DNA of 64,000 nt from Candidatus Heimdallarchaeota archaeon (GCA_030603365.1 JAUVXV010000013.1:68330-132329), one strand, 5' to 3'. Positions 1 through 64,000 are shown, counted from the first letter of the stretch. The notes: generated by a model not told the origin, from the sequence alone. Program-made: numbers and translations.

Positions 1-1584
1 CTCATCAATGTTTAAAATTGTATCTCCGTCTGTATCCGAATCTATATCTGAGGCAAGAGGATTTAGGACATATTGATTCACTTCTAAACCGTCAATAACT
101 GTGTCACCATCGGAGTCATTATTGTAAATGTCTGTTCCAATAATTTCTTCTTCATGATCAAATAAACCGTCATTGTCACTATCATAATTCTGTGTGTGTG
201 TTGGAGACCCTAAATCTGATATCCATGGTGCAACCCCAAAATCATTTGTTTCTTTGATTATAACATATCCACGAGCTGATACTATCACAATTTCCAATTC
301 TTGGTCATTATCTATATCATAAATAAGTGGTGATATTTTATCTGAAATAGACAATGTCCTTGGTATTGACTCTTTAAGTATCCCATTGTGTTCTAAAATT
401 ATTGCATTAAAGTAACTTATTAGCACTATTTCTGGCATGTTATCTCTATCCAAATCAGCGATTGCTGGCGTTCCAACATATCCAGATCCTGCTAGATAGT
501 AAAATTCGTTCACTACCTCCTCCCCTTGGACACCATAAACAGCTAGACCATCATTTAATAATTGTAGAATCTCTAACTCTCCATCCATATCTATATCAAA
601 TACTGTGCCTTGTGTTGTTATGTAAACTGGTAAGGGAATTTCTGTGCTCCATGTCTTGTTATTTGCTGGATTAAGAGATATTCCATGTAGAATACTGAAT
701 GTAGATGCGATAAAGAGCTCCTTTTCTCCATTATTGTTAAAATCACCAATCAATGGCATTTCTCTTAATTCTTCATCAGGGTGAATAATTTTAATAGGAA
801 ACCTTAGCGGATATCCATTCACAATTGTACCATTTAGATGCCAAGCAAAAACAAACCCATTGTCTGTCGTTACAATGATTTCAGGTTCTCCATCACCTGT
901 TATATCTTCAGCAATTGGGGGAATAAAACTGACAGTGTCGTTAATTTGTATGGGCCAGTTAGTAAAATTCTGACCTTGATGATCAATATAAAAAATTGTA
1001 CTACTCTTTTTTTGGATTAAAACAAATTCTTTCTCTCCATCTTGATTCAAATCATGCATGATTGTACCCTGAATAAATTCACCAGATATATCAAATCCAA
1101 AAGTTGTATTGATCTCAGCTCTTCGGTTTACGGCAAAGAAACTAGTTATTTGTTTATCGTTTTCTGTTTTAGTATATTTGGTTATAAAACTCGGATCTGA
1201 TTTATTCAAGTCCATCCTCCCTAGAATTTCAACATCTTGCATATCCCATAGCAAGGTTAATGGCCATCCACTTGCTAATCTGTCTTTATTAAGAAAGAAT
1301 ACTTTTTTTCCTTCTTCTCCAGGAATATCCCCGATTATTATTGTTTCTAGAACACCATCATCATTCATATCTAGCACAAATGGAGGGATATGATAATTCA
1401 GGTTAGTTAGTAAGATTATTACTCTATCTAGATCTTCAACATAAGCTGATTTGATATTAGAATTCAAAGTATTCTTATAAGAGTTATTTAGGAAATTTAT
1501 TGAATTATTTGAGTTATATAGCGATGAATACAGGATTACTAAGAGTAACACAATTGAGAGAATTTTACCTTGTTTAGTTTTCAT
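1..1584 (-). CDS. Secreted FG-GAP-like repeat protein with Ca-binding DxDxDG repeats (runs off the left edge)
   Basis: Not in the ORF track. My translation from ATG 1584 gives signal peptide MKTKQGKILSIVLLLVIL, repeats DMNDDGVLE, DLNQDGEKE, DITGDGEPEI, DFNNNGEKE, DLDRDNMPEI, DIDNDQELEI, then DSDNDGL, DSDGDT, DTDGDT. The frame is open to position 1. Confidence 0.85.
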   Translation of the reverse strand, partial: MKTKQGKILSIVLLLVILYSSLYNSNNSINFLNNSYKNTLNSNIKSAYVEDLDRVIILLTNLNYHIPPFVLDMNDDGVLETIIIGDIPGEEGKKVFFLNKDRLASGWPLTLLWDMQDVEILGRMDLNKSDPSFITKYTKTENDKQITSFFAVNRRAEINTTFGFDISGEFIQGTIMHDLNQDGEKEFVLIQKKSSTIFYIDHQGQNFTNWPIQINDTVSFIPPIAEDITGDGEPEIIVTTDNGFVFAWHLNGTIVNGYPLRFPIKIIHPDEELREMPLIGDFNNNGEKELFIASTFSILHGISLNPANNKTWSTEIPLPVYITTQGTVFDIDMDGELEILQLLNDGLAVYGVQGEEVVNEFYYLAGSGYVGTPAIADLDRDNMPEIVLISYFNAIILEHNGILKESIPRTLSISDKISPLIYDIDNDQELEIVIVSARGYVIIKETNDFGVAPWISDLGSPTHTQNYDSDNDGLFDHEEEIIGTDIYNNDSDGDTVIDGLEVNQYVLNPLASDIDSDTDGDTILNIDE

Positions 1585-1758
1585 ATAAATCAACTTTCAA
1601 TTTTGAGCGTCTAGGATTTTGATTAATCTCCAATATGTTTGATATGCTAGAAATTTATCAGCCTTTATAAAACACAAGTTTCGCACATTTATTACTGTTG
1701 TCCAAATGCAAGCTTTGGAAACAAATAAAGTTAAAACTCTTAAATATACTAGTATTTT

Positions 1759-3015
1759 GTGACAGCAGAAGAGAAAGATCCTACCTATAAGGATTGGCCG
1801 TTTAGGAAACGGTTGAAATTCCAAATCACCAAATACTGGAAATATACAATAAAATGGTTTCCTTTTGCTCTCATAATAGGTGCTATTAGTGGGACTTTAA
1901 TGGCTGTATTTACCAGTCTTATTGTCAATCTTGAGATAGGTCTCCATGTTATCCCTGTTTATATAAAATATCCTATTATTGGTGGTATTACTTCTTTATT
2001 GTTATATTTTGGTTACAAAGAAGTGTATGGGGCAGGTATATCTCATGTTCTCTCTCACAAAAACACAACAACTCCTCTAAAAGCTAGAGGGTTGGTTACA
2101 AAGTTTTTTGCTAGTGTTCTAACATTAGGTGTTGGAGCACCAGCTGGAAGAGAAGGACCAGCGTTAACTCTTGGGAGTACTGCTGCGTATGTTATTGGTG
2201 ATAAAATAGGTATGAGTAAAGAAGATGAAATGCATGCAATTACAATAGGAGCAGCAGCTTGTACAGCAGCTGTTTTTGGTGCTCCACTCGGTGGTACTGT
2301 GTTTGCTTCTGAAGTTCCTTACAAAAGAGATCTGGATGAAACAGTATTTCTTCCTGCACTTGTAGCAAGTGCGATTTCATTTCTAGTTTATGATTCTCTT
2401 CTAAACTTAATTCAAAAAATACCATTTCTTGAAATAGTCGGTTTCCCAAATCTCGTGATTCCTATAATACTCTCTAATGCTATGGCATTCATAATATCAA
2501 TGGATTTCAGCTTATATAGAGGACAAATTCAGAGTAAGGAAGTAATTTTACGACGAACGATACAATATACAGATGTCCTTGAAACCTTAACTGTAAGAGA
2601 ATCAATGCAAGATTCTTTTGTAACAGTAAATCAAGCTGATAAACTAGAAGAAGTTTTTCAGCTTCTATATTTACATAAAATCAGTTCTCTGTCTGTTGTA
2701 AATGATCAAAATAATCTAGTAGGAATGATAAGTGCAATAGATTTTCAACGTGGTTTTTCAAAAGGAAATACTTTAGTAAAAGATGTGATGACGAAAGAGG
2801 TAATTACGGCATTTCCAGATGAAAGTTTATCGTTAATCTTTGATAGACTAACAACTTATAGCATTGAATGTTTACCTGTTATCGAAAGAGAGCAACCTCA
2901 AAGGATACTAGGAATATTGTCCTTTAGAGATATCGAATCAAGATATGAAACAGCGTTAACTAAAATTCATAGTAAAAGAAAACTAACCATAGAGGAAATA
3001 GAAGATGATTTTTAA
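1759..3015 (+). CDS. ClC-family chloride channel/antiporter with tandem CBS domains, apparently missing the second membrane half-repeat
   Basis: GAGIS, GREGP and FGAPLGG motifs, SLY near the membrane C-terminus, CBS pair. No GxFxP motif and only ~255 aa of membrane domain. Confidence 0.8.
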   Translation: MTAEEKDPTYKDWPFRKRLKFQITKYWKYTIKWFPFALIIGAISGTLMAVFTSLIVNLEIGLHVIPVYIKYPIIGGITSLLLYFGYKEVYGAGISHVLSHKNTTTPLKARGLVTKFFASVLTLGVGAPAGREGPALTLGSTAAYVIGDKIGMSKEDEMHAITIGAAACTAAVFGAPLGGTVFASEVPYKRDLDETVFLPALVASAISFLVYDSLLNLIQKIPFLEIVGFPNLVIPIILSNAMAFIISMDFSLYRGQIQSKEVILRRTIQYTDVLETLTVRESMQDSFVTVNQADKLEEVFQLLYLHKISSLSVVNDQNNLVGMISAIDFQRGFSKGNTLVKDVMTKEVITAFPDESLSLIFDRLTTYSIECLPVIEREQPQRILGILSFRDIESRYETALTKIHSKRKLTIEEIEDDF

Positions 3016-3772
3016 AACAGAACATTCTGCAATCAAAGATCTTGAGGTTCTGGATTTTAAAGAAGCAATATGGTTAACTCATTGGTATCCTCAAATTTGT
3101 CAATTTTTGGGAATTGATCCTAAAGAAGATAAAGATGCTTTACTGAATGCTTTAGCAATAACTTCCAGTAATATTACTCCAGATGTTCTGAAGCAATTAA
3201 TGCTAGATAAAAGCGTTTTTGCAATAGCTCCTGGAATTTATCTTGAAGATGAACTGGATGAATATCTTAAACGATATAATCGAAAAGAAGATATTCTGAT
3301 ATCAGCTGATGGAGCTACTTCCTATTTAATTTCTCAAAATATCATACCCCATATTATAGTAACCGACCTCGATGGTAATGTAGAAGACCAATTAACTGCC
3401 CAGAAGAAAGGATCGATTCTTCTGATACATGTTCATGGGGATAATTATCATAAAATTCAGAAATACTTTGAAGATATCTCAAATGGAAGATTTTTATTAA
3501 CTACTCAAATCCAACCTTTGCCAGGATCTTTTAATTTCTATGGTTTTACAGATGGCGATAGAATAGTGTGTCTCTCAACAGTGATGTCAGCTAAGGAGAT
3601 ATTTCTCATAGGTTATGATTTTGGTTCTGAGATAGGAAAGTATTCAAAGGATGGTTCAATTGATGATGAACTCAAAGCTAGAAAAATGAAAAAATTTATT
3701 ATAGGAAAATCAGTAATAAACTGGTGTTCTAATACTGGTCAATCTATCTCATTTCTAATAAATCGTGAGTAA
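3005..3772 (+). CDS. mptE: 6-hydroxymethyl-7,8-dihydropterin pyrophosphokinase MptE-like (DUF115)
   Basis: SADGA, VTDLDG, HVHGDN, GFTDGDR and GYDFG motifs of the archaeal MptE family; adjacent to queD. Confidence 0.8.
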   Translation: MIFKTEHSAIKDLEVLDFKEAIWLTHWYPQICQFLGIDPKEDKDALLNALAITSSNITPDVLKQLMLDKSVFAIAPGIYLEDELDEYLKRYNRKEDILISADGATSYLISQNIIPHIIVTDLDGNVEDQLTAQKKGSILLIHVHGDNYHKIQKYFEDISNGRFLLTTQIQPLPGSFNFYGFTDGDRIVCLSTVMSAKEIFLIGYDFGSEIGKYSKDGSIDDELKARKMKKFIIGKSVINWCSNTGQSISFLINRE

Positions 3773-3775
3773 TTT

Positions 3776-4267
3776 TTATCCATGAACTGGAAATAATTCT
3801 GTTGTTACTCCCTGACCATCATATTCATACACAGTCACTGTAACTTGGCTAATGTTTTCTTGCTTTATTTCCTCATTCTTAGCCAACATTTTCACGAAAT
3901 AATGACTCAATTCTTCTACAGTAGTATTTTCAATTGGTAAGATAACAACATCAGATTTAGGGAACTCATATTCTTTGTCAATATGTGGTATATTAACAAT
4001 AAGTTGATCTCCTTTCTCAGTAATGGTCATCAAGTGGTTTTTAGAAGGTATGAGAACTACATGATCAAGAGTGTCAACAATGGGCTTCATAATACGTTTT
4101 ATTGTATGGAAATTGATTACCATATTATCTTTACCCTGAGTTCCATAAACGTTTACTAAAATTCTATAATTATGACCATGAAGAGGTTCATTAAAATTTT
4201 CTCCAATTACAAAGTGTGCACATGAAAAAGTTAGATAATCCCTATCCAAGAACAAATCATAAGTCAT
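3776..4267 (-). CDS. queD: 6-carboxytetrahydropterin / 6-pyruvoyl-tetrahydropterin synthase family
   Basis: FSCAHF, LHGHNY, LDH and TTVEEL motifs. Confidence 0.85.
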   Translation of the reverse strand: MTYDLFLDRDYLTFSCAHFVIGENFNEPLHGHNYRILVNVYGTQGKDNMVINFHTIKRIMKPIVDTLDHVVLIPSKNHLMTITEKGDQLIVNIPHIDKEYEFPKSDVVILPIENTTVEELSHYFVKMLAKNEEIKQENISQVTVTVYEYDGQGVTTELFPVHG

Positions 4268-4318
4268 TATCTTAGTACTAATCCATTTTAATAAAAATCC
4301 TTCTTTTGAACATACTAA

Positions 4319-5254
4319 TTACTCACTACTGTCAAGAACAAAGGATTCTAGCTCTTGTATACCTAGATCTATATCAACTAGATATACTAGAAAGTCAGAT
4401 AGTAAAGCAGCATATTCATTTCTTAGTTCTTTTCCTAAGCTTATTAGGTCATCAAAATTATTTATGTCATCAAGACCCCAAGAAAGAACATCACAGAGTT
4501 TTCCTATTTCGTCTTCCGTAAGAACATCTTCTGTTGCCTTTTCAAGCATTTTGATCTGGGAAAGGATTTTTTCTGAGCTTGATGATTCGTCTTCATAGAT
4601 AGATACGAGAGGAATGATACAAATGTCTAGCAATTCATGCAAAGTCATCTGAGCTTTATCTCCTAAATCAATAGCTTGGTAAGATAAATCTGTAATCTGA
4701 CTGATTAATTCTTTCTGTGTCTGTTGGTTATCACCTTCAGAAACAACTGCTTTGTGAAGATTTGTATACTCATCTTGTTTACTTAAAACAAGTTTTAGAT
4801 TTTCTCTGAGATTCTCCTCAGCAGTAGATTCTGGAGAAGTTCGATAATAGATGTTTTGCCAGTTATTATTGACCAGTTCTTTAAGGTAGATTAATTCACT
4901 CCCTCTAACTAAGATGCTTTCGATTTTCTGAATAATGATTTCCCGTTCATTCATTCCTTTTAGATAAGCTCTTTCTACTTCTTCTTCAAATTCTGTTTTG
5001 GTTCTTCCTCCAGAACGAAGGTAGTCTACTATTGAGCTCTGATAAAATGTTCGTGCAAGCATAGACATAGCCGACAATAATGACGTTCTTAATGTATAAA
5101 GACTGTCCTCATTTGAACTAAGAAAGCGATCAATAGAGGATAGGATACTATTCATTAATGTGTAAATGTGTCGGAGTGTCCTGTAATTCAATCTGTCAAG
5201 GAATTTTCCTAAAACAGTCTGCCTCTCCAGAACCGCCTCTATATCTTCTTGCAT
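4319..5254 (-). CDS. Hypothetical acidic, alpha-helical protein
   Basis: 311 aa ORF co-oriented with its neighbours; no motif recognised. Confidence 0.7.
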   Translation of the reverse strand: MQEDIEAVLERQTVLGKFLDRLNYRTLRHIYTLMNSILSSIDRFLSSNEDSLYTLRTSLLSAMSMLARTFYQSSIVDYLRSGGRTKTEFEEEVERAYLKGMNEREIIIQKIESILVRGSELIYLKELVNNNWQNIYYRTSPESTAEENLRENLKLVLSKQDEYTNLHKAVVSEGDNQQTQKELISQITDLSYQAIDLGDKAQMTLHELLDICIIPLVSIYEDESSSSEKILSQIKMLEKATEDVLTEDEIGKLCDVLSWGLDDINNFDDLISLGKELRNEYAALLSDFLVYLVDIDLGIQELESFVLDSSE

Positions 5255-5412
5255 TAGTGAATATGTGATGGTGACACTTAAATAAAAGCCTTATCTTTTG
5301 GAAGAAGCGAATTTAAGGACATTTAAGTGAATAATCTTAATTTCCTTCTATAGAATTTAAATTATGTCTGATAGAATGAGAAAAAAATGAAGAGAAACAT
5401 ATTTTTACATTA

Positions 5413-5925
5413 TTACCCATACAATTGGTAATCATGCACATTTAATTTGGCTTTTATTTCCTCATCTGGCTTATAAGCGAGTAATGAGAATTCTTGTTTT
5501 TCAGTAAGATTTTCAACAATGAACTGACTAAGACCTGAAATTTCATCTTTAGTAATATTATCCAAAGCAATAAATCTAGATTCAGAAGTTTCATTGGTTC
5601 TGGATATGGGTTCTCCTCCTTTGTATTCAAGTCTGAAAACAATGTAGAGGTCTGAAATTAACCCTTTCTTCTTTTTCTCATTAGTCATATGTCTAATAGC
5701 TAAGATACTAGATGCTCTTGCTTCTACACCAGTTTCTTCATAAATTTCCCGTTCAATGGCTTTAGATAGCGATTCTCCAAGCTCAACATAGCCTCCAGGA
5801 AGAGTCCATTTGCCTTGACTTACACCATAGGTGTGTTTAACAAACAGAATTTTCCCGTCCTTAATACAAAATCCTCCTACTCCAACTTTGTGAAGACTAT
5901 GCCTTGATACATAATCACTGTGCAT
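5413..5925 (-). CDS. NUDIX hydrolase
   Basis: Nudix box GGYVELGESLSKAIEREIYEETGV. Confidence 0.92.
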   Translation of the reverse strand: MHSDYVSRHSLHKVGVGGFCIKDGKILFVKHTYGVSQGKWTLPGGYVELGESLSKAIEREIYEETGVEARASSILAIRHMTNEKKKKGLISDLYIVFRLEYKGGEPISRTNETSESRFIALDNITKDEISGLSQFIVENLTEKQEFSLLAYKPDEEIKAKLNVHDYQLYG

Positions 5926-6048
5926 GATTTACATTACAATTTCCTTCTAAAAAATCTTAGGTTTGAAATGTTAAAAGATAAACTACATACTTTACTATTT
6001 GTAGAGTTTCAAGAAAACAAAAAAGAAAAAGAAAAAGAGAATTAAAAC

Positions 6049-8037
6049 TTATTTTCTTCTGCGATAGAATGCAATTGCAGATGCAGCACCGATAGCAGCA
6101 ATTATACCAAACAATGGGAGTGGTGACTCGGTAGTTTGTTGAGGTTCTGTTGGAGTAGATACCTCTGGAGTAGTTTCCGGTGGTAAATCTGGTACAGGAT
6201 AACCTGCAGCACCTAACCATTCAAAAGCGGAACGGATATCATAATTGTATTTTATGATGTCGTTGTAGTAATAGAACGCTGTGTATGGATACAGAACGCT
6301 GTGAGCAACAAGATATTCTCCATCATGAAGAACCTGATTCATCTCAGCTCTGTCGATAGCATAATTCATCGCTTTACGTACTGCTATACCTACTGTATAT
6401 TCTTCTTTACCAACAGTGTCAAGATAAACGAAGTTATCTGCACCGCCAACAAAAGGACGACGTAGGTTGTAGAACATATAACTGAAACCTGCTGCAATAA
6501 ATGTTTGCACATTAAATCTTGGATCTGCTTGCATTTGTTTTCTTTCTGCTGGGAATGCTGTTAAACCAGTCCAATCCAATTTTCCTGCTTTGAATTCTGC
6601 TAATTCAGCAGAGGAATCAGGAATAACACGAATGATAAATGAATCGAAGTCTAAATCTTGAGAAGTTCCATCTATTACTCCTATACCTAACCAGAATGGG
6701 CTCTTTTGTAGAACTGTTACTGAGTTTCTGATGTAGTAATCTAACATATACTTGCCACAGCCAAATGCAGAGGTACTGAATGTAACCCATTGTTCGGTAT
6801 TAAGCATATCAGCGTATATACCAACACATTCAACCCCACCATCAGTATATGATACGGTTGGGTCGGTTGAGTTCAAGAAGAATTCTGGCATAATATTCCA
6901 TGGGAGTCTTGCCCAAAAGTCTACATAATGCTCAATTTCAGGAGTGTCTGGATTACCATCTATATGAACGTGGAAAGCTAATTCATTTACTGGATCTACA
7001 TAACATTCTGATATCCAATCATGATAAGTTGTACTTTCACTAGTAATTGGGTTTGACCAAACTAGATAGGTAAATACGGCATCTTTAGCAGTAACTTGTT
7101 GGTTAGTACCATCGCTGTATTCTCCAAATTTCAAGCCTTGCATCAATTCACCAGTTGGTATAGCACTTAAAGGATCAGAGTTTGCTGTTCTTCCAGTGAC
7201 GTTGTAGGATGGGTTCCAATAGACATCATCTCTCAAATAGAATTTGAAGTGGAATTCGTCAATTTGTTCCCAATCATAAACCAAACCAGTTTTTAGAGGT
7301 GCAAGATCTGGACTATATGTCATGATATTTTCAGCCATTAAATTCCAGATGAATGAACTTGATGTATCATCTGTGAACAATGGGTTGAGTTCTCTCCAGT
7401 TTGCATCTGCAAGATTGAATTCGGTAAGTGATACTTGACCTTCATGATAGCCATCATAGTACATGTAAGGTAAGGAATCAACTATTCCCCATCTGCCTTC
7501 ATATCCCTCAGTATTTGCCCATGTTGCTACATAGGATCTGGGGGCATAAAGAGGCAGTATTGGTACAATCTTGTCCATCATCAGCTGTTGCCAGTCGTAA
7601 TAATGTTGTTGTCTGGCATCAACATCAGTTATTGTTACACCGATATCTTGCATAATTTCAGATTGATTACAATATGGTATATCTGGACCTAGTTGATAAC
7701 AATTCAGTGAACCGTCTTCGGTATATATGTCTCTCATATCTGGAGAAGCTCCTCCTCCTGATAAACCGACTACACCGATGTCGTAATCGTGTGTCAGAAT
7801 CAATGTTCCTACGAATACGGACCATTCTTCAACCTTTACTTCTACTTCTATACCTATATCACGTAGATATTGTGCAATGAACAGGCCGTAATCAGGTCTT
7901 ACGCCACCACCGTTAGTCTTGAAGACTAAGTTTGCGATGGGCTCAACACCTTGAACCATAAAAGAAGAATTACTTCCACTCATTACAAGAAGATTTGCTA
8001 GGATGAAGATTGTAAAATATATTGCTTTTTTTTTCAT
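6049..8037 (-). CDS. ABC peptide/nickel (family 5) substrate-binding protein, circularly permuted, C-terminally membrane anchored
   Basis: LNPL, FYLRDDVYW, VTAKDAVFT, GCGKYML, VRKAMNYAIDR, LRDIGIEV and VPILPLY motifs. Signal peptide from MKKKAIYF (ATG 8037); P/T-rich linker + TM + RRRK tail. Confidence 0.88.
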   Translation of the reverse strand: MKKKAIYFTIFILANLLVMSGSNSSFMVQGVEPIANLVFKTNGGGVRPDYGLFIAQYLRDIGIEVEVKVEEWSVFVGTLILTHDYDIGVVGLSGGGASPDMRDIYTEDGSLNCYQLGPDIPYCNQSEIMQDIGVTITDVDARQQHYYDWQQLMMDKIVPILPLYAPRSYVATWANTEGYEGRWGIVDSLPYMYYDGYHEGQVSLTEFNLADANWRELNPLFTDDTSSSFIWNLMAENIMTYSPDLAPLKTGLVYDWEQIDEFHFKFYLRDDVYWNPSYNVTGRTANSDPLSAIPTGELMQGLKFGEYSDGTNQQVTAKDAVFTYLVWSNPITSESTTYHDWISECYVDPVNELAFHVHIDGNPDTPEIEHYVDFWARLPWNIMPEFFLNSTDPTVSYTDGGVECVGIYADMLNTEQWVTFSTSAFGCGKYMLDYYIRNSVTVLQKSPFWLGIGVIDGTSQDLDFDSFIIRVIPDSSAELAEFKAGKLDWTGLTAFPAERKQMQADPRFNVQTFIAAGFSYMFYNLRRPFVGGADNFVYLDTVGKEEYTVGIAVRKAMNYAIDRAEMNQVLHDGEYLVAHSVLYPYTAFYYYNDIIKYNYDIRSAFEWLGAAGYPVPDLPPETTPEVSTPTEPQQTTESPLPLFGIIAAIGAASAIAFYRRRK

Positions 8038-8672
8038 ATAAGCTCGCCTAACTATTCTTTTATTATGTGAATATTTTCTCACACTATGAGACTGACCTTT
8101 GAGGCCTTTATTATTATTTTGGTCACTTTTCGCTAGAACCCCCGAAACATTAATAAGTGCATGTTTCGCTCGACGCGTATTTTTTAAAATTTGTAGTAAT
8201 CATCTCAAGCATTCTATTTGATGGAAAGCTGTTCTTTGATGGCTATTGACGGAAAATAGAGTTCCTTTTAGGAGCACTCAACTACTTTTCAACTGATCTA
8301 CATAAGTGTCTTTCAAGCCATTTAATTATGTCCACTGATTCCAGAAAGAGTAATTTGAGACGAGAGGGGAAAGTAATCTTGTTTCCAATTTTAGTTTTTG
8401 TTACTGTTACTTACATCTTTAGTGATGGTCATTCTCCGATATATAAAAGACAGAAAGGGTAAAAAAGATGATATCTTTGAAATAGAATTTTACCCTTCAA
8501 ATGGTAATGATGTTGTCTTCTCCCCTGACAGATGATGCTTACATATAAGGAATTTTTTTAGAACTGGTGTCTTTGCTTTTTTTCTTTCCCTAGAGATTAT
8601 TAATAAAACCCGTCATAAGTTACATAAAGATTAATTATCTCCTAATACCAAGTGATTTTGGAATAAACAAGG

Positions 8673-9698
8673 ATGAAACAATTGAACATACTTAAGACGA
8701 TGAAGAATAAACATTCTTTCACGGTCTTACAAGCATTTTTTGTCACTATTTTGTGGTCTTCATCATGGCCCATTATAAAATTCGGTTTGAAGGAGATGCC
8801 TCCTTTAATTTTTGCTGGTATGAGATATGTTATAGCTTCCTTTCTTCTTCTAGTATATGTTTTATTTCAACCTAAGTATAGAAAAGAAGTTAGAAGTTTG
8901 ACTAAACGATGGTGGTTGAGATTGATACTTTATGGTTTAGTCTTTTACACAATTACTCAAGGTGCTCAATTTCTTGGTTTACTTTATTTAAACGCTATAA
9001 CCGTAAGTCTTGTTCTAAGTTTCACACCGATTCTAGTACTGATTTTTGCTAATTTTCTACTAAAAGAAAAAACAGATCTGATTCAAATATTACTTGTAGT
9101 ATTAGCTATTATCGGAGCTTTGCTGTATTTTCTATTAAATCCAGAATTAACTGCCAGTTCGTGGGTAATAGTCTCTGGTACGCAACAGTATCTTTTACCT
9201 AGCACTACAATAATTGCTACATCTTGGAAGATCATAGGATTAATTATAGTGATTATAGGGGTTCTAGCAAATGCTTTTTCAGCAATTATTGGAAGATCAA
9301 TAAATCAAGCTAAAGAAGTAAGTACCGTTGTAATAACATCTATTAGCATGTTCATAGGTTCATTTGTCCTACTAATAGCAGGTTTAATAATTGAAGATAT
9401 TCCCCAATTTTCTATCATATCAATAGGTTACATTCTTTTTCTTAGCATTGTTAACACAGCATTTGCTTTTACATTGTGGAATTATGTTATGCAGAAGCTT
9501 AAAGCTCTTGAAATTTCGTTAATCAATAATACAATGCTTTTTCAAATTACTATATTAGCTGTAATTTTCTTAGGAGAACTTCCAAATACTATTCAGTGGA
9601 TAGGTTTGATCATAGTTACACTTGTTGGTCTCCTGCTTCCTATATTTGAGGCTAGAAAGAAAAAAGTAAAAGATGAACTCTCAAATAAAGAAACTTGA
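8673..9698 (+). CDS. EamA/DMT family transporter
   Basis: LWSSSWPIIK, PPLIFAGMRY and NTAFAFTLWN; about ten TM segments. Confidence 0.9.
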   Translation: MKQLNILKTMKNKHSFTVLQAFFVTILWSSSWPIIKFGLKEMPPLIFAGMRYVIASFLLLVYVLFQPKYRKEVRSLTKRWWLRLILYGLVFYTITQGAQFLGLLYLNAITVSLVLSFTPILVLIFANFLLKEKTDLIQILLVVLAIIGALLYFLLNPELTASSWVIVSGTQQYLLPSTTIIATSWKIIGLIIVIIGVLANAFSAIIGRSINQAKEVSTVVITSISMFIGSFVLLIAGLIIEDIPQFSIISIGYILFLSIVNTAFAFTLWNYVMQKLKALEISLINNTMLFQITILAVIFLGELPNTIQWIGLIIVTLVGLLLPIFEARKKKVKDELSNKET

Positions 9699-10328
9699 AT
9701 TGGTATATCCCTCGATGATTCTTAGTTCCGCTCTTCTGATTCTCTCCTGCATAGCAACTCGTTTTATACCAAGCTCAGCAGAAATTTCCTCAAGTGTACA
9801 TCTGCGAGGAACTTCATAGTAACCCTTTTTGAGAGCTAATTGAAATGCTGCATATTGCTTATCCGTTAATAAATCTTGAATAGTTTCTGTAGGTCTCGAA
9901 GATAAGGCTTTCAATTGAATTGAAGTAAATCTATTTTGCAGTTTTTCTTGTAAATCCCGGAACGAATTAGGTGTTGGAGATAGAATGTTATGATATTGGA
10001 CACCATTTTCAATCACAATAGGTAATATTGTCATACTTCCACTTTCAAGAATAGTATCATGGATTGACGGATAATCAAGCTTATGAACAACTCTTGTCCA
10101 GAATCTGTTCTTACTTCTATGAGTAACTTTGATATCTTTAATTTGAGGTGACTTTTGCATAAGTTGCACATAGTCTTCTAAAGTTTCTGTCTTATTATCA
10201 AGCGCTTCGTAAAAACCCAAACCTTCTGAACCATTTATCGCTAGAATTGATACTCTAACAGGTATTTTCTGTGTAAGCTCACAAGAGTAATAATCTTTCG
10301 AGCTAATTGCAATTTTACTCCTAATCAC
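9681..10328 (-). CDS. Archaeal HTH_10 (bacterio-opsin activator-type) transcriptional regulator
   Basis: C-terminal LTDKQ...ALKKGYYEVPRRCTLEEISAELGI...ERIRRAE. GTG 10328 chosen to avoid overlap with the upstream gene. Confidence 0.88.
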   Translation of the reverse strand: MIRSKIAISSKDYYSCELTQKIPVRVSILAINGSEGLGFYEALDNKTETLEDYVQLMQKSPQIKDIKVTHRSKNRFWTRVVHKLDYPSIHDTILESGSMTILPIVIENGVQYHNILSPTPNSFRDLQEKLQNRFTSIQLKALSSRPTETIQDLLTDKQYAAFQLALKKGYYEVPRRCTLEEISAELGIKRVAMQERIRRAELRIIEGYTNSSFFI

Positions 10329-10377
10329 AAATAATAAGTATACTAACTTATTAAAAAAATAATTGGAAAAGAAAGAA

Positions 10378-11271
10378 CTAGTTCTTTCTCTTTCTATAAA
10401 CAACTAATCCTATTATAAACAATCCAAACAATGAAAAGGCCCAATTGAATGGAGCACCCACTGGAACGCTTGTACTCTCTATATGTAACTTGACAATATC
10501 GTCGTCTATATCAAGCGAACCATCAATTTCTCTTTCATAATGTTCTGAAAAATCATAGTTAATGTAAGAAAGTATTCCTGTATCAACATTAAAACGAATT
10601 TCTATTTTTTCTATTGTTTTGGTTAGTTCCTTTTGCCAAGGTTCTACTAGGTTTTCGACTTTCTCATCAATATTACGTTCTACCTTCAATGTCCAGGATT
10701 TTGAAGTTAGTTTTGAAGATTGTATAATTCTAGTTTTTGTATATTCATAGGTATCGTAGGTTTCACTTTCTTCCGTTTTGTCTACAGAAATTTGCTGAAA
10801 ATTATTCTGAAGAATTTCAAAGAAATTGTAAGATCCTGTTTGATTTTCATATGTGGTAGGTTGAATGAAGAAATCTATATCTATATCTAAATCCTCAAAA
10901 TCTAACCAATCCAATCTAATCAAACCTATTTCATCAGTTATATTGGTTTTAAATTCATCATTTAGATAGAATTCAGCCCAAATGTTGTCTTCTTCCAATA
11001 ACTCCGAAGGTGTTCCATTGGTTACATTATTCACATTCTGTATAATTTTTACAGAAATGGTGTCCCCTTGATCTAATCTGTCATCACCGAAATCTAGGTA
11101 TGGTGTGTCGATTGTCCCACTTACTACGAGTTCTAGGACTTCCCAATCATAAGTTGCATCTACAGTTAATTCATCAGGGTATGAATAATCTTGACTGTTT
11201 ACAAGATAAATTCCTGATGAAATAAACAACAATACCAATGTTACAAAAAATTTTATTTTTATTCTTTTCAT
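10378..11271 (-). CDS. Acidic cell-surface protein with signal peptide and C-terminal TM anchor
   Basis: N-terminal hydrophobic segment, N-glycosylation sequons, ends APFNWAFSLFGLFIIGLVVYRKRKN. Confidence 0.8.
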   Translation of the reverse strand: MKRIKIKFFVTLVLLFISSGIYLVNSQDYSYPDELTVDATYDWEVLELVVSGTIDTPYLDFGDDRLDQGDTISVKIIQNVNNVTNGTPSELLEEDNIWAEFYLNDEFKTNITDEIGLIRLDWLDFEDLDIDIDFFIQPTTYENQTGSYNFFEILQNNFQQISVDKTEESETYDTYEYTKTRIIQSSKLTSKSWTLKVERNIDEKVENLVEPWQKELTKTIEKIEIRFNVDTGILSYINYDFSEHYEREIDGSLDIDDDIVKLHIESTSVPVGAPFNWAFSLFGLFIIGLVVYRKRKN

Positions 11272-11326
11272 ATAAACTCACTTAATTCCTTTTAGATAAT
11301 AAAATGTACTATTCAGAAATAAACTT

Positions 11327-12517
11327 TTGCGTTTCTTAATGAAAACAGTTAAAGATTCATACTTATTTACAACAGTTGCAATAAAATTTTTATTAAGGGT
11401 AATTATATTGGCATATTGTAGTGTGGGATTAATGATAGGTTATAGATTCTTCAAATGGCTGAAATTATTATTCTTCAATGGTTTCAATATCCGCTTGAAA
11501 CACGTTCCTAAGGTCATGACAATTACTTTTATCAATTTTCTATTATATCCATTTGTTCTTAATGAACACTTTAAAGATAGAAGACGAATTAAACAAACTC
11601 AGATACTAAAAGATCCTATCTTTATTGTTGGTCATTGGAGAACTGGAACAACTCACTTACACAAAATGTTGGCATTAGATAAGCAATTTGACTTCATTTC
11701 TTTAACTGAAACTGCTTTTCCTCATTTAATCTTGGGGCAATCTAAGATACTTAACAGATTAATGAGACCCTTTATTGTTAAGAACAGACCTACAGATAAT
11801 GTTGAAATGTTTCCTGAAATGCCGCATGAGCACGAATTTGCCTTAATGGTCTTATGTTCTCACTCACCAATCCTAGGGATAGCATTTCCTGATAAATTTA
11901 ATTATTACAGAAAATTCACTACTTTCGAAAATGTCGGTCCACGAAAAATCATTGAGTGGAAGAAACAGTTTATGTTTCTGGTTAAAACTCTTACAATTAA
12001 GTCTGAAGGGAAACAATTGGTTCTAAAAAATCCTTTAGATACTTTTAGGATTAAATTAATTTTAGAACTCTTTCCAAACGCGAAATTTATTCACTTGTAT
12101 CGAAATCCTTACGATGTGTTCTATTCTTCTTTGAAACTTCATAGACATAATGCTGAGATATATGCTTTGCAAAGACCAACTTATGATTTGTATCAAGTAG
12201 TTTTGGATAATTTTGTAGAGATGTACGATAATTTCTATGAAGAAATACAACATATTCCAGAAGGAAATTTTGTTGAAATAAAATTCGAAGATCTTGCTCA
12301 AAATTCAATTTTAGAACTAAAGAAAATCTATGATTCTTTATCTCTCAAGAATTTTGATAAAGCAGAATCTAGATTTCAACAATATCTTGATTCTGTGTCT
12401 GGTTACAAACCAAGCAATTATGATGTGAAATCAGAAGATAAGAAAAGAATCTACTCTCATTGGCACAAAACAATAAAAAAATGGGGATATGAAAAAACTC
12501 CACAAAAAATCTCTTAG
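11327..12517 (+). CDS. PAPS-dependent sulfotransferase (true start probably ~11408-11432)
   Basis: PIFIVGHWRTGTTHLH (5'-PSB loop), LVLKNP, FIHLYRNPYDVFYS (3'-PB motif). Confidence 0.9.
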   Translation: MRFLMKTVKDSYLFTTVAIKFLLRVIILAYCSVGLMIGYRFFKWLKLLFFNGFNIRLKHVPKVMTITFINFLLYPFVLNEHFKDRRRIKQTQILKDPIFIVGHWRTGTTHLHKMLALDKQFDFISLTETAFPHLILGQSKILNRLMRPFIVKNRPTDNVEMFPEMPHEHEFALMVLCSHSPILGIAFPDKFNYYRKFTTFENVGPRKIIEWKKQFMFLVKTLTIKSEGKQLVLKNPLDTFRIKLILELFPNAKFIHLYRNPYDVFYSSLKLHRHNAEIYALQRPTYDLYQVVLDNFVEMYDNFYEEIQHIPEGNFVEIKFEDLAQNSILELKKIYDSLSLKNFDKAESRFQQYLDSVSGYKPSNYDVKSEDKKRIYSHWHKTIKKWGYEKTPQKIS

Positions 12518-12540
12518 ATTCTTTGGGAGTGTTAAACATG

Positions 12541-13758
12541 CTATACTGATTGAGATTTTTCTTTCTCTTCTCTAACAATTTTTATGAACTCAGGAATGAT
12601 TTCTAACATATCTCCAACTATCCCAAAATCTGCTACATCAAATATTACTGCTTCAGGATCTTTGTTAATTGCTATAACTGTATCAGCTGATGTCATACCT
12701 ACAAGATGCTGAATAGCACCCGAAATACCTAGAGCAAAATATAGTGTGGGTGAAACTGTTTTACCTGATTGACCAACTTGTTGAGGATGGGGAAGCCAAC
12801 CTAAATCGATTAAAGCTCTTGAACCTGAAACAGTCCCATCTATTACTTCTGCCATTTCTTGTATAATTTGTAGATTTTCTTTACTTCCTATTCCTCTTCC
12901 AGCTGAAACCAAAATATTTGCTTCTTCGATATCTAAACCTTCATCTTGAGAAATAATCTCTTCAATAATCTTAGTTCTAATGCTGATTTTTTCTAGAATA
13001 ACATCAACATCTTCAATAATTCCTGTTTTAGTTGCGTCTGGTTTTGGTTTAGAGAACACTCCAGGACGAACAGTTGACATTTGTGGTCTAGTATAAGGTG
13101 AAAGAATTGAAGCCATGATATTACCACCAAAAGCAGGACGAGTTTGAACAAGTTGTCTTGAACGGTTAATATCTAATCCTGTACAGTCTGCAGTAAGACC
13201 TAAAGCAAGACGGGCTGCAATACGAGGGGCAAGATCTCTTCCATTTGGTGTAGCTCCATAAAGAACAATCGATGGTTTTTCAGCAGCAATTACACTAGAA
13301 ATAACATTTGTGTATCCATCTGTTGAATAGTCTTCTAGTAATTCGTGCTCACAAAGATATACTTTATCTGCTCCATGTTGGAATAAAATAGGAATTAAAT
13401 GCTTAACATCTTTTCCTAATAAAATTACAGCTAATGATTCTCTTAATTTATTTGCTAACTCTTTTCCCTTTCCTAAGAGTTCTAGAGCAACATTCTTGAT
13501 TTCAATAGCTTCTCCTTTTCTTTCCCATTCTCCCCAAATAAAGACATTCTTAAACAAAGCGATTTCATCTTCTGAAATGGCTTTTCTTTCAATACTCAGA
13601 GCATCTACAGGACAGGCATTTACACAAGTTCCACAAAGAGTACAATTGTCTAAAACTTCTGCTTTCTTTGTTTCTGGTCCAACAACGATTGCACCAAAAG
13701 GACAGACTTTTTCACAGATTTTACAACCAATACATGTTTCTATATCTACTATTAACAT
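12541..13758 (-). CDS. etfA: Electron transfer flavoprotein alpha subunit with N-terminal 2x[4Fe-4S] ferredoxin domain
   Basis: [12 protein letters not shown] and [12 protein letters not shown]; [32 protein letters not shown]. Confidence 0.95.
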
Positions 13759-13762
13759 TCCA

Positions 13763-14566
13763 TCACACACTCAAAAACTTGTTTTCCTTAAGATAATCAA
13801 ACAGTTTTTTTGCTGCAACCTTAGCCTCACTGCCATCAATTATCTCGCCCCCTGTTTTACTTAGAGGAGCAAAAATTTTGTCTACTTGGGTAGGAGACGC
13901 GCTCAACCCAATCTTCTCTTCATCAATATTCAAATCGTCTGCAGAGAACGTTTCCAAAGGTTTATCTCTAGCAATACAAACATCTCGCATTGAAGGGATT
14001 CTTCGAATATTGGATCCTTTACTCATAGTTACTAATGCAGGCATCTTGGCAGAAAGAATTTGATATCCTTTCTCAGTCTCTCTCTTAACTTCCACTCTTT
14101 TGTTGTTGATTTTCACATCGACACCATAAGTAATCTGAGGGATACCAAGTTGTTCAGCTGTCTCGGCTGGGACTTGTGCAGTATCACCATCAATAGCCTG
14201 TTTTCCTGTTAAAATTAGATCGAAATCAGGTTCAAGATTGGCAACACCCTCTTTTAGTGCTGTTGAAGTTGCCCAAACATCAGATCCTGCAAATTTTCTA
14301 TCCGAGAGTAGATATGCCTTATCTGCTCCTAATTCTAAACACCTCAACAATACCATCTTAGCTTGTGGAGGTCCCATACTAATTGCAGTAACCTCTATTT
14401 CTAGCTCAGGATAATCATTCTTCAATTTAACAGCTTGATCTAACGCATACTCACAGTAAGGATTTAGGATTGAAGCCACACCTTCTCGAATTAAAGTTCC
14501 TGTTTCTGGATCCACAGCTATTTTATCGGCTTCTGGAACTTGTTTTGCTAAAACTACGATTTTCAT
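13763..14566 (-). CDS. etfB: Electron transfer flavoprotein beta subunit
   Basis: [11 protein letters not shown] start at 14566; [29 protein letters not shown]. Confidence 0.95.
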
Positions 14567-16206
14567 TGTTCCATCTCCCTTCCAAAAATGTTTCCACAAT
14601 TGAAAACACAATCGGGATCAATTGCAAATTTCACAATTCTCATCTCTTGGACTCCTTCCTCTCCATACATAATCTTGAGATATTCGTGCTTGATTTTACC
14701 AATACCATGTTCAGCTGAGATAGAACCTCCAAACTCAACAGCTTTTTTAGCAAATTTCTTGTAAAGCTCTTTTCCTAATTTAAGGTCTTCCATATTTCTA
14801 GGAAGGATATTAACGTGAACGTGATTATCCCCGATGTGACCCCATTCAACATATTCCAATCCTGCTTCTTTTAATTTTGTACGGTAGAAATTCATCATTT
14901 CTTTCAAGTATTTATCTTCAACAGACATATCTGTTCCCAATTTGTGAATTTCTGAGAATTGCTTCTTACGTTCAGCAATAATATTATTTACTATCTCTGG
15001 TACAGCATGTCGGAAGTGTTTGAAACGAGCTATTTCTCTCTCTTCATAAGCACACCAAGTATCGTCTAGAGAAGAATTACACTCTATCAACATATCGGAA
15101 ATTTCATCAAAACATTTCTCCAACGTTTCTTCTGAATAATCAAGATTAAACGAAATCGCTGCTAATACATCTTCTCTGATTTTAGGAATGTTAACGAACT
15201 TGGGATCTTCTACTTGTTTATTCCTTAGTAAAGTCAAGGCTTTGTCGTCAAAAAACTCAATGAATTCAGGTTTGAATGATTCACTAGACCTTAATTTTTC
15301 TACGAAATCAATTGCATCATTTTCATCCTTGAAAAAGACTATGTTTGACATTGGTGCTATATATTCTTTGAGCCAGATATCCGCTTCAGTAATAACTCCA
15401 AAAATTCCTTCTGAACCTATAAACAAGTCTATTAAGTCCATGTTAGGTTCTGCCCATATACCTGCAGCATTTTTTGCTTTTGGCATCATATATGTAGGAA
15501 TACGGATGAGATATTTCTCACCAGCTGTTTGAATGATGAATTTTCCATCCACTGCTCTATATTTCCCTCGAGGAATACTTAAAACCTCACCTGTACCAAG
15601 AATAACTCTCAGTTTCTTTATCCAATTCCTAGTTGCACCGTACTTGAATGAACGAGCACCAGAAGCGTTAGCGCCAATAGTACCTCCAATAGATGCTGTC
15701 ATTTCTGTGGGGTCAACAGGATAGTAATAAGTAGGTTCAGTTTCGAATTTTTCTACCCAGTTTTTATCTTGAGGAATGCTTTTTTCCTTCTCTATTTTTT
15801 TGAGTTTTACAATATCATTAATCTCATTAAGAGAGATAGCAGGTTCTACTCTTAGAAACCACCTCTCCTCCTCCTCATCAAAACCAAGACCGATTACATG
15901 ATCCATTCTTTCTAATGAAAGAACAGCTCCTCCAAATGGAACTGCACTACCTACAATACCTGTACGAGCGGCAGATACAGTAATCATTTGCTCTTCTTCT
16001 TTCATTTTTTTCACAAATGAAGATATTTCCTCTTCATTATTTGGGAAAAATAGCCATTCAGCATGACCACCACTTATTTTTGATTCATCTACAAGGTAAC
16101 TAGGATAGGATGCAGATATAATCATCTCCCCCTTAACTGACTTTAATTCTTCAAATGGTAGTGTTTCTATTTTTTGAGCTTCAATAATATTCTCAGACAA
16201 CAACAA
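14563..16206 (-). CDS. FAD-linked 2-hydroxyacid dehydrogenase (GlcD / D-lactate dehydrogenase family)
   Basis: YYPVDPT, ASIGGTIGANASG, FIGSEGIFGVIT, GHIGDNHVH, SAEHGIG; overlaps the etfB start. Confidence 0.9.
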   Translation of the reverse strand: MLLSENIIEAQKIETLPFEELKSVKGEMIISASYPSYLVDESKISGGHAEWLFFPNNEEEISSFVKKMKEEEQMITVSAARTGIVGSAVPFGGAVLSLERMDHVIGLGFDEEEERWFLRVEPAISLNEINDIVKLKKIEKEKSIPQDKNWVEKFETEPTYYYPVDPTEMTASIGGTIGANASGARSFKYGATRNWIKKLRVILGTGEVLSIPRGKYRAVDGKFIIQTAGEKYLIRIPTYMMPKAKNAAGIWAEPNMDLIDLFIGSEGIFGVITEADIWLKEYIAPMSNIVFFKDENDAIDFVEKLRSSESFKPEFIEFFDDKALTLLRNKQVEDPKFVNIPKIREDVLAAISFNLDYSEETLEKCFDEISDMLIECNSSLDDTWCAYEEREIARFKHFRHAVPEIVNNIIAERKKQFSEIHKLGTDMSVEDKYLKEMMNFYRTKLKEAGLEYVEWGHIGDNHVHVNILPRNMEDLKLGKELYKKFAKKAVEFGGSISAEHGIGKIKHEYLKIMYGEEGVQEMRIVKFAIDPDCVFNCGNIFGREMEQ

Positions 16207-16334
16207 GCTCCTCCAATATATCTTTACAGTTAGTTGAAGCGTGGGTTAAAAGTGTATAAAAATATAATTACTTGTCCATATTCTAATTAGACTTACAATA
16301 GCTTTAAAACTATCATAGATTCAACTATTTTAAG

Positions 16335-16577
16335 ATGGTAGAAATTGAGGTAATTTATGGAACTGAGTGGTGTGGAGATTGCAATAGATCAAAGAAATTC
16401 CTAGATGAAAATGATGTTTCCTACAAGTGGATAGACATAGATTTTGATGACAAAGCGAAAGAGAAAGCAGCAGAATTAAATGGTGGGAAATGGCGAGTTC
16501 CAACAATAGTATTTTCTGATGCTTCAATACTCAGAGAACCTTCAAATGAAGAATTAGGGGAAAAACTTGATGTTTAA
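16335..16577 (+). CDS. Glutaredoxin-like / NrdH-redoxin
   Basis: WCGDC active site and VPT cis-Pro motif; 80 aa. Confidence 0.9.
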   Translation: MVEIEVIYGTEWCGDCNRSKKFLDENDVSYKWIDIDFDDKAKEKAAELNGGKWRVPTIVFSDASILREPSNEELGEKLDV

Positions 16578-16679
16578 TCAATTTCTGTAATTTTAATTTC
16601 CTATTAATAATTATTTAGAATAAATATCTACAGTAAACAAAAACAATACTTTACTAATGAAAGGGGGAAGAAGAATTCC

Positions 16680-17663
16680 TCAAAAGAGACTATTTCTTCT
16701 TTTTCTAATAATCAAAACAGCTAAGCCAATAATAGCTAAAATACTTGCAAATAGAAAGAAACTACCTTCTTCAGTTTGTTCTACTTCATATTTCATGGGA
16801 TATTGATCAAAAGAATCAGCAGGTCCATCTATGCTGTATGTTCCTGCACCGTCGTAATCATCCCACCAATTGCCATATTGGTGTAAAGCTTCAAACCATT
16901 GATTACTGCTTCCTTCGTCATACCCTTGACTGGTTATGTCCCCAGTTCTAACTCCATCAATATTGTAAGTGGGCTCATTAGAGTTGTTAACGAAGGTGTT
17001 GTGATAAATAATATTATACATACTGATGTTTCCGACAATGACTAATCCATGTTCATTGCTGTTACGAATGCTGTTGTTGGTAATATCATTATAACTGGAA
17101 TCACGAATATTGATTCCTTGGTAATAACTTAATAGAATATCATTGCCTTTGATAGTGCAATGGTGAGCTTCGTTTAAGTGAATACCTTGCATAAATCCTG
17201 ATATAGTGTTGTTCTCAATCAGAGTATAATTTGAACCAATAGCAATTCCTCCTCCATAAGTGATGCTGCTGGATAAAGTGTTATTGAGTATCTTTGCAGT
17301 TCCAGACAGTACTGTAGACTGAATAAAAATGCCTATATATTTGGTGACAATGTCACAATTTCGAATAATAAAATAAACGTTGGTACCGCTAATCACAATA
17401 GCCGGATTCCCATCACCAGTAGAAACAATATCTAAGTTTTCAATAAGATAGGGGTTAGATGAAGAACCATTACCAGTAAAACCAAGCGTATCAAAGTCAT
17501 CATCTGAATTAATAAAAACAGGAAAAGAAGCATCTAAATCCGCTAATCGACTAGATGAAGACCCAGAGTTTAAAATTGCAGAAGAAGGGTGTATTGTCGA
17601 GCTGTAAACAAGTAAACAGCTGAAAATAATTATGATTAATATCTTTTTATTTAATGATACCAT
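16680..17663 (-). CDS. NosD/CASH parallel beta-helix surface protein
   Basis: GxGSSSNPYLIEN, repeated GIxL...NxIxxN, GNWWDDY; signal peptide and C-terminal TM + basic tail. Confidence 0.88.
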   Translation of the reverse strand: MVSLNKKILIIIIFSCLLVYSSTIHPSSAILNSGSSSSRLADLDASFPVFINSDDDFDTLGFTGNGSSSNPYLIENLDIVSTGDGNPAIVISGTNVYFIIRNCDIVTKYIGIFIQSTVLSGTAKILNNTLSSSITYGGGIAIGSNYTLIENNTISGFMQGIHLNEAHHCTIKGNDILLSYYQGINIRDSSYNDITNNSIRNSNEHGLVIVGNISMYNIIYHNTFVNNSNEPTYNIDGVRTGDITSQGYDEGSSNQWFEALHQYGNWWDDYDGAGTYSIDGPADSFDQYPMKYEVEQTEEGSFFLFASILAIIGLAVLIIRKRRNSLF

Positions 17664-17730
17664 AAATAATTAGAAAATAAAGGTATATATTAAATTTAGC
17701 CAAAAAAAGAAAAGATGAGTCCTAACTCCA

Positions 17731-18168
17731 TCATTCAGTATTGTCTTGTCCAGCTTTCACAGGAATTTCTTCGGGAGTGGTGGCTGGAACTTCTGCTTTG
17801 TCCTCAACAGGGACACTAACAGGAGTGGGACGAACAGAAATGGGTTCAACTCCAAGTTTTTGTAGTGTTTTAGTATACTCATCAGTGAGGAAGAAATCTT
17901 TCAGAACAATCCAACTAGTAGGGATGATAACTGGAAGCTTACCTATACCTTCTGCACAAGAATGAGAAATCTCATCAAGGGATTCTTTTTTATCAACAGT
18001 ACCGCATTTTAGACAAATCTTCCAACGAGCAGATCGTTGATAGAGCTTCTCAACGGTTTCATTATAAATTTCAAAACCTGAACTTAAAGGAGCATCTTGC
18101 AGGTCAAGTGTAAAACGACGGGCTCGAGATTTTATTTGTGTTTTCTCAGCATCTTTGACATCTGGCAT
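17731..18168 (-). CDS. Uncharacterised CxxC...HxC zinc-binding family, copy Z1
   Basis: SARWKICLKCG...HSC...PVIIPTSWIVLKDFFL, shared with four other ORFs; GGAGG SD upstream. Confidence 0.88.
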   Translation of the reverse strand: MPDVKDAEKTQIKSRARRFTLDLQDAPLSSGFEIYNETVEKLYQRSARWKICLKCGTVDKKESLDEISHSCAEGIGKLPVIIPTSWIVLKDFFLTDEYTKTLQKLGVEPISVRPTPVSVPVEDKAEVPATTPEEIPVKAGQDNTE

Positions 18169-18196
18169 TTATTTTCCTCCTTTAAATTTTTATTAT

Positions 18197-18227
18197 ATGT
18201 GATACATACTAATACATATTATATATA
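18197..18227 (-). promoter_or_regulatory. TATA box + ATGT-N13-ACAT palindrome upstream of Z1
   Basis: atgt 18197-18200 and acat 18214-18217; minus-strand TATATATAAT begins at 18227, 10 nt before the motif. Confidence 0.6.
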
Positions 18228-18437
18228 TGTGTATGTGTTGGCAAATCTTGCCTATAAACATATTTTGTAATCATAATAGACACATAAAGCGGAAACTTCT
18301 GCCTCAATCTTTACTTTCAATTCCTATTAATTAAACATCATTAAACATATTTTACCTTACTATTTAGCATTATTTCGTTTTTTTATAATCTGTTCATATG
18401 TCATCATAAAGCGGTAATATATGTAATCATAGTTTTG

Positions 18438-18468
18438 TTTAAATACTATGTCATCATAACTATTACAT
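18438..18468 (+). promoter_or_regulatory. TATA box + ATGT-N13-ACAT palindrome upstream of micropeptide operon 1
   Basis: tttaaata 18438, atgt 18448-18451, acat 18465-18468, then AAGGTG SD. Confidence 0.65.
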
Positions 18469-18495
18469 AGAACAAGAAAACCAAGGTGGAAAAAA

Positions 18496-18699
18496 ATGAA
18501 AATGGAAATACAAAAACTGTTGGACCGTGAGCTAAGGAATCTTTACGCGGATCTAACTCAGCTTACCAAAGCTCTTGCAACCAGATATCCTAGAAAACAT
18601 GATCGAGTGTATATCGATTATCGCATTGAAACCACAACTAGGTTTTCGAAACTCGACTTACGAAAGTATTGCGAAAACAAAGGTGATAGAATTGAATGA
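18496..18699 (+). CDS. Coiled-coil micropeptide A1 (67 aa)
   Basis: SD aaggtgg; EIQKLLDRELRNLYADLTQLTKA aligns with A2 and A3. Confidence 0.75.
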   Translation: MKMEIQKLLDRELRNLYADLTQLTKALATRYPRKHDRVYIDYRIETTTRFSKLDLRKYCENKGDRIE

Positions 18700-18838
18700 A
18701 CAAGAATTACACACACTGTTGGATCAGAAAATAAAAGCACTCCATAGGGAGTTGAATCAGCTCAGAAGAGCTCGTCGCACCAGAAGAGCAAAAGCTCGTT
18801 CTAGGTACTCAATCGGGCAAATACCCCTTCAAGGGTAG
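18692..18838 (+). CDS. Arg-rich coiled-coil micropeptide A2 (48 aa, TTG start)
   Basis: SD aaaggtgat before TTG 18692; MNEQELHTLLDQKIKALHRELNQLRRARRTRRAKARSRYSIGQIPLQG; clear paralogue at 20360. Confidence 0.82.
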   Translation: MNEQELHTLLDQKIKALHRELNQLRRARRTRRAKARSRYSIGQIPLQG

Positions 18839-18878
18839 GCTCGGTTCTTGCTCCTTTTAATAACCCAGGTGATATGAA

Positions 18879-19142
18879 ATGGCTGTAAAAATACAATTAA
18901 AATCCTCTCATGACCTAATTGCTGAACATGTAAAGATACTATATGATTTCGAATTTGTAGATGAAGAAAGTTATTACTTATTCCTTAAACAATTAGTTGA
19001 ATCATTACATGCTTCAGTAGAAGAAGAATCAAAGAAAGCTGCAAAACGTATATATGAGAAAACCATTGAGGCAGAAGTTCGAAATGCTAAGGACAAAATC
19101 ATGGCAAAGAAGCTTCTCCTGTTTGGGTCAATGTACTATTAA
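18879..19142 (+). CDS. Hypothetical protein (87 aa) in micropeptide operon 1
   Basis: SD caggtgat; helical and charged; no motif recognised. Confidence 0.72.
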   Translation: MAVKIQLKSSHDLIAEHVKILYDFEFVDEESYYLFLKQLVESLHASVEEESKKAAKRIYEKTIEAEVRNAKDKIMAKKLLLFGSMYY

Positions 19143-19282
19143 TTTGTATGAGGAATATCCCGTGATAAATCTAGCTCTCTTAAAACCTAATCCCGCTTAT
19201 ACCCTTCCTGGGTATAGCGATTTTTTACGATCACTAAGAAAATTACTAGAATTGAAAACAAAAGAAAATAGAGGTGTCTAAT

Positions 19283-19435
19283 ATGGCAAACAAAGTTGTA
19301 AATATAAGAAGAAAAATGAAATATGAAAAAATGAAAGAGAATGCATGGAAAGTTATGGGATATGCATTTTTATTTACCCTATTAATGGTATTGGGGCTCA
19401 TAACCTTAACTGCTTTATCAAATTTCTTACTTTAG
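19283..19435 (+). CDS. Single-TM micropeptide B1 (50 aa)
   Basis: SD gaggtg; MANKVVNIRRKMKYEKMKENAWKVMGYAFLFTLLMVLGLITLTALSNFLL; 13/47 gapless identities with B3; T-rich tract follows. Confidence 0.8.
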   Translation: MANKVVNIRRKMKYEKMKENAWKVMGYAFLFTLLMVLGLITLTALSNFLL

Positions 19436-19610
19436 AAATTTGACACTTTTTTTAATTTTTATTACATTCAGTTACCGATTTTTAGAAATATATTGTTTCT
19501 ATGTTGAAATTGTGTAGTAATATTTGAACACACATCTATTCAAATCCGCTTCTAATGCTTATTTTGTAGGTGTTCCTAAATCTAAGGTAATTTGTGCCAA
19601 CGGGCAAATG

Positions 19611-19640
19611 TTTATTAACATGTATGAGTTTATTCTACAT
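19611..19640 (+). promoter_or_regulatory. TATA box + ATGT-N13-ACAT palindrome upstream of Z2
   Basis: tttattaa 19611, atgt 19620-19623, acat 19637-19640. An upstream tgccaac is also shared with the Z1 promoter. Confidence 0.6.
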
Positions 19641-19652
19641 GAGTAACGTAAT

Positions 19653-20081
19653 ATGACCGACATGACCAATGCTCGAAAAAAAGCAGTTCGATCTAGAGCA
19701 AGACGTTTTACGCTAGATCTATGGGATGCTCCGCTTGATTCAGGCTTAGAACTTTATCAAACAATAATTGGTGAATTATATGAAGGGTCATCAAGAATTA
19801 GACTTTGTTTAAAATGTGGCGCTATTGATTCTATTCAAGATCTTAAGAAAGATAACCACGCTTGTGCTCTTTCATTTAAGAGTTTTCCAGTTTTAGTAAC
19901 TACAAGTTGGAAACTATTATCTGACTTCTTTCTAACAGGTAGATATGTTGAAGCCTTGCAACATCTTGGTGTTGAATTAGGCGTACGAGAAGTTGTTACT
20001 GTTCCAGTTGAGACAACTCCTGAAGTACTTACTACTATTGAAGAACAAGAAACTGCACGTGTATCTGTGTCAGATAAGTAA
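19653..20081 (+). CDS. Zinc-binding family, copy Z2
   Basis: SRARRFTLDL identical to Z1; CLKCG...HAC...PVLVTTSW..LSDFFL. Confidence 0.88.
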   Translation: MTDMTNARKKAVRSRARRFTLDLWDAPLDSGLELYQTIIGELYEGSSRIRLCLKCGAIDSIQDLKKDNHACALSFKSFPVLVTTSWKLLSDFFLTGRYVEALQHLGVELGVREVVTVPVETTPEVLTTIEEQETARVSVSDK

Positions 20082-20263
20082 GTTTTTTTAACTTTTTCCT
20101 TCAATTTTTTATGTGTTTTTGAGTATAAAATACCCCTTTTTTCTATTTGTTTTCCGACATCTTCGGCCATATTTGCCTCTATTTTCTTATTGATTTACTG
20201 TGGTCGTATGTGCAATACAATGCACTAACGACCCAGAAAGGTTGTTTTTTACACCTAAAAAAG

Positions 20264-20335
20264 ATGTCTGAAGAAATCAGACAATTCTTTCTTCTAAAAA
20301 TGCCTTTATATATGATGTCGGAGTAAGTCAGACAT
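20264..20335 (+). promoter_or_regulatory. Tandem operator TGTC(T/G)GA-N5-TCAGACA flanking the TATA box of micropeptide operon 2
   Basis: Perfect IR tgtctga-agaaa-tcagaca 20265-20283; second copy tgtcgga-gtaag-tcagaca 20316-20334; tttatata at 20305. Confidence 0.75.
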
Positions 20336-20359
20336 AGAAAAACCCAAGGTGTAAAAAAA

Positions 20360-20509
20360 ATGACCAACAACGAACTTTCCAGAACACTGGACCAAGAGAT
20401 CAGGGCGCTCCAAAAGGAGTTAAACGAGCTTAAAAGAGCTCGCAGAGCCCTTCGAGCTAATACACGCTCAGAACGATTGCTAACTCAGCGCATTCCCCTT
20501 GCGGGATGA
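20360..20509 (+). CDS. Arg-rich coiled-coil micropeptide A3 (49 aa)
   Basis: SD aaggtg; MTNNELSRTLDQEIRALQKELNELKRARRALRANTRSERLLTQRIPLAG; paralogue of A2 including the IPLxG C-terminus. Confidence 0.85.
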   Translation: MTNNELSRTLDQEIRALQKELNELKRARRALRANTRSERLLTQRIPLAG

Positions 20510-20556
20510 GCTGGGTCTTCAATCCCTTTCATAAAACTGAAACGGAGGTGTAAAGT

Positions 20557-20709
20557 GTGTTAAGTCTGCCCCGATTTATTTACAGAATTAAGGTTGAAAA
20601 ACCATGTGTCTATCTCTGGAGAATGCTAAGAATTGCATTACCATTGTTTGTAGCAGGTATAGTCGCAGTAATTGGTTTAGCTCCTGAATTTGCTAGAGTA
20701 GTTATATAA
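20557..20709 (+). CDS. Single-TM micropeptide B2 (50 aa, GTG start)
   Basis: SD ggaggtg; MLSLPRFIYRIKVEKPCVYLWRMLRIALPLFVAGIVAVIGLAPEFARVVI; shares the KxE(K/R)-x5-W(K/R) pattern with B1 and B3. Confidence 0.75.
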   Translation: MLSLPRFIYRIKVEKPCVYLWRMLRIALPLFVAGIVAVIGLAPEFARVVI

Positions 20710-20715
20710 AATGAA

Positions 20716-20753
20716 GAAAAGTGTCCCCCACTTTTCCTTTCATTTATTTATTT
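20716..20753 (+). terminator. Hairpin + T-rich tract after B2
   Basis: gaaaagtg-tcccc-cacttttc followed by T-rich sequence. Confidence 0.55.
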
Positions 20754-20755
20754 AC

Positions 20756-20922
20756 GATTATCATCCCATCCAAGAACTCACGCTGTTTGTATCTTGCTGA
20801 ACAGACAAACCTGCAGAGCTCACCATCTGCTTGGGATCAGGAAACAACAAACTCTTACTAACCCAGAGCTTGTGTGCTACCGTCTGTTTCCTGATCCTTT
20901 CCATTTCTTCAGGATGATAATC
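20756..20922. ncRNA. Candidate structured RNA (multi-branch, unknown family)
   Basis: Perfect 11-bp closing IR (20756-20766/20912-20922), perfect 13-bp inner IR (20834-20846/20885-20897), hairpins gtttgt/acaaac and gcaga/tctgc. Confidence 0.5.
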
Positions 20923-20975
20923 AGATTTGAACTCACTAGAGACTTAAAACATGGATCACAAAAGAGGTGTAAAAA

Positions 20976-21119
20976 ATGATTGGTAACGAAAGAAATTTTG
21001 TTCGAAGATTTAAGATAGAAAGAACACTCTCCATTACTTGGAGGTTAATCATCTACATAATTTCTTTGACAGTAATTGTTGTTACAGGGATTTTTTCCCT
21101 ATCTGTAATATCCAATTAA
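20976..21119 (+). CDS. Single-TM micropeptide B3 (47 aa)
   Basis: SD gaggtg; MIGNERNFVRRFKIERTLSITWRLIIYIISLTVIVVTGIFSLSVISN; poly-T tract follows. Confidence 0.8.
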   Translation: MIGNERNFVRRFKIERTLSITWRLIIYIISLTVIVVTGIFSLSVISN

Positions 21120-21226
21120 GAAAATATCATGATGAGAATTAGTCCTTTCATCTTTTTTTTTTTTCTTCTTCTTTATTTCTAGCAAAAGAGAGTGAAAATA
21201 AATTTCGTAGGAAGTTTATTACACTT

Positions 21227-22336
21227 TTATGGTATTAACCATTTTCCTGCCTTATAGATTTCTTTTCCATCCAAATAAATTACTGAATCTTCGCTTTTCA
21301 TATCCTTGAGTATGTCCCAGTGTATTGGTTATTCATTTTTTGAACCAACCTCTGCAAATCCTGAACCTAGTGCTAGGTGTACAGTTCCTCCCATTTTCTC
21401 ATCGAAGAGCATATTCTTTGTAAATTTCTGAATTCCGTAATTTGTTCCAATTGCTACTTCTCCTAGAATATCGGCGTTTTCCATTTCCAGAACTTTTTCC
21501 AATATCTCTTGTCCCTTTGATGCTGTATATTCAACTACCTTACCATCTTTGAACTTTAACCAAATATTTTCAACTTCTTTACCCATATAGATACCTGGAT
21601 AGGTAAAACGGATTGTCCCATTTACTGAGTCTTCGACTGGGGATGTGAATACTTCACCATCTGGTAAATTCTTATCTCCGCAAGCATTAATCCACCCTCT
21701 TCCATCGATGCTTAAAACTAAATCAGTGTCTTCTCCGACGATACGTAACTCCTTACCTTTTCTCAACACTTCTACTATTGCTTCTTGTTCTTTCTTAACA
21801 TTTAACCAATGCTCAACAGGATCTTCTTTATCTAGTGCAAGTGCCTTGTAAACAAATTCTTTGTATTCAAAAGACCCCATATTAGCTTCTTGAGCAAAAG
21901 CAGGTGAAGGATATGGACAGATTACCCAATCTAATTCTCCTGAAGCAGATCTCTCAAAATATATTTTTGTGAGTTCTTTATTTGCTTCTCTTGTCATCAT
22001 TTGTTTGTCTGGACTAATATTGGTAAGTGCTTTTCTGTTAGTGGAGCTAAATACACTGATGAATTTGTCTGCTAGTTTTATCCCCTGTAAAGCAATAGGG
22101 TTTTGATATTTTAGCTGATGCTCTTGCGCATGTGTGTAAAATAACTCATCTTGACCTGGGATAACTATCCTAATGTTTAGTATGTGTCCTCCAGTTTTAA
22201 TAACTTCCAAATCTATCTCGCGAATCAAGTCTGCTGCATCAATTCCACCTGAGAGTAGAACAGTGTTTCCTTTCTCGACTCTCACTGAATAGTTAACAAC
22301 AAGTTTTGCTAGTTTTTCATTAAAATCATCTAACAT
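21227..22336 (-). pseudogene. M29 aminopeptidase (AmpS/AmpT type) with in-frame TAA at 21329-21331
   Basis: NLPDGEVFTSP, LGEVAIG, LFDEKMGGTVHLALG. The frame resumes after the stop as PIHWDILKDM...GKWLIP and ends at 21227. Confidence 0.85.
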
Positions 22337-22499
22337 ATTTTTACCTTCCTACTACATCAAAAAGCTGAACCATTATAAGTTTTGCAGAATCAAGATATAT
22401 TATTGATTTATGTCTTTCAGAAATTTTTATGTTGTTATTACATATGCAAATATACATTAATATGTTACAAATAATAGGTACATAAGAGTGGTGAGACTT

Positions 22500-22970
22500 A
22501 TGCCCAAAATATCGAAAGCTGAACAACAATTTATACGCTCTCTCGCTAAGAAATATGTCATGAAACTTATAGTTTCTCCATTTAACGAGGGGTTGTTAAT
22601 TTATTCTGATACATATGATTCATTATATATTCGATCAGCAAGATGGAAATTCTGTTTAAAATGTGGTGAGATAGAGTCTACTGAAGAAATGTTAGATGAA
22701 CACGAATTAAAGAAAATGGGTGCTTCTGACCGAAAACAAGCACAAGAAAGAGTACATCAGTGTACAATGGGTATAAATCACTTTCCAGTGCTTATAACAA
22801 CTTCTTGGTACAAATTGAAAGACTTCTTTATGACAGACAAATATGTCAAAGCTCTTGAGAATGCAGGAGTTAAGGATATTCCATTTCAGAAGCCTATCTT
22901 TGAGAAGGTACCTATAAAGGTCAAAGCAGAAAAAGCTCGTGAAACAGTTATGCAAGATAGTACTGCTTAA
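22500..22970 (+). CDS. Zinc-binding family, copy Z3
   Basis: SARWKFCLKCG...(insertion)...HQC...FPVLITTSWYKLKDFF. Confidence 0.88.
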   Translation: MPKISKAEQQFIRSLAKKYVMKLIVSPFNEGLLIYSDTYDSLYIRSARWKFCLKCGEIESTEEMLDEHELKKMGASDRKQAQERVHQCTMGINHFPVLITTSWYKLKDFFMTDKYVKALENAGVKDIPFQKPIFEKVPIKVKAEKARETVMQDSTA

Positions 22971-23064
22971 CCACTTACTCTTTTTATATGGTGATAACAT
23001 CTCGCATAATATTTATAACTTGGTTTGCTCTAGAGAATCTAGTGGATAAAAAGAGAATACCCTA

Positions 23065-23439
23065 ATGCCTGATATTTCAAATAAAGAAAAAGAAGAAATC
23101 AGAATATTAGCTAAATGTTTTAGTGGTATTCTTTCTAAAGTTACTTTTAGGAGTGGTTCTCAGATATATTATCTTACATTCAAAAGATTGTACAAGAGAT
23201 CTGCTAGATGGAAGTATTGTCTGATTTGTGGGCTGGTAGGTTTACCAGAAGATTTCCGTAAAGAGAAACACAGATGTCCTTCAATGGTTTTTCACAATGT
23301 TCAGGTTTTGGTTTCAACTTCTTGGTTTAAATTGAAAGACTTCTTCTTAAATTCTGAATACAAAGAAGTATTAGAGGAAGTTGGGATAAATCAGAAAAAC
23401 CACATGAAAATAGATTCAAGTAATGGTTCCAAAACCTGA
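23065..23439 (+). CDS. Zinc-binding family, copy Z4
   Basis: SARWKYCLICG...HRC...VLVSTSWFKLKDFFL. Confidence 0.85.
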   Translation: MPDISNKEKEEIRILAKCFSGILSKVTFRSGSQIYYLTFKRLYKRSARWKYCLICGLVGLPEDFRKEKHRCPSMVFHNVQVLVSTSWFKLKDFFLNSEYKEVLEEVGINQKNHMKIDSSNGSKT

Positions 23440-23468
23440 TTCTTCTCTTAAGTCGCTAAAACAAAGCA

Positions 23469-23624
23469 TTTTAAAATAATACAGAGAAACTAACTCAAAG
23501 TTGAGGAAGATTAGATAATAGATAAATGCAATTTTGTTCAACAGTTTAAGAAAACTACTAATGCTAAAAATTATGAAATTGATATTATAAGACTTAGCTA
23601 TGAAAAAGAAAACAACTGATAACT
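23469..23624 (+). promoter_or_regulatory. Promoter and ~125 nt leader of DEAD-box gene 1
   Basis: ttttaaaa 23469; agttgaggaagattaga 23499-23515 is identical to 39218-39234. Confidence 0.7.
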
Positions 23625-24902
23625 ATGAAATTTAACGATTATAACATTCAAGGTGAAATTAAAAGAGCTTTGGATGAAATGGGGATACATACCCCAACAG
23701 ATATTCAAGAAAAAGCGATACCAGAAATTCTAAAGGGCGAAGATACACATATTTTGGCACAAGCTAAAACTGGAACAGGAAAAACTTTAGCTTTCGCAAT
23801 ACCTATAGTAGAATTTCTCGATCCAACACTAAGAAAAGTTCAAGCGGTTATTCTAGTTCCAACTAGAGAATTATGCAAGCAAGTATACAATGTTATTTCC
23901 AAACTGGGAAAACACAGAAGACTCAAAGCTGTGGAAGTATACGGTGGAGTTTCGATAAATAGACAAATTGAAAAAATCAAATCTGGAGCACAAATCGTAG
24001 TAGCGACACCTGGAAGATTAATAGACCTATACCATCGAAATGCTATTTCATTTGGAGCAGTGCAATTTGCAGTTCTTGATGAAGCAGATAGGATGCTTGA
24101 TATGGGGTTCCTGCCTGATGTAGATTTTATTTTATTTGATGCCATGAAAAATGTTTATCCAAGATTACTTCTTTTTTCAGCAACAATGCTTCCTGAAGTG
24201 AAAAATATCATGATGGACTATAGTTTGGATGACAAAATAGTAGAAATAGACGTTAGTAGAGATGATCTGACTGTTTCTTCTTGTAAACAATATTATTATG
24301 AAATCAAAGATACCAAGCAGAAATACAATTCATTCATTAGGCTTCTACAAAGAGAAAAACCTTCATCATGTATCGTTTTTGTGAATACTAAACGATGGGC
24401 AGATAATCTTAAGAAAAGATTGTTCAAAGATAAGAGAATCAATTTGAGGGTCGGACTTCTACAGGGAGATATGTCTCAAAGACAGCGCGAGATAGCGATG
24501 AGCGATTTTAGGAAGAAAAAAATAACATGTCTAATTGCTACAGATGTCGCTGCAAGAGGATTAGACATTCCTCATGTTTCTCATATTTTCAATTATGATT
24601 TACCTGTAGGTAACGCAGAAAACTATGTTCATCGAATAGGTAGAACATCAAGAATGGAAAGAGCTGGAATAGCAATATCTCTAGTTGACCAAGAAGAAAT
24701 GAACATGATTAGACGTATTGAAATGTTCATGAAGAAAGATATTCAAAGATTCTATTTGACTAGAGAAGAGAGAGAGCAAGATAGAAAAAAACGTCGTGGA
24801 TATCCTAGAGTGACAGAATCCAAGCAACCCAAGAAAAAACCAGCAAGCTTAGACGATGAAGAGTTTCCTGAAACTTTTGCAGATACATCAATATATGGCT
24901 AA
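23625..24902 (+). CDS. DEAD-box RNA helicase (DeaD/CsdA-like), copy 1
   Basis: AKTGTGKT, PTREL, TPGR, DEAD, SAT, ARGLD, HRIGRTSR. Confidence 0.95.
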   Translation: MKFNDYNIQGEIKRALDEMGIHTPTDIQEKAIPEILKGEDTHILAQAKTGTGKTLAFAIPIVEFLDPTLRKVQAVILVPTRELCKQVYNVISKLGKHRRLKAVEVYGGVSINRQIEKIKSGAQIVVATPGRLIDLYHRNAISFGAVQFAVLDEADRMLDMGFLPDVDFILFDAMKNVYPRLLLFSATMLPEVKNIMMDYSLDDKIVEIDVSRDDLTVSSCKQYYYEIKDTKQKYNSFIRLLQREKPSSCIVFVNTKRWADNLKKRLFKDKRINLRVGLLQGDMSQRQREIAMSDFRKKKITCLIATDVAARGLDIPHVSHIFNYDLPVGNAENYVHRIGRTSRMERAGIAISLVDQEEMNMIRRIEMFMKKDIQRFYLTREEREQDRKKRRGYPRVTESKQPKKKPASLDDEEFPETFADTSIYG

Positions 24903-24914
24903 GATTTCTTCCAT

Positions 24915-25751
24915 TTATTGATTTGTTTTTTCTATTTTTTCTTTTTGAAACAGATTCATTACAATAATGCCTGCTATAATACATCCCATTCCACCTATTT
25001 GAATAGGTAAAATACTCTCTTTAATTGCATAGGACCCAAGAATAGATGTTAATATTATACTAACTGAAGCAAAACTAAGAACAACTATGTTTGCTGGAGC
25101 CATCGTAAAGGCAAATTGCGTATAAGCTAACGTAAGTGCTGCTAATGCAAATGTAACGAATGTAAATATCAACACAAGTTCATCTATATCGGTTATTCTC
25201 TTAGAAACTGTTTGAAAAGCCATAAACGTTCCAGCGGATAACCCTAGGAGAGTTCCTTTAATCTTTGAGGGTTTTTGAAATGCAAGATAAGACAATACAC
25301 CAATCGGTATAACAAAAGCTCCTAATATTATTAAAAAGAAAATTAGGTTAAAATCAGAATATAATAATTCAGTAGGCTCTCCGTAGAAAACAGTTATCAA
25401 AACAGTTCCTGTAATGATCAAGAGGGTACCTCCAAGTTCCCATTTTGTTAATTTTTCCTTTAGAACAAAGAAAGAGAAAACTAGTAAGCTAACCAACCCC
25501 ACTCCTTCTAGAGGTGCAATAATATTTACATTAGTGTGAAAAACAGCAAGAGAAACCCAATGAAGACCTAAGAAAGAAACTGTTAGGACTGTACCAAAAA
25601 TCCAGACACCAGAATGCTTGCTTTTTAGCGTTTTATCAGTTTGCAAACCTGTTATTGCATATTTTTGGACACCCTTCCCAATGTATAATAAAATGTAAGC
25701 AATCAACCCGAGTAATATTCCAAAAAATAAATCTATATTGAAATTGCTCAT
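24915..25751 (-). CDS. DMT-superfamily membrane protein (NIPA-like)
   Basis: About nine TM segments; GKGVQKY, IIAPL, FFVLKEKL, AIKESI. Confidence 0.75.
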   Translation of the reverse strand: MSNFNIDLFFGILLGLIAYILLYIGKGVQKYAITGLQTDKTLKSKHSGVWIFGTVLTVSFLGLHWVSLAVFHTNVNIIAPLEGVGLVSLLVFSFFVLKEKLTKWELGGTLLIITGTVLITVFYGEPTELLYSDFNLIFFLIILGAFVIPIGVLSYLAFQKPSKIKGTLLGLSAGTFMAFQTVSKRITDIDELVLIFTFVTFALAALTLAYTQFAFTMAPANIVVLSFASVSIILTSILGSYAIKESILPIQIGGMGCIIAGIIVMNLFQKEKIEKTNQ

Positions 25752-25792
25752 TGAAGTTTTTGTGATTATCTTCTACATAAGTTTTTTTCAGC

Positions 25793-25999
25793 TCAAATTG
25801 TTTCTTCAGCATCTTCTAATTTTTCAAAATTGAGTCTGAAATGAGTAGAATTCAAGAACCTTTCAGGGTCCTTTTGGAAAAGAACTAGACAAGGAGAATC
25901 ACAGAAGTATAATTTCTTATTCTTGTAAACAGTTGAGACTTCCTTTGTAGGGAGATCTCCACCACAACATGTTTTTAATTTTGTAGTTTGGTTATTCAT
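25793..25999 (-). CDS. YHS/TRASH-like metal-binding protein
   Basis: TCCGG...YKNKKLYFCDSPCLVLFQKDPERFL. Confidence 0.8.
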   Translation of the reverse strand: MNNQTTKLKTCCGGDLPTKEVSTVYKNKKLYFCDSPCLVLFQKDPERFLNSTHFRLNFEKLEDAEETI

Positions 26000-26031
26000 T
26001 GAATAGTTTCACTCTTCTCTAATTATGAGTA

Positions 26032-26047
26032 TTTTGTAATTACAAAA
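26032..26047. promoter_or_regulatory. Perfect 16-bp palindrome in a divergent promoter
   Basis: ttttgtaattacaaaa between the YHS gene and the YdhR-like gene. Confidence 0.45.
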
Positions 26048-26100
26048 ATAGCTTTTAATTGACAGCTAGATTAAAAAGAGAAAACAAACATTGTATATTT

Positions 26101-26388
26101 ATGAAAGTACTAACCTTTCATTTTAGAAGTAGCAAGTCGTTTGATGAAGTAATGAAATTAGCAGAATCAAGAGAAAAACAGTACGGGGAAGTACCAGGAC
26201 TATCACAGATTGTATATATGAAAGATGAAAGAATAGATCAGTATGGAAGTATTCTTTTTTTTGATACTGAAGAAGATTTGAACAATTTTCGAACTTCAAA
26301 CTTAGCAAAAACCCTTAAAGAAGTCTATCATATATCAGGAACACCAGAGATAAGAATTTTTGATGTAATTAAGCAACTGAGCAGCTAA
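26101..26388 (+). CDS. YdhR/ABM-like dimeric alpha-beta barrel protein
   Basis: VPGLSQIVY...YGSILFFDTEEDL...PEIRIFDV pattern. Confidence 0.7.
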   Translation: MKVLTFHFRSSKSFDEVMKLAESREKQYGEVPGLSQIVYMKDERIDQYGSILFFDTEEDLNNFRTSNLAKTLKEVYHISGTPEIRIFDVIKQLSS

Positions 26389-26554
26389 GCTACAAAGTTA
26401 CATATGGATAGTTAATGCATTTCATTTTTTATCATAATTATTGGTTTTAAGTAAACATTATCTGTCTACAGTGAATGAGTAGGAAATTCCAACGAAAAAA
26501 CTATTAAGCTATGAATAACTAATATAAACAGTTTACATTTATCAATGTGAGTAT

Positions 26555-28498
26555 ATGAAAGGGGTATTCTATACTGAATTAAGAGAAATCGAACAACACA
26601 TTCTTAGTAGTAAGTATAAAGAATCTTTGAAAAAATTGGATGGTCTTTTGAATAGAAACGAACTACTTGAAGAAGAAATTATTCAAGCAAAAATCCTTAA
26701 AGCAAGAATATTTCTTGATATTCAGCCGTTTTCTGAAGCTTTGACTAATGCAAAACAAGCATATGAGTCAAGTGTCAAAATTGATGATATCTTTCTAATT
26801 TTCGATTCAGCTCTTGTTTATAGTAAAACCTTAGGTTACTTAGGATCAAATAGTTTAGCTAGAGAAAAAACAAATCACGCAATAGAAGTTTTAGAAAAGT
26901 ACCAAGATAAAGAATCACTTGGATATCTCAAAAGAAAAGCCAACATCCTCACAACTAGGTTTAGCAGCACATCAGAAGAATATTTGGATAATTTAAATCA
27001 TGCTATTGACATATCTGATCAAGTAGAAGATGATTTTCAAAAAGCTTGGTATCTATTTTCCAAAGCTGATGTTTTTCTGAATCAAGGAAATTACACACGA
27101 AGTGAACATTGTTATGAACAAAGTTTGAGTATTTTTACAAACTTAGGCTATAAGATGGGGATCATAGCCTGTTCTACTAATATTGCAGCGGGTTTTCTTC
27201 AAAGAGGAGAACTTGACGAATATCTTAGATACTCATTAAAAGGATTATCATATGCAGAAGAGATTGATTCTTCTTATGCTTTAGGAGGTATATACGCTGA
27301 TTTAGGTTTTTACTATTGGCAAAAAGGGGAATTGGAAACCTCATTACAATATTATGATAAATCAATTGTGCAAATAACAAAAGGAAAACACTTTGGAAAT
27401 ATACACTACATTGCAGTTAATTTCAGAATGAATTTAGTTTTTCTTGAACAAGGTAAATACGAAAAAATAAACCAGAACCTAGAAAAAATGGAAATTGTTG
27501 CATCATTAAACAGTATCCAGGATAGAAGTGGTAAATATCCCTTTATGCTTATTTACATGCTTGCTAAAACTATTTATCTCAAAGCTACTTCTTTTGATGA
27601 TAATCAAGATGAAATTGAAAGAATGCTGAAGGAGATTGTTAAAGAGAAGTTGATTTATATTGAAATGAACCGTCTAGCTTTATTTCATTTATGTGATTTT
27701 TATCTCCAAAGATTAAAACAAACTAATGATATTGAATTAATAGACCCTATCAAACAAACTATAGACCAACTGGATAAACTAGCAGAAACACAAAAATCTT
27801 CCATCTTACTTGCAGAAACATACTTGCTTAAATCTCATCTAGCACTAATTGAGCTTGAAGTTGAAGAAGCAAAAGTAATGCTAGAAAAGGCTCAGCAAAT
27901 TGCAGAAGACAAAGGTATAATTCGTTTAGCAACACTAATTTCCAATGAATATGATCATTTTCTAGAACAAATAACTAGATGGGAAAGTTTCACTACTAAA
28001 CTTCCAAACATTGCAGATCGTATGGAGTTAACTCACTTAGAGGATATGATGAATAAATTAGTCAAAAATAGAATAAGCTTTGCAGATGTATCTCAAGAAA
28101 ACGAAGATCCAAGTATTTTTCTCATTATGGATAAGACGGGTCATGTTATTTTTTCAGATAATTTTGAAGACATACCTTTAGAGCCAGATGTGACTGAAGG
28201 GATAATTTCTACCGTCCATGACTTCTTAGAAGAAAAAGAACATGAAAAGAATATGATGCACCGTCTAAAATTTAGGACTTTCAGTATAGTTCTTCATCAA
28301 AGTGAGGATTTGATACTCTGTTATGTTTTTGTTGGTAAATCCTATTCGGCTCTCAAGAAGTTTAGGAAACTCATAAATGATATTATAACATTTTCAAATA
28401 TTTGGGAAGACTTACATGTCAAAGTAAAAGCTAAAGAAGAATTAAGTTTGAGTGATAGAACAAAATTGTCAGATTATCTAGAATCAATCTTTGTTTAA
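26555..28498 (+). CDS. TPR-repeat protein with C-terminal longin/roadblock-like alpha/beta domain, copy 1
   Basis: TPR helices (LGFYYWQKGELETSLQYY), LEKAQQIAEDKG, C-terminal FLIMDKTGHVIFS...LCYVFVGKSY. Confidence 0.82.
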   Translation: MKGVFYTELREIEQHILSSKYKESLKKLDGLLNRNELLEEEIIQAKILKARIFLDIQPFSEALTNAKQAYESSVKIDDIFLIFDSALVYSKTLGYLGSNSLAREKTNHAIEVLEKYQDKESLGYLKRKANILTTRFSSTSEEYLDNLNHAIDISDQVEDDFQKAWYLFSKADVFLNQGNYTRSEHCYEQSLSIFTNLGYKMGIIACSTNIAAGFLQRGELDEYLRYSLKGLSYAEEIDSSYALGGIYADLGFYYWQKGELETSLQYYDKSIVQITKGKHFGNIHYIAVNFRMNLVFLEQGKYEKINQNLEKMEIVASLNSIQDRSGKYPFMLIYMLAKTIYLKATSFDDNQDEIERMLKEIVKEKLIYIEMNRLALFHLCDFYLQRLKQTNDIELIDPIKQTIDQLDKLAETQKSSILLAETYLLKSHLALIELEVEEAKVMLEKAQQIAEDKGIIRLATLISNEYDHFLEQITRWESFTTKLPNIADRMELTHLEDMMNKLVKNRISFADVSQENEDPSIFLIMDKTGHVIFSDNFEDIPLEPDVTEGIISTVHDFLEEKEHEKNMMHRLKFRTFSIVLHQSEDLILCYVFVGKSYSALKKFRKLINDIITFSNIWEDLHVKVKAKEELSLSDRTKLSDYLESIFV

Positions 28499-28899
28499 TT
28501 ATTCAAAAGCGTTGAACTTTGTTTAAGGACAGTATCAAACTTTCTTTCCAATATCTCTTTTTGTTCCGGTGTGGCTTCTGAAAGAAGCTCAATATAAAAT
28601 TTCTTTGCTTGCTTAATCATCTCTTTAGTTGCATCCATTCTATCTCTTAGAGGTCTATTTTCTAATTCAGCAATTGTTATTCTGCGCATCTTTTGCCAGT
28701 TGCTCATAACCTTCCAAGTAAAACTTTTAACAGCTGTTTCAGGTAATGAAACAAGCTCTTTTGTGATTTTTGTTATGGAGTCAACCATATCCTGTTGAGC
28801 AGGATCCAACTGAAGTTTTTTGTATTCTTCTTCAGCTTTAGTTATTTCTTCTTGGTTAAATTCCAACTCCATAGTTTCAGTAGTCATAATATTCACCAT
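28495..28899 (-). CDS. Hypothetical helical protein
   Basis: 134 aa ORF, convergent on TPR copy 1 with a 4-bp overlap. Confidence 0.75.
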   Translation of the reverse strand: MVNIMTTETMELEFNQEEITKAEEEYKKLQLDPAQQDMVDSITKITKELVSLPETAVKSFTWKVMSNWQKMRRITIAELENRPLRDRMDATKEMIKQAKKFYIELLSEATPEQKEILERKFDTVLKQSSTLLNN

Positions 28900-29261
28900 G
28901 TCTTTTGAGTCAATTACATGTAGAGATTTCCCTATAAGTAATGTACGATGAAATTAAATGCTTTTATATTTTATTTTAGGAGCAAAAAAAAGGAAATATG
29001 TCGGGTTTAGGGGACTAAGAATAATTTTTTAAGAACAAATATTGTTATATGTGTCATCGATTAATACACTTGAGAACAAAGGGTGATTTGATTGGCATAC
29101 TCATTTGTTGTCTTTCTGTTTTCATCTCACATACACAAAACTCCTGTCTGAATAAAGAATCTTGTGGTGGTCTTTGCTAAACTAGTCTGCTTCCATATGT
29201 ATGCATAAATATTAAAAACTGTAAACTTAATTGTCTTGCGTATAATGGCAGTTAGTGTAAG

Positions 29262-31187
29262 ATGAAAAGGAATTTTGCTAAGAAATTAGAAGAAATTGAA
29301 CAGCTTATATTTAGAGGTAAATATAATGCAGCATTAGCTGAAATTGATACTATATATATCAGTAAAGGGATTACCAATGAAGAAAGGATAAGATGCAAAA
29401 TCTTTAAAGCAAGGATTTACCTGATAATCTTTCCTTATTCTAAAGCTATCAAATACGCAGAGGAAGCTTATGAAGAGAGTAAGAGGTTAGAAAATAAAGA
29501 ACTAATGTTTGATTCTTTAATAATTCTACCTAGAGCTTACTACTACCCAGGAGAATTTGAATTAATAAAAGAAAAAACAAAACAGGCTATAGATGTATTA
29601 GATTCCTTTGAAAACAAGGATTCAGTAGCATACTTAAAAAGAAAAGCTGTTTTACCTCTTCTTCAAGGACAGCGGTATTACACATCGTTTTCAGATATAG
29701 AAAAAAGTTTAGTTGCTTCAGAAAAACTGGGGATAGATGCACTGAAAGTTGATTCCTATCTCTCTCTTGGATCAAGACACCTATGGTCTGGAAATCTGGA
29801 TAAGGCATTAAATTATGCACTAATGAGTTTAGAAATTAGCGACAAAATAAACTATCACTTTGGAAAAGTAATTGGTCTTGCTCAAATAGTAGTAATATAC
29901 TTGCAGAAAGGTGAATTGAATCTTTCAAGAGAATATGTTTTTAAAAGTCTAGCAATGTATGAACCGAAAGATAGGAACCCATATTTTGAGGCTTGTATGT
30001 TAATAAATCTAGGCACAATATATTGGTTCAAAAGAGACCTATCAAATTCTTTGAAATACTATGAGAAAGCTTCAGCGCTATTAAAAAAATCTAAGGTAGT
30101 AAAAACATATCACTATTCTGTGAGTCTCTCACGAATTAATACCATTCTTATTGAACTAGGTAAAAACAAAGAAGTTTTACAGAACATCAAGCAAATTGAA
30201 GATTTGTACTTATCTAACCGTCAGCATATTATCAAGAAGATTCTTAATCTGTCTAAAGCAACTTATCTAAAATCTAAATCTAAAGAATCTGATATCAATG
30301 AAGCTATTTCTCTTCTAGAAGAATTTGCTGATGATTCAATTGCTTATCTAGAACTAAATGGATTGATTGTATTTCATTTGTGTGATTTATATCTCAAGAA
30401 AATCACAACATTTAATGATCTACAGATTTATGAGAAACTTAAGCACAAAGTGAAAACGCTAGGACAAATGGCAGAACATGATAATTCGAATATCTTGCTT
30501 GCACAGTCTCTTCTTCTTCAATCAAAACTAGAGTTGATTGATTTCAATGTGAAAGAAGGGCAGCTATTGTTGGAGAAGGCACAGAAAATAGCCGAAGAAA
30601 AGGGAATCACACATCTCGCTAAAGTGATTTCTGGTGAATATGATATTCTGTTAGACCAACTTAGTAGATGGCAAGAGATGTCAACCTACATTCCAAGTCT
30701 AGAAGAACGATTTGAGTTTACACATATTGAAGATCTTTTAGCGAGAATGATAAGAAATAATGCCCTTTATATGGATATTCAAGATGAGAAAGAACAACCA
30801 TATTTCTTTCTAATTATGAATAAAGGAGGTACAATTATTTTCTCTGAAAAATTCAGCAAAACCCCCTTGGGTAACGATTTACTCCAAGGAATTCAGAAAA
30901 TTATCAATGAAAGTGTTCGTAGCGTGTCGTTACAAGATGACAGAATTAAACGAATTAAATACCAGCACTACACCATTGCTATTAGTTTTCAAGAAGACGT
31001 GTTACTAATCTATGTGTTCGTTGGCCAATCTTATCTTGCTGTTCAAAAACTCCATTCCTTAGAAGATGAAATTCGTTCTTTCACACAGGAATGGAGTAAA
31101 TACTACAGAGAATTTAAAACCAATCAAGAATTATCTCTTCAAGAAAGGATGAATCTTTGTAAATCATTAGAAAAAGCCTTCGTATGA
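29262..31187 (+). CDS. TPR-repeat protein with C-terminal longin/roadblock-like domain, copy 2
   Basis: Full-length paralogue of 26555..28498 (FHLCD, LEKAQKIAEEKG, THIED, YVFVGQSY). Confidence 0.82.
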   Translation: MKRNFAKKLEEIEQLIFRGKYNAALAEIDTIYISKGITNEERIRCKIFKARIYLIIFPYSKAIKYAEEAYEESKRLENKELMFDSLIILPRAYYYPGEFELIKEKTKQAIDVLDSFENKDSVAYLKRKAVLPLLQGQRYYTSFSDIEKSLVASEKLGIDALKVDSYLSLGSRHLWSGNLDKALNYALMSLEISDKINYHFGKVIGLAQIVVIYLQKGELNLSREYVFKSLAMYEPKDRNPYFEACMLINLGTIYWFKRDLSNSLKYYEKASALLKKSKVVKTYHYSVSLSRINTILIELGKNKEVLQNIKQIEDLYLSNRQHIIKKILNLSKATYLKSKSKESDINEAISLLEEFADDSIAYLELNGLIVFHLCDLYLKKITTFNDLQIYEKLKHKVKTLGQMAEHDNSNILLAQSLLLQSKLELIDFNVKEGQLLLEKAQKIAEEKGITHLAKVISGEYDILLDQLSRWQEMSTYIPSLEERFEFTHIEDLLARMIRNNALYMDIQDEKEQPYFFLIMNKGGTIIFSEKFSKTPLGNDLLQGIQKIINESVRSVSLQDDRIKRIKYQHYTIAISFQEDVLLIYVFVGQSYLAVQKLHSLEDEIRSFTQEWSKYYREFKTNQELSLQERMNLCKSLEKAFV

Positions 31188-31223
31188 GATAATTTCCTAT
31201 GAGTTGTTATCTACTAGATTGGA

Positions 31224-31934
31224 CTATTCGAGTGAATATTCAAGGGTAGCTAATGCATGAATTGTAGTTGTATCAAAAACTGGTATAGGACAATCCTCTT
31301 GTTGAATTAACAAAGGAATTTCCGTACATCCCAGAATCACTCCTTCTGCTCCCTCCTCTTTTAGTCTCTCAATTACCTCAAGATATCCTTTCTTAGATTC
31401 ATGAGTTAGAATATGAAATGTTAATTCATCAAAAATTACTTTGTTCACATATTCCTGATCCTCTTCATTGGGAACAATAATTTCTAGGCTATACTTTTGA
31501 AACACTTTCTGGAAGAAATCTAATTGCATAGTAAAGATAGTTCCCAATAATCCTACTTTTTTCAAACTTAGGGATTTTACAGCTTCAGCAGTCACATCTA
31601 ATATACTAATCATTGGGGTTTCAATTTCGTTTTCAACTCTATCGAAGACTTTGTGGACAGTGTTAGTTGCGATGATGATGACTTCAGCTCCAGCTTTTTC
31701 TAAATTTACTGCAGATTGGTGAATAATATTGAATACACCATCCCAATTACCTTGACTCATTAAGCCTACAACCTCGCTTAAATCTAAGCTATCGATGATT
31801 AGTAATGGAGAAGATGAACCGCCTACTCTTCTATTATACTCTTTAATCAAGATTTTATAATATTCAACAGAAGATTCAGCACTTAAACCACCTATAATAC
31901 CTATTTTCTTCATTAAATCTATATTGAACTCCAT
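31224..31934 (-). CDS. Aspartate/glutamate racemase family (YgeA/RacX-like)
   Basis: IGIIGGLS, ATNTVH, GLLGT, ILGCTEIP. Confidence 0.92.
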   Translation of the reverse strand: MEFNIDLMKKIGIIGGLSAESSVEYYKILIKEYNRRVGGSSSPLLIIDSLDLSEVVGLMSQGNWDGVFNIIHQSAVNLEKAGAEVIIIATNTVHKVFDRVENEIETPMISILDVTAEAVKSLSLKKVGLLGTIFTMQLDFFQKVFQKYSLEIIVPNEEDQEYVNKVIFDELTFHILTHESKKGYLEVIERLKEEGAEGVILGCTEIPLLIQQEDCPIPVFDTTTIHALATLEYSLE

Positions 31935-32008
31935 TCTCTTATAATTTTCTCATTGAATATGGTCACATATCTGGAAAAAACTTAAAATTCGATTTCTCGA
32001 TTTATTAT

Positions 32009-32794
32009 TTGGTGTTAAAACTGTTTTATAATATAAATGGAATTAAGATGAACACTGTTTCTTTTGGCTCTGGCGAAGATACCTTCTTAGGAATCAGCGG
32101 TTTTGTAGCTGATTGGCATGTCTGGATGAATGTTTTCGAACTATTAAGTACAAAGATGAGGTGTGTAGGGTACGATCATCGCGGTTCAGGAGAAAGTGTT
32201 GCTCTTCCAGAAACTATCACTAAACAAGCTTATGTTGATGATTTAATTAGTGTGATGGATAAATTAGGCGTAGAGCAATGTATTCTAGGAGGAGAGTCTT
32301 TTGGAGGAACAATAGCTATTCTAGCTGTCTTGCAGCATCCTGAACGTTTCAAAGGCTTAGTAATCGTAGATACCTCTAATTCAAGTGCAGTGCCTCTTAA
32401 TGAAGGACAAAAACAATTTATCAATTTAATCAAATCAAATCACTTGTTAGCAATGCAAGAATTCATCAATAGTGTCTTTCCAGAACCGGACTCTGAACAC
32501 TTTAAACGCTGGGGAGTTCGCATCTGTATGAAACCTAAACCTGAAGTTGCAGTTCGTTGTGTTGAATTAGGATCTGAAGGCGACACTAATGTACAAGTTC
32601 AAGATATTGAGATTCCAACTCTTATTGTTTATGGAGATAAAGATTCTGAAGCAGCAACAAAACATTGTACTTATCTGGCTAAGGCTATTCCTAATGCTAC
32701 ACTAAAGGTAGTTGAAGGAGCAGGACATGTTCCAATACTTACTCGACCATATGAAGTTGTAGAAGCAATAGAAAAGAGATTTTCGAACATTTGA
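32009..32794 (+). CDS. Alpha/beta hydrolase
   Basis: YDHRGSGES, GESFGG nucleophile elbow, PTLIVYGDKD, GAGH. Confidence 0.92.
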   Translation: MVLKLFYNINGIKMNTVSFGSGEDTFLGISGFVADWHVWMNVFELLSTKMRCVGYDHRGSGESVALPETITKQAYVDDLISVMDKLGVEQCILGGESFGGTIAILAVLQHPERFKGLVIVDTSNSSAVPLNEGQKQFINLIKSNHLLAMQEFINSVFPEPDSEHFKRWGVRICMKPKPEVAVRCVELGSEGDTNVQVQDIEIPTLIVYGDKDSEAATKHCTYLAKAIPNATLKVVEGAGHVPILTRPYEVVEAIEKRFSNI

Positions 32795-32896
32795 TGATTG
32801 AGAAAAACATCTACTTCATTTTTCTAAAGTTGTTCACTTTAGTTGTTTAAATGAGAACCTATTCAAAAAAGGGAGAACAAGATATGTTGAGCAAAA

Positions 32897-33934
32897 ATGA
32901 AAAACAAATTACTCAAACTAACATTCGGATTAGCTTTCCTGACTTTGCTTATAGCAAGTCAAGTAAGTGCAGACGACCAAGATTTCTTATGGGAAGAAAA
33001 CAGTAACCAAGTGACATTTTCATATTATGATATGCACTTTATAGCTAAAGCTGGAGGACAAGTTCCTAAATTCCAGTTTATGACTGACGCAGGTTTTGAA
33101 TATGCAATTATGTTCCATTCACTAACTGAATATCTAGATTATAATGAAGATGGAGTATTCCAGTTCAATGAAACAGGTTTATGGAAAGAAGAAGCTCCTC
33201 CAGGACCAGTATTCTCAAATACACTTCCATTATCAAGTGTAAGGTTTACTTTTAGTGGTTTTGATGTAGAATACACTGAAGGAACTGAAGAATTATCTGC
33301 TGTTCATTTCAACTATACTTCTGACACAATTAATGCACCAAACTATGGTGATTTCGATATAACAATTGTAGTTCATCTATACCTTGCAGACCAAGATATT
33401 GATGGTTATGAACTAAAAGGTGGTCAAGAGATGAAATTCGACATCATCATGAACAACTGGCCATGGCAAAGAGAAGACACAAACCTTGCTTTGCGATTTG
33501 ACCTCATACCAATGAACACAGCATACAATTACAGACTTAACGATACTAATGGTAATACTGTAAATGCAAATGAAAACACAACTGGTTATGAATACAAAGT
33601 ACTCAATCATGGAGATGCTGTGAAAGAACAGTTCTCAATTGGTGAAGAACAATACCAAGCTTTCTTTGCTTATGCAAATCAAGCCCAATATTTGATCAAC
33701 AATTCCTATGAATATAAGACAGTTAATTGTTCAGTCTCTTCTTTAGGTGATGGTACCGTCCAAACTTATTTGAGCTTTGAGCACTTCAATGATGAAGTAA
33801 CCTACGATCCCTCAATAGGTACTCTTGAAGACCCAGTAATTGATGAAACTGGCTTTGGAGTTGTAGAAATCGTTACCATAAGTGCTGTATCCGTACTAGC
33901 AATTACACTATTAACCCGAAAACTAAAGAAGTAA
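32897..33934 (+). CDS. Acidic cell-surface protein with C-terminal TM anchor
   Basis: Signal peptide, DYNEDG, KFDIIMNNWPW, YDPSIG, TM + RKLKK. Confidence 0.8.
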   Translation: MKNKLLKLTFGLAFLTLLIASQVSADDQDFLWEENSNQVTFSYYDMHFIAKAGGQVPKFQFMTDAGFEYAIMFHSLTEYLDYNEDGVFQFNETGLWKEEAPPGPVFSNTLPLSSVRFTFSGFDVEYTEGTEELSAVHFNYTSDTINAPNYGDFDITIVVHLYLADQDIDGYELKGGQEMKFDIIMNNWPWQREDTNLALRFDLIPMNTAYNYRLNDTNGNTVNANENTTGYEYKVLNHGDAVKEQFSIGEEQYQAFFAYANQAQYLINNSYEYKTVNCSVSSLGDGTVQTYLSFEHFNDEVTYDPSIGTLEDPVIDETGFGVVEIVTISAVSVLAITLLTRKLKK

Positions 33935-33968
33935 TGCAGAACTTCTTCCTCTTTTTCTATTTTTTCTT

Positions 33969-35450
33969 TTATTTTTCCAAACTGATTTTATTGAAGACTC
34001 CTGTCTTTTTATGGTATACATCTAAATCCATTTTGACTTGTCTTAGTTTCTTTCCATGCAGAGGATAGAAATACAATGCTATGAAAGCTAAGGCAATAAA
34101 AACCAGTGGTAAAATACCTGTCCCTAATCGGAACCCAAAAACAACACTCGATTCGGTACCAAATCGAGTAATCAATTCAGAAAGTCTAGATGTATCAGCG
34201 AAATTCAATTTATCTAGTCTAAAAGAACCATATCCGTAGAATCCAGTAATCGCTGTGAAAGCAAAAATAATGAGAGAAGAAGCTGGTTTCGTAACTAAAG
34301 CATTTGTTCCAAAATACATTCCTTCTCTACGTCTTTTTGTCTTGAGTTCATCTTCATCTGCAATATCACCAATCATAGGATTTACAAGAAGCCACCAAAG
34401 TGAAGACATCCATAAACAGAAACCATAGGAAATAGTCATAAGAACCATAGACTTGAAGAAGAATAACCCCAAATATCCTAACACCATCAGTACCAAAGCT
34501 ATGAAGAACGTATTTCTTAAGCCAAATCTTTTCTGAAGTTTCTCATATGTAAACAATAATGGAATATACAACACTCCTGTTACTGCGCTAACGATTAATA
34601 CTTGCGTTGAATCAAGAGCAAATACAAAATCGAAGTAGAATGGCATGACTGCAATTAAATTGAGATTCACCGCATTCATCATAAAAGCGAAAATAACATA
34701 GAAGATAAATGATTTTGACTTAAAGGTCTCTTTGATAGCTTTGAATATTGGTAAGGGTTCTATTCCTTCCACTTCAAGCGAGTGTTCTTTTAGTTTCCAT
34801 GCTCCAAAAGCCATGAAGACTGCAGCTACTACACCACCTGCAATAAAAATCAAGGCAATGATTGAATCTTTACCTGATAATAATACTTCTGAAGTTAACA
34901 CCAAATTGGGAACAAAGGATGCTATACCTAGTGGTACGAAACTAATTACCATTGCAATTAGGATTATTCTAGTACGCTCATTAGTGTTTGTAGTTTGATC
35001 AGTTTGAAGAGCACTCAGATTTAAACCAGCTATTGTTAAACCAGTATCGAAAATGAATAGAGAAAACAATAGGAATATGAAGAGACCAATTTGCGAATCA
35101 ATAGGAAAAGCTAACCACAACATCACGTATCCAATGAAGTATATTGGAGTAGAACGACGAATGAAGAAGGTTCTCTTTCCTCTTTTATCAAGTTTCTTCT
35201 TGTCAGACCAATAACCAAATACTGGGTCATTAATAGCATTCCAAACAGCAAAGATGATCATAACAAAACCATAGTTTATAGGATTCATATCAAGAACTTT
35301 AACATAAAAACCGAATAAAGCTCCAGCATAAAAAAGACTGAACATATCGGTTCCAGTTTTTGTAAGACCCATATAGATTCGTTGTCGAGAGGAGACTCTT
35401 TGATCAGTTATATCCAAATTGTCTGTACCACTTGGATTGTTGTTGCTCAT
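33969..35450 (-). CDS. MFS transporter, MelB/GPH family
   Basis: WNAINDPVFGYWSD and GDIADEDELKTKRRREGMYFG. Confidence 0.92.
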   Translation of the reverse strand: MSNNNPSGTDNLDITDQRVSSRQRIYMGLTKTGTDMFSLFYAGALFGFYVKVLDMNPINYGFVMIIFAVWNAINDPVFGYWSDKKKLDKRGKRTFFIRRSTPIYFIGYVMLWLAFPIDSQIGLFIFLLFSLFIFDTGLTIAGLNLSALQTDQTTNTNERTRIILIAMVISFVPLGIASFVPNLVLTSEVLLSGKDSIIALIFIAGGVVAAVFMAFGAWKLKEHSLEVEGIEPLPIFKAIKETFKSKSFIFYVIFAFMMNAVNLNLIAVMPFYFDFVFALDSTQVLIVSAVTGVLYIPLLFTYEKLQKRFGLRNTFFIALVLMVLGYLGLFFFKSMVLMTISYGFCLWMSSLWWLLVNPMIGDIADEDELKTKRRREGMYFGTNALVTKPASSLIIFAFTAITGFYGYGSFRLDKLNFADTSRLSELITRFGTESSVVFGFRLGTGILPLVFIALAFIALYFYPLHGKKLRQVKMDLDVYHKKTGVFNKISLEK

Positions 35451-35660
35451 GTCCTTACCTTTCCATAGGTTAATTGTCTATATATATCAATTTTACCTAC
35501 AGAAATGAGCATTGTATCTAGAAGAAAAACAATCAATTTATGATTCATTATTCCCTTGTTAACCGGATAACTGATTGTGAAAGGATGGTGAAATCTTCTA
35601 AAACAAATAAACTTATAAGAATCCTTTCGATATGTGGTTTGCTTATACAGGATGATTCTG

Positions 35661-36104
35661 ATGCCAGATATTCTTTCTTCTGAAAAATCGGAAATTAGAG
35701 CCATAGCTCAAAAATATGCTCAATCGCTATGGACAATTCCATTTGATAAAGGGATTGTTGCATATGTTAAAACGAACAATAAATTATTCATTCATCCTGC
35801 TCGGTGGAGATTTTGTTTTAAATGTGGGATGATACTGAAAACAAGTCTCAGTAAAAAAGTAGATACTGAGGATGAAACAAAGGATCACTCATGCATTTTG
35901 GAGTTTGAAGAGGTTCCATTATTGATTAAGACTTCATGGTTTCAATTGAGAAAATTTTTCTTAATAGAACAAACACATAAAAAAATCTTACAGGAAATTG
36001 GGCTATCAGAACTTCCTAAACCAGTCATTATTACTAAACTACATGATAAGCAAGAAATAGCTGAAACAGAGACCCCAGAAACTGTTGCTGAAGAATCTTT
36101 GTGA
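35661..36104 (+). CDS. Zinc-binding family, copy Z5
   Basis: MPDI start like Z1 and Z4; PARWRFCFKCG...HSC...PLLIKTSWFQLRKFFL. Confidence 0.85.
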   Translation: MPDILSSEKSEIRAIAQKYAQSLWTIPFDKGIVAYVKTNNKLFIHPARWRFCFKCGMILKTSLSKKVDTEDETKDHSCILEFEEVPLLIKTSWFQLRKFFLIEQTHKKILQEIGLSELPKPVIITKLHDKQEIAETETPETVAEESL

Positions 36105-36153
36105 TTACTATTAATTCTTAGTCACCTTTACTTAGTTCTACACAATACTTATA

Positions 36154-36194
36154 TGTAGCAATATTGTAACATAATATGTGACAAATATGTTACA
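36154..36194 (+). promoter_or_regulatory. Array of four TGTnnCA boxes at 11-12 bp spacing
   Basis: tgtagca 36154, tgtaaca 36165, tgtgaca 36177, tgttaca 36188. Confidence 0.55.
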
Positions 36195-36208
36195 TGTAGG
36201 CTGAGTAG

Positions 36209-37525
36209 ATGAAGAAAAAAAACATAATGAAGATAATTATGGTGTCCTTTTTAATTCTGTTTCTGGCTTTTTATTGTGATTTGACTTTCAGCACATCTTC
36301 AGTAATAAACAATGGAATCCACCCCATACTTAATGCAGATCCGTTTATTGTTATCGATGATGATTCTGATTTTTCAAGTTATCCAGGTTATGGAAATGAG
36401 ACACACCCCTATATTATTGAAGGGTTCGACATTGAAGCCCAAACCAGTGATGATGTAGGGATTAATATAACTGGAACAACTATGCATTTTGAAATAAGGA
36501 ATAATGATATCACTGCAGCTGTGTTAGTAGAAGGAGGTATCGGAATTTATGTGAGCAATATTGCACCTAATACTGCTAAAATAATCAATAACAGAGTTAG
36601 GTCTTACAGGACTATCATGTATGTTGAAGAAGCAGAAGGAGTAATAATAAAAGATAACACCTGCCGAAGAATAGGAGTAACTGGGATTGATATAGAACAT
36701 AGCCCATTTGCTACAGTAGAAAATAATGCATTGTACGAACTTAATCCGCCTGAAACGAAGGGAAGTGAAACGTTTATAGATGCTTTAGATGCCGGTGAAC
36801 CTGATAAATACTTTGCAATATATCTTGAGAATAGTTCAGATAGCAATATTACTGCAAATTATGTTGATTTAGATGCTAATACGGTAATAGCCGGTGCAGG
36901 TATTGTAGTCTTTAGCTCAGACAGAATCATAATAGAAGATAATATTGTGAGAAATATTAGAATAGACATTGGTACTTACGAATATCTTGAAAAAGGAGGA
37001 TTATATTTAGAAGATGTTTCTTACGCAACCATTTTCAATAATACTGTTGAACAAACTGATAAATGCAATGTTGTCGCTACAACTTGTGATAATCTTGTGA
37101 TATCAAATAATACCTTTGGAGTTAGCCAAAGCTATGGTATAGTTTTTACAACTACAAGTAACTCCAATATCACATATAATGTCATTCAAGACCATCCAAG
37201 CTTTGGAGTTGATATATCTTCAGGATCAGAAAATAATACTATACATCACAATCATTTCATAGATAACAACGATGGAGGTTCACAAGCAAGAGATTCTGGA
37301 ACAAATAATATTTGGTGGGATATAAATACTAGTGAAGGAAATTGGTGGAATGATTGGACTGGGGGAAATTATGATATTAGTGGAACTGCTGCTTCTGTTG
37401 ATCCTTTCCCACTTGGAGACCCGATAATTGTACCTGAGTTTTCAAAGCAAATTATCGTTTTGTTGTTGCTTATGTCAACATCTATTGCAGTAGTTCCATT
37501 TATTAGAAAAAGAAAGAATAATTAG
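36209..37525 (+). CDS. NosD/parallel beta-helix surface protein with PEF-CTERM-like anchor
   Basis: GYGNETHPYIIE, beta-helix repeats, GNWWNDW, VPEF + TM + RKRK. Confidence 0.88.
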   Translation: MKKKNIMKIIMVSFLILFLAFYCDLTFSTSSVINNGIHPILNADPFIVIDDDSDFSSYPGYGNETHPYIIEGFDIEAQTSDDVGINITGTTMHFEIRNNDITAAVLVEGGIGIYVSNIAPNTAKIINNRVRSYRTIMYVEEAEGVIIKDNTCRRIGVTGIDIEHSPFATVENNALYELNPPETKGSETFIDALDAGEPDKYFAIYLENSSDSNITANYVDLDANTVIAGAGIVVFSSDRIIIEDNIVRNIRIDIGTYEYLEKGGLYLEDVSYATIFNNTVEQTDKCNVVATTCDNLVISNNTFGVSQSYGIVFTTTSNSNITYNVIQDHPSFGVDISSGSENNTIHHNHFIDNNDGGSQARDSGTNNIWWDINTSEGNWWNDWTGGNYDISGTAASVDPFPLGDPIIVPEFSKQIIVLLLLMSTSIAVVPFIRKRKNN

Positions 37526-37717
37526 ATAGTTTGTCTAATTTTATTCATTTTTTTTTATTTTCCATGTGTATCTCACTTCAAACTATTATCTTTCTAGAAT
37601 TTGCAAGGAGATATTCCTTCAGATTACAGTTTTTCGAGAAAACTTTATTTTAGTAGAAATTCGTATAGTCAGAATTCAATAAATTCAATTTTAAAAAAAG
37701 GAAAAAGTAAGAAACAC

Positions 37718-38902
37718 CTACCTTTTTCGAATTGCATAACTAATAGTACCTATAAATGATATTAACAAGATTATTGAAAGGATACTGATTGGATATTCTG
37801 GTATAAGTTCAAGATCTACCGGAGAACCAAGTGGGTAGGGATCATAATTTGAAGCAGTACCATCAATATCATAAACTCCTGGACTTACATAGTCACTCCA
37901 GTAGTTTCCTTCATTTATTGCTGAATCATACCATTCACAGTCTCTATGACCTGTAATAAAATCTTCAATAGCTTGTGATGTACCTCCAGCATTGTTTCCA
38001 ATGAAGTTGTTATGATGAATAACACATTCATCAGTATTATTGACTATATCAACACCATAATCTCCATTACCTTCAATTTCATTAAATTGTATGCGGGTGT
38101 AATCAGAAGAAGCTAGGTATATACCTTGCATTCCATTCTCACATATTGAATTATTTTCTATAATTGTATATAGTGAGCTTACTATAACAAATCCAATGTT
38201 GCCATTACTTGAAATGTCATTATAGACATAGGTATTAGAATTACTCACCTCATTTGATATTCCATGCAATCCGTTATCAATTAAGATATTTCTCTTAAAC
38301 ATACCATCATCTGAACCATTATCTACATAAATTCCTTCATCACCATTTTGATAGCAAGTATTATTTTCAATCCACAATGCTGTACATATATCAACTCTAA
38401 TTCCAGTATGGAAATTATAGTTACAATTACAATTAATCACTGTTGCTCCATTGCATCTAATCAGATGAATACCAATACCATCTCCAGCAAGTGTATTTAC
38501 ACAGGTACAGTTGTCTATAGTTACTAAATTTGGTTGTGCATCTATAATTAGTATACAAACATCAATTGCTGTTATCCAACAATCTCTTATTATGAAATTA
38601 ACAGTTATTTGACCGCTAGCTGTTCCATTGATTAATATCCCCCACGGACCTCCACTTGTTATGTTATAGTTCTCAATTACATAAGGATCATCAGGAGAAC
38701 CAACTCCTGAAGTAGCGTAATCTGTGAAATTGTCATCATGTGTTATTATTATATCTGGTATCTCAACTAAATCATCAATTGTGATTTGTGCTTTAGAATC
38801 GTTTTGACGAGATAATGTTATCTGTGAATTCAAAATCAAACCTAAACTGAACAGTATCAGGAAGAGCCCAATACCTAATCCCATTTTATTTATCTTTTTC
38901 AT
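37718..38902 (-). CDS. NosD/parallel beta-helix surface protein with PEY variant anchor
   Basis: GVGSPDDPYVIEN, repeats, GNYWSDY, IPEY + TM + RKR. Confidence 0.88.
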   Translation of the reverse strand: MKKINKMGLGIGLFLILFSLGLILNSQITLSRQNDSKAQITIDDLVEIPDIIITHDDNFTDYATSGVGSPDDPYVIENYNITSGGPWGILINGTASGQITVNFIIRDCWITAIDVCILIIDAQPNLVTIDNCTCVNTLAGDGIGIHLIRCNGATVINCNCNYNFHTGIRVDICTALWIENNTCYQNGDEGIYVDNGSDDGMFKRNILIDNGLHGISNEVSNSNTYVYNDISSNGNIGFVIVSSLYTIIENNSICENGMQGIYLASSDYTRIQFNEIEGNGDYGVDIVNNTDECVIHHNNFIGNNAGGTSQAIEDFITGHRDCEWYDSAINEGNYWSDYVSPGVYDIDGTASNYDPYPLGSPVDLELIPEYPISILSIILLISFIGTISYAIRKR

Positions 38903-39009
38903 ATTATCACCAAGGATTGGCTCTAATATTATAACTATGGAATTTAACTTATATATCTTCCTTGAAAATTCACATTTTGTCGACTAAACCTTTATTTGAG
39001 TAAAATATT

Positions 39010-39219
39010 ATGTTTTCTTTGATACAAATAGGCGCATTACCTAATGCAGTGTATTGTTTTACTCGTGGAGAAAAATTCACTAAAAGTGATCCAGAAGGTT
39101 ATGAAGCCTGTCCTTCATGCGGAGAAGGATTCAATGACCTTTCTGAGGTTAAATTAAGATTTTTCTTAAATCTGTTCAATCGAAGTGTTTTAAAGCGCAC
39201 TCCACAAGAACTCTTGTAG
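39010..39219 (+). pseudogene. Degenerate zinc-ribbon remnant
   Basis: YCFTRGE...CPSCGE: the first knuckle has CGT where TGT (Cys) is expected. The 3' part overlaps the DEAD-box promoter. Confidence 0.4.
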
Positions 39220-39342
39220 TTGAGGAAGATTAGAAATAAGTAATTATTTTGTTTAAGTTTTTTTCAACGTCCAAATAATTACTTAGAATCAGACCTCAGA
39301 AACTGATACTTGATTTTAGGTTAGACCATAGAAGTGGTATCA
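39188..39342 (+). promoter_or_regulatory. Promoter and ~124 nt leader of DEAD-box gene 2
   Basis: ttttaaag 39188; agttgaggaagattaga 39218-39234; 13-bp IR 39237-39249/39273-39285. Confidence 0.7.
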
Positions 39343-40593
39343 ATGAAATTCCAAGATTATAATTTAAACAATCAGATAAAACGCGCATTAGACGAAATGG
39401 GGATTCATACTCCAACTGAGATTCAGAGCATAGCTATTCCTAAACTCCTTAATGGGGGTAGAACACACGTTCTAGCTCAAGCAAAAACAGGAACAGGAAA
39501 AACATTAGCGTTCTCCATCCCTCTTGCTAATCAGATTAACCCTAAACAACAAACCGTTCAGGCTGTTATTTTAGTACCCACTAGAGAATTATGTAAGCAA
39601 GTATACAGTGTTATTGCAAAATTAACTAAATATAGGAGATTGAAAGCTGTAGAGGTTTATGGCGGTGTCTCTCTCGACCGACAAAGACGAGAGATCAAAT
39701 CAGGAGCACAAATTGTTATAGCTACTCCAGGAAGACTTATGGATCTTTACAGAAGAAGAGTAATTTCCTTTAACAATGTGAAATTTGTTGTTCTAGATGA
39801 AGCTGATAGAATGCTTGATATGGGTTTTCTCCCAGATATAAAGTACATTCTCTTTGAAGCAATGAAAGGTGTTTCCCCTCGCTTATTACTTTTTTCAGCA
39901 ACAATGCTTAAGCAGGTTACTAAGGTAGCTCATCAGTTTAGCAATGGTGAAAAACTAGTTGAGATAAATGTAAGTAAAGACGACCTAACAGTAGCGAATT
40001 GTAAGCAGTATTATTATAAAGTCAATAGTAACAAGCAGAAATATTCTACCTTTGTTTCTATACTTAAAAGGGAACGACCTAAATCTTCGATTATCTTTGT
40101 TAATACGAGGAGATGGGGAGACAAACTAAGAAAACAATTATCACAAGAAAAAAATCTTTATCTAAGATTCAGTACATTGCATGGTGATAAAACACAAAAA
40201 CAAAGAGAACTTGTTTTGAGAAATTTCAGACAAAAGAAGATTGATTGTTTGATAGCTACTAATGTTGCAGCAAGAGGACTAGACATCCCACATGTAACAC
40301 ATGTTTTCAATTTTGATTTGCCAAGAGAAGGACCCGAAATATATGTCCATAGGATAGGAAGAACTTCTAGGATGGAAGGTGAAGGAAAGGCTATTTCCCT
40401 TGCTGTTAATGATCAAATGACCATGCTTCGCAAAATAGAAGATTTAACAAAGAGACCAATACAGAGGCTTTATTTCAGCGATAAACCTAAGAAGAGCAAA
40501 CAATCCAAATCAAAAAAATCCAAGCCAAATCAATCCACAAGCTTTCACGAGAATAAAATGAAGAGCCAACTTACCATACACGCAAGTGATTAA
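39343..40593 (+). CDS. DEAD-box RNA helicase, copy 2
   Basis: All helicase motifs present; close paralogue of 23625..24902; MKF start at ATG 39343. Confidence 0.95.
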   Translation: MKFQDYNLNNQIKRALDEMGIHTPTEIQSIAIPKLLNGGRTHVLAQAKTGTGKTLAFSIPLANQINPKQQTVQAVILVPTRELCKQVYSVIAKLTKYRRLKAVEVYGGVSLDRQRREIKSGAQIVIATPGRLMDLYRRRVISFNNVKFVVLDEADRMLDMGFLPDIKYILFEAMKGVSPRLLLFSATMLKQVTKVAHQFSNGEKLVEINVSKDDLTVANCKQYYYKVNSNKQKYSTFVSILKRERPKSSIIFVNTRRWGDKLRKQLSQEKNLYLRFSTLHGDKTQKQRELVLRNFRQKKIDCLIATNVAARGLDIPHVTHVFNFDLPREGPEIYVHRIGRTSRMEGEGKAISLAVNDQMTMLRKIEDLTKRPIQRLYFSDKPKKSKQSKSKKSKPNQSTSFHENKMKSQLTIHASD

Positions 40594-40725
40594 ATTAAGG
40601 GTTACGAAATAAATAATTACCCAATAATTTTTTGGATTTGCATTCAAAAAAAGAGAGAAAAGAAAAAATTTTTTCTTTATTTCTAATATTATTGTTTTGT
40701 AGATTACTGTTAAGAAGTTTCCTTG

Positions 40726-41028
40726 TTAATATTCATCGCTTTCTAGAGTGATCACTTCAATACTTTCTCGATCTTCTTGAAGTTTTTTGGAGAGTTCCAT
40801 ATATTTTGGATCATCACGAAGTTTCTTGACTGTCTCTTCATAGTGTGTTTTATCCTTGTAAAGAGTCAAGAGATACATCTCGCGGCGGTCTTCAACATTT
40901 GTCCCACCACCTAAAACCTGAACCTCATGTTTCTTGTAGATCTTGTTAAACTCTGAAAAGCTTTCGTCATAACCAACATCAGTAGTCTTGTTTCTTGATT
41001 TGTAAAGTTTGTAATACATGGTTGACAT
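40726..41028 (-). CDS. NIPSNAP-like small alpha/beta protein
   Basis: IYKKHEVQVLG...MYLLTLYKD...DDPKY pattern. Confidence 0.6.
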   Translation of the reverse strand: MSTMYYKLYKSRNKTTDVGYDESFSEFNKIYKKHEVQVLGGGTNVEDRREMYLLTLYKDKTHYEETVKKLRDDPKYMELSKKLQEDRESIEVITLESDEY

Positions 41029-41181
41029 AAGATAAGTAGCTTTTTAAAGAAGAGTTTATTACAAAATAATGAACAATGATACTCATAAATGGAACACATA
41101 CGTTTGTCAAATATGCGGATGTAATTGCTTGATGACTGGATAAACATAGATCTTTAAGGTATTATCCATTCTTTAGGCCCA

Positions 41182-41346
41182 ATGAAGGCTTTAATCATTT
41201 ATTTTACTATGCTAGGAAGAACCAAAAAGACAGTGGAAGAAGCAGGGGCAATAATTATTAATCAAGCCAGATTTAAAGGATTTTTCAAACCAAAACTTAC
41301 CAGAGCATTCCTTTTTGGTCAATATATTAACGAACAGTTAATCTGA
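41182..41346 (+). pseudogene. Flavodoxin-like gene with large in-frame internal deletion (54 aa)
   Basis: MKALIIYFTMLGRTKKT (flavodoxin N-terminal phosphate loop) runs directly into VEEAGAIII...RAFLFGQYINE, which resembles a flavodoxin C-terminus. Confidence 0.65.
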
Positions 41347-41377
41347 TAATTTTTTAAATGCTTGAAACCAATTAAGT

Positions 41378-42013
41378 TTGAAATCTATGAAAAATTCAAG
41401 CTGTTTTGTTATAGGATTTAGTGGGATTGTGAGTGCTGGAAAAACAACTTTACTAAAAGAAGTAGCAAAATCAATCGAAGATTCAGTTTCAATGCTCTGG
41501 GACGATTATGATCATCTAGTAAAACTGGAATTTGAAGATCCGAAAAAATGGGTCGCGGATGGGTGTGATACAAATAAATGGAAAACGGTTCAGTTTATAG
41601 AAGATCTGTGTTCTTTGAAAAAGGGAAAATCCATACATCATCCTACAACAAAAGAGAAAATCAATCCTGCAAAATATATCTTAATAGAAGATCCAACAGG
41701 AAGAACACGAACAGAAATGGAAGAATTGATTGATTATTTGATATTCATTGATCTCCCCCATGAAATTTCTCTAGCTAGATCCTATAATAGAGAACTGAGT
41801 AATAAACAAAAATGGCAAAATACAGAGGATTTAGTTAATTTTCTGAAATTCTACACGAAAAGGTATTTAGACTGGTTCTACTCTGCCCTTAAGATTATTG
41901 AGAAGAGACTTCGAGAAGATGCTGATTTGATTGTTGATGGATCGAAAACCACAAATGAACAAGCAGAAATTGTGATATCAAGAATTCTTAACTATGTATC
42001 ATTAACTCAATAA
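41378..42013 (+). CDS. Uridine kinase-like P-loop kinase
   Basis: IGFSGIVSAGKTT, DDY, ILIED, IDYLIFID, ADLIVDG. Confidence 0.8.
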   Translation: MKSMKNSSCFVIGFSGIVSAGKTTLLKEVAKSIEDSVSMLWDDYDHLVKLEFEDPKKWVADGCDTNKWKTVQFIEDLCSLKKGKSIHHPTTKEKINPAKYILIEDPTGRTRTEMEELIDYLIFIDLPHEISLARSYNRELSNKQKWQNTEDLVNFLKFYTKRYLDWFYSALKIIEKRLREDADLIVDGSKTTNEQAEIVISRILNYVSLTQ

Positions 42014-42087
42014 TTCTTATAAGTGCCTCTAGGTATATTTTGTAAATCGAGAGCTGTAACTTATACTAGAAAAGAAGTGATAGTAGA

Positions 42088-42396
42088 ATGACAAAAATAA
42101 AAGTCACGGTATTAAAGAAATTTAATCCAAAGGATGTTTTTGGGCATGAAATTACATATCCTAGAGGAGAAATTGTACCTACCTGTTATGTTTTTGAAGA
42201 AGGGGAAGAATTCATCATAGAAAATTTAGAGAAACCAGAAAAATTCTGTGGGTGGGGATGGAAAACAGTACTGGAAGATGTAGAGATTTTAGATTCGGGT
42301 AAAGATGTTTCATGGACTCCTCTAGGAATAATTTATTCTAGTTGCACAGATGGGGCAAGACCTGTTTGTTTTAAACTAGAAAGGATAAGTGAATAG
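42088..42396 (+). CDS. TIGR04076-family Cys-containing protein, copy 1
   Basis: KIKVTV, FCGWGW, CTDGARPVCFKLERI. Confidence 0.85.
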   Translation: MTKIKVTVLKKFNPKDVFGHEITYPRGEIVPTCYVFEEGEEFIIENLEKPEKFCGWGWKTVLEDVEILDSGKDVSWTPLGIIYSSCTDGARPVCFKLERISE

Positions 42397-42720
42397 GTGA
42401 TAAGAATGAGAAATAAAGTAAAAATAACAGTAGTTAAGCAGTTCTTACCAAAAGATATCTTCGGACATGATTATACTCTTGTCTCTGGGAAAACTGTAAC
42501 AAATTGTTCACTCAAGGCGGGAAATGAATTTATTTCTGATGGAACAGGAAACAAACCTGAAGGATTTTGTCCTCATGCTTGGAATAGTATTTTCAAGAAT
42601 GTTCATCTCCTAACATGGGGTGGAGGATATCCTGAAACCATCGGGGAAAGTCTATCTTTTGGTGTTTGTCCCGATGGATTGAGACCAGTAATCTTTAAAC
42701 TAGAGAGAATAGAAGAATAG
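42397..42720 (+). CDS. TIGR04076-family protein, copy 2
   Basis: KPEGFCPHAW and CPDGLRPVIFKLERIE. Confidence 0.85.
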   Translation: MIRMRNKVKITVVKQFLPKDIFGHDYTLVSGKTVTNCSLKAGNEFISDGTGNKPEGFCPHAWNSIFKNVHLLTWGGGYPETIGESLSFGVCPDGLRPVIFKLERIEE

Positions 42721-42726
42721 TAGAAA

Positions 42727-43260
42727 CTACAATTTAGAAAATATAAATTGCTTCTTGCCTTTGATTTTTAATTTAAATAGATCAATTCCAGTTATTGTAG
42801 AGAGTATTTTATCATCAGAATGAATATCCTTTACACAAAGAATCCCTTCAGGTTTCAAAATTCTGTATAATTCTACTAGTTGTTTTTGGGGTGTAAGTAA
42901 GCTTTCTAGCAAATCATAGAAGAGAACAACATCCACACTCTCATCATTTAAGCCTGTGTTACAATCAGAGTGAATAAATTCTATGTTGGTTATCATCTCT
43001 TTTTGAGCTTTTTTCTTAGTACGCTTTAATGCAAGAGGATGAATATCTAAAGCATATACCTTTCCTTTTTCACCTACTATTTTAGCTGTTGGAATTGAGA
43101 AACTACCTAGACCACAACCATAATCTAAAACAATATCCCCTGGTTGAATACCAATTTCTTCTACAACTTTATCTAGATTTACTAAAATATCTCTGATTGC
43201 TATCATAAACGATAAAACTCGGAAAAGAGAATTACTTACCAATTCGACCATTTTACTCAC
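42727..43260 (-). CDS. Class I SAM-dependent methyltransferase
   Basis: VLDYGCGLG, VYALDI, RILKPEG. Confidence 0.92.
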   Translation of the reverse strand: MSKMVELVSNSLFRVLSFMIAIRDILVNLDKVVEEIGIQPGDIVLDYGCGLGSFSIPTAKIVGEKGKVYALDIHPLALKRTKKKAQKEMITNIEFIHSDCNTGLNDESVDVVLFYDLLESLLTPQKQLVELYRILKPEGILCVKDIHSDDKILSTITGIDLFKLKIKGKKQFIFSKL

Positions 43261-43346
43261 TTAATTTTTCTTTAACACAAGTGTATCTGTTTATTAATTA
43301 ATGTATTACCTTTCAGGGGCATATAGTGTCTCTTTAAACAACCACT

Positions 43347-43391
43347 GATGGAATAAGACCAGTAATCTTTAAACTCGAGAGAATTGAGTAG
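43347..43391 (+). pseudogene. 3' remnant of a third TIGR04076 paralogue
   Basis: Encodes DGIRPVIFKLERIE*; 20 bp identical to 42682-42701. Confidence 0.75.
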
Positions 43392-43401
43392 TAGTAGCTA
43401 A

Positions 43402-43938
43402 CTAAATCATTTTAGGTGAAAACCAGGGGTGTGATCCAAACTGATTTCTCTTAACAGTTTCTCCTGTAGTAATATAGTATTCAAAACCTCTTACAACAGA
43501 ATTCAAGTATTTTTTCATTTTTGGTTTCAAGTAAAGAAAGTGGGGTATCCATCTGAATATTATTGATATTTCTTGGAGATAAGGTGTTTTTAGTGAAATT
43601 TTTAATATTGCTTGCTCTCCTTCTCCAACTTTTTTAGACTCCTTAATTTCCCATTGAACCTCTGTTTTTCTTCCTTCCTTTCTGCCAATCATCAATTTAT
43701 ATCCTTTTTCTATTCTCCATTCAAAGAAATTTCTTTCAAATTCCCAACCACTATAGTAGATAATAGTATCTTCTGAATCTTTACCAGGCCATTTCTTAAC
43801 TATATTTTCTTTACAAAATGGGTGACAGAGGTTTAAATTACCAGGTTGTGATATGATCTCCCAAACCTTGGCAACTGATGTATCTATAAGAATTGAATTA
43901 CTAACAATCCACCTAAATTTCAAACTCATGATATTCAA
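43402..43938 (-). CDS. SRPBCC/START-like family protein
   Basis: SILIDTSVAKVWEIIS and C-terminal helix GFEYYITTGE. Confidence 0.75.
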   Translation of the reverse strand: MNIMSLKFRWIVSNSILIDTSVAKVWEIISQPGNLNLCHPFCKENIVKKWPGKDSEDTIIYYSGWEFERNFFEWRIEKGYKLMIGRKEGRKTEVQWEIKESKKVGEGEQAILKISLKTPYLQEISIIFRWIPHFLYLKPKMKKYLNSVVRGFEYYITTGETVKRNQFGSHPWFSPKMI

Positions 43939-44207
43939 TCCATTTTAAAAATCCAATTTATAAGTCTAGCACCTTCCATCTGTAAATCTCTTTTAAGAGC
44001 ATCACATATTAGACTGGAACTAGAAAATACGCTATCTTCTAATAAGGTGTCTTCTTGGATGAACGACCTTACTAGAAAGAGGAAGGCTTTGCAGTAAAAT
44101 GAAAAGATAAAATTAGTAAAAATAAGAGTTATTTCTTCTAGATTATCAGAATAATCTTCAATACTTTGGCTTGAAAGATTTATATATTGAAGATATATGA
44201 CCATTGT

Positions 44208-45098
44208 ATGAACAATAATTGGATAAAGAAGTATCAGATTTTATGGTTTGTTATTGTTTCCTACCTTCTTGCTTGTATTGTAACTATTATACATAATGTG
44301 ATTCATATTCCGTTTTTTAGTTTAGATAATGTGTCAACTGCCAATGTAATCCTATAGCTAGTGTATATATTTAGTCCTACAATTTCTGCATTCTTGGTTG
44401 TTTCTCTCGCAGAAGGAAAAGAGGGTGTACTCAAAATACTCAGGGGATATATAAGGTGGAAAGTCCACTGGGTATGGTATTTAGCTGCTGCAATTTTATT
44501 ACTAGCTCCTCTTGCAGTGGGTTTGGTGGTTTTCCTTATAGGAGCATCACCAGGCTCAAGTGTTAGCTTGACTGTTGGCAATGTATTCTATCTTATTGGA
44601 TACGGATTATTAGCTGGACCCATTTCAGAAGAAGGAGGTTGGCGGGGTCTTATGTTACCAAAACTAGAATCCAAATACAATGCATTGATTTCCGGTCTTA
44701 TACTAGGACCAATATGGTTTGCATGGCATATTCCATTCTATTTTATAGAAGGAAGTAATCAATGGGAATCACTTCAAAATGGAGTGGGACCTGCAGTATT
44801 TTCCATTAGTATCTATTTTGTGTTAGTAATGGTAGTAACACAAATTTTGACTTTCCTTTATAATAACTCCAAAGGTAGCCTGATAATAACAATTTTGGCA
44901 CACTTCAGTTTCAATTTCAGCAGTGTTCTTGTTCTTGATATGTTGGGTTTACTTAATCAAACTACATTTGATATCTCTGGTAGTGTTCTGGGAGTGTTAT
45001 ATTTAGCATTAATTTTCATTGTTTATGGATACAAAAAGATGTCTCGCAAAGATGAGGAGGATTTACCATTTCAAAAGGTAACCAATTCAGAAAACTAA
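44208..45098 (+). pseudogene. CPBP (Abi/CAAX) intramembrane metalloprotease with in-frame TAG at 44355-44357
   Basis: EEGGWRG, WFAWH and AHFSFN motifs. The upstream in-frame segment MNNNWIKKYQILWFVIVSY is a typical family N-terminus. Confidence 0.8.
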
Positions 45099-45209
45099 AG
45101 TATACTTTCCCAAATCCCTAGAAATAGGGGACTTTTTTCTTTACTTTTTCAATCATTTCTTCTGGGATTTTTGGAAAAGACTTAAACATTTTGACAGAAT
45201 AGTTTAACT

Positions 45210-45590
45210 ATGACTGATTGGGATTATACTACTGATGTACTGATAGTAGGATCAGGTGGAGGGGGAATGACTGCTGCCCTTGTGGCAAAAAAAGCAGGTT
45301 TAGATGTTATTATTATTGAGAAAACAGAGTATTATGGTGGTTCTACTGCTCTCTCCGGAGGAGGTGTTTGGATACCCAATAACTATCTTCTAGAGAAGAA
45401 AGGTGTTGATGATTCAATTGAAAAAGCTAGAACTTACATGGATAATACTGTTGGAGATCGTGTTCCTTCAGAATTCAAAGAAGCTTATTTAGTTAATGCT
45501 CCTAAAATGATTGATTGGTTGAGGGAAAATACTAAAGTCAAATTTCCTTTTCTTCAAACTATTCCAGATAACACAGAAATCTGTACTTGA
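45210..45590 (+). pseudogene. Truncated duplicate of the KstD-like dehydrogenase (N-terminal ~112 aa)
   Basis: Nearly identical protein sequence to 49220 onward up to WLRENTKVKF, then unrelated sequence and a stop. Confidence 0.88.
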
Positions 45591-45618
45591 ATGAATGTTT
45601 CATTTCATCATAAAACTA

Positions 45619-47475
45619 TTAGATAATATCTTGTTTTTGAATAAATTCATTCCACTGAAGTAACTGACTATATAGTTTTGATTGTTGTTGATTGATTTTC
45701 TCTGCAAGTTGAACTAATCCTTCTTCATCAGCCATGTCTCTCGCTTCTTCGATAAGTATTTTAGCTTTCTTTAGGTCTACATCAGCTAAAGAATAGATGG
45801 TTTTTAACCAGATAGTATTAAGTCTAATATTCTTCACTTCTAATCTTAGAATATATGATAATGTTTTTTGCTTGTTAGCTATTTCCTCTAATTTGTCTGT
45901 ATATTTTTCAAGCTCATTCATTACTTCATTTTCCCCTGAAATGCTGAATTCATTCATTAACAGTTCACAAAGATTGATTAGTGCAATTATGATTAACTCT
46001 TGATCAATAATTTTTCCTTCCCATATATCTTCTACCACTTCTTCCAGTATATTTAAGGCTTGAATCCAATTCTTTGGACGTGAGCTAGCTTTCAGAATTA
46101 TCGCTTTCGCAGCTTGATAATACTTACTGTTAAGTTTTGAAGGATATTTACCATCTATCTCTTCTAATTCCCCCAAATATTGATAACTCATTTCTTCTTG
46201 GTTTTTATCTACTAATAATTGAATCAAATGAAAAAGCACTTGAATTACAAAGATTCTAAATCCTGGAAATTTTTTAGCTGAATTAAGACTTTTTGTAAAA
46301 TAATCCAAAGAAAGATAGTACTCTCCTTGAATTTGGTAAATCTTACCCATAATAAAGAAATTCATCATGTAATACCATTCATTTGTGAAATCACTATAGT
46401 TTTCCATATTTTCTTGACATATTCTTAAGGCTTGATTATATTGTCCAGCAACAAGAAGACACCTAGCTAAAAGTGATTTATGTTGCCAGGTTCGACTTCT
46501 ATTTCCAATCTTTGAGAATATTGCAATTGCTTGTTGTCTTAATTCAATTGCTCTGTCTATACTCCCTTCATACTGGTTTATAATGCTCTCTGACTCTAAA
46601 AGTTCTCCCTTATCGATTGGGTTTAAAGCTTCTTTTCTAAGTCTAGGTATTATTCTTTTCCAAGTTGATATTGCCTTACTTATTTCTCCTTGACCAAAAT
46701 TAATGTGAGCTTTCAAATGTTCCAGCCATTCATATTTTGTAGTAAACCTCTTTTGTTTCTTTGTTATTTCTTCTGCTTCATCTATGAATTTCTTAACTAC
46801 ATCATATCTGTCTACGATCTGTGCAATAAAAGTTCCTTTGATGCAAGTATTTGCTATTAGAAAATCGTTTTTTATCTCTTTTGATAATTCATACATTTTT
46901 AAGAAAAATTCTAAATTCTGTTGAGCATTACCCTTATTCCCAAGTGTTTCAGTTTTAAGATTATAGCTCGCGTAAAGAAAATATGCATCATTTAATTTTT
47001 TAGCAAGTTCTAGACATTGTTCAGATATTTCTTCAGCTATGTTGAAATTACCTTTGAAAATATGATTCATCCCTTTATATACTAGAAACCAAGCTTCTCT
47101 TAAAATAAATGCATTGTTGGATGTTTTGAGCTCTTTAATAAAATCTAAACCTTTTTCAGAGTTTTTGATTCCTTCATCATAAAACCCAAATTCAGTGTAA
47201 TATGTGCTCTTTAGAAACAAAGCATCAAGCCAAATTAGCTTATTTTCAGCTTTTTCGCACTCTGGTAAAATCTTTTCTAAAATATCTAAACCTTCTCCCC
47301 ATTTGTTGGTGTCAAATAAAAGCTTAATCTTAAGCAGTTTAGCTCTAAGTGATTCTTCTTTTGTAATACCGTTTGATTTCTCGAATTTCGTAAGTTTTGA
47401 CCTTGCCTCATCTATTTTTAAGTGTCTTAGTAGATCCTCGATTTCGAGTAGAATAGTATTTTTACCACCTAACAT
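45619..47475 (-). CDS. TPR-repeat protein (same superfamily as 26555 and 29262, no C-terminal alpha/beta domain)
   Basis: Repeated TPR helices; LINLCELL and IEEARDMADEEGL match the other TPR copies. Confidence 0.82.
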   Translation of the reverse strand: MLGGKNTILLEIEDLLRHLKIDEARSKLTKFEKSNGITKEESLRAKLLKIKLLFDTNKWGEGLDILEKILPECEKAENKLIWLDALFLKSTYYTEFGFYDEGIKNSEKGLDFIKELKTSNNAFILREAWFLVYKGMNHIFKGNFNIAEEISEQCLELAKKLNDAYFLYASYNLKTETLGNKGNAQQNLEFFLKMYELSKEIKNDFLIANTCIKGTFIAQIVDRYDVVKKFIDEAEEITKKQKRFTTKYEWLEHLKAHINFGQGEISKAISTWKRIIPRLRKEALNPIDKGELLESESIINQYEGSIDRAIELRQQAIAIFSKIGNRSRTWQHKSLLARCLLVAGQYNQALRICQENMENYSDFTNEWYYMMNFFIMGKIYQIQGEYYLSLDYFTKSLNSAKKFPGFRIFVIQVLFHLIQLLVDKNQEEMSYQYLGELEEIDGKYPSKLNSKYYQAAKAIILKASSRPKNWIQALNILEEVVEDIWEGKIIDQELIIIALINLCELLMNEFSISGENEVMNELEKYTDKLEEIANKQKTLSYILRLEVKNIRLNTIWLKTIYSLADVDLKKAKILIEEARDMADEEGLVQLAEKINQQQSKLYSQLLQWNEFIQKQDII

Positions 47476-47532
47476 TCAGAATATAACTTATCTTTACTAC
47501 TCTTAAATCTTATTACAAAAGGAAGATTGCTT

Positions 47533-48153
47533 CTATTCTGCGACTTTTTCTATCTTCTTGATTTCTTTTTCTTTCACTTTTGCTTCTTTTTCTAATTTCT
47601 CCACTTTTGCTTCAAAAATATCTAGTTTCCTCTCTCTAGTGGAGGATCTTTCTCTGCTTGCTAATTCTGCTTCTATAAGGTAAAGAAGTGTCTGTTGTTG
47701 ATTCGATTCATATCCTGCGTCAAGGATACTACTAACATCTTCTTTCAGCATTGTTAAAAGTTCCTTTGTTGATAAATTATCTGAGGAATGTAAATAATCT
47801 ATATTGATTGTTTTTATAATAAGGTTGAATATGTGAAATTTCAGTGTTGAATTATTAGCTGAAATCTTCTGAAATTCTGCAATTGTCCTCTCCAATTCCC
47901 GTGATCCCAATAAAGCTATTTCATTTGGTGTAATCTTAGTCCAACTAAAAGCATCATACTCTGGTAAATCTAAATCTTCAAGTATTTTTTTTTGTTCAGG
48001 GGATAGATCTCTACCTTCTTGAAGTGCTTTCACTTTTTCTTCCAATTCTTTCATTTTCTTCTTTTTACGTTCATAGTATGCTTTTTGTCTAGCATATTTA
48101 TCTTCCTTAGGGTACTTTCTTGGTCTTCCACCCTTACTCTTTTCTTCAGGCAT
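47533..48153 (-). CDS. AT-hook + basic-region/coiled-coil (bZIP-like) putative DNA-binding protein
   Basis: MPEEKSKGGRPRKYPKEDKYARQKAYYERKKKKMKELEEKVKALQE; second coiled coil at the C-terminus. Confidence 0.7.
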   Translation of the reverse strand: MPEEKSKGGRPRKYPKEDKYARQKAYYERKKKKMKELEEKVKALQEGRDLSPEQKKILEDLDLPEYDAFSWTKITPNEIALLGSRELERTIAEFQKISANNSTLKFHIFNLIIKTINIDYLHSSDNLSTKELLTMLKEDVSSILDAGYESNQQQTLLYLIEAELASRERSSTRERKLDIFEAKVEKLEKEAKVKEKEIKKIEKVAE

Positions 48154-48244
48154 TATTTTACACATGGTAATACTCTCACAGGTTATTTTAAACTTTTTGT
48201 ATTTATACATAACCTTTAAATATTAGAATGAAAATAATAATGTA

Positions 48245-48267
48245 ATTTGTAATGTAATATTACAAAT
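48245..48267. promoter_or_regulatory. Nested palindromes in a divergent promoter
   Basis: atttgtaat-N5-attacaaat (48245-48267) containing tgtaatattaca (48253-48264). Confidence 0.5.
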
Positions 48268-48361
48268 CAGAGGTAAAAATGGAATTAAAATAAAAAAATA
48301 GAAGGAATAAATTTCATTAAAAATTATCTCTTAATAAAAATGGATAAAGGAAGGATATAGG

Positions 48362-48895
48362 ATGAGGAAAAAAATAATACCTTTGATCTTAGTAATATCC
48401 TTTATGACATTAGTATTAACTACAGCAGCCGTAAGTGCTAAAAATTACCCTATCGGAACAATGGAGTTACAGTTTAACTTAGCTTGGCCTGGACCACAAG
48501 ACGAAATACCTGATTGGATAGGAACTATTACCATCGATGGTGTAGAATATGGTATGGCATTCTTTGCAATAGGGTCAGGAAAACCATTTGTAACTGATCC
48601 TAGTACAAGTGTACATTTCTTCGAGGAAATTTATGTTATCTACTTTGAACTCTATTTCACATTTAATGAAGATGGAACCTTAGGTGACTTCGAGCCAGGT
48701 GATATAGCTCTCTGGGGTTATGACGTTGGACTAACTAATATGATAAACAGCAAGTATCATATGACTGGCAATGTTGAAGAAGCATATGGGATCTTTGAAC
48801 CGTGGATTGGCCGTAATGTGTTCCTGAGTGGGATTATCGAGTGGTATCCATTCGGAGCTCCTCAATACGCTCCTGGAACATTCAGAATAAACTAA
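48362..48895 (+). CDS. Secreted hypothetical protein
   Basis: Signal peptide MRKKIIPLILVISF...VSA; beta-rich and acidic. Confidence 0.8.
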   Translation: MRKKIIPLILVISFMTLVLTTAAVSAKNYPIGTMELQFNLAWPGPQDEIPDWIGTITIDGVEYGMAFFAIGSGKPFVTDPSTSVHFFEEIYVIYFELYFTFNEDGTLGDFEPGDIALWGYDVGLTNMINSKYHMTGNVEEAYGIFEPWIGRNVFLSGIIEWYPFGAPQYAPGTFRIN

Positions 48896-48920
48896 TGTCT
48901 AAAGAATAAACTACCAAAAT

Positions 48921-48955
48921 TCTCTTGGATAATACCAAGAGATTCTCTTTTTTTT
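48921..48955 (+). terminator. Hairpin + poly-T
   Basis: tctcttgg-ataata-ccaagaga followed by a T run. Confidence 0.6.
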
Positions 48956-49219
48956 CTCCTAGAAACTGAGCCTTTTGTTTTTGATCTCTGAATTACATAT
49001 AAACAGAAATTTGCTTTTCATTGGAGAGGTGAGTCATAGTTGAAGATTATCTATTTAGATCTCGTTATCAAGGTGTTTAGTTTGCAGATTCAAGGAATCA
49101 TAAAATATTCTTCAAGCATATGTTTCGTCTTCTTCTTAAATTAAGATTCATAATCTTTTGTAGATAAATTCGCAAAAGAATTTCCAAGAAACTTAATAAG
49201 TATCAAAATATCTATTCTT

Positions 49220-50884
49220 ATGGCAAATTGTGATTATACAACAGATGTATTAATAGTAGGTTCAGGTGGAGGTGGAATGACTGCAGCTCTTGTAGCTAAG
49301 AAAGCTGGTTTAGATGTTATTGTTATTGAAAAAACACAGTATTATGGAGGTTCCACTGCTCTCTCTGGTGGAGGTGTTTGGATACCAAATAACTATCTTC
49401 TAGAGAAGAAGGGTGTGGAAGATTCAATGGAAAAAGCTAGAACTTATATGGATAATACTGTTGGAGACCGTGTTCCTTCAGAATTCAAAGAAGCTTATTT
49501 AGTTAATGCTCCTAAAATGATTGATTGGTTAAGAGAAAATACTAGGGCTAAATTCCTTTTTGTACCCAATTACTCAGATTATCATCCAGAAAGACCTGGT
49601 GGGATTCCTCGAGGTCGAGCTCTAGAAGCTAAACCGTTCAATGGTAGAAAACTAAAGAAAGATTTGAAAAATCTTAATGCATTACCATATGATGTTCCTC
49701 TTGGAATTAGTTTTACTATCAATGAGTATCATAATTTAGGAATGATAATGTCAACTTGGGCAGGAAAATGGACAGCTCTTAAAGCAGGGATGCGAGCTAT
49801 CTTTGGTTTATTGATTCGCTATAAATTCCTTACTTTAGGAAATGCACTAATTGCTAGGTTAAGAAAATCTATGCAAGACGATAACATTCCTCTCTGGCTT
49901 AATACTCCCTTTAAAGATCTAATATTGGAAAAAGAAAAAGTAGTGGGTGTAATTGCCAAGAAAGACGGTTCGGAAATAAGAATAAAAGCTGAAAAAGGTG
50001 TTATTCTTGCAGCTGGAGGTTTTCCACACAATCTAGAAATGAGAGAAAAATACCATCCAAAACCTATAACAACCGAATGGACATCAGCACATTCTGGGAA
50101 TACTGGAGACGCGATTTTATCAGGAATGAAACATGGTGCTGCTGTTGATCTTATGGATGATGCTTGGTGGGGACCCTCATCTGCTCCACATGAAGAACCA
50201 CCTTTCTTCCATGTTGGAGAACGAGGCTACCCTGGAGGAATTATGGTTAACAAAGCAGGTAAACGTTTTACTAATGAATCTGCAAGTTATGTAGTAGTTG
50301 TACATGAAATGTATGAAAAACATACAGACAAAATACCTCATGTTCCGTGTCATTTTATCTTTGATCAACGTTTCAAATCGAAATATATGTTTGGGCTGAC
50401 TTTCCCAGGGATGAAGTTTCCTGAGAAATATTTTGAGAGTGGGTATATCAAAACTGCAGAAACACTGGAAGAGTTAGCTAAGAAAATCGATGTTAATGCT
50501 AAAAGTCTTAATGATACAGTGAAACGCTTTAACAATTTTGCAAAAGAAGGAAAAGATCAGGATTATGGTAAAGGAGATAGTGCATATGACAATTACTATG
50601 GAGATCCCAAAGTTAAACCCAATCCAAATCTATATCCTATAGAACAATCACCATTTTATGCAGTAGAATTTGTTCCTGGAGATTTAGGAACCAAAGGCGG
50701 TCTTGTTACTAACGAACATGCTCAAGTTTTGCGAAAAGATAGATCAATAATTGAGGGATTATATGCTGTTGGTAACAGCTCTTCCTCTGTTATGGGAAAC
50801 AGTTATCCTGGACCTGGTGCGACTGTAGGACCTACTATGACTTTTGGGTATGTTGCAGCAAAGCACATATCGGAAAAGAAATGA
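49220..50884 (+). CDS. kstD: 3-ketosteroid Delta1-dehydrogenase-like flavoprotein
   Basis: GGSTALSGGGVWIPNN, YSDYHPE, DLMDDAWWGP, NESASY, AYDNYYGDP, GDLGTKGG, SYPGPGATVGP. Confidence 0.85.
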   Translation: MANCDYTTDVLIVGSGGGGMTAALVAKKAGLDVIVIEKTQYYGGSTALSGGGVWIPNNYLLEKKGVEDSMEKARTYMDNTVGDRVPSEFKEAYLVNAPKMIDWLRENTRAKFLFVPNYSDYHPERPGGIPRGRALEAKPFNGRKLKKDLKNLNALPYDVPLGISFTINEYHNLGMIMSTWAGKWTALKAGMRAIFGLLIRYKFLTLGNALIARLRKSMQDDNIPLWLNTPFKDLILEKEKVVGVIAKKDGSEIRIKAEKGVILAAGGFPHNLEMREKYHPKPITTEWTSAHSGNTGDAILSGMKHGAAVDLMDDAWWGPSSAPHEEPPFFHVGERGYPGGIMVNKAGKRFTNESASYVVVVHEMYEKHTDKIPHVPCHFIFDQRFKSKYMFGLTFPGMKFPEKYFESGYIKTAETLEELAKKIDVNAKSLNDTVKRFNNFAKEGKDQDYGKGDSAYDNYYGDPKVKPNPNLYPIEQSPFYAVEFVPGDLGTKGGLVTNEHAQVLRKDRSIIEGLYAVGNSSSSVMGNSYPGPGATVGPTMTFGYVAAKHISEKK

Positions 50885-50942
50885 TGAGTAAAAGATTTAG
50901 AATCTTACACTCTCATACTCCTTCCCTTTTTTAGGTGTCTTC

Positions 50943-51209
50943 TTAATCTTTCTTTTGGAACCAGCTCTTAATACCAACATTCACTCGTGAGCTCTTACTT
51001 GTTAAACCAATTACTGCTAGCAGTAGAATAATTCCGATAACTATGAAGAATAATGCTCCTAAGCTTGCAGCAATCCAAAGTGGGGAAAACACCCATACCC
51101 ATGCCCAATCAATAACATGTGTTAATTTTAAGATAAGGAAGGTAACCCAAAGTATTGTAACAATTCCTACTCCACCACCAGAACTATTACGTCTATTTCT
51201 GTTTGTCAT
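50943..51209 (-). CDS. Small membrane protein, Tmemb_185A/Fragile-X-F-like
   Basis: FLILKLTHVIDWAWVWVFSPLWI signature. Confidence 0.75.
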   Translation of the reverse strand: MTNRNRRNSSGGGVGIVTILWVTFLILKLTHVIDWAWVWVFSPLWIAASLGALFFIVIGIILLLAVIGLTSKSSRVNVGIKSWFQKKD

Positions 51210-51336
51210 TTTCAGATAATTCGTGCCTTTCTATGTATAAAAAGATAAGTAAATAAGGATTAGACGTATTTTGCTACACAATCCTAAGAAGAATGAATTC
51301 ATGATCTTAGTTAATGAACAAAAATTGCACAGATCT

Positions 51337-52188
51337 TTATTCAATCTGTTTGTAATGATTATAGAAACTTCTCTTAATCCAGTTCAACATATTATCCATA
51401 AATTTCAATGCTTTACTCTTCTGTGATTTTGTTTCAATAATTTGGTAAGCTCTTTCGATTTGACCAATTCTAGGCAATTCTATTTCTTCCAAAGTTTTTC
51501 CTGCATCTATTTTAGAAATTATGAATGATTTTAGCGAATTGAAGAAAGCTAGTTGTTCATCTAAAAACTCTTGTGGATTACTAACTACTTCTCCATGACC
51601 TGGAATAATATAATCAAGTTTCATTGATTTAAATTTCTTAAATGCTAACAGGTATTCTTCTGGATTTCCTGTCTTTCTCGGACTACTTTGGTAAAAACCT
51701 AGAAAAGGTAGGCCAAAATTGATTGGTTCAGTAAAGAAAAGATCTCCTGCAAAAAGAACTCTTTCGCTAGGAATATATGCAACACTAGATCCTAGACTAT
51801 GACCAGCAACTAGATGAACTTCAACTTCGATATCATCACTAAGAATAAATTTGTTTTCGAATGTTTCTATAATCCTTCTTCCATATTTTGTACTTTTAGG
51901 CATATTCTGTTTGCATTTTTGGCTAATAAGCAAAGTTGAATCTATGAAAGCATCCATTCCTCATCTATGATCACTATGGGCATGAGTTAAGAAAAGATAT
52001 TTAACGGGTAACCCAAAGTAGGATTCTAGATTTTTTCTGAAACCATGTCCAACTTCTAAGGGATTCCCACTATCTATAGCTATGGAAAAACTACCTAAAG
52101 ATATACCTCCTAAAACACTTGACCTAGTAGACATTTGAGTAATGGTGTCAACAGCTGTATATTCAGTCAGTTTTACTAAATTACCCAT
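51337..52188 (-). pseudogene. MBL-fold metallohydrolase with in-frame TGA at 51961-51963
   Basis: IDSG, THAHSDHR*GMDAF, AGHS, FAGDL, IPGHG; the two track ORFs are in the same frame. Confidence 0.85.
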
Positions 52189-52401
52189 TAATATCATCCT
52201 TCCAATGAATTAGAAACTTATATCACTTGTGTTCTTTAGTTAATAGAATTTAATGATAATCTAATCTTCTACTGATAAACCGGGAGTAATTCCACTTGCT
52301 ATTGCAGTGACCTTGAAATTAGTAAATGATTACAATCTTTGTCTTTAATCTCCTTCATGTGCTAGTATATAGCGTTTTAATTCCCTATAATATGATGAAA
52401 T

Positions 52402-52977
52402 CTATTTTTTTATTAGTTTTAAAACATAAATAGACTCGAATTCCTCTGCAAGAATGTCCATATATATTACATCGTATTTTTTATTTCCTATAATTCTTGC
52501 TTGTCTTCTTCTACCAATTTCCTTGAATCCTGCTTTCTTATAGCAATTAATAGCTCGTTCATTGAATGAGAATGTTCCTAGCATAATACTATTTAGATTA
52601 AGCAGGTTGAATCCGTAGTCTAGTGTTAATTTTGTAGCTTCTTGACCATATCCTTTATTCCAAAAATCTTTCCTTCCAATAGCAATACCAAATCTTGCAG
52701 TTCTATTAACTAGGTCAACTGCTAGAAGCATTGAACGCCCAATCATTTCATTTGTTTCTATATCGTTTATACTAAAAACTGGAGTGTCGTTTTCTATCCA
52801 CTTGCGAATAAGTTCTTTTTGATTTTCAACAGAAATGTGAGTATAAGCTTCATCACCAAGAGGAATGGTCACTTCTAAATCATTCAGCCACTCTGTCCAT
52901 TGTTCAGCATGTTCTAAACAAATTGGAGAAAGATAACATTTGTTGCCAATTAACTTCTTAACTAACATAGATTTCAT
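52402..52977 (-). CDS. GNAT acetyltransferase (RimJ/RimL type)
   Basis: FWNKGYGQEA and NERAINCYKKAGF. Confidence 0.92.
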   Translation of the reverse strand: MKSMLVKKLIGNKCYLSPICLEHAEQWTEWLNDLEVTIPLGDEAYTHISVENQKELIRKWIENDTPVFSINDIETNEMIGRSMLLAVDLVNRTARFGIAIGRKDFWNKGYGQEATKLTLDYGFNLLNLNSIMLGTFSFNERAINCYKKAGFKEIGRRRQARIIGNKKYDVIYMDILAEEFESIYVLKLIKK

Positions 52978-53068
52978 GATTTTGATAGTTATATAGTTTT
53001 TATCTTTTGTTTTTGTTTCTATTTAAAAAAAAGAGTAAAAGGATGGAAATTTTTCCTTTCCTTTCATC

Positions 53069-54835
53069 TTAAGAAGTCTTGATTCTTCTTTTCCTAATGA
53101 CAACAAAAGAAGTTACTGCTACAGCTACGCTAAAACCTCCTACTAACCCTACAATCAACCATAAGTAAGGATTCGACGGATAACTAGAACTATCATTAGG
53201 GTCTGTTCCAGCTTCCACTTCTTCACCATCTAAATAGCCGTCTCCATCACTATCGTTGTTGTTTGGATCGGTTTCATAAATATTAATTTCTTCATTATCA
53301 TCTAAACCATCTGAGTCACTGTCAGAATTGAAGGGGTCTGTAAAATAGAGTATTACTTCCTGGAATTCTGTAAGACTATCTCCATCAAAATCTATGACAG
53401 GATAAAGATCCACACTACCAACATCTCCATCGAGTGCATAAGTGCCTAGTCCATTCCAATCTGAATAGTGGTTTCCAATCTCTAAACTTTCGCTGTACCA
53501 TTTTATATTAGTAACAGTCCATTCTTCAACAGGATGAGCCATTAAATCTCCTAAGCTGATAAATACATTGTAATATAGGGTTACATTTTCACAAGTATAG
53601 AAATTTACAGACATTTGACTGCCTTCTGATTCAACGAAACAGCTGATAATGTTAAATGTAGCAAGTAAATTAGTTACATCTTCACAAGATAAACCTTCCT
53701 CAGTAGCATTAAAGATAGTATTGTTATGAATTTGGATACTATCTACAAAATCACATTTTATTCCATACCGGAAATTAGCTATGTAATTATTCCGAATAAT
53801 TGCATCGTTTACTCCATCCAATTGTGTTCCATCATCATCTCCATTCCAATTACAATTTTCTATCAACAAACCTTCTACAGTTCTTGCCTCAATTCCATTC
53901 TTTCCTGTTACATTTACATTACTTACAGAGATGTTTGTACAGTTATGGACTTGCATTCCAACATTAACATCGTTCATTTCGTATCCTTCAATATCAATGC
54001 CTATTGAGTTTACTATGTATATCTGTCCATATTGATTGCCAGTAATAGTTTCATCTAACAGGTTGTAAAAGAATCCAAAAGGCTTCCCATTAACGATATT
54101 GTTCTCATAAGTGTTATTCAGAATATTAGCTACCTGGTCTTCGTAGATATAGAATCCTGCTCCATTTAGAATGTTATTCCTAATTGAGGAATTCAGAACA
54201 GCGTTAATCCTTATAGCCGAAGAATCTCCGTAAAATATGTTGTCTTCAATAATATTGTTTTCATCTCTAAAGTGCATTAGTGAACTACTAGCAGGACCAG
54301 TAATTTCAACAATATTCTTTGTAAAATTCAATCCTCGACTGAATAAAGAACCTTGTCCGGCTCTAAGAGTACAATTGTGAACTGTCATATAGTGAGAATT
54401 TATTCCTCCTATTGAAAGTCCTCCTTCAATTATACAGTTAATAACCTGGGATACACCAGAAGCAACACCACTCAGGTAGACACCATATGTTGAACCTTTG
54501 AGAGAAGAGTCACGGAGAATAAAATACGATGTAACATAATAAAATTCTATTGCAAGAGAATCTGTTGTATTTATCATCATATTATCAATAATGTAAGGAT
54601 CATCTGGCGCACCCGTCCCTGAAGAACTATACGATGCGATATTTCCCTCATTAATTTGAATTCCTACAGTTGAGGTTAGATTCAATTCAGTTTTCTGTTC
54701 ATTGTCAACATTCATTCCTGTAGTCCAATTACTTGAGAATTGAAGTAATAAAACTAAAATAAAAAAAATCACAAAGAAAATCCTTAATGTCAACTTTCTA
54801 TTTCTTCTATATTTCATCAGATTATTATTTATCAA
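53069..54835 (-). CDS. Parallel beta-helix surface protein with DSDGDG Ca-binding repeats and TM anchor, copy 1
   Basis: SSSGTGAPDDPYIID, NGKPFGF, DSDSDGL, DSDGDGY, TM + RKRR. Confidence 0.88.
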   Translation of the reverse strand: MINNNLMKYRRNRKLTLRIFFVIFFILVLLLQFSSNWTTGMNVDNEQKTELNLTSTVGIQINEGNIASYSSSGTGAPDDPYIIDNMMINTTDSLAIEFYYVTSYFILRDSSLKGSTYGVYLSGVASGVSQVINCIIEGGLSIGGINSHYMTVHNCTLRAGQGSLFSRGLNFTKNIVEITGPASSSLMHFRDENNIIEDNIFYGDSSAIRINAVLNSSIRNNILNGAGFYIYEDQVANILNNTYENNIVNGKPFGFFYNLLDETITGNQYGQIYIVNSIGIDIEGYEMNDVNVGMQVHNCTNISVSNVNVTGKNGIEARTVEGLLIENCNWNGDDDGTQLDGVNDAIIRNNYIANFRYGIKCDFVDSIQIHNNTIFNATEEGLSCEDVTNLLATFNIISCFVESEGSQMSVNFYTCENVTLYYNVFISLGDLMAHPVEEWTVTNIKWYSESLEIGNHYSDWNGLGTYALDGDVGSVDLYPVIDFDGDSLTEFQEVILYFTDPFNSDSDSDGLDDNEEINIYETDPNNNDSDGDGYLDGEEVEAGTDPNDSSSYPSNPYLWLIVGLVGGFSVAVAVTSFVVIRKRRIKTS

Positions 54836-54902
54836 ATCTGTTTATTAAGTCTTTATGCGAATTTATTAAGACAGTTGTGTATCTACAGATGAAGAATGAA
54901 AA

Positions 54903-55094
54903 CTAATTGTCTTCGATTGATAGACCAAATGAACTGCCACTTGCAAGTGCAGATTCAGTTTTATCTTTCAAGAGACTACTCGTTAAGATGTCTTCTGGAT
55001 AATCTGACCCCATCAATCCATTGTTTCTAGAAAAGATAAAACCAATGATAATTGTAAACGTAAGAATACCTAAACTTGCTAATAGTACATACAT
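54903..55094 (-). CDS. Small single-TM protein
   Basis: N-terminal hydrophobic helix; fills an intergenic gap. Confidence 0.55.
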   Translation of the reverse strand: MYVLLASLGILTFTIIIGFIFSRNNGLMGSDYPEDILTSSLLKDKTESALASGSSFGLSIEDN

Positions 55095-55162
55095 AGGTAG
55101 AACATATTCTACTTTTAAAGAACCCAGAGAAAGTTTAAATTAATCCTACATTTAACCCATCT

Positions 55163-55825
55163 ATGACGGTAGAAGAAAAATTACATGAATTAGAAACTGC
55201 CTCATATTTTGGTGTATTAAGATACGGACGTAGCTATACAAATGTGTTATATGTTTTTCTAACCTTTCCTTTAGGTTTAACACTTTTTATCTATTCTGCG
55301 GTATGTCTGCCACTTTTTGCAGGATTGTCCTTCATAATTTTCGGTTTACTCTTACTCTATCTCTATTTATGGAGTCTTCCTAAAATAATGGTCGCATATG
55401 GATACTTAACTCAACTCTTTGTAGGACTTCCTGTACCTGACAAGGACTATACACCTAAAATCGAAGGTACTTTCTTCACAAAAGCATTCAATGCTTTGAA
55501 AGATAAAAGAATTGCAAAATCCCTCTTGTACACACTATTTCTAGCTTTACCTTATGGAACATTCGTGTTCTCAGTTATGACCTTCATGATATCATTAGCT
55601 GGTGGTTTAATTGCAGCACCTATTGTATATGCAGTTCGATGGAGTCAAGGATTGCTTCTAGAATGGTGGGAATTATGGATTCATAATCTACCTAATTGGG
55701 CTGAGGTACTCATAATGGTAGCTCTTGTCTTACTTGGCTTACTTCTAATACCTGCAGTTTTACAACTTTCTAACAAATTGGCAATTTGGCATGCTAGAAT
55801 GATACAAAAAGCACTAACCAGATAA
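55163..55825 (+). CDS. Membrane protein with putative sensor domain (stand-alone)
   Basis: SYTNVLYVFLTFPLG and duplicated TM pattern LLYTLFLALPYG. Confidence 0.65.
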   Translation: MTVEEKLHELETASYFGVLRYGRSYTNVLYVFLTFPLGLTLFIYSAVCLPLFAGLSFIIFGLLLLYLYLWSLPKIMVAYGYLTQLFVGLPVPDKDYTPKIEGTFFTKAFNALKDKRIAKSLLYTLFLALPYGTFVFSVMTFMISLAGGLIAAPIVYAVRWSQGLLLEWWELWIHNLPNWAEVLIMVALVLLGLLLIPAVLQLSNKLAIWHARMIQKALTR

Positions 55826-55929
55826 TTTCTTTTCCTTTTTTTCTTATATCTGATTTTTGGATAATACGTTTATTCTAACATAAATATTCTAACAACTAAT
55901 TTAAACACAGAAGTATTCATGGTGTACCA

Positions 55930-56841
55930 ATGAAATCATCCAGTGGAGTAAAGATTGACACGAGTTTTGTCAATCTAGCTCTAGAATACCTTATTTCTCC
56001 CTCGGAAGAATTATTTCTTCAAATTAGTAAGCACACTGTAGCTAAGAAGATTCTCTCCAACGCTCAGATTTCTGATCCGAATCTCAAGGATGTGAAGGTT
56101 TTCTGGGAGAAGATTTTGGAAAAAGAGCAAAATAAAGGAGAAGAGTATATTTCTGAAGTAAACTCTTGTATTGCTTACATTGTTAATAATACTGAAACCC
56201 TACTTGAGCATGTAAATGAACTTTATAGCTATCTCCCTGATGATTTTGTTTTTGATTGCACTCTCTACCTGCATATAGGATACGATATAGGCATAGTAGC
56301 TGAAGGAGATGCATTATTGAATGTAGGTCATACTCTTTTTCATCAGAATAAGAGAGAATTGATCTATTTTGCGATGCATGAGTTACATCATGTTGGGTAC
56401 ACTCATTATAATGAACTAGATATTAGTTTTTTTGATCTTCAAACAAGTGATGATTTTGTAAAACTTATAGAAAAACTTACACATCTTGAAGGAACAGCAA
56501 CTTATGCAATCAAAGAACTAAGAGAAAGAGAAAATCAACTATCTTACTTTGATTATAAAGTTCTGAATAACAAAGAAAGACGTGCTGAATTTGTACAAGA
56601 GTACTTTGAGATTTATGATAAATACAAGTATGCTAAAAGATTTCTAATAGAAGAAAGTGATTTCGATATACTTGATGTAATGTCTGGGAAGAATAAACGA
56701 TTATGGTATATTACAGGAGCCCATATGGCTGAAGATATTGATAAGAAGCTTGGAAGGGATGATCTTAACAAAACAATTCTAGATGGTCCTGAATCTTTCT
56801 TTAAGAAATTCCAGTATGATAATATGTTTCTTGATGGATAA
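55930..56841 (+). CDS. Putative Zn-dependent protease (DUF5700-like)
   Basis: HELHH motif with downstream EGTA. Confidence 0.8.
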   Translation: MKSSSGVKIDTSFVNLALEYLISPSEELFLQISKHTVAKKILSNAQISDPNLKDVKVFWEKILEKEQNKGEEYISEVNSCIAYIVNNTETLLEHVNELYSYLPDDFVFDCTLYLHIGYDIGIVAEGDALLNVGHTLFHQNKRELIYFAMHELHHVGYTHYNELDISFFDLQTSDDFVKLIEKLTHLEGTATYAIKELRERENQLSYFDYKVLNNKERRAEFVQEYFEIYDKYKYAKRFLIEESDFDILDVMSGKNKRLWYITGAHMAEDIDKKLGRDDLNKTILDGPESFFKKFQYDNMFLDG

Positions 56842-56937
56842 TTGATTGGTTTTATCTCTTTTCTAAACAATTCTTTCCAATAAATTTACCGATTAAATTT
56901 ATAAATTGATAAGAATCATTTCAGAAAGGGTGTATAA

Positions 56938-57519
56938 TTGAAAGCAATAATATTCAATGGTGCTTTAGCAGGCAAGAATCAGCTAATGACATTTCAAAAT
57001 ATAATTGAAGAAGAGTTAGTAAATATTGGGATGGAAACAGAATCCTATGTTCTTAATCAAATAGAAATTAAAAGTTGTATAGGATGTTTCAGATGCTGGG
57101 ATACAACTCCAGGTATTTGTACAGGTGTTAAAGGTGACAATGCAAATGAAATTGTAGAAAAAGTCATTCAAAGTGAATTAATAGTTATCCTTACTCCTTT
57201 AACATTTGGAGGTTACTCCTCGGAGCTCAAGAAGATTATGGAACGTTTTTTGGGACTTGTCCAACCAGGTGTAAACCAAGATAAAGGCGAATCACATCAT
57301 CGTAAAAGATATGAACGTTATCCTTCGCTTATAGCAATAGCTACCACAGAGAAAGATGATAAAGAAGAAGAAGAACTTTTTAGATTACTTATCAACAGAC
57401 ACAGTAAGAATTTTTATCCTCCTAAATACAGCACTGAAATCTTCAAAGAAGATACTGATTCAGATTCTATAAGAGCAGGGTTGAAGCAAATTATCGAAGA
57501 AATGGAGCTGAGAAAATGA
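56938..57519 (+). CDS. Flavodoxin / iron-sulfur flavoprotein family
   Basis: CIGCFRCW..TPGIC and TPLTFGGYSSELKK. Confidence 0.85.
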   Translation: MKAIIFNGALAGKNQLMTFQNIIEEELVNIGMETESYVLNQIEIKSCIGCFRCWDTTPGICTGVKGDNANEIVEKVIQSELIVILTPLTFGGYSSELKKIMERFLGLVQPGVNQDKGESHHRKRYERYPSLIAIATTEKDDKEEEELFRLLINRHSKNFYPPKYSTEIFKEDTDSDSIRAGLKQIIEEMELRK

Positions 57520-58205
57520 CTAAGGTCTTATTGTTAATAGGAAGTCCTCGTGGTAAAAAAAGTACATCAGCAAATGTAGGTAATTATATCCTGGATAAAC
57601 TAAATAAGAATGGGCTGGAAACTTCTTCTCTCATAATCAGAAACCAACTCTCTAGCGAAGAGAAAATTAATCAAATGCTCGATGCAATAAGTTTAGCAGA
57701 TCTCATTATTCTTACAGCACCTCTTTACGATGATTGTCAACCATATATTGTCATTAAAACTATGGAGATAATTATTGAGAAGAAATTGAAACTTGACAAT
57801 AAGAAATTCATGCCAATAATTCCTTGTGGTTTTCCTGAGCCACACCAGATAACAGAGGTAGCAATACCACTTTATCGAAAATTTGCTAAAACTGTTGGAC
57901 TCAACTGGGTTGGAAGTCTTGCAATTGGTGGAGGAGAAATGTTCAATGTTTTGCAGAAAGATAGTGGGAAGAGCCTAGAAGAACTTGGCAAAGTAGCTGA
58001 AAGATTACTTGAAGCTTTAGATCAAATCTCTGAAACTTTGTCTTCTGATAAAAACTATCAAGATGTAGAACTGTTTATACTTCCAGATTTCTGGTACACC
58101 AAAGTAATGTCGAAAATTGTAACTTGGATGAACAATAGAGGCTGGAAAAAGATGGCAAAAAAGAAAGGAGTTAAGGTTGACGCTAAACCTTATCTACAAG
58201 AATAA
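57516..58205 (+). CDS. NAD(P)H-dependent FMN reductase family
   Basis: LIGSPRGKKSTS, PLYDD, CGFPE; ATGA overlap with the preceding gene. Confidence 0.85.
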   Translation: MTKVLLLIGSPRGKKSTSANVGNYILDKLNKNGLETSSLIIRNQLSSEEKINQMLDAISLADLIILTAPLYDDCQPYIVIKTMEIIIEKKLKLDNKKFMPIIPCGFPEPHQITEVAIPLYRKFAKTVGLNWVGSLAIGGGEMFNVLQKDSGKSLEELGKVAERLLEALDQISETLSSDKNYQDVELFILPDFWYTKVMSKIVTWMNNRGWKKMAKKKGVKVDAKPYLQE

Positions 58206-58518
58206 ATAGAAAAATTCTCTTTTATATTTTCTTTTATTTGTTTGGACTTAGAACTATTCAATATACTCTCTCTACACTTTACTAATAAAGAAATTTTGCT
58301 CTTGATGTTAAATAATTACTTAAAATACAAAATATTTGAATGTACATTCCATTTAAAATAGATGAAAAAGAGATAAGAGCTAAATCAGTGAAGGTGCAAT
58401 ATCTTTCTTTGAGAAATATCTCTGTTGATTTTGCCTTTTACTACTTTAGAATTATAAAGCAAAAATATGATAAATTACAAATTAAGTAAATTTGCACTAA
58501 ACAAAAAATGGTGAGAAT

Positions 58519-59400
58519 ATGAAACATACAAAATTCTGCCTTGTTTCCCTCATTTTCATTTCTAGTTTGTTTATGGGAGTATTTATTCCTGTAAGCTTTG
58601 CAATTACAGAAAGAGGAATTACCTTCGAACCTGAAGTACTTTCTCTTACCTCTGTAGATGTGACTATTAACTATAAAGCCCCTTCTTATGGTAAAGCTGA
58701 GCATTGGGCCGTTATCGTGGGAATAAGTGATTATAAGGTTATAAACGATCTTCGTTTTTGTGATGAAGATGCTAATGATTGGTATAACTACTTTGTTGGA
58801 CTAGGGTACGAACATATTATTGTTCTAGGTGATAATTCTAGCGAATACTATCAATTTGATTTCGTTGCTTCTGAATATAACATCAAACAAACACTAAACT
58901 ATGTTGTAGCAAATGCTGATGAAGACGATGTGATATCTTATGTAACATCCGGTCATGGATCAAGAGCTAAAGTTGGAGAAAGTCTTATCTGTGCTTGGGA
59001 TTTTGGAGCTGGCGAAAACGATGAAGACGGAAGATTTTGGGACTATGAGTTAGCTGCCATACTAGAATTAGCAGTCGCTAAGCAAATATTTGTTTTCATT
59101 GACCACTGCTTTGCTGGTGGTTTTGGACCTGAATTAATGGCTATGCCTAATTCTGAATATGTTTGGTTTGGTGCTGCTTGTGCTGAACAAGGAATGGGTT
59201 GGGATGCATATGAATTCAACAATGGTCTGTGGACTTACTATTTCTTAGAATTTAGTTTAGTTGATCATTTTAATTCCAATCCTAAGACAACAATGGAAGA
59301 AGCTTTCGATTATGCTTTAACATATTTTTCATATAAATTCGGAGTAATGGTTCCAGAAGAATATGATGGAAATCCACATAAATTGTTTATACTAATTTAA
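58519..59400 (+). CDS. Caspase-family (peptidase C14) protein with signal peptide
   Basis: AVIVGISDY, SGHG (His), IDHCFAGG (Cys); hydrophobic N-terminus ending VSFA. Confidence 0.87.
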   Translation: MKHTKFCLVSLIFISSLFMGVFIPVSFAITERGITFEPEVLSLTSVDVTINYKAPSYGKAEHWAVIVGISDYKVINDLRFCDEDANDWYNYFVGLGYEHIIVLGDNSSEYYQFDFVASEYNIKQTLNYVVANADEDDVISYVTSGHGSRAKVGESLICAWDFGAGENDEDGRFWDYELAAILELAVAKQIFVFIDHCFAGGFGPELMAMPNSEYVWFGAACAEQGMGWDAYEFNNGLWTYYFLEFSLVDHFNSNPKTTMEEAFDYALTYFSYKFGVMVPEEYDGNPHKLFILI

Positions 59401-59443
59401 CTTCTTTTTTTCTCTTTTTCTTATTCTAATTTATTACTCAAAT

Positions 59444-60358
59444 CTAAAATTTAACACCAGTTAGTTTTTCTGATAATTCCCATAATTTTTTTGCATCTTT
59501 TTCATCGTGTGAGGCTTCGTTAGATTCTACTTTAATAGGATAACCTCTTTGTTCATTACGTCCTCTTGGACCGTAGTAATCGCTGCCTTTAACTTCTGGA
59601 TCAACAGATGCACGAATTGTGGGAAGCGCACCTTTAGCTGCACTTTGCATAAAGAACCCAAATAAACCCTTCAATATTGGTGCAAACCACCCCATCATAT
59701 GGTCAGCTAAACTTGTATTTGACATACCAGGATGTGCTGCGACAGAAATTGCATTAACATCTGCTTTTTTGAATCTCTTATCCAATTCATAAGTAAACAA
59801 AAGATTAGCTAGCTTCGAATTTCCATAAGCTTTCATTCTTGAATATTCTTTGCTCTCCTCATACATGAAATTATCAAAATCCATCTCTCCAAATCTGTGG
59901 CCATTACTACTCACATTCACTACTCGTGAGCCTTCTGTTTTCATAAGTAAATCATATAATAGTCCAGTTAAAGCAAAGTGTCCAATATGGTTTGTGCCTA
60001 TCTGACTCTCGAATCCATCTACTGTTTTTTGATAAGGTACCATCATTATTCCTGCATTATTCACAAGCACATCCAAACGATCATATTTTTCCTTGAATTC
60101 AGAAGCAAATTTATTCACAGACTCCAAATTTGCTAAATCAAGTTGCATAATTTCAATATAAGAATCAGGGATTTCTTTTTTAATTTTAGATAAAGCTTTC
60201 TTTGCCTTCTCTAAATTACGACTAGCTAGAATGGTCTTCGCACCCTTAAGTGCAAATTCTTTAGCAGCTTCAAAACCTATACCACTGTTTGCACCTGTAA
60301 CAATGAAAACCTTACCAGAAAGATTTGGTACATTCTTGGTTGTCCATTTTTCACTCAT
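59444..60358 (-). CDS. SDR oxidoreductase (retinol dehydrogenase-like)
   Basis: TGANSGIG, NNAG, VNVSS, YGNSK, HPG. Confidence 0.95.
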   Translation of the reverse strand: MSEKWTTKNVPNLSGKVFIVTGANSGIGFEAAKEFALKGAKTILASRNLEKAKKALSKIKKEIPDSYIEIMQLDLANLESVNKFASEFKEKYDRLDVLVNNAGIMMVPYQKTVDGFESQIGTNHIGHFALTGLLYDLLMKTEGSRVVNVSSNGHRFGEMDFDNFMYEESKEYSRMKAYGNSKLANLLFTYELDKRFKKADVNAISVAAHPGMSNTSLADHMMGWFAPILKGLFGFFMQSAAKGALPTIRASVDPEVKGSDYYGPRGRNEQRGYPIKVESNEASHDEKDAKKLWELSEKLTGVKF

Positions 60359-60467
60359 TTTGATTATCTCCTACATTTCCATTTGTTGTAGTTATAAAAA
60401 ATTGTTAAAATCACAGATTTTTAAATATGTCTTCTAAACAAAAATAAAAGAAAAGGAGGAAAATCTA

Positions 60468-62171
60468 TTATTTTCCTTTTAAGTTAGGTAACTTTATTTT
60501 TCCTTTCTTAACGAGAATGAAGACAGTTACTCCTGCAGCTAGACCAATTCCGAATACTAATCCTAGTATAAGTGCTAGAACTCTACCTCTTCCTGGATAA
60601 TCCTTTGGATTCAAAGGATCAGTCCCTTCTTGGATTTCCTCATAATCTGAAAAACCATCACCATCGCTGTCAGCATCGAATGGATTTGTATGATATACTA
60701 ATACTTCCTCGATTTCGGTTAAATTGTCTCCATCTATGTCTATGAATGGATATAGATCTGCATTTCCCCCATCACCCTCTATTGCATAAGTTCCTGTTTC
60801 ATTCCAGTTTGACCAAAAGTTTCCAATTTCTGAAGCTGCATCATACCACATTATATTTGTCGTTGACCAATCTTCTGCTAGATGAGCTGTTTGATTTCCT
60901 GTGCTAATAAAGACATTATAAAATACAGTCATATTTTCTGATGACCAGATCACTATGGGTATTTCACTCCCTTCATCTTGTATTAAACAGGTTATGATAT
61001 TGAAGTTTATATCTACGTTACTCATCTCTTCTAAGTAAAGTCCATATTCAAGCATATTTACCATAGTATTATTATTTATCTGAACATTATTCATATCAAT
61101 AAAGTCCAAACCATATTCAAAATCAGTTATATAGTTGTTTTGAATAATACTGTTATTTACCCCTTCAAATTGCATTCCGTCACGGTACCCTTCAAAGCTG
61201 GAATCTTCTATCAATATTTCTTCAACATTTTCTGCATAAATCCCATTGTTACCTTTCACTTCCACATTTCTTATAGAAATATCGGTACAATTATAGACTT
61301 GTATTCCTAAATTAACATCAAAAAAAGAATGGTCTTCTATTAGTACGTTAGTTGAGTTAACTAGATATATTTGTCCATATTGGTCACCAGTTATAGTTTC
61401 ATCATTTTGATTGTATAAGAATCCAAAAGGTTTGCCATTGATAATATTGTTTTCAAATGTATTATTCAAAATATATTCAATTTCATCATCAGAGAAATAG
61501 AATCCTGTACTGTGAAGGATGTTGTCTCTAAATGTGGTGTTTGTAATGCGATTTATTCTAATCGATGAAGAATTTCCATAAAAAATATTGTCCTCTACAA
61601 TATTGTTTTCATCTGTTATTCGAAGAATTGAGCCTGAGTAATCGCTTGTGAAATAAACTACGTTGTTGGTAAATTTCACCCCCTCTCTAAAATTAGCACT
61701 CTGTCTTGCTTTAAGCGTATTATTGTGAATAGTTAGATATAAAGCGTTAGCTCCTCCAATTGATAAGGCACCTTCGACTGTACAGTTGATAACAGAAGCT
61801 TTTCCTATCATAGCATCATGAAAGTAAACCCCATAAGTTGAACCTTTCAGATGAGAGTCACGGAGAACATAGTAGGTTGAAGGAGAAACACCTTTAAAAT
61901 CAACCGCTAGTGAGTCTGTAGTATCTATCATTAGATTGTCAATGATGTATGGATCATCTACTGAACCTATTCCTGAGGAACTATATGATGCTATGTTTGT
62001 ATCGTTAATTACGATTCCAACTGTTGTAAATAGCTTTATTTCGGATTTCTGTTCATTTTCAACTATACTTCCAATATTTCCATTACTCAAAAGTGGAATT
62101 AATAGAATGGAAACAAGAAGAATAGTTAAGCAAACTTTTATGGTTAGTTTATATTTCTTATAGCTTGTCAT
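60468..62171 (-). CDS. Parallel beta-helix surface protein with DSDGDG repeats, copy 2
   Basis: Colinear paralogue of 53069..54835. Confidence 0.88.
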   Translation of the reverse strand: MTSYKKYKLTIKVCLTILLVSILLIPLLSNGNIGSIVENEQKSEIKLFTTVGIVINDTNIASYSSSGIGSVDDPYIIDNLMIDTTDSLAVDFKGVSPSTYYVLRDSHLKGSTYGVYFHDAMIGKASVINCTVEGALSIGGANALYLTIHNNTLKARQSANFREGVKFTNNVVYFTSDYSGSILRITDENNIVEDNIFYGNSSSIRINRITNTTFRDNILHSTGFYFSDDEIEYILNNTFENNIINGKPFGFLYNQNDETITGDQYGQIYLVNSTNVLIEDHSFFDVNLGIQVYNCTDISIRNVEVKGNNGIYAENVEEILIEDSSFEGYRDGMQFEGVNNSIIQNNYITDFEYGLDFIDMNNVQINNNTMVNMLEYGLYLEEMSNVDINFNIITCLIQDEGSEIPIVIWSSENMTVFYNVFISTGNQTAHLAEDWSTTNIMWYDAASEIGNFWSNWNETGTYAIEGDGGNADLYPFIDIDGDNLTEIEEVLVYHTNPFDADSDGDGFSDYEEIQEGTDPLNPKDYPGRGRVLALILGLVFGIGLAAGVTVFILVKKGKIKLPNLKGK

Positions 62172-62520
62172 TTTATGAGCAAAATTTCTGTTATTTAGTT
62201 CTTAACCTTTGTGTTAATTTTTTCCGTATGATTAATTCAAAAATTGCGTAAAAATAGTGTTACTTCATGTTCCCTCATTTTTAGACACTTCTGCTGAATG
62301 AAATGATACAACCTTTTATTGATACTGGAATAACCTAGTGGCTAGACCATTCCAACACCTTGATGCAACCCTCAGTTGAGGAAATGAAAAAAATTGTTAA
62401 TAAAGGACCTCCTAGACCCTAATCTCATTTTAAATGTTTGTAAAAATAAAAATCATTTGCATAGCTATAAAAGTGTTCAAAGCTTCAAATCCACTACAGA
62501 AATTCAGGGGCATTATTCAT

Positions 62521-63867
62521 TTGAAAGTACTGAAAAAAAAGAAACTTCTGATATTTATTACAATTACGATTATTCTAGTTGTTACGTTAATTATAATTCC
62601 TTACCCTCCAATACGACCTAGAACTATTCCAATTGGTGATTATTCATATGCGATAAAATATACCGAGTATGAATTGGATAAACATAATCTTCCTAGTACA
62701 GCTGTAAGTCTTCTAGACGGTGACAATATTGTCTATCAGCGAGTAACAGGTTTTTCTAATATCGAAGAAGAGTATGAAGCTGATGTAAGCACTGTTTACA
62801 AAGCAGGTTCCATTTCTAAGTTATTTACAGCTATAGAAATTATGCGATTATATGAAGAAGGATTAGTAGATTTAGATGCACCTATCACAGATTATCTTCC
62901 AGATTTTTCTATAAACAGTAGATTCAATGACACAGAACCTATAACGATTAGAAATATTTTGTCTCACCATTCTGGCTTACCAAGAAATGACAATTTACCT
63001 GAATGGGCGTGGGATAATATCACTTATGTTATGAGAGATATGGTTGCTTCTTTAGAAGAATCTTATGTTGCTTATCCTGCAAATTATAGATTTAAGTACT
63101 CCAATATTGGATTTAATATACTCGGTAGGATCATAGAAGTTGTTAGAGGAGAATGGTTTGCTATTTATATGAGGGATTCTTTGTTGCACCCTATTGGAAT
63201 GACATCTAGTAGTTTTTTGTCATCGCACATACACTATCCACATAAAATTGCTGTTGGATATTATAAAGATGGTAAAAACCATGTTCCATATAATCAATAT
63301 GACATAATTGATATGGCATCAGGAGGATTATATACAACAATCGAGGATATGAATGCGTTCGCAAAGTTCATCTTCAACAAAGGAAAAGTAAATGATGTTC
63401 AGTTAATCAATGAAACAACTCTCTCTATGATGTTCAAATCTGAATTTGCTAAACCCACAGATCCTCAAAAAATTGGGTTTGGTTTCTTTTTAGATAGATC
63501 ATACTTACCAAATAATGAATAAATTGTTTTTCATGCTGGTACAAATCAAGGAACAAAGTCAATAATAGCCTTAGTTCCTGAATTGAAATTGGGTGTTACT
63601 CTGTTTTCCAACGCTGAAGAATTTGAAGATATATCGAAATCCCTAGCTTTCGAACTTGTTGAAATAATGCATGAAACCAAAACCGGAATAAAAAAACAAA
63701 GGGAAAGCTATGAAATCAGAGATATAAATCCTTCAATCCTACAAAATTATACTGGGGTTTATGCTGTTGAGGGTGATATAGCTGAAGTTTTTTTGTCTGG
63801 AGATGATCTCAAGATGAACTATTACGCACGTTATGAAACTTGGTTAAACTTACCAGAAGGCGCCTAA
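62521..63867 (+). pseudogene. Beta-lactamase-family serine hydrolase with in-frame TAA at 63520-63522; C-terminus probably cut by an insertion
   Basis: GSISK, HHSGLP and YSNIG motifs. The frame continues *IVFHAGTNQG...LGVTLFSN. N-terminal TM segment. Confidence 0.85.
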
Positions 63868-64000
63868 CCGTCGTTTAAGTGGGTCCCCTCACGTGCGTTG
63901 AGGGGAAGTTATGCAGATTTGGGTCTGCGATAGTTGGTGGAGCATCAGCACCGAGCTAGCTAGGCCCCCTGGTTCAAGGTAGGTTTACTGAGGGACAACC
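63826..64000. other. GC-rich, highly structured element of unknown class (possible mobile-element end), truncated by the window
   Basis: 86/160 G+C over 63841-64000. Nested stems 63845-63854/63978-63987, 63862-63866/63961-63965, 63885-63891/63899-63905 and 63913-63917/63924-63928. Confidence 0.55.

What the first reader, a model, noticed from the sequence alone, without database searches (positions are those of the whole stretch)
17731..23439. Candidate new system: zinc-protein + coiled-coil micropeptide + TM micropeptide cassettes under a shared operator
Seen: two related cassettes. Cassette 1 is Z1 divergent from an operon A1-A2-orf87-B1. Cassette 2 is Z2 followed by A3-B2, a structured RNA candidate and B3. 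Z3 and Z4 lie 1.4 kb further on. Every micropeptide has an AGGTG/GAGGTG SD, the two operon leaders are homologous (acatagaa...ccaaggtg...aaaaaatg), and four promoters share TATA + ATGT-N13-ACAT. Four of the six micropeptides are absent from the ORF track and one has the wrong start. I recognise none of the three families. Inference: this is a duplicated, diversifying regulator/effector module, for example a Zn-finger regulator controlling a nucleic-acid-binding peptide and a membrane peptide. It could be toxin-antitoxin-like, developmental/dormancy-related or a domesticated viral module. The function is unknown.
Basis: partly seen in the sequence, partly recalled or inferred. Interest (0 to 1): 0.88.

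Follow-up and report, generated by a model that had tools for sequence, protein, structure and literature searches.

The report
Heimdallarchaeal zinc-protein and microprotein gene module
A gene cluster found only in one small group of Heimdall (Asgard) archaea combines an unknown family of zinc proteins, three families of tiny proteins, a folded RNA and shared palindromic control sites; none of the parts resembles anything characterised, and its function is still unknown.

Summary
The window encodes five paralogous CLxCG...HxC proteins (Z). It also encodes coiled-coil, Arg-rich 48-49 aa microproteins (A, with a divergent partner A1t), an 87 aa helical protein, three single-TM 47-50 aa peptides (B) and a conserved structured RNA.

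- **Conservation.** The gene order is kept in at least 17 species of one genus, the one holding Heimdallarchaeota AB_125. It is duplicated on a second contig of this genome.
- **Selection.** All small ORFs stay open with fixed lengths. Median dN/dS is 0.15-0.54.
- **Operators.** 21-bp ATGT-N13-ACAT palindromes abut the TATA boxes of the Z genes and A operons. They are about 100-fold enriched, keep their position in orthologues, and also sit beside Z genes in genomes with no detectable A.
- **Distribution.** Z occurs in 24 of 24 genomes of two sister genera and in none of 276 other Asgard genomes sampled.
- **No known relatives.** Pfam, PHROGs, PADLOC, PDB, BFVD, the ESM Atlas and Rfam gave no significant match.

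Best reading (about 0.45): Z is a new family of dimeric operator-binding repressors that autoregulate and control the A/B cassettes, and the RNA is a leader of B genes. Toxin-antitoxin-like and viral readings are not supported so far. Earlier notes of this scan cover this same stretch only.

The parts
17731..18168 (-). Z1, 145 aa CLKCG...HSC protein, divergent from the cassette-1 operon
18197..18217 (.). Operator at the Z1 promoter (ATGT-N13-ACAT). On the minus strand it directly follows TATATATAAT and precedes a GGAGG SD.
18265..18285 (.). Near-exact palindrome (1 mismatch) in the Z1/A1 intergenic region. It is one of several ATGTMATCATA repeats here (18399, 18423, 18448).
18448..18468 (.). 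Proximal operator of the cassette-1 operon, directly 3' of TTTAAATACT
18496..18699 (+). A1 (A1t type), 67 aa divergent coiled-coil paralogue of A. Its stop overlaps the start of A2.
18692..18838 (+). A2, 48 aa, TTG start. Coiled coil plus RARRxRRAKARS, ending in Gly.
18879..19142 (+). orf87, 87 aa predicted three-helix protein. It is the most constrained part (median dN/dS 0.15).
19283..19435 (+). B1, 50 aa: basic N-terminus plus one TM segment
19620..19640 (.). Operator at the Z2 promoter (ATGTATGA...CTACAT), directly 3' of TTTATTAAC and 12 nt before the ATG
19653..20081 (+). Z2, 142 aa. AF2 model has core 1-110 at about pLDDT 90 and a disordered acidic tail.
20264..20284 (.). Distal operator of the cassette-2 operon (ATGTCTGA-N5-TCAGACAa). 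It has counterparts 50-75 bp upstream of the proximal site in orthologues.
20315..20335 (.). Proximal operator of the cassette-2 operon (ATGTCGGA...CAGACAT), directly 3' of TTTATATA
20360..20509 (+). A3, 49 aa
20557..20709 (+). B2, 50 aa, GTG start, single TM
20717..20753 (.). Terminator-like hairpin AAAAGTG-TCCCC-CACTTTT followed by T-runs. It is conserved after B2-type genes, including the copy on C11.
20758..20929 (+). Conserved structured RNA element (covariance-model core 20776-20901). The strand is provisional.
20976..21119 (+). B3, 47 aa, single TM
22500..22970 (+). Z3, 156 aa from ATG 22500. An ATGT-N14-ACAT variant lies just upstream at 22463-22484.
23065..23439 (+). Z4, 124 aa
35661..36104 (+). 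Z5, a more distant paralogue outside the stated span. It is followed by a NosD-like beta-helix surface protein gene whose promoter carries two ATGT-N12-ACAT palindromes.

Best explanation
This is a vertically inherited, lineage-specific regulatory module made of uncharacterised parts.

**Z proteins (inferred).** Z proteins are Zn-binding C2HC proteins that act as dimeric repressors. They bind 21-bp ATGT-N13-ACAT palindromes placed between the TATA box and the transcription start. By the established logic of archaeal repressors such as MDR1, LrpA and Phr, a protein bound there lets TBP/TFB bind but blocks RNA polymerase recruitment.

**Circuit (inferred).** Each Z gene carries such a site, which implies autoregulation. 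Each A operon carries a proximal site plus a distal site, which implies cooperative repression. The inner bases differ between promoter classes, so paralogous Z proteins probably read different operators:
- ATGTCGGA..TCCGACAT at A operons;
- ATGTAKGA..TACAT at Z genes;
- ATGTGWC at other Z loci.

**Products when derepressed (inferred).**
- The cassettes make an A1t/A coiled-coil pair. The genes are adjacent, and in this genome they overlap, so translation is probably coupled.
- The basic tail of A probably contacts nucleic acid.
- orf87 is made.
- B peptides insert into the membrane with the N-terminus inside.

**RNA element (inferred).** The conserved structured RNA lies immediately upstream of B1/B3-type genes and is most likely their 5' leader.

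**Shown versus inferred.** Shown: conservation, linkage, selection, operator placement and enrichment, and RNA conservation with compensatory pairs. Inferred: zinc and DNA binding by Z, repression, the A1t/A pairing, the role of the RNA, and the physiological output.
For: - **Synteny.** The order Z<>A1t-A-o87-(B1)-Z-A-B2-RNA-B3-Z-Z is kept in 17 species, and there is a paralogous Z-A1t-A-B2-RNA copy on C11.
- **Purifying selection.** Median dN/dS is Z 0.31, A 0.44, A1t 0.26, o87 0.15, B 0.54. All 25 A proteins are 48-49 aa and end in Gly.
- **Operators.**
  - The window has 6 matches against 2 expected, 4 of them in 2.1 kb.
  - Seven of the 82 genome-wide matches lie in the two cassette loci.
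  - Matches are present in 17 of 20 orthologous loci, at the same positions directly 3' of TATA. The ends are conserved and the centres vary. A operons have proximal plus distal pairs.
- **Z rather than A.** TATA-abutting palindromes of the same design flank Z genes in loci without A or B (L021, L025, L026). Two of these are from G010 and G011, where A was not detected anywhere in the genome.
- **Z fold.** Four invariant Zn-type ligands in 62 sequences, a confident AF2 core beginning with an N-terminal helical hairpin whose first helix is Lys/Arg-rich, and a mildly basic core with an acidic tail in Z1, Z2 and Z5.
- **RNA.**
  - z-score -5.7.
  - Invariant sequence blocks across two clades.
  - Four pairs with compensatory changes, 97.5% of cells paired against 35-50% when the partners are slid.
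  - P3 hairpin kept by different sequences.
  - Found in 12 of 25 genomes of the genus, 11 of which are among the 12 with detectable B genes. Weaker copies lie directly upstream of B1 genes.
Against: - No DNA-binding domain is recognisable in Z. Pfam gives nothing, and the best fold match has Z = 5.0.
- Apart from R48, no basic residue is invariant in Z.
- The outer half-sites are 17 bp apart centre to centre, which is unusual for a simple dimer on one DNA face.
- Many Z genes are solo and lack an exact palindrome nearby, including all loci examined in the sister genus.
- In some species cassette 1 uses a different repeated motif, TTACTGCA. The ATGT/ACAT code is therefore not universal.
- A is far more basic than Z (pI 11.5 against 5.2-9.5) and could itself be the DNA binder.
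- The RNA copy on C11 has no B gene downstream.
Confidence: 0.45

Rival explanations
1. A (with A1t) is the operator-binding regulator. It would be a coiled-coil dimer with a C-terminal basic region, a bZIP turned round, that autoregulates its own operon. Z would have another role, for example zinc-dependent protein-protein or RNA binding linked to envelope or secreted proteins.
For: - A has an N-terminal heptad-like helix followed by the near-invariant KRARRxxRAKA, with pI 11.5-11.7.
- The best palindromes, with 8-bp arms, sit at A-operon promoters.
- Z genes often neighbour secreted or beta-helix protein genes.
Against: - Operators of the same design occur at Z genes in loci and genomes without detectable A.
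- Arms 13-17 bp apart do not fit a bZIP-like fork.
- Operators also stand in front of Z genes that are not in an A operon.
Confidence: 0.15
2. The module is toxin-antitoxin-like. B peptides are membrane-damaging toxins of the type I kind. Their synthesis is held down by the structured RNA, acting either as a translationally inert 5' leader or as an antisense RNA convergent on B2, and/or by A. Z provides the transcriptional control.
For: - B peptides are 47-50 aa with one TM segment and a basic N-terminus.
- A long, highly structured conserved RNA lies directly next to B genes and co-occurs with them across genomes.
- The hairpin after B2 could terminate transcripts from both directions.
- In one clade the minus-strand folds are more stable.
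Against: - There is no similarity to any known toxin, defence or TA family.
- The locus is core and syntenic across a genus rather than patchy or mobile.
- G-U pairs in the basal stem favour the sense strand.
- B peptides carry a conserved 20-aa cytosolic segment, and in some species a 150-aa relative carries an extracellular repeat domain. This looks more like an anchor than a pore former.
Confidence: 0.15
3. It is a domesticated remnant of a virus or mobile element. Small zinc proteins, basic microproteins and TM peptides are typical of archaeal virus genomes.
For: - All the families are orphans. The genes are short and densely packed with strong promoters.
- The family is confined to two genera.
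Against: - There is no match in IMG/VR, INPHARED phages, PHROGs or BFVD.
- No integrase, capsid or replication gene is present.
- GC content is the same as in the flanks.
- The locus keeps the same chromosomal neighbourhood (MFS transporter, DEAD-box helicase, beta-helix genes) in several species.
Confidence: 0.05

Closest known systems
C(P)XCG zinc-finger small proteins of haloarchaea (Haloferax volcanii micro-proteins; PMC11241148)
   Same: They are archaeal, lineage-expanded, small, and carry a CxxCG knuckle. Z has an invariant CLxCG.
   Different: The haloarchaeal proteins are under 70 aa with two or more C(P)XCG motifs. Z is 124-156 aa with one CLxCG plus HxC, an N-terminal helical hairpin and a disordered tail. 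There is no detectable sequence or fold relationship.
Archaeal repressors whose operators lie just downstream of the TATA box (MDR1, LrpA, Phr; my own knowledge of the literature)
   Same: A palindromic operator sits between TATA and the start site, the regulator gene is autoregulated, and the regulator is divergent from its target operon.
   Different: Those regulators have HTH or wHTH domains. Z has no recognisable DNA-binding domain, and its binding is untested.
Type I toxin-antitoxin loci (hok/sok, tisB/istR, txpA/ratA; PMC6563280, PMC2887945)
   Same: A hydrophobic peptide of about 50 aa lies next to a conserved, highly structured RNA.
   Different: No homology was found. The locus here is core and syntenic, the strand and ends of the RNA are unknown, and protein partners (Z, A, A1t, o87) are present. 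Toxicity is untested.
Arginine-rich-motif peptides (lambda N, HIV Rev) and bZIP proteins (my own knowledge)
   Same: A short helix rich in Arg lies next to an oligomerisation helix.
   Different: In A the basic region follows the zipper, the opposite order to bZIP. There is no Pfam match beyond generic coiled coils, and the nucleic-acid target is unknown.

Membership tests
C(P)XCG zinc-finger micro-proteins | [quoted passage not shown] | tested here: not met
   Z is 124-156 aa with one CLxCG and one HxC. The definition is taken from the abstract of PMC11241148.
Any Pfam, PHROG or PADLOC family (Z, A, A1t, o87; of the B peptides only B1 and B3 were scanned) | Score at or above the curated or significant threshold | tested here: not met
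   No family reached its threshold. Only sub-threshold coiled-coil matches appeared.
DUF1192 (PF06698), the name one source gives to one A homologue | Pfam gathering score | tested here: not met
   Six of 25 A proteins match, with best E = 0.0015. None was seen to reach a gathering score. The name appears for P0211.
bZIP | Basic region N-terminal to the leucine zipper, with a bZIP_1 or bZIP_2 profile match | tested here: not met
   In A the basic region is C-terminal to the helix with heptad leucines. There is no bZIP profile hit.
Type I toxin-antitoxin | Small hydrophobic single-TM peptide | tested here: met
   B1-B3 are 47-50 aa with GRAVY 0.5-1.2 and one hydrophobic stretch.
Type I toxin-antitoxin | Antisense RNA overlapping or pairing with the toxin mRNA | tested here: inconclusive
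   A structured RNA is adjacent to B genes, but its strand is unresolved. Fold energies differ by clade, and G-U pairs favour the sense strand. No RNA-seq data were available.
Type I toxin-antitoxin | Toxicity of the peptide and rescue by the RNA | not testable with these tools
   This needs expression experiments.
TATA-proximal archaeal repressor/operator circuit (a mechanism, not a protein family) | Palindromic site between TATA and the start site, conserved in orthologues and enriched over chance | tested here: met
TATA-proximal archaeal repressor/operator circuit (a mechanism, not a protein family) | Regulator shown or predicted to bind DNA | not testable with these tools
   No DNA-binding domain was found in Z. 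An EMSA or footprint is needed.
Rfam RNA families | Covariance-model score at the gathering threshold | tested here: not met
   There was no relevant match at E <= 1 in 17000-24000.
Helicase-associated (HA) domain, PF03457 | Profile similarity over the domain | tested here: inconclusive
   The Z profile weakly hits a 7-repeat HA protein (E = 7e-5). hhalign gives 65.6% probability over only 24 columns, the last helix plus LGV.

The most novel reading that the evidence does not exclude
The module is a complete, self-contained control circuit built only from undescribed parts:
- a new zinc-protein transcription-factor family with a paralogue-specific operator code;
- a natural 'reversed bZIP' or arginine-rich microprotein pair (A1t/A) that binds the conserved leader RNA;
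- membrane peptides whose translation that RNA gates.

In effect it would be an archaeal counterpart of type I toxin or membrane-peptide systems, which have not been characterised in Asgard archaea.
Probability: 0.15. Interest if true: 0.8.

Novelty: categorically new. Interest (0 to 1): 0.6.

Why it matters
Heimdallarchaeia are the archaea closest to eukaryotes, and most of their lineage-specific genes are uncharacterised. This locus offers several things that can be tested directly.

- **A candidate new DNA-binding fold.** It comes with its operators already identified, so it can be tested with a few oligonucleotides and a recombinant protein.
- **Three conserved microprotein families.** Automated annotation easily misses proteins of this size.
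- **A new structured RNA.**

The limits are a narrow distribution (two genera), the absence of any cultured host, and no known phenotype. I call it categorically new because no component matches a known family or fold. The function itself is not demonstrated.

Tried and rejected
- **Z with A complex prediction**: no verdict (score 0.00). This is not evidence either way.
- **Public sequencing runs**: no RNA holder was listed. Only DNA runs, mostly labelled cold seep or sediment, hold parts of the stretch, and I did not lay them. There is therefore no expression, strand or TSS data.
- **orf87 structure**: three helices, but pLDDT 66 and pTM 0.34, so I did not use it for a fold search.
- **Fold searches with the Z model**: Foldseek against PDB, best E = 1.3. 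VIA-align wide, best Z = 5.0 to a de novo design. ESM Atlas, TM <= 0.34. BFVD, best E = 0.2. None is informative.
- **PDB sequence profile search**: nothing significant.
- **Protein-atlas feature search**: best score 0.78 (Gmx_para_CXXCG/Imm11 clusters), which is at the noise level. Rejected as evidence.
- **HA-domain lead**: a local 24-column similarity only.
- **Viral and phage searches**: blank.
- **Beta-helix genes as a general Z regulon**: only 2 of 61 beta-helix loci carry an ATGT-N12-14-ACAT site upstream. Rejected as a general link.
it is present in the window but not conserved in the C11 copy or in the second clade.
- **Conserved ORF inside the RNA element**: the 47-aa minus-strand ORF at 20761-20904 is not kept in the C11 copy, where a 34-aa frame differs after the shared nucleotides.
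- **Literature searches**: no paper on these families was found.

Full report
**What is there**

The window is G000:C7:68330-132329, from a Heimdallarchaeon with about 33% GC. Between 17731 and 23439 it encodes:
- four paralogous proteins of 124-156 aa (Z1-Z4, 37-46% identical) with an invariant CLxCG...HxC and TSWxxLxDFF;
- three coiled-coil microproteins: A1, 67 aa; A2, 48 aa from TTG 18692; A3, 49 aa;
- an 87-aa protein, orf87;
- three single-TM peptides of 47-50 aa, B1-B3.

Each small ORF has an AGGTG-type SD at the right distance, and the two operon leaders are alike. Z3 most likely starts at ATG 22500, which fits the MPxIS N-termini and the 156-aa database relatives. A fifth Z lies at 35661-36104, and a weak sixth-type relative lies on C16.

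**Is it more than chance?**

A third cassette on another contig of the same genome has the same order: Z, A1t, A, B2-type (C11:65516-66772).

In six-frame searches of 83 genomes of the class, A was found in 19 of 24 other species of the same genus. Apart from a distant A-like paralogue in one genome of the sister genus, it was found in no other genus. B was found in 11 of 24 species of the genus. One o87 homologue is from Heimdallarchaeota archaeon AB_125.

I fetched 20 loci and annotated them with HMMs. Seventeen species keep the order Z(-)<>A1t-A-o87-(B1)-Z-A-B2-B3-Z-Z, with every small frame open.

Median pairwise dN/dS is 0.31 (Z), 0.44 (A), 0.26 (A1t), 0.15 (o87) and 0.54 (B). All 25 A proteins are 48-49 aa and end in Gly after a Pro or aromatic residue. 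The ORFs are therefore real genes, and their linkage is conserved.

**Distribution and relatives**

- The Z profile finds 132 clusters at 90% identity in the word-indexed search. Every one that carries a name is a Heimdallarchaeota hypothetical protein.
- An exhaustive profile search of 1.84 billion representatives gives only 24 hits. Apart from a weak match to a protein of HA-domain repeats, they are short proteins of 57-156 aa like Z itself. hhalign gives that match 65.6% probability over 24 columns.
- In 301 Asgard genomes, Z is in 22 of 22 and 2 of 2 genomes of two sister genera and in 0 of 276 others.
- Pfam, PHROGs and PADLOC give nothing at threshold for any part.
- AF2 gives a confident Z core: residues 1-110 at about pLDDT 90. 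The order is two N-terminal helices, a zinc-knuckle hairpin, a strand and two short helices, followed by a disordered tail.
- No convincing fold match was found in PDB, BFVD or the ESM Atlas.
- No viral or phage relatives were found.

**Operators**

ATGT-N13-ACAT occurs 6 times in the window against 1.98 expected. Four of these lie at 18197, 18448, 19620 and 20315. Genome-wide there are 82 in 3.65 Mb, 7 of them in the two cassette loci. The TATA-plus-palindrome pattern occurs only 4 times (one site is listed twice), and 3 of those are in the cassettes.

In 17 of 20 orthologous loci the motif recurs at the same positions, directly 3' of the TATA box and 11-37 nt before the start codon. The ends are conserved and the centres vary. 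The classes are:
- **A operons:** ATGTCGGA-N5-TCCGACAT-like, with a second and often perfect copy 50-75 bp upstream. In the window this distal copy is at 20264-20284, with one mismatch.
- **Z genes:** ATGTAKGA...TACAT.

Given the usual archaeal TATA-to-start distance, the palindrome fills the -1 to -21 interval. That is where a bound protein blocks polymerase recruitment (established for MDR1 and LrpA; my own knowledge).

The same design (ATGTGWC...GWCACAT, next to a TATA-like box) occurs beside Z genes in loci that lack A and B. Two of these loci are from genomes (G010, G011) in which A was not detected at all. This favours Z over A as the binding protein.

There are caveats. The sister-genus Z loci have no exact palindrome. 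In one clade, cassette 1 uses a different repeated motif, TTACTGCA.

**The RNA**

The stretch 20740-20950 folds far better than shuffled sequence, with z = -5.7. It matches no Rfam family.

It is conserved, with invariant blocks CGCUGNUUGUNUCUUGCUGAA, GGAUCAGG/CCUGAU and GUGUGC, across two clades. A second copy at 85% identity follows the B2-type gene on C11.

On a 10-sequence alignment:
- 97.5% of cells pair, against 35-50% when the partners are slid;
- four pairs show compensatory changes;
- the basal stem has G-U pairs in up to 4 sequences, which would be A-C mismatches on the other strand;
- a further hairpin (P3) is kept by different sequences: GCAGA/UCUGC, GCAGAC/GUCUGC, GACAAA/UUUGUC.

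There are only two clades, so the number of independent events is small.

A covariance model finds the element in 12 of 25 genomes of the genus. Eleven of these are among the 12 genomes in which B was detected. Weaker copies lie directly upstream of B1-type genes. I therefore read it as a leader of B1/B3-type genes. Two points count against this reading: the C11 copy has no B gene downstream, and fold energies alone do not settle the strand.

**How it probably works**

See the best explanation. Z would be an autoregulating, operator-binding repressor family controlling the cassettes that make A1t/A, o87 and the B membrane peptides, and the RNA would be a B leader. My confidence is about 0.45. 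The rivals are A as the DNA binder (0.15), a type I-TA-like reading (0.15) and a domesticated viral module (0.05). The remainder goes to something not yet imagined.

**Context**

The flanks are ordinary chromosomal genes: glutaredoxin, NosD-like beta-helix surface proteins, an M29 aminopeptidase, a DEAD-box helicase and an MFS transporter. Relatives share parts of this neighbourhood. Z genes elsewhere tend to sit next to genes for secreted or beta-helix proteins. However, the genome has about 61 beta-helix loci and only two carry an operator-like site, so I do not claim a general link.

**Unexplained**

- The invariant C-terminal Gly of A.
- The wide 13-17 bp half-site spacing.
- The role of orf87, the most constrained part.

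Noticed in passing
window 21329-22336 (-): An M29 aminopeptidase gene sits between B3 and Z3 in this genome only. In G017, G013 and other relatives Z3 follows B3 after about 280-480 nt with no gene between.
   Followed up: partly
G000:C14:310719-311486 (-): A distant A-like 46-aa protein (MVLDMNQEETLKNLDQEIRRLKDEMNQLEKARRVV...) heads a separate operon with two acidic coiled-coil proteins of 81 and 128 aa. Hits of similar score and coverage occur in most genomes of the genus and in one of the sister genus.
   Followed up: partly
L007:1545-1990 (+) and L006:2204-2660 (+): In one clade a gene of about 150 aa lies between o87 and B1. It has a B2-like basic segment and TM at its N-terminus, followed by an extracellular part with repeated ...D(I/V)YVVR motifs. 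It is a long relative of the B peptides.
   Followed up: no
window 36153-36195: Two ATGT-N12-ACAT palindromes and an 8-bp inverted repeat (TGTAACAT...ATGTTACA) lie in the promoter of the beta-helix gene downstream of Z5.
   Followed up: partly
whole genome G000: About 61 loci encode NosD-like right-handed beta-helix proteins. The three read in the window have a signal peptide and a C-terminal TM anchor. This is a very large surface-protein family.
   Followed up: no
L007:440-775, L006:940-1275, L013:955-1265: In these species the Z1/A1t intergenic region carries 5-6 copies of ATTACTGCA, including a TATA-abutting TTACTGCA-N3-TGCTGTAA palindrome, in place of ATGT-N13-ACAT. The operator appears to have been replaced within the same cassette.
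   Followed up: no
G000:C16:99624-99929 (+): A very divergent Z-like ORF (CLRCGE...HLC...RTSFLRIEKVL), E = 1.5e-5 to the Z profile.
   Followed up: no
G000:C12:128624-128644: ATGTATGAGAAATTTCTACAT closely resembles the Z2 operator. It lies inside the 5' end of another beta-helix gene. It may be chance.
   Followed up: no
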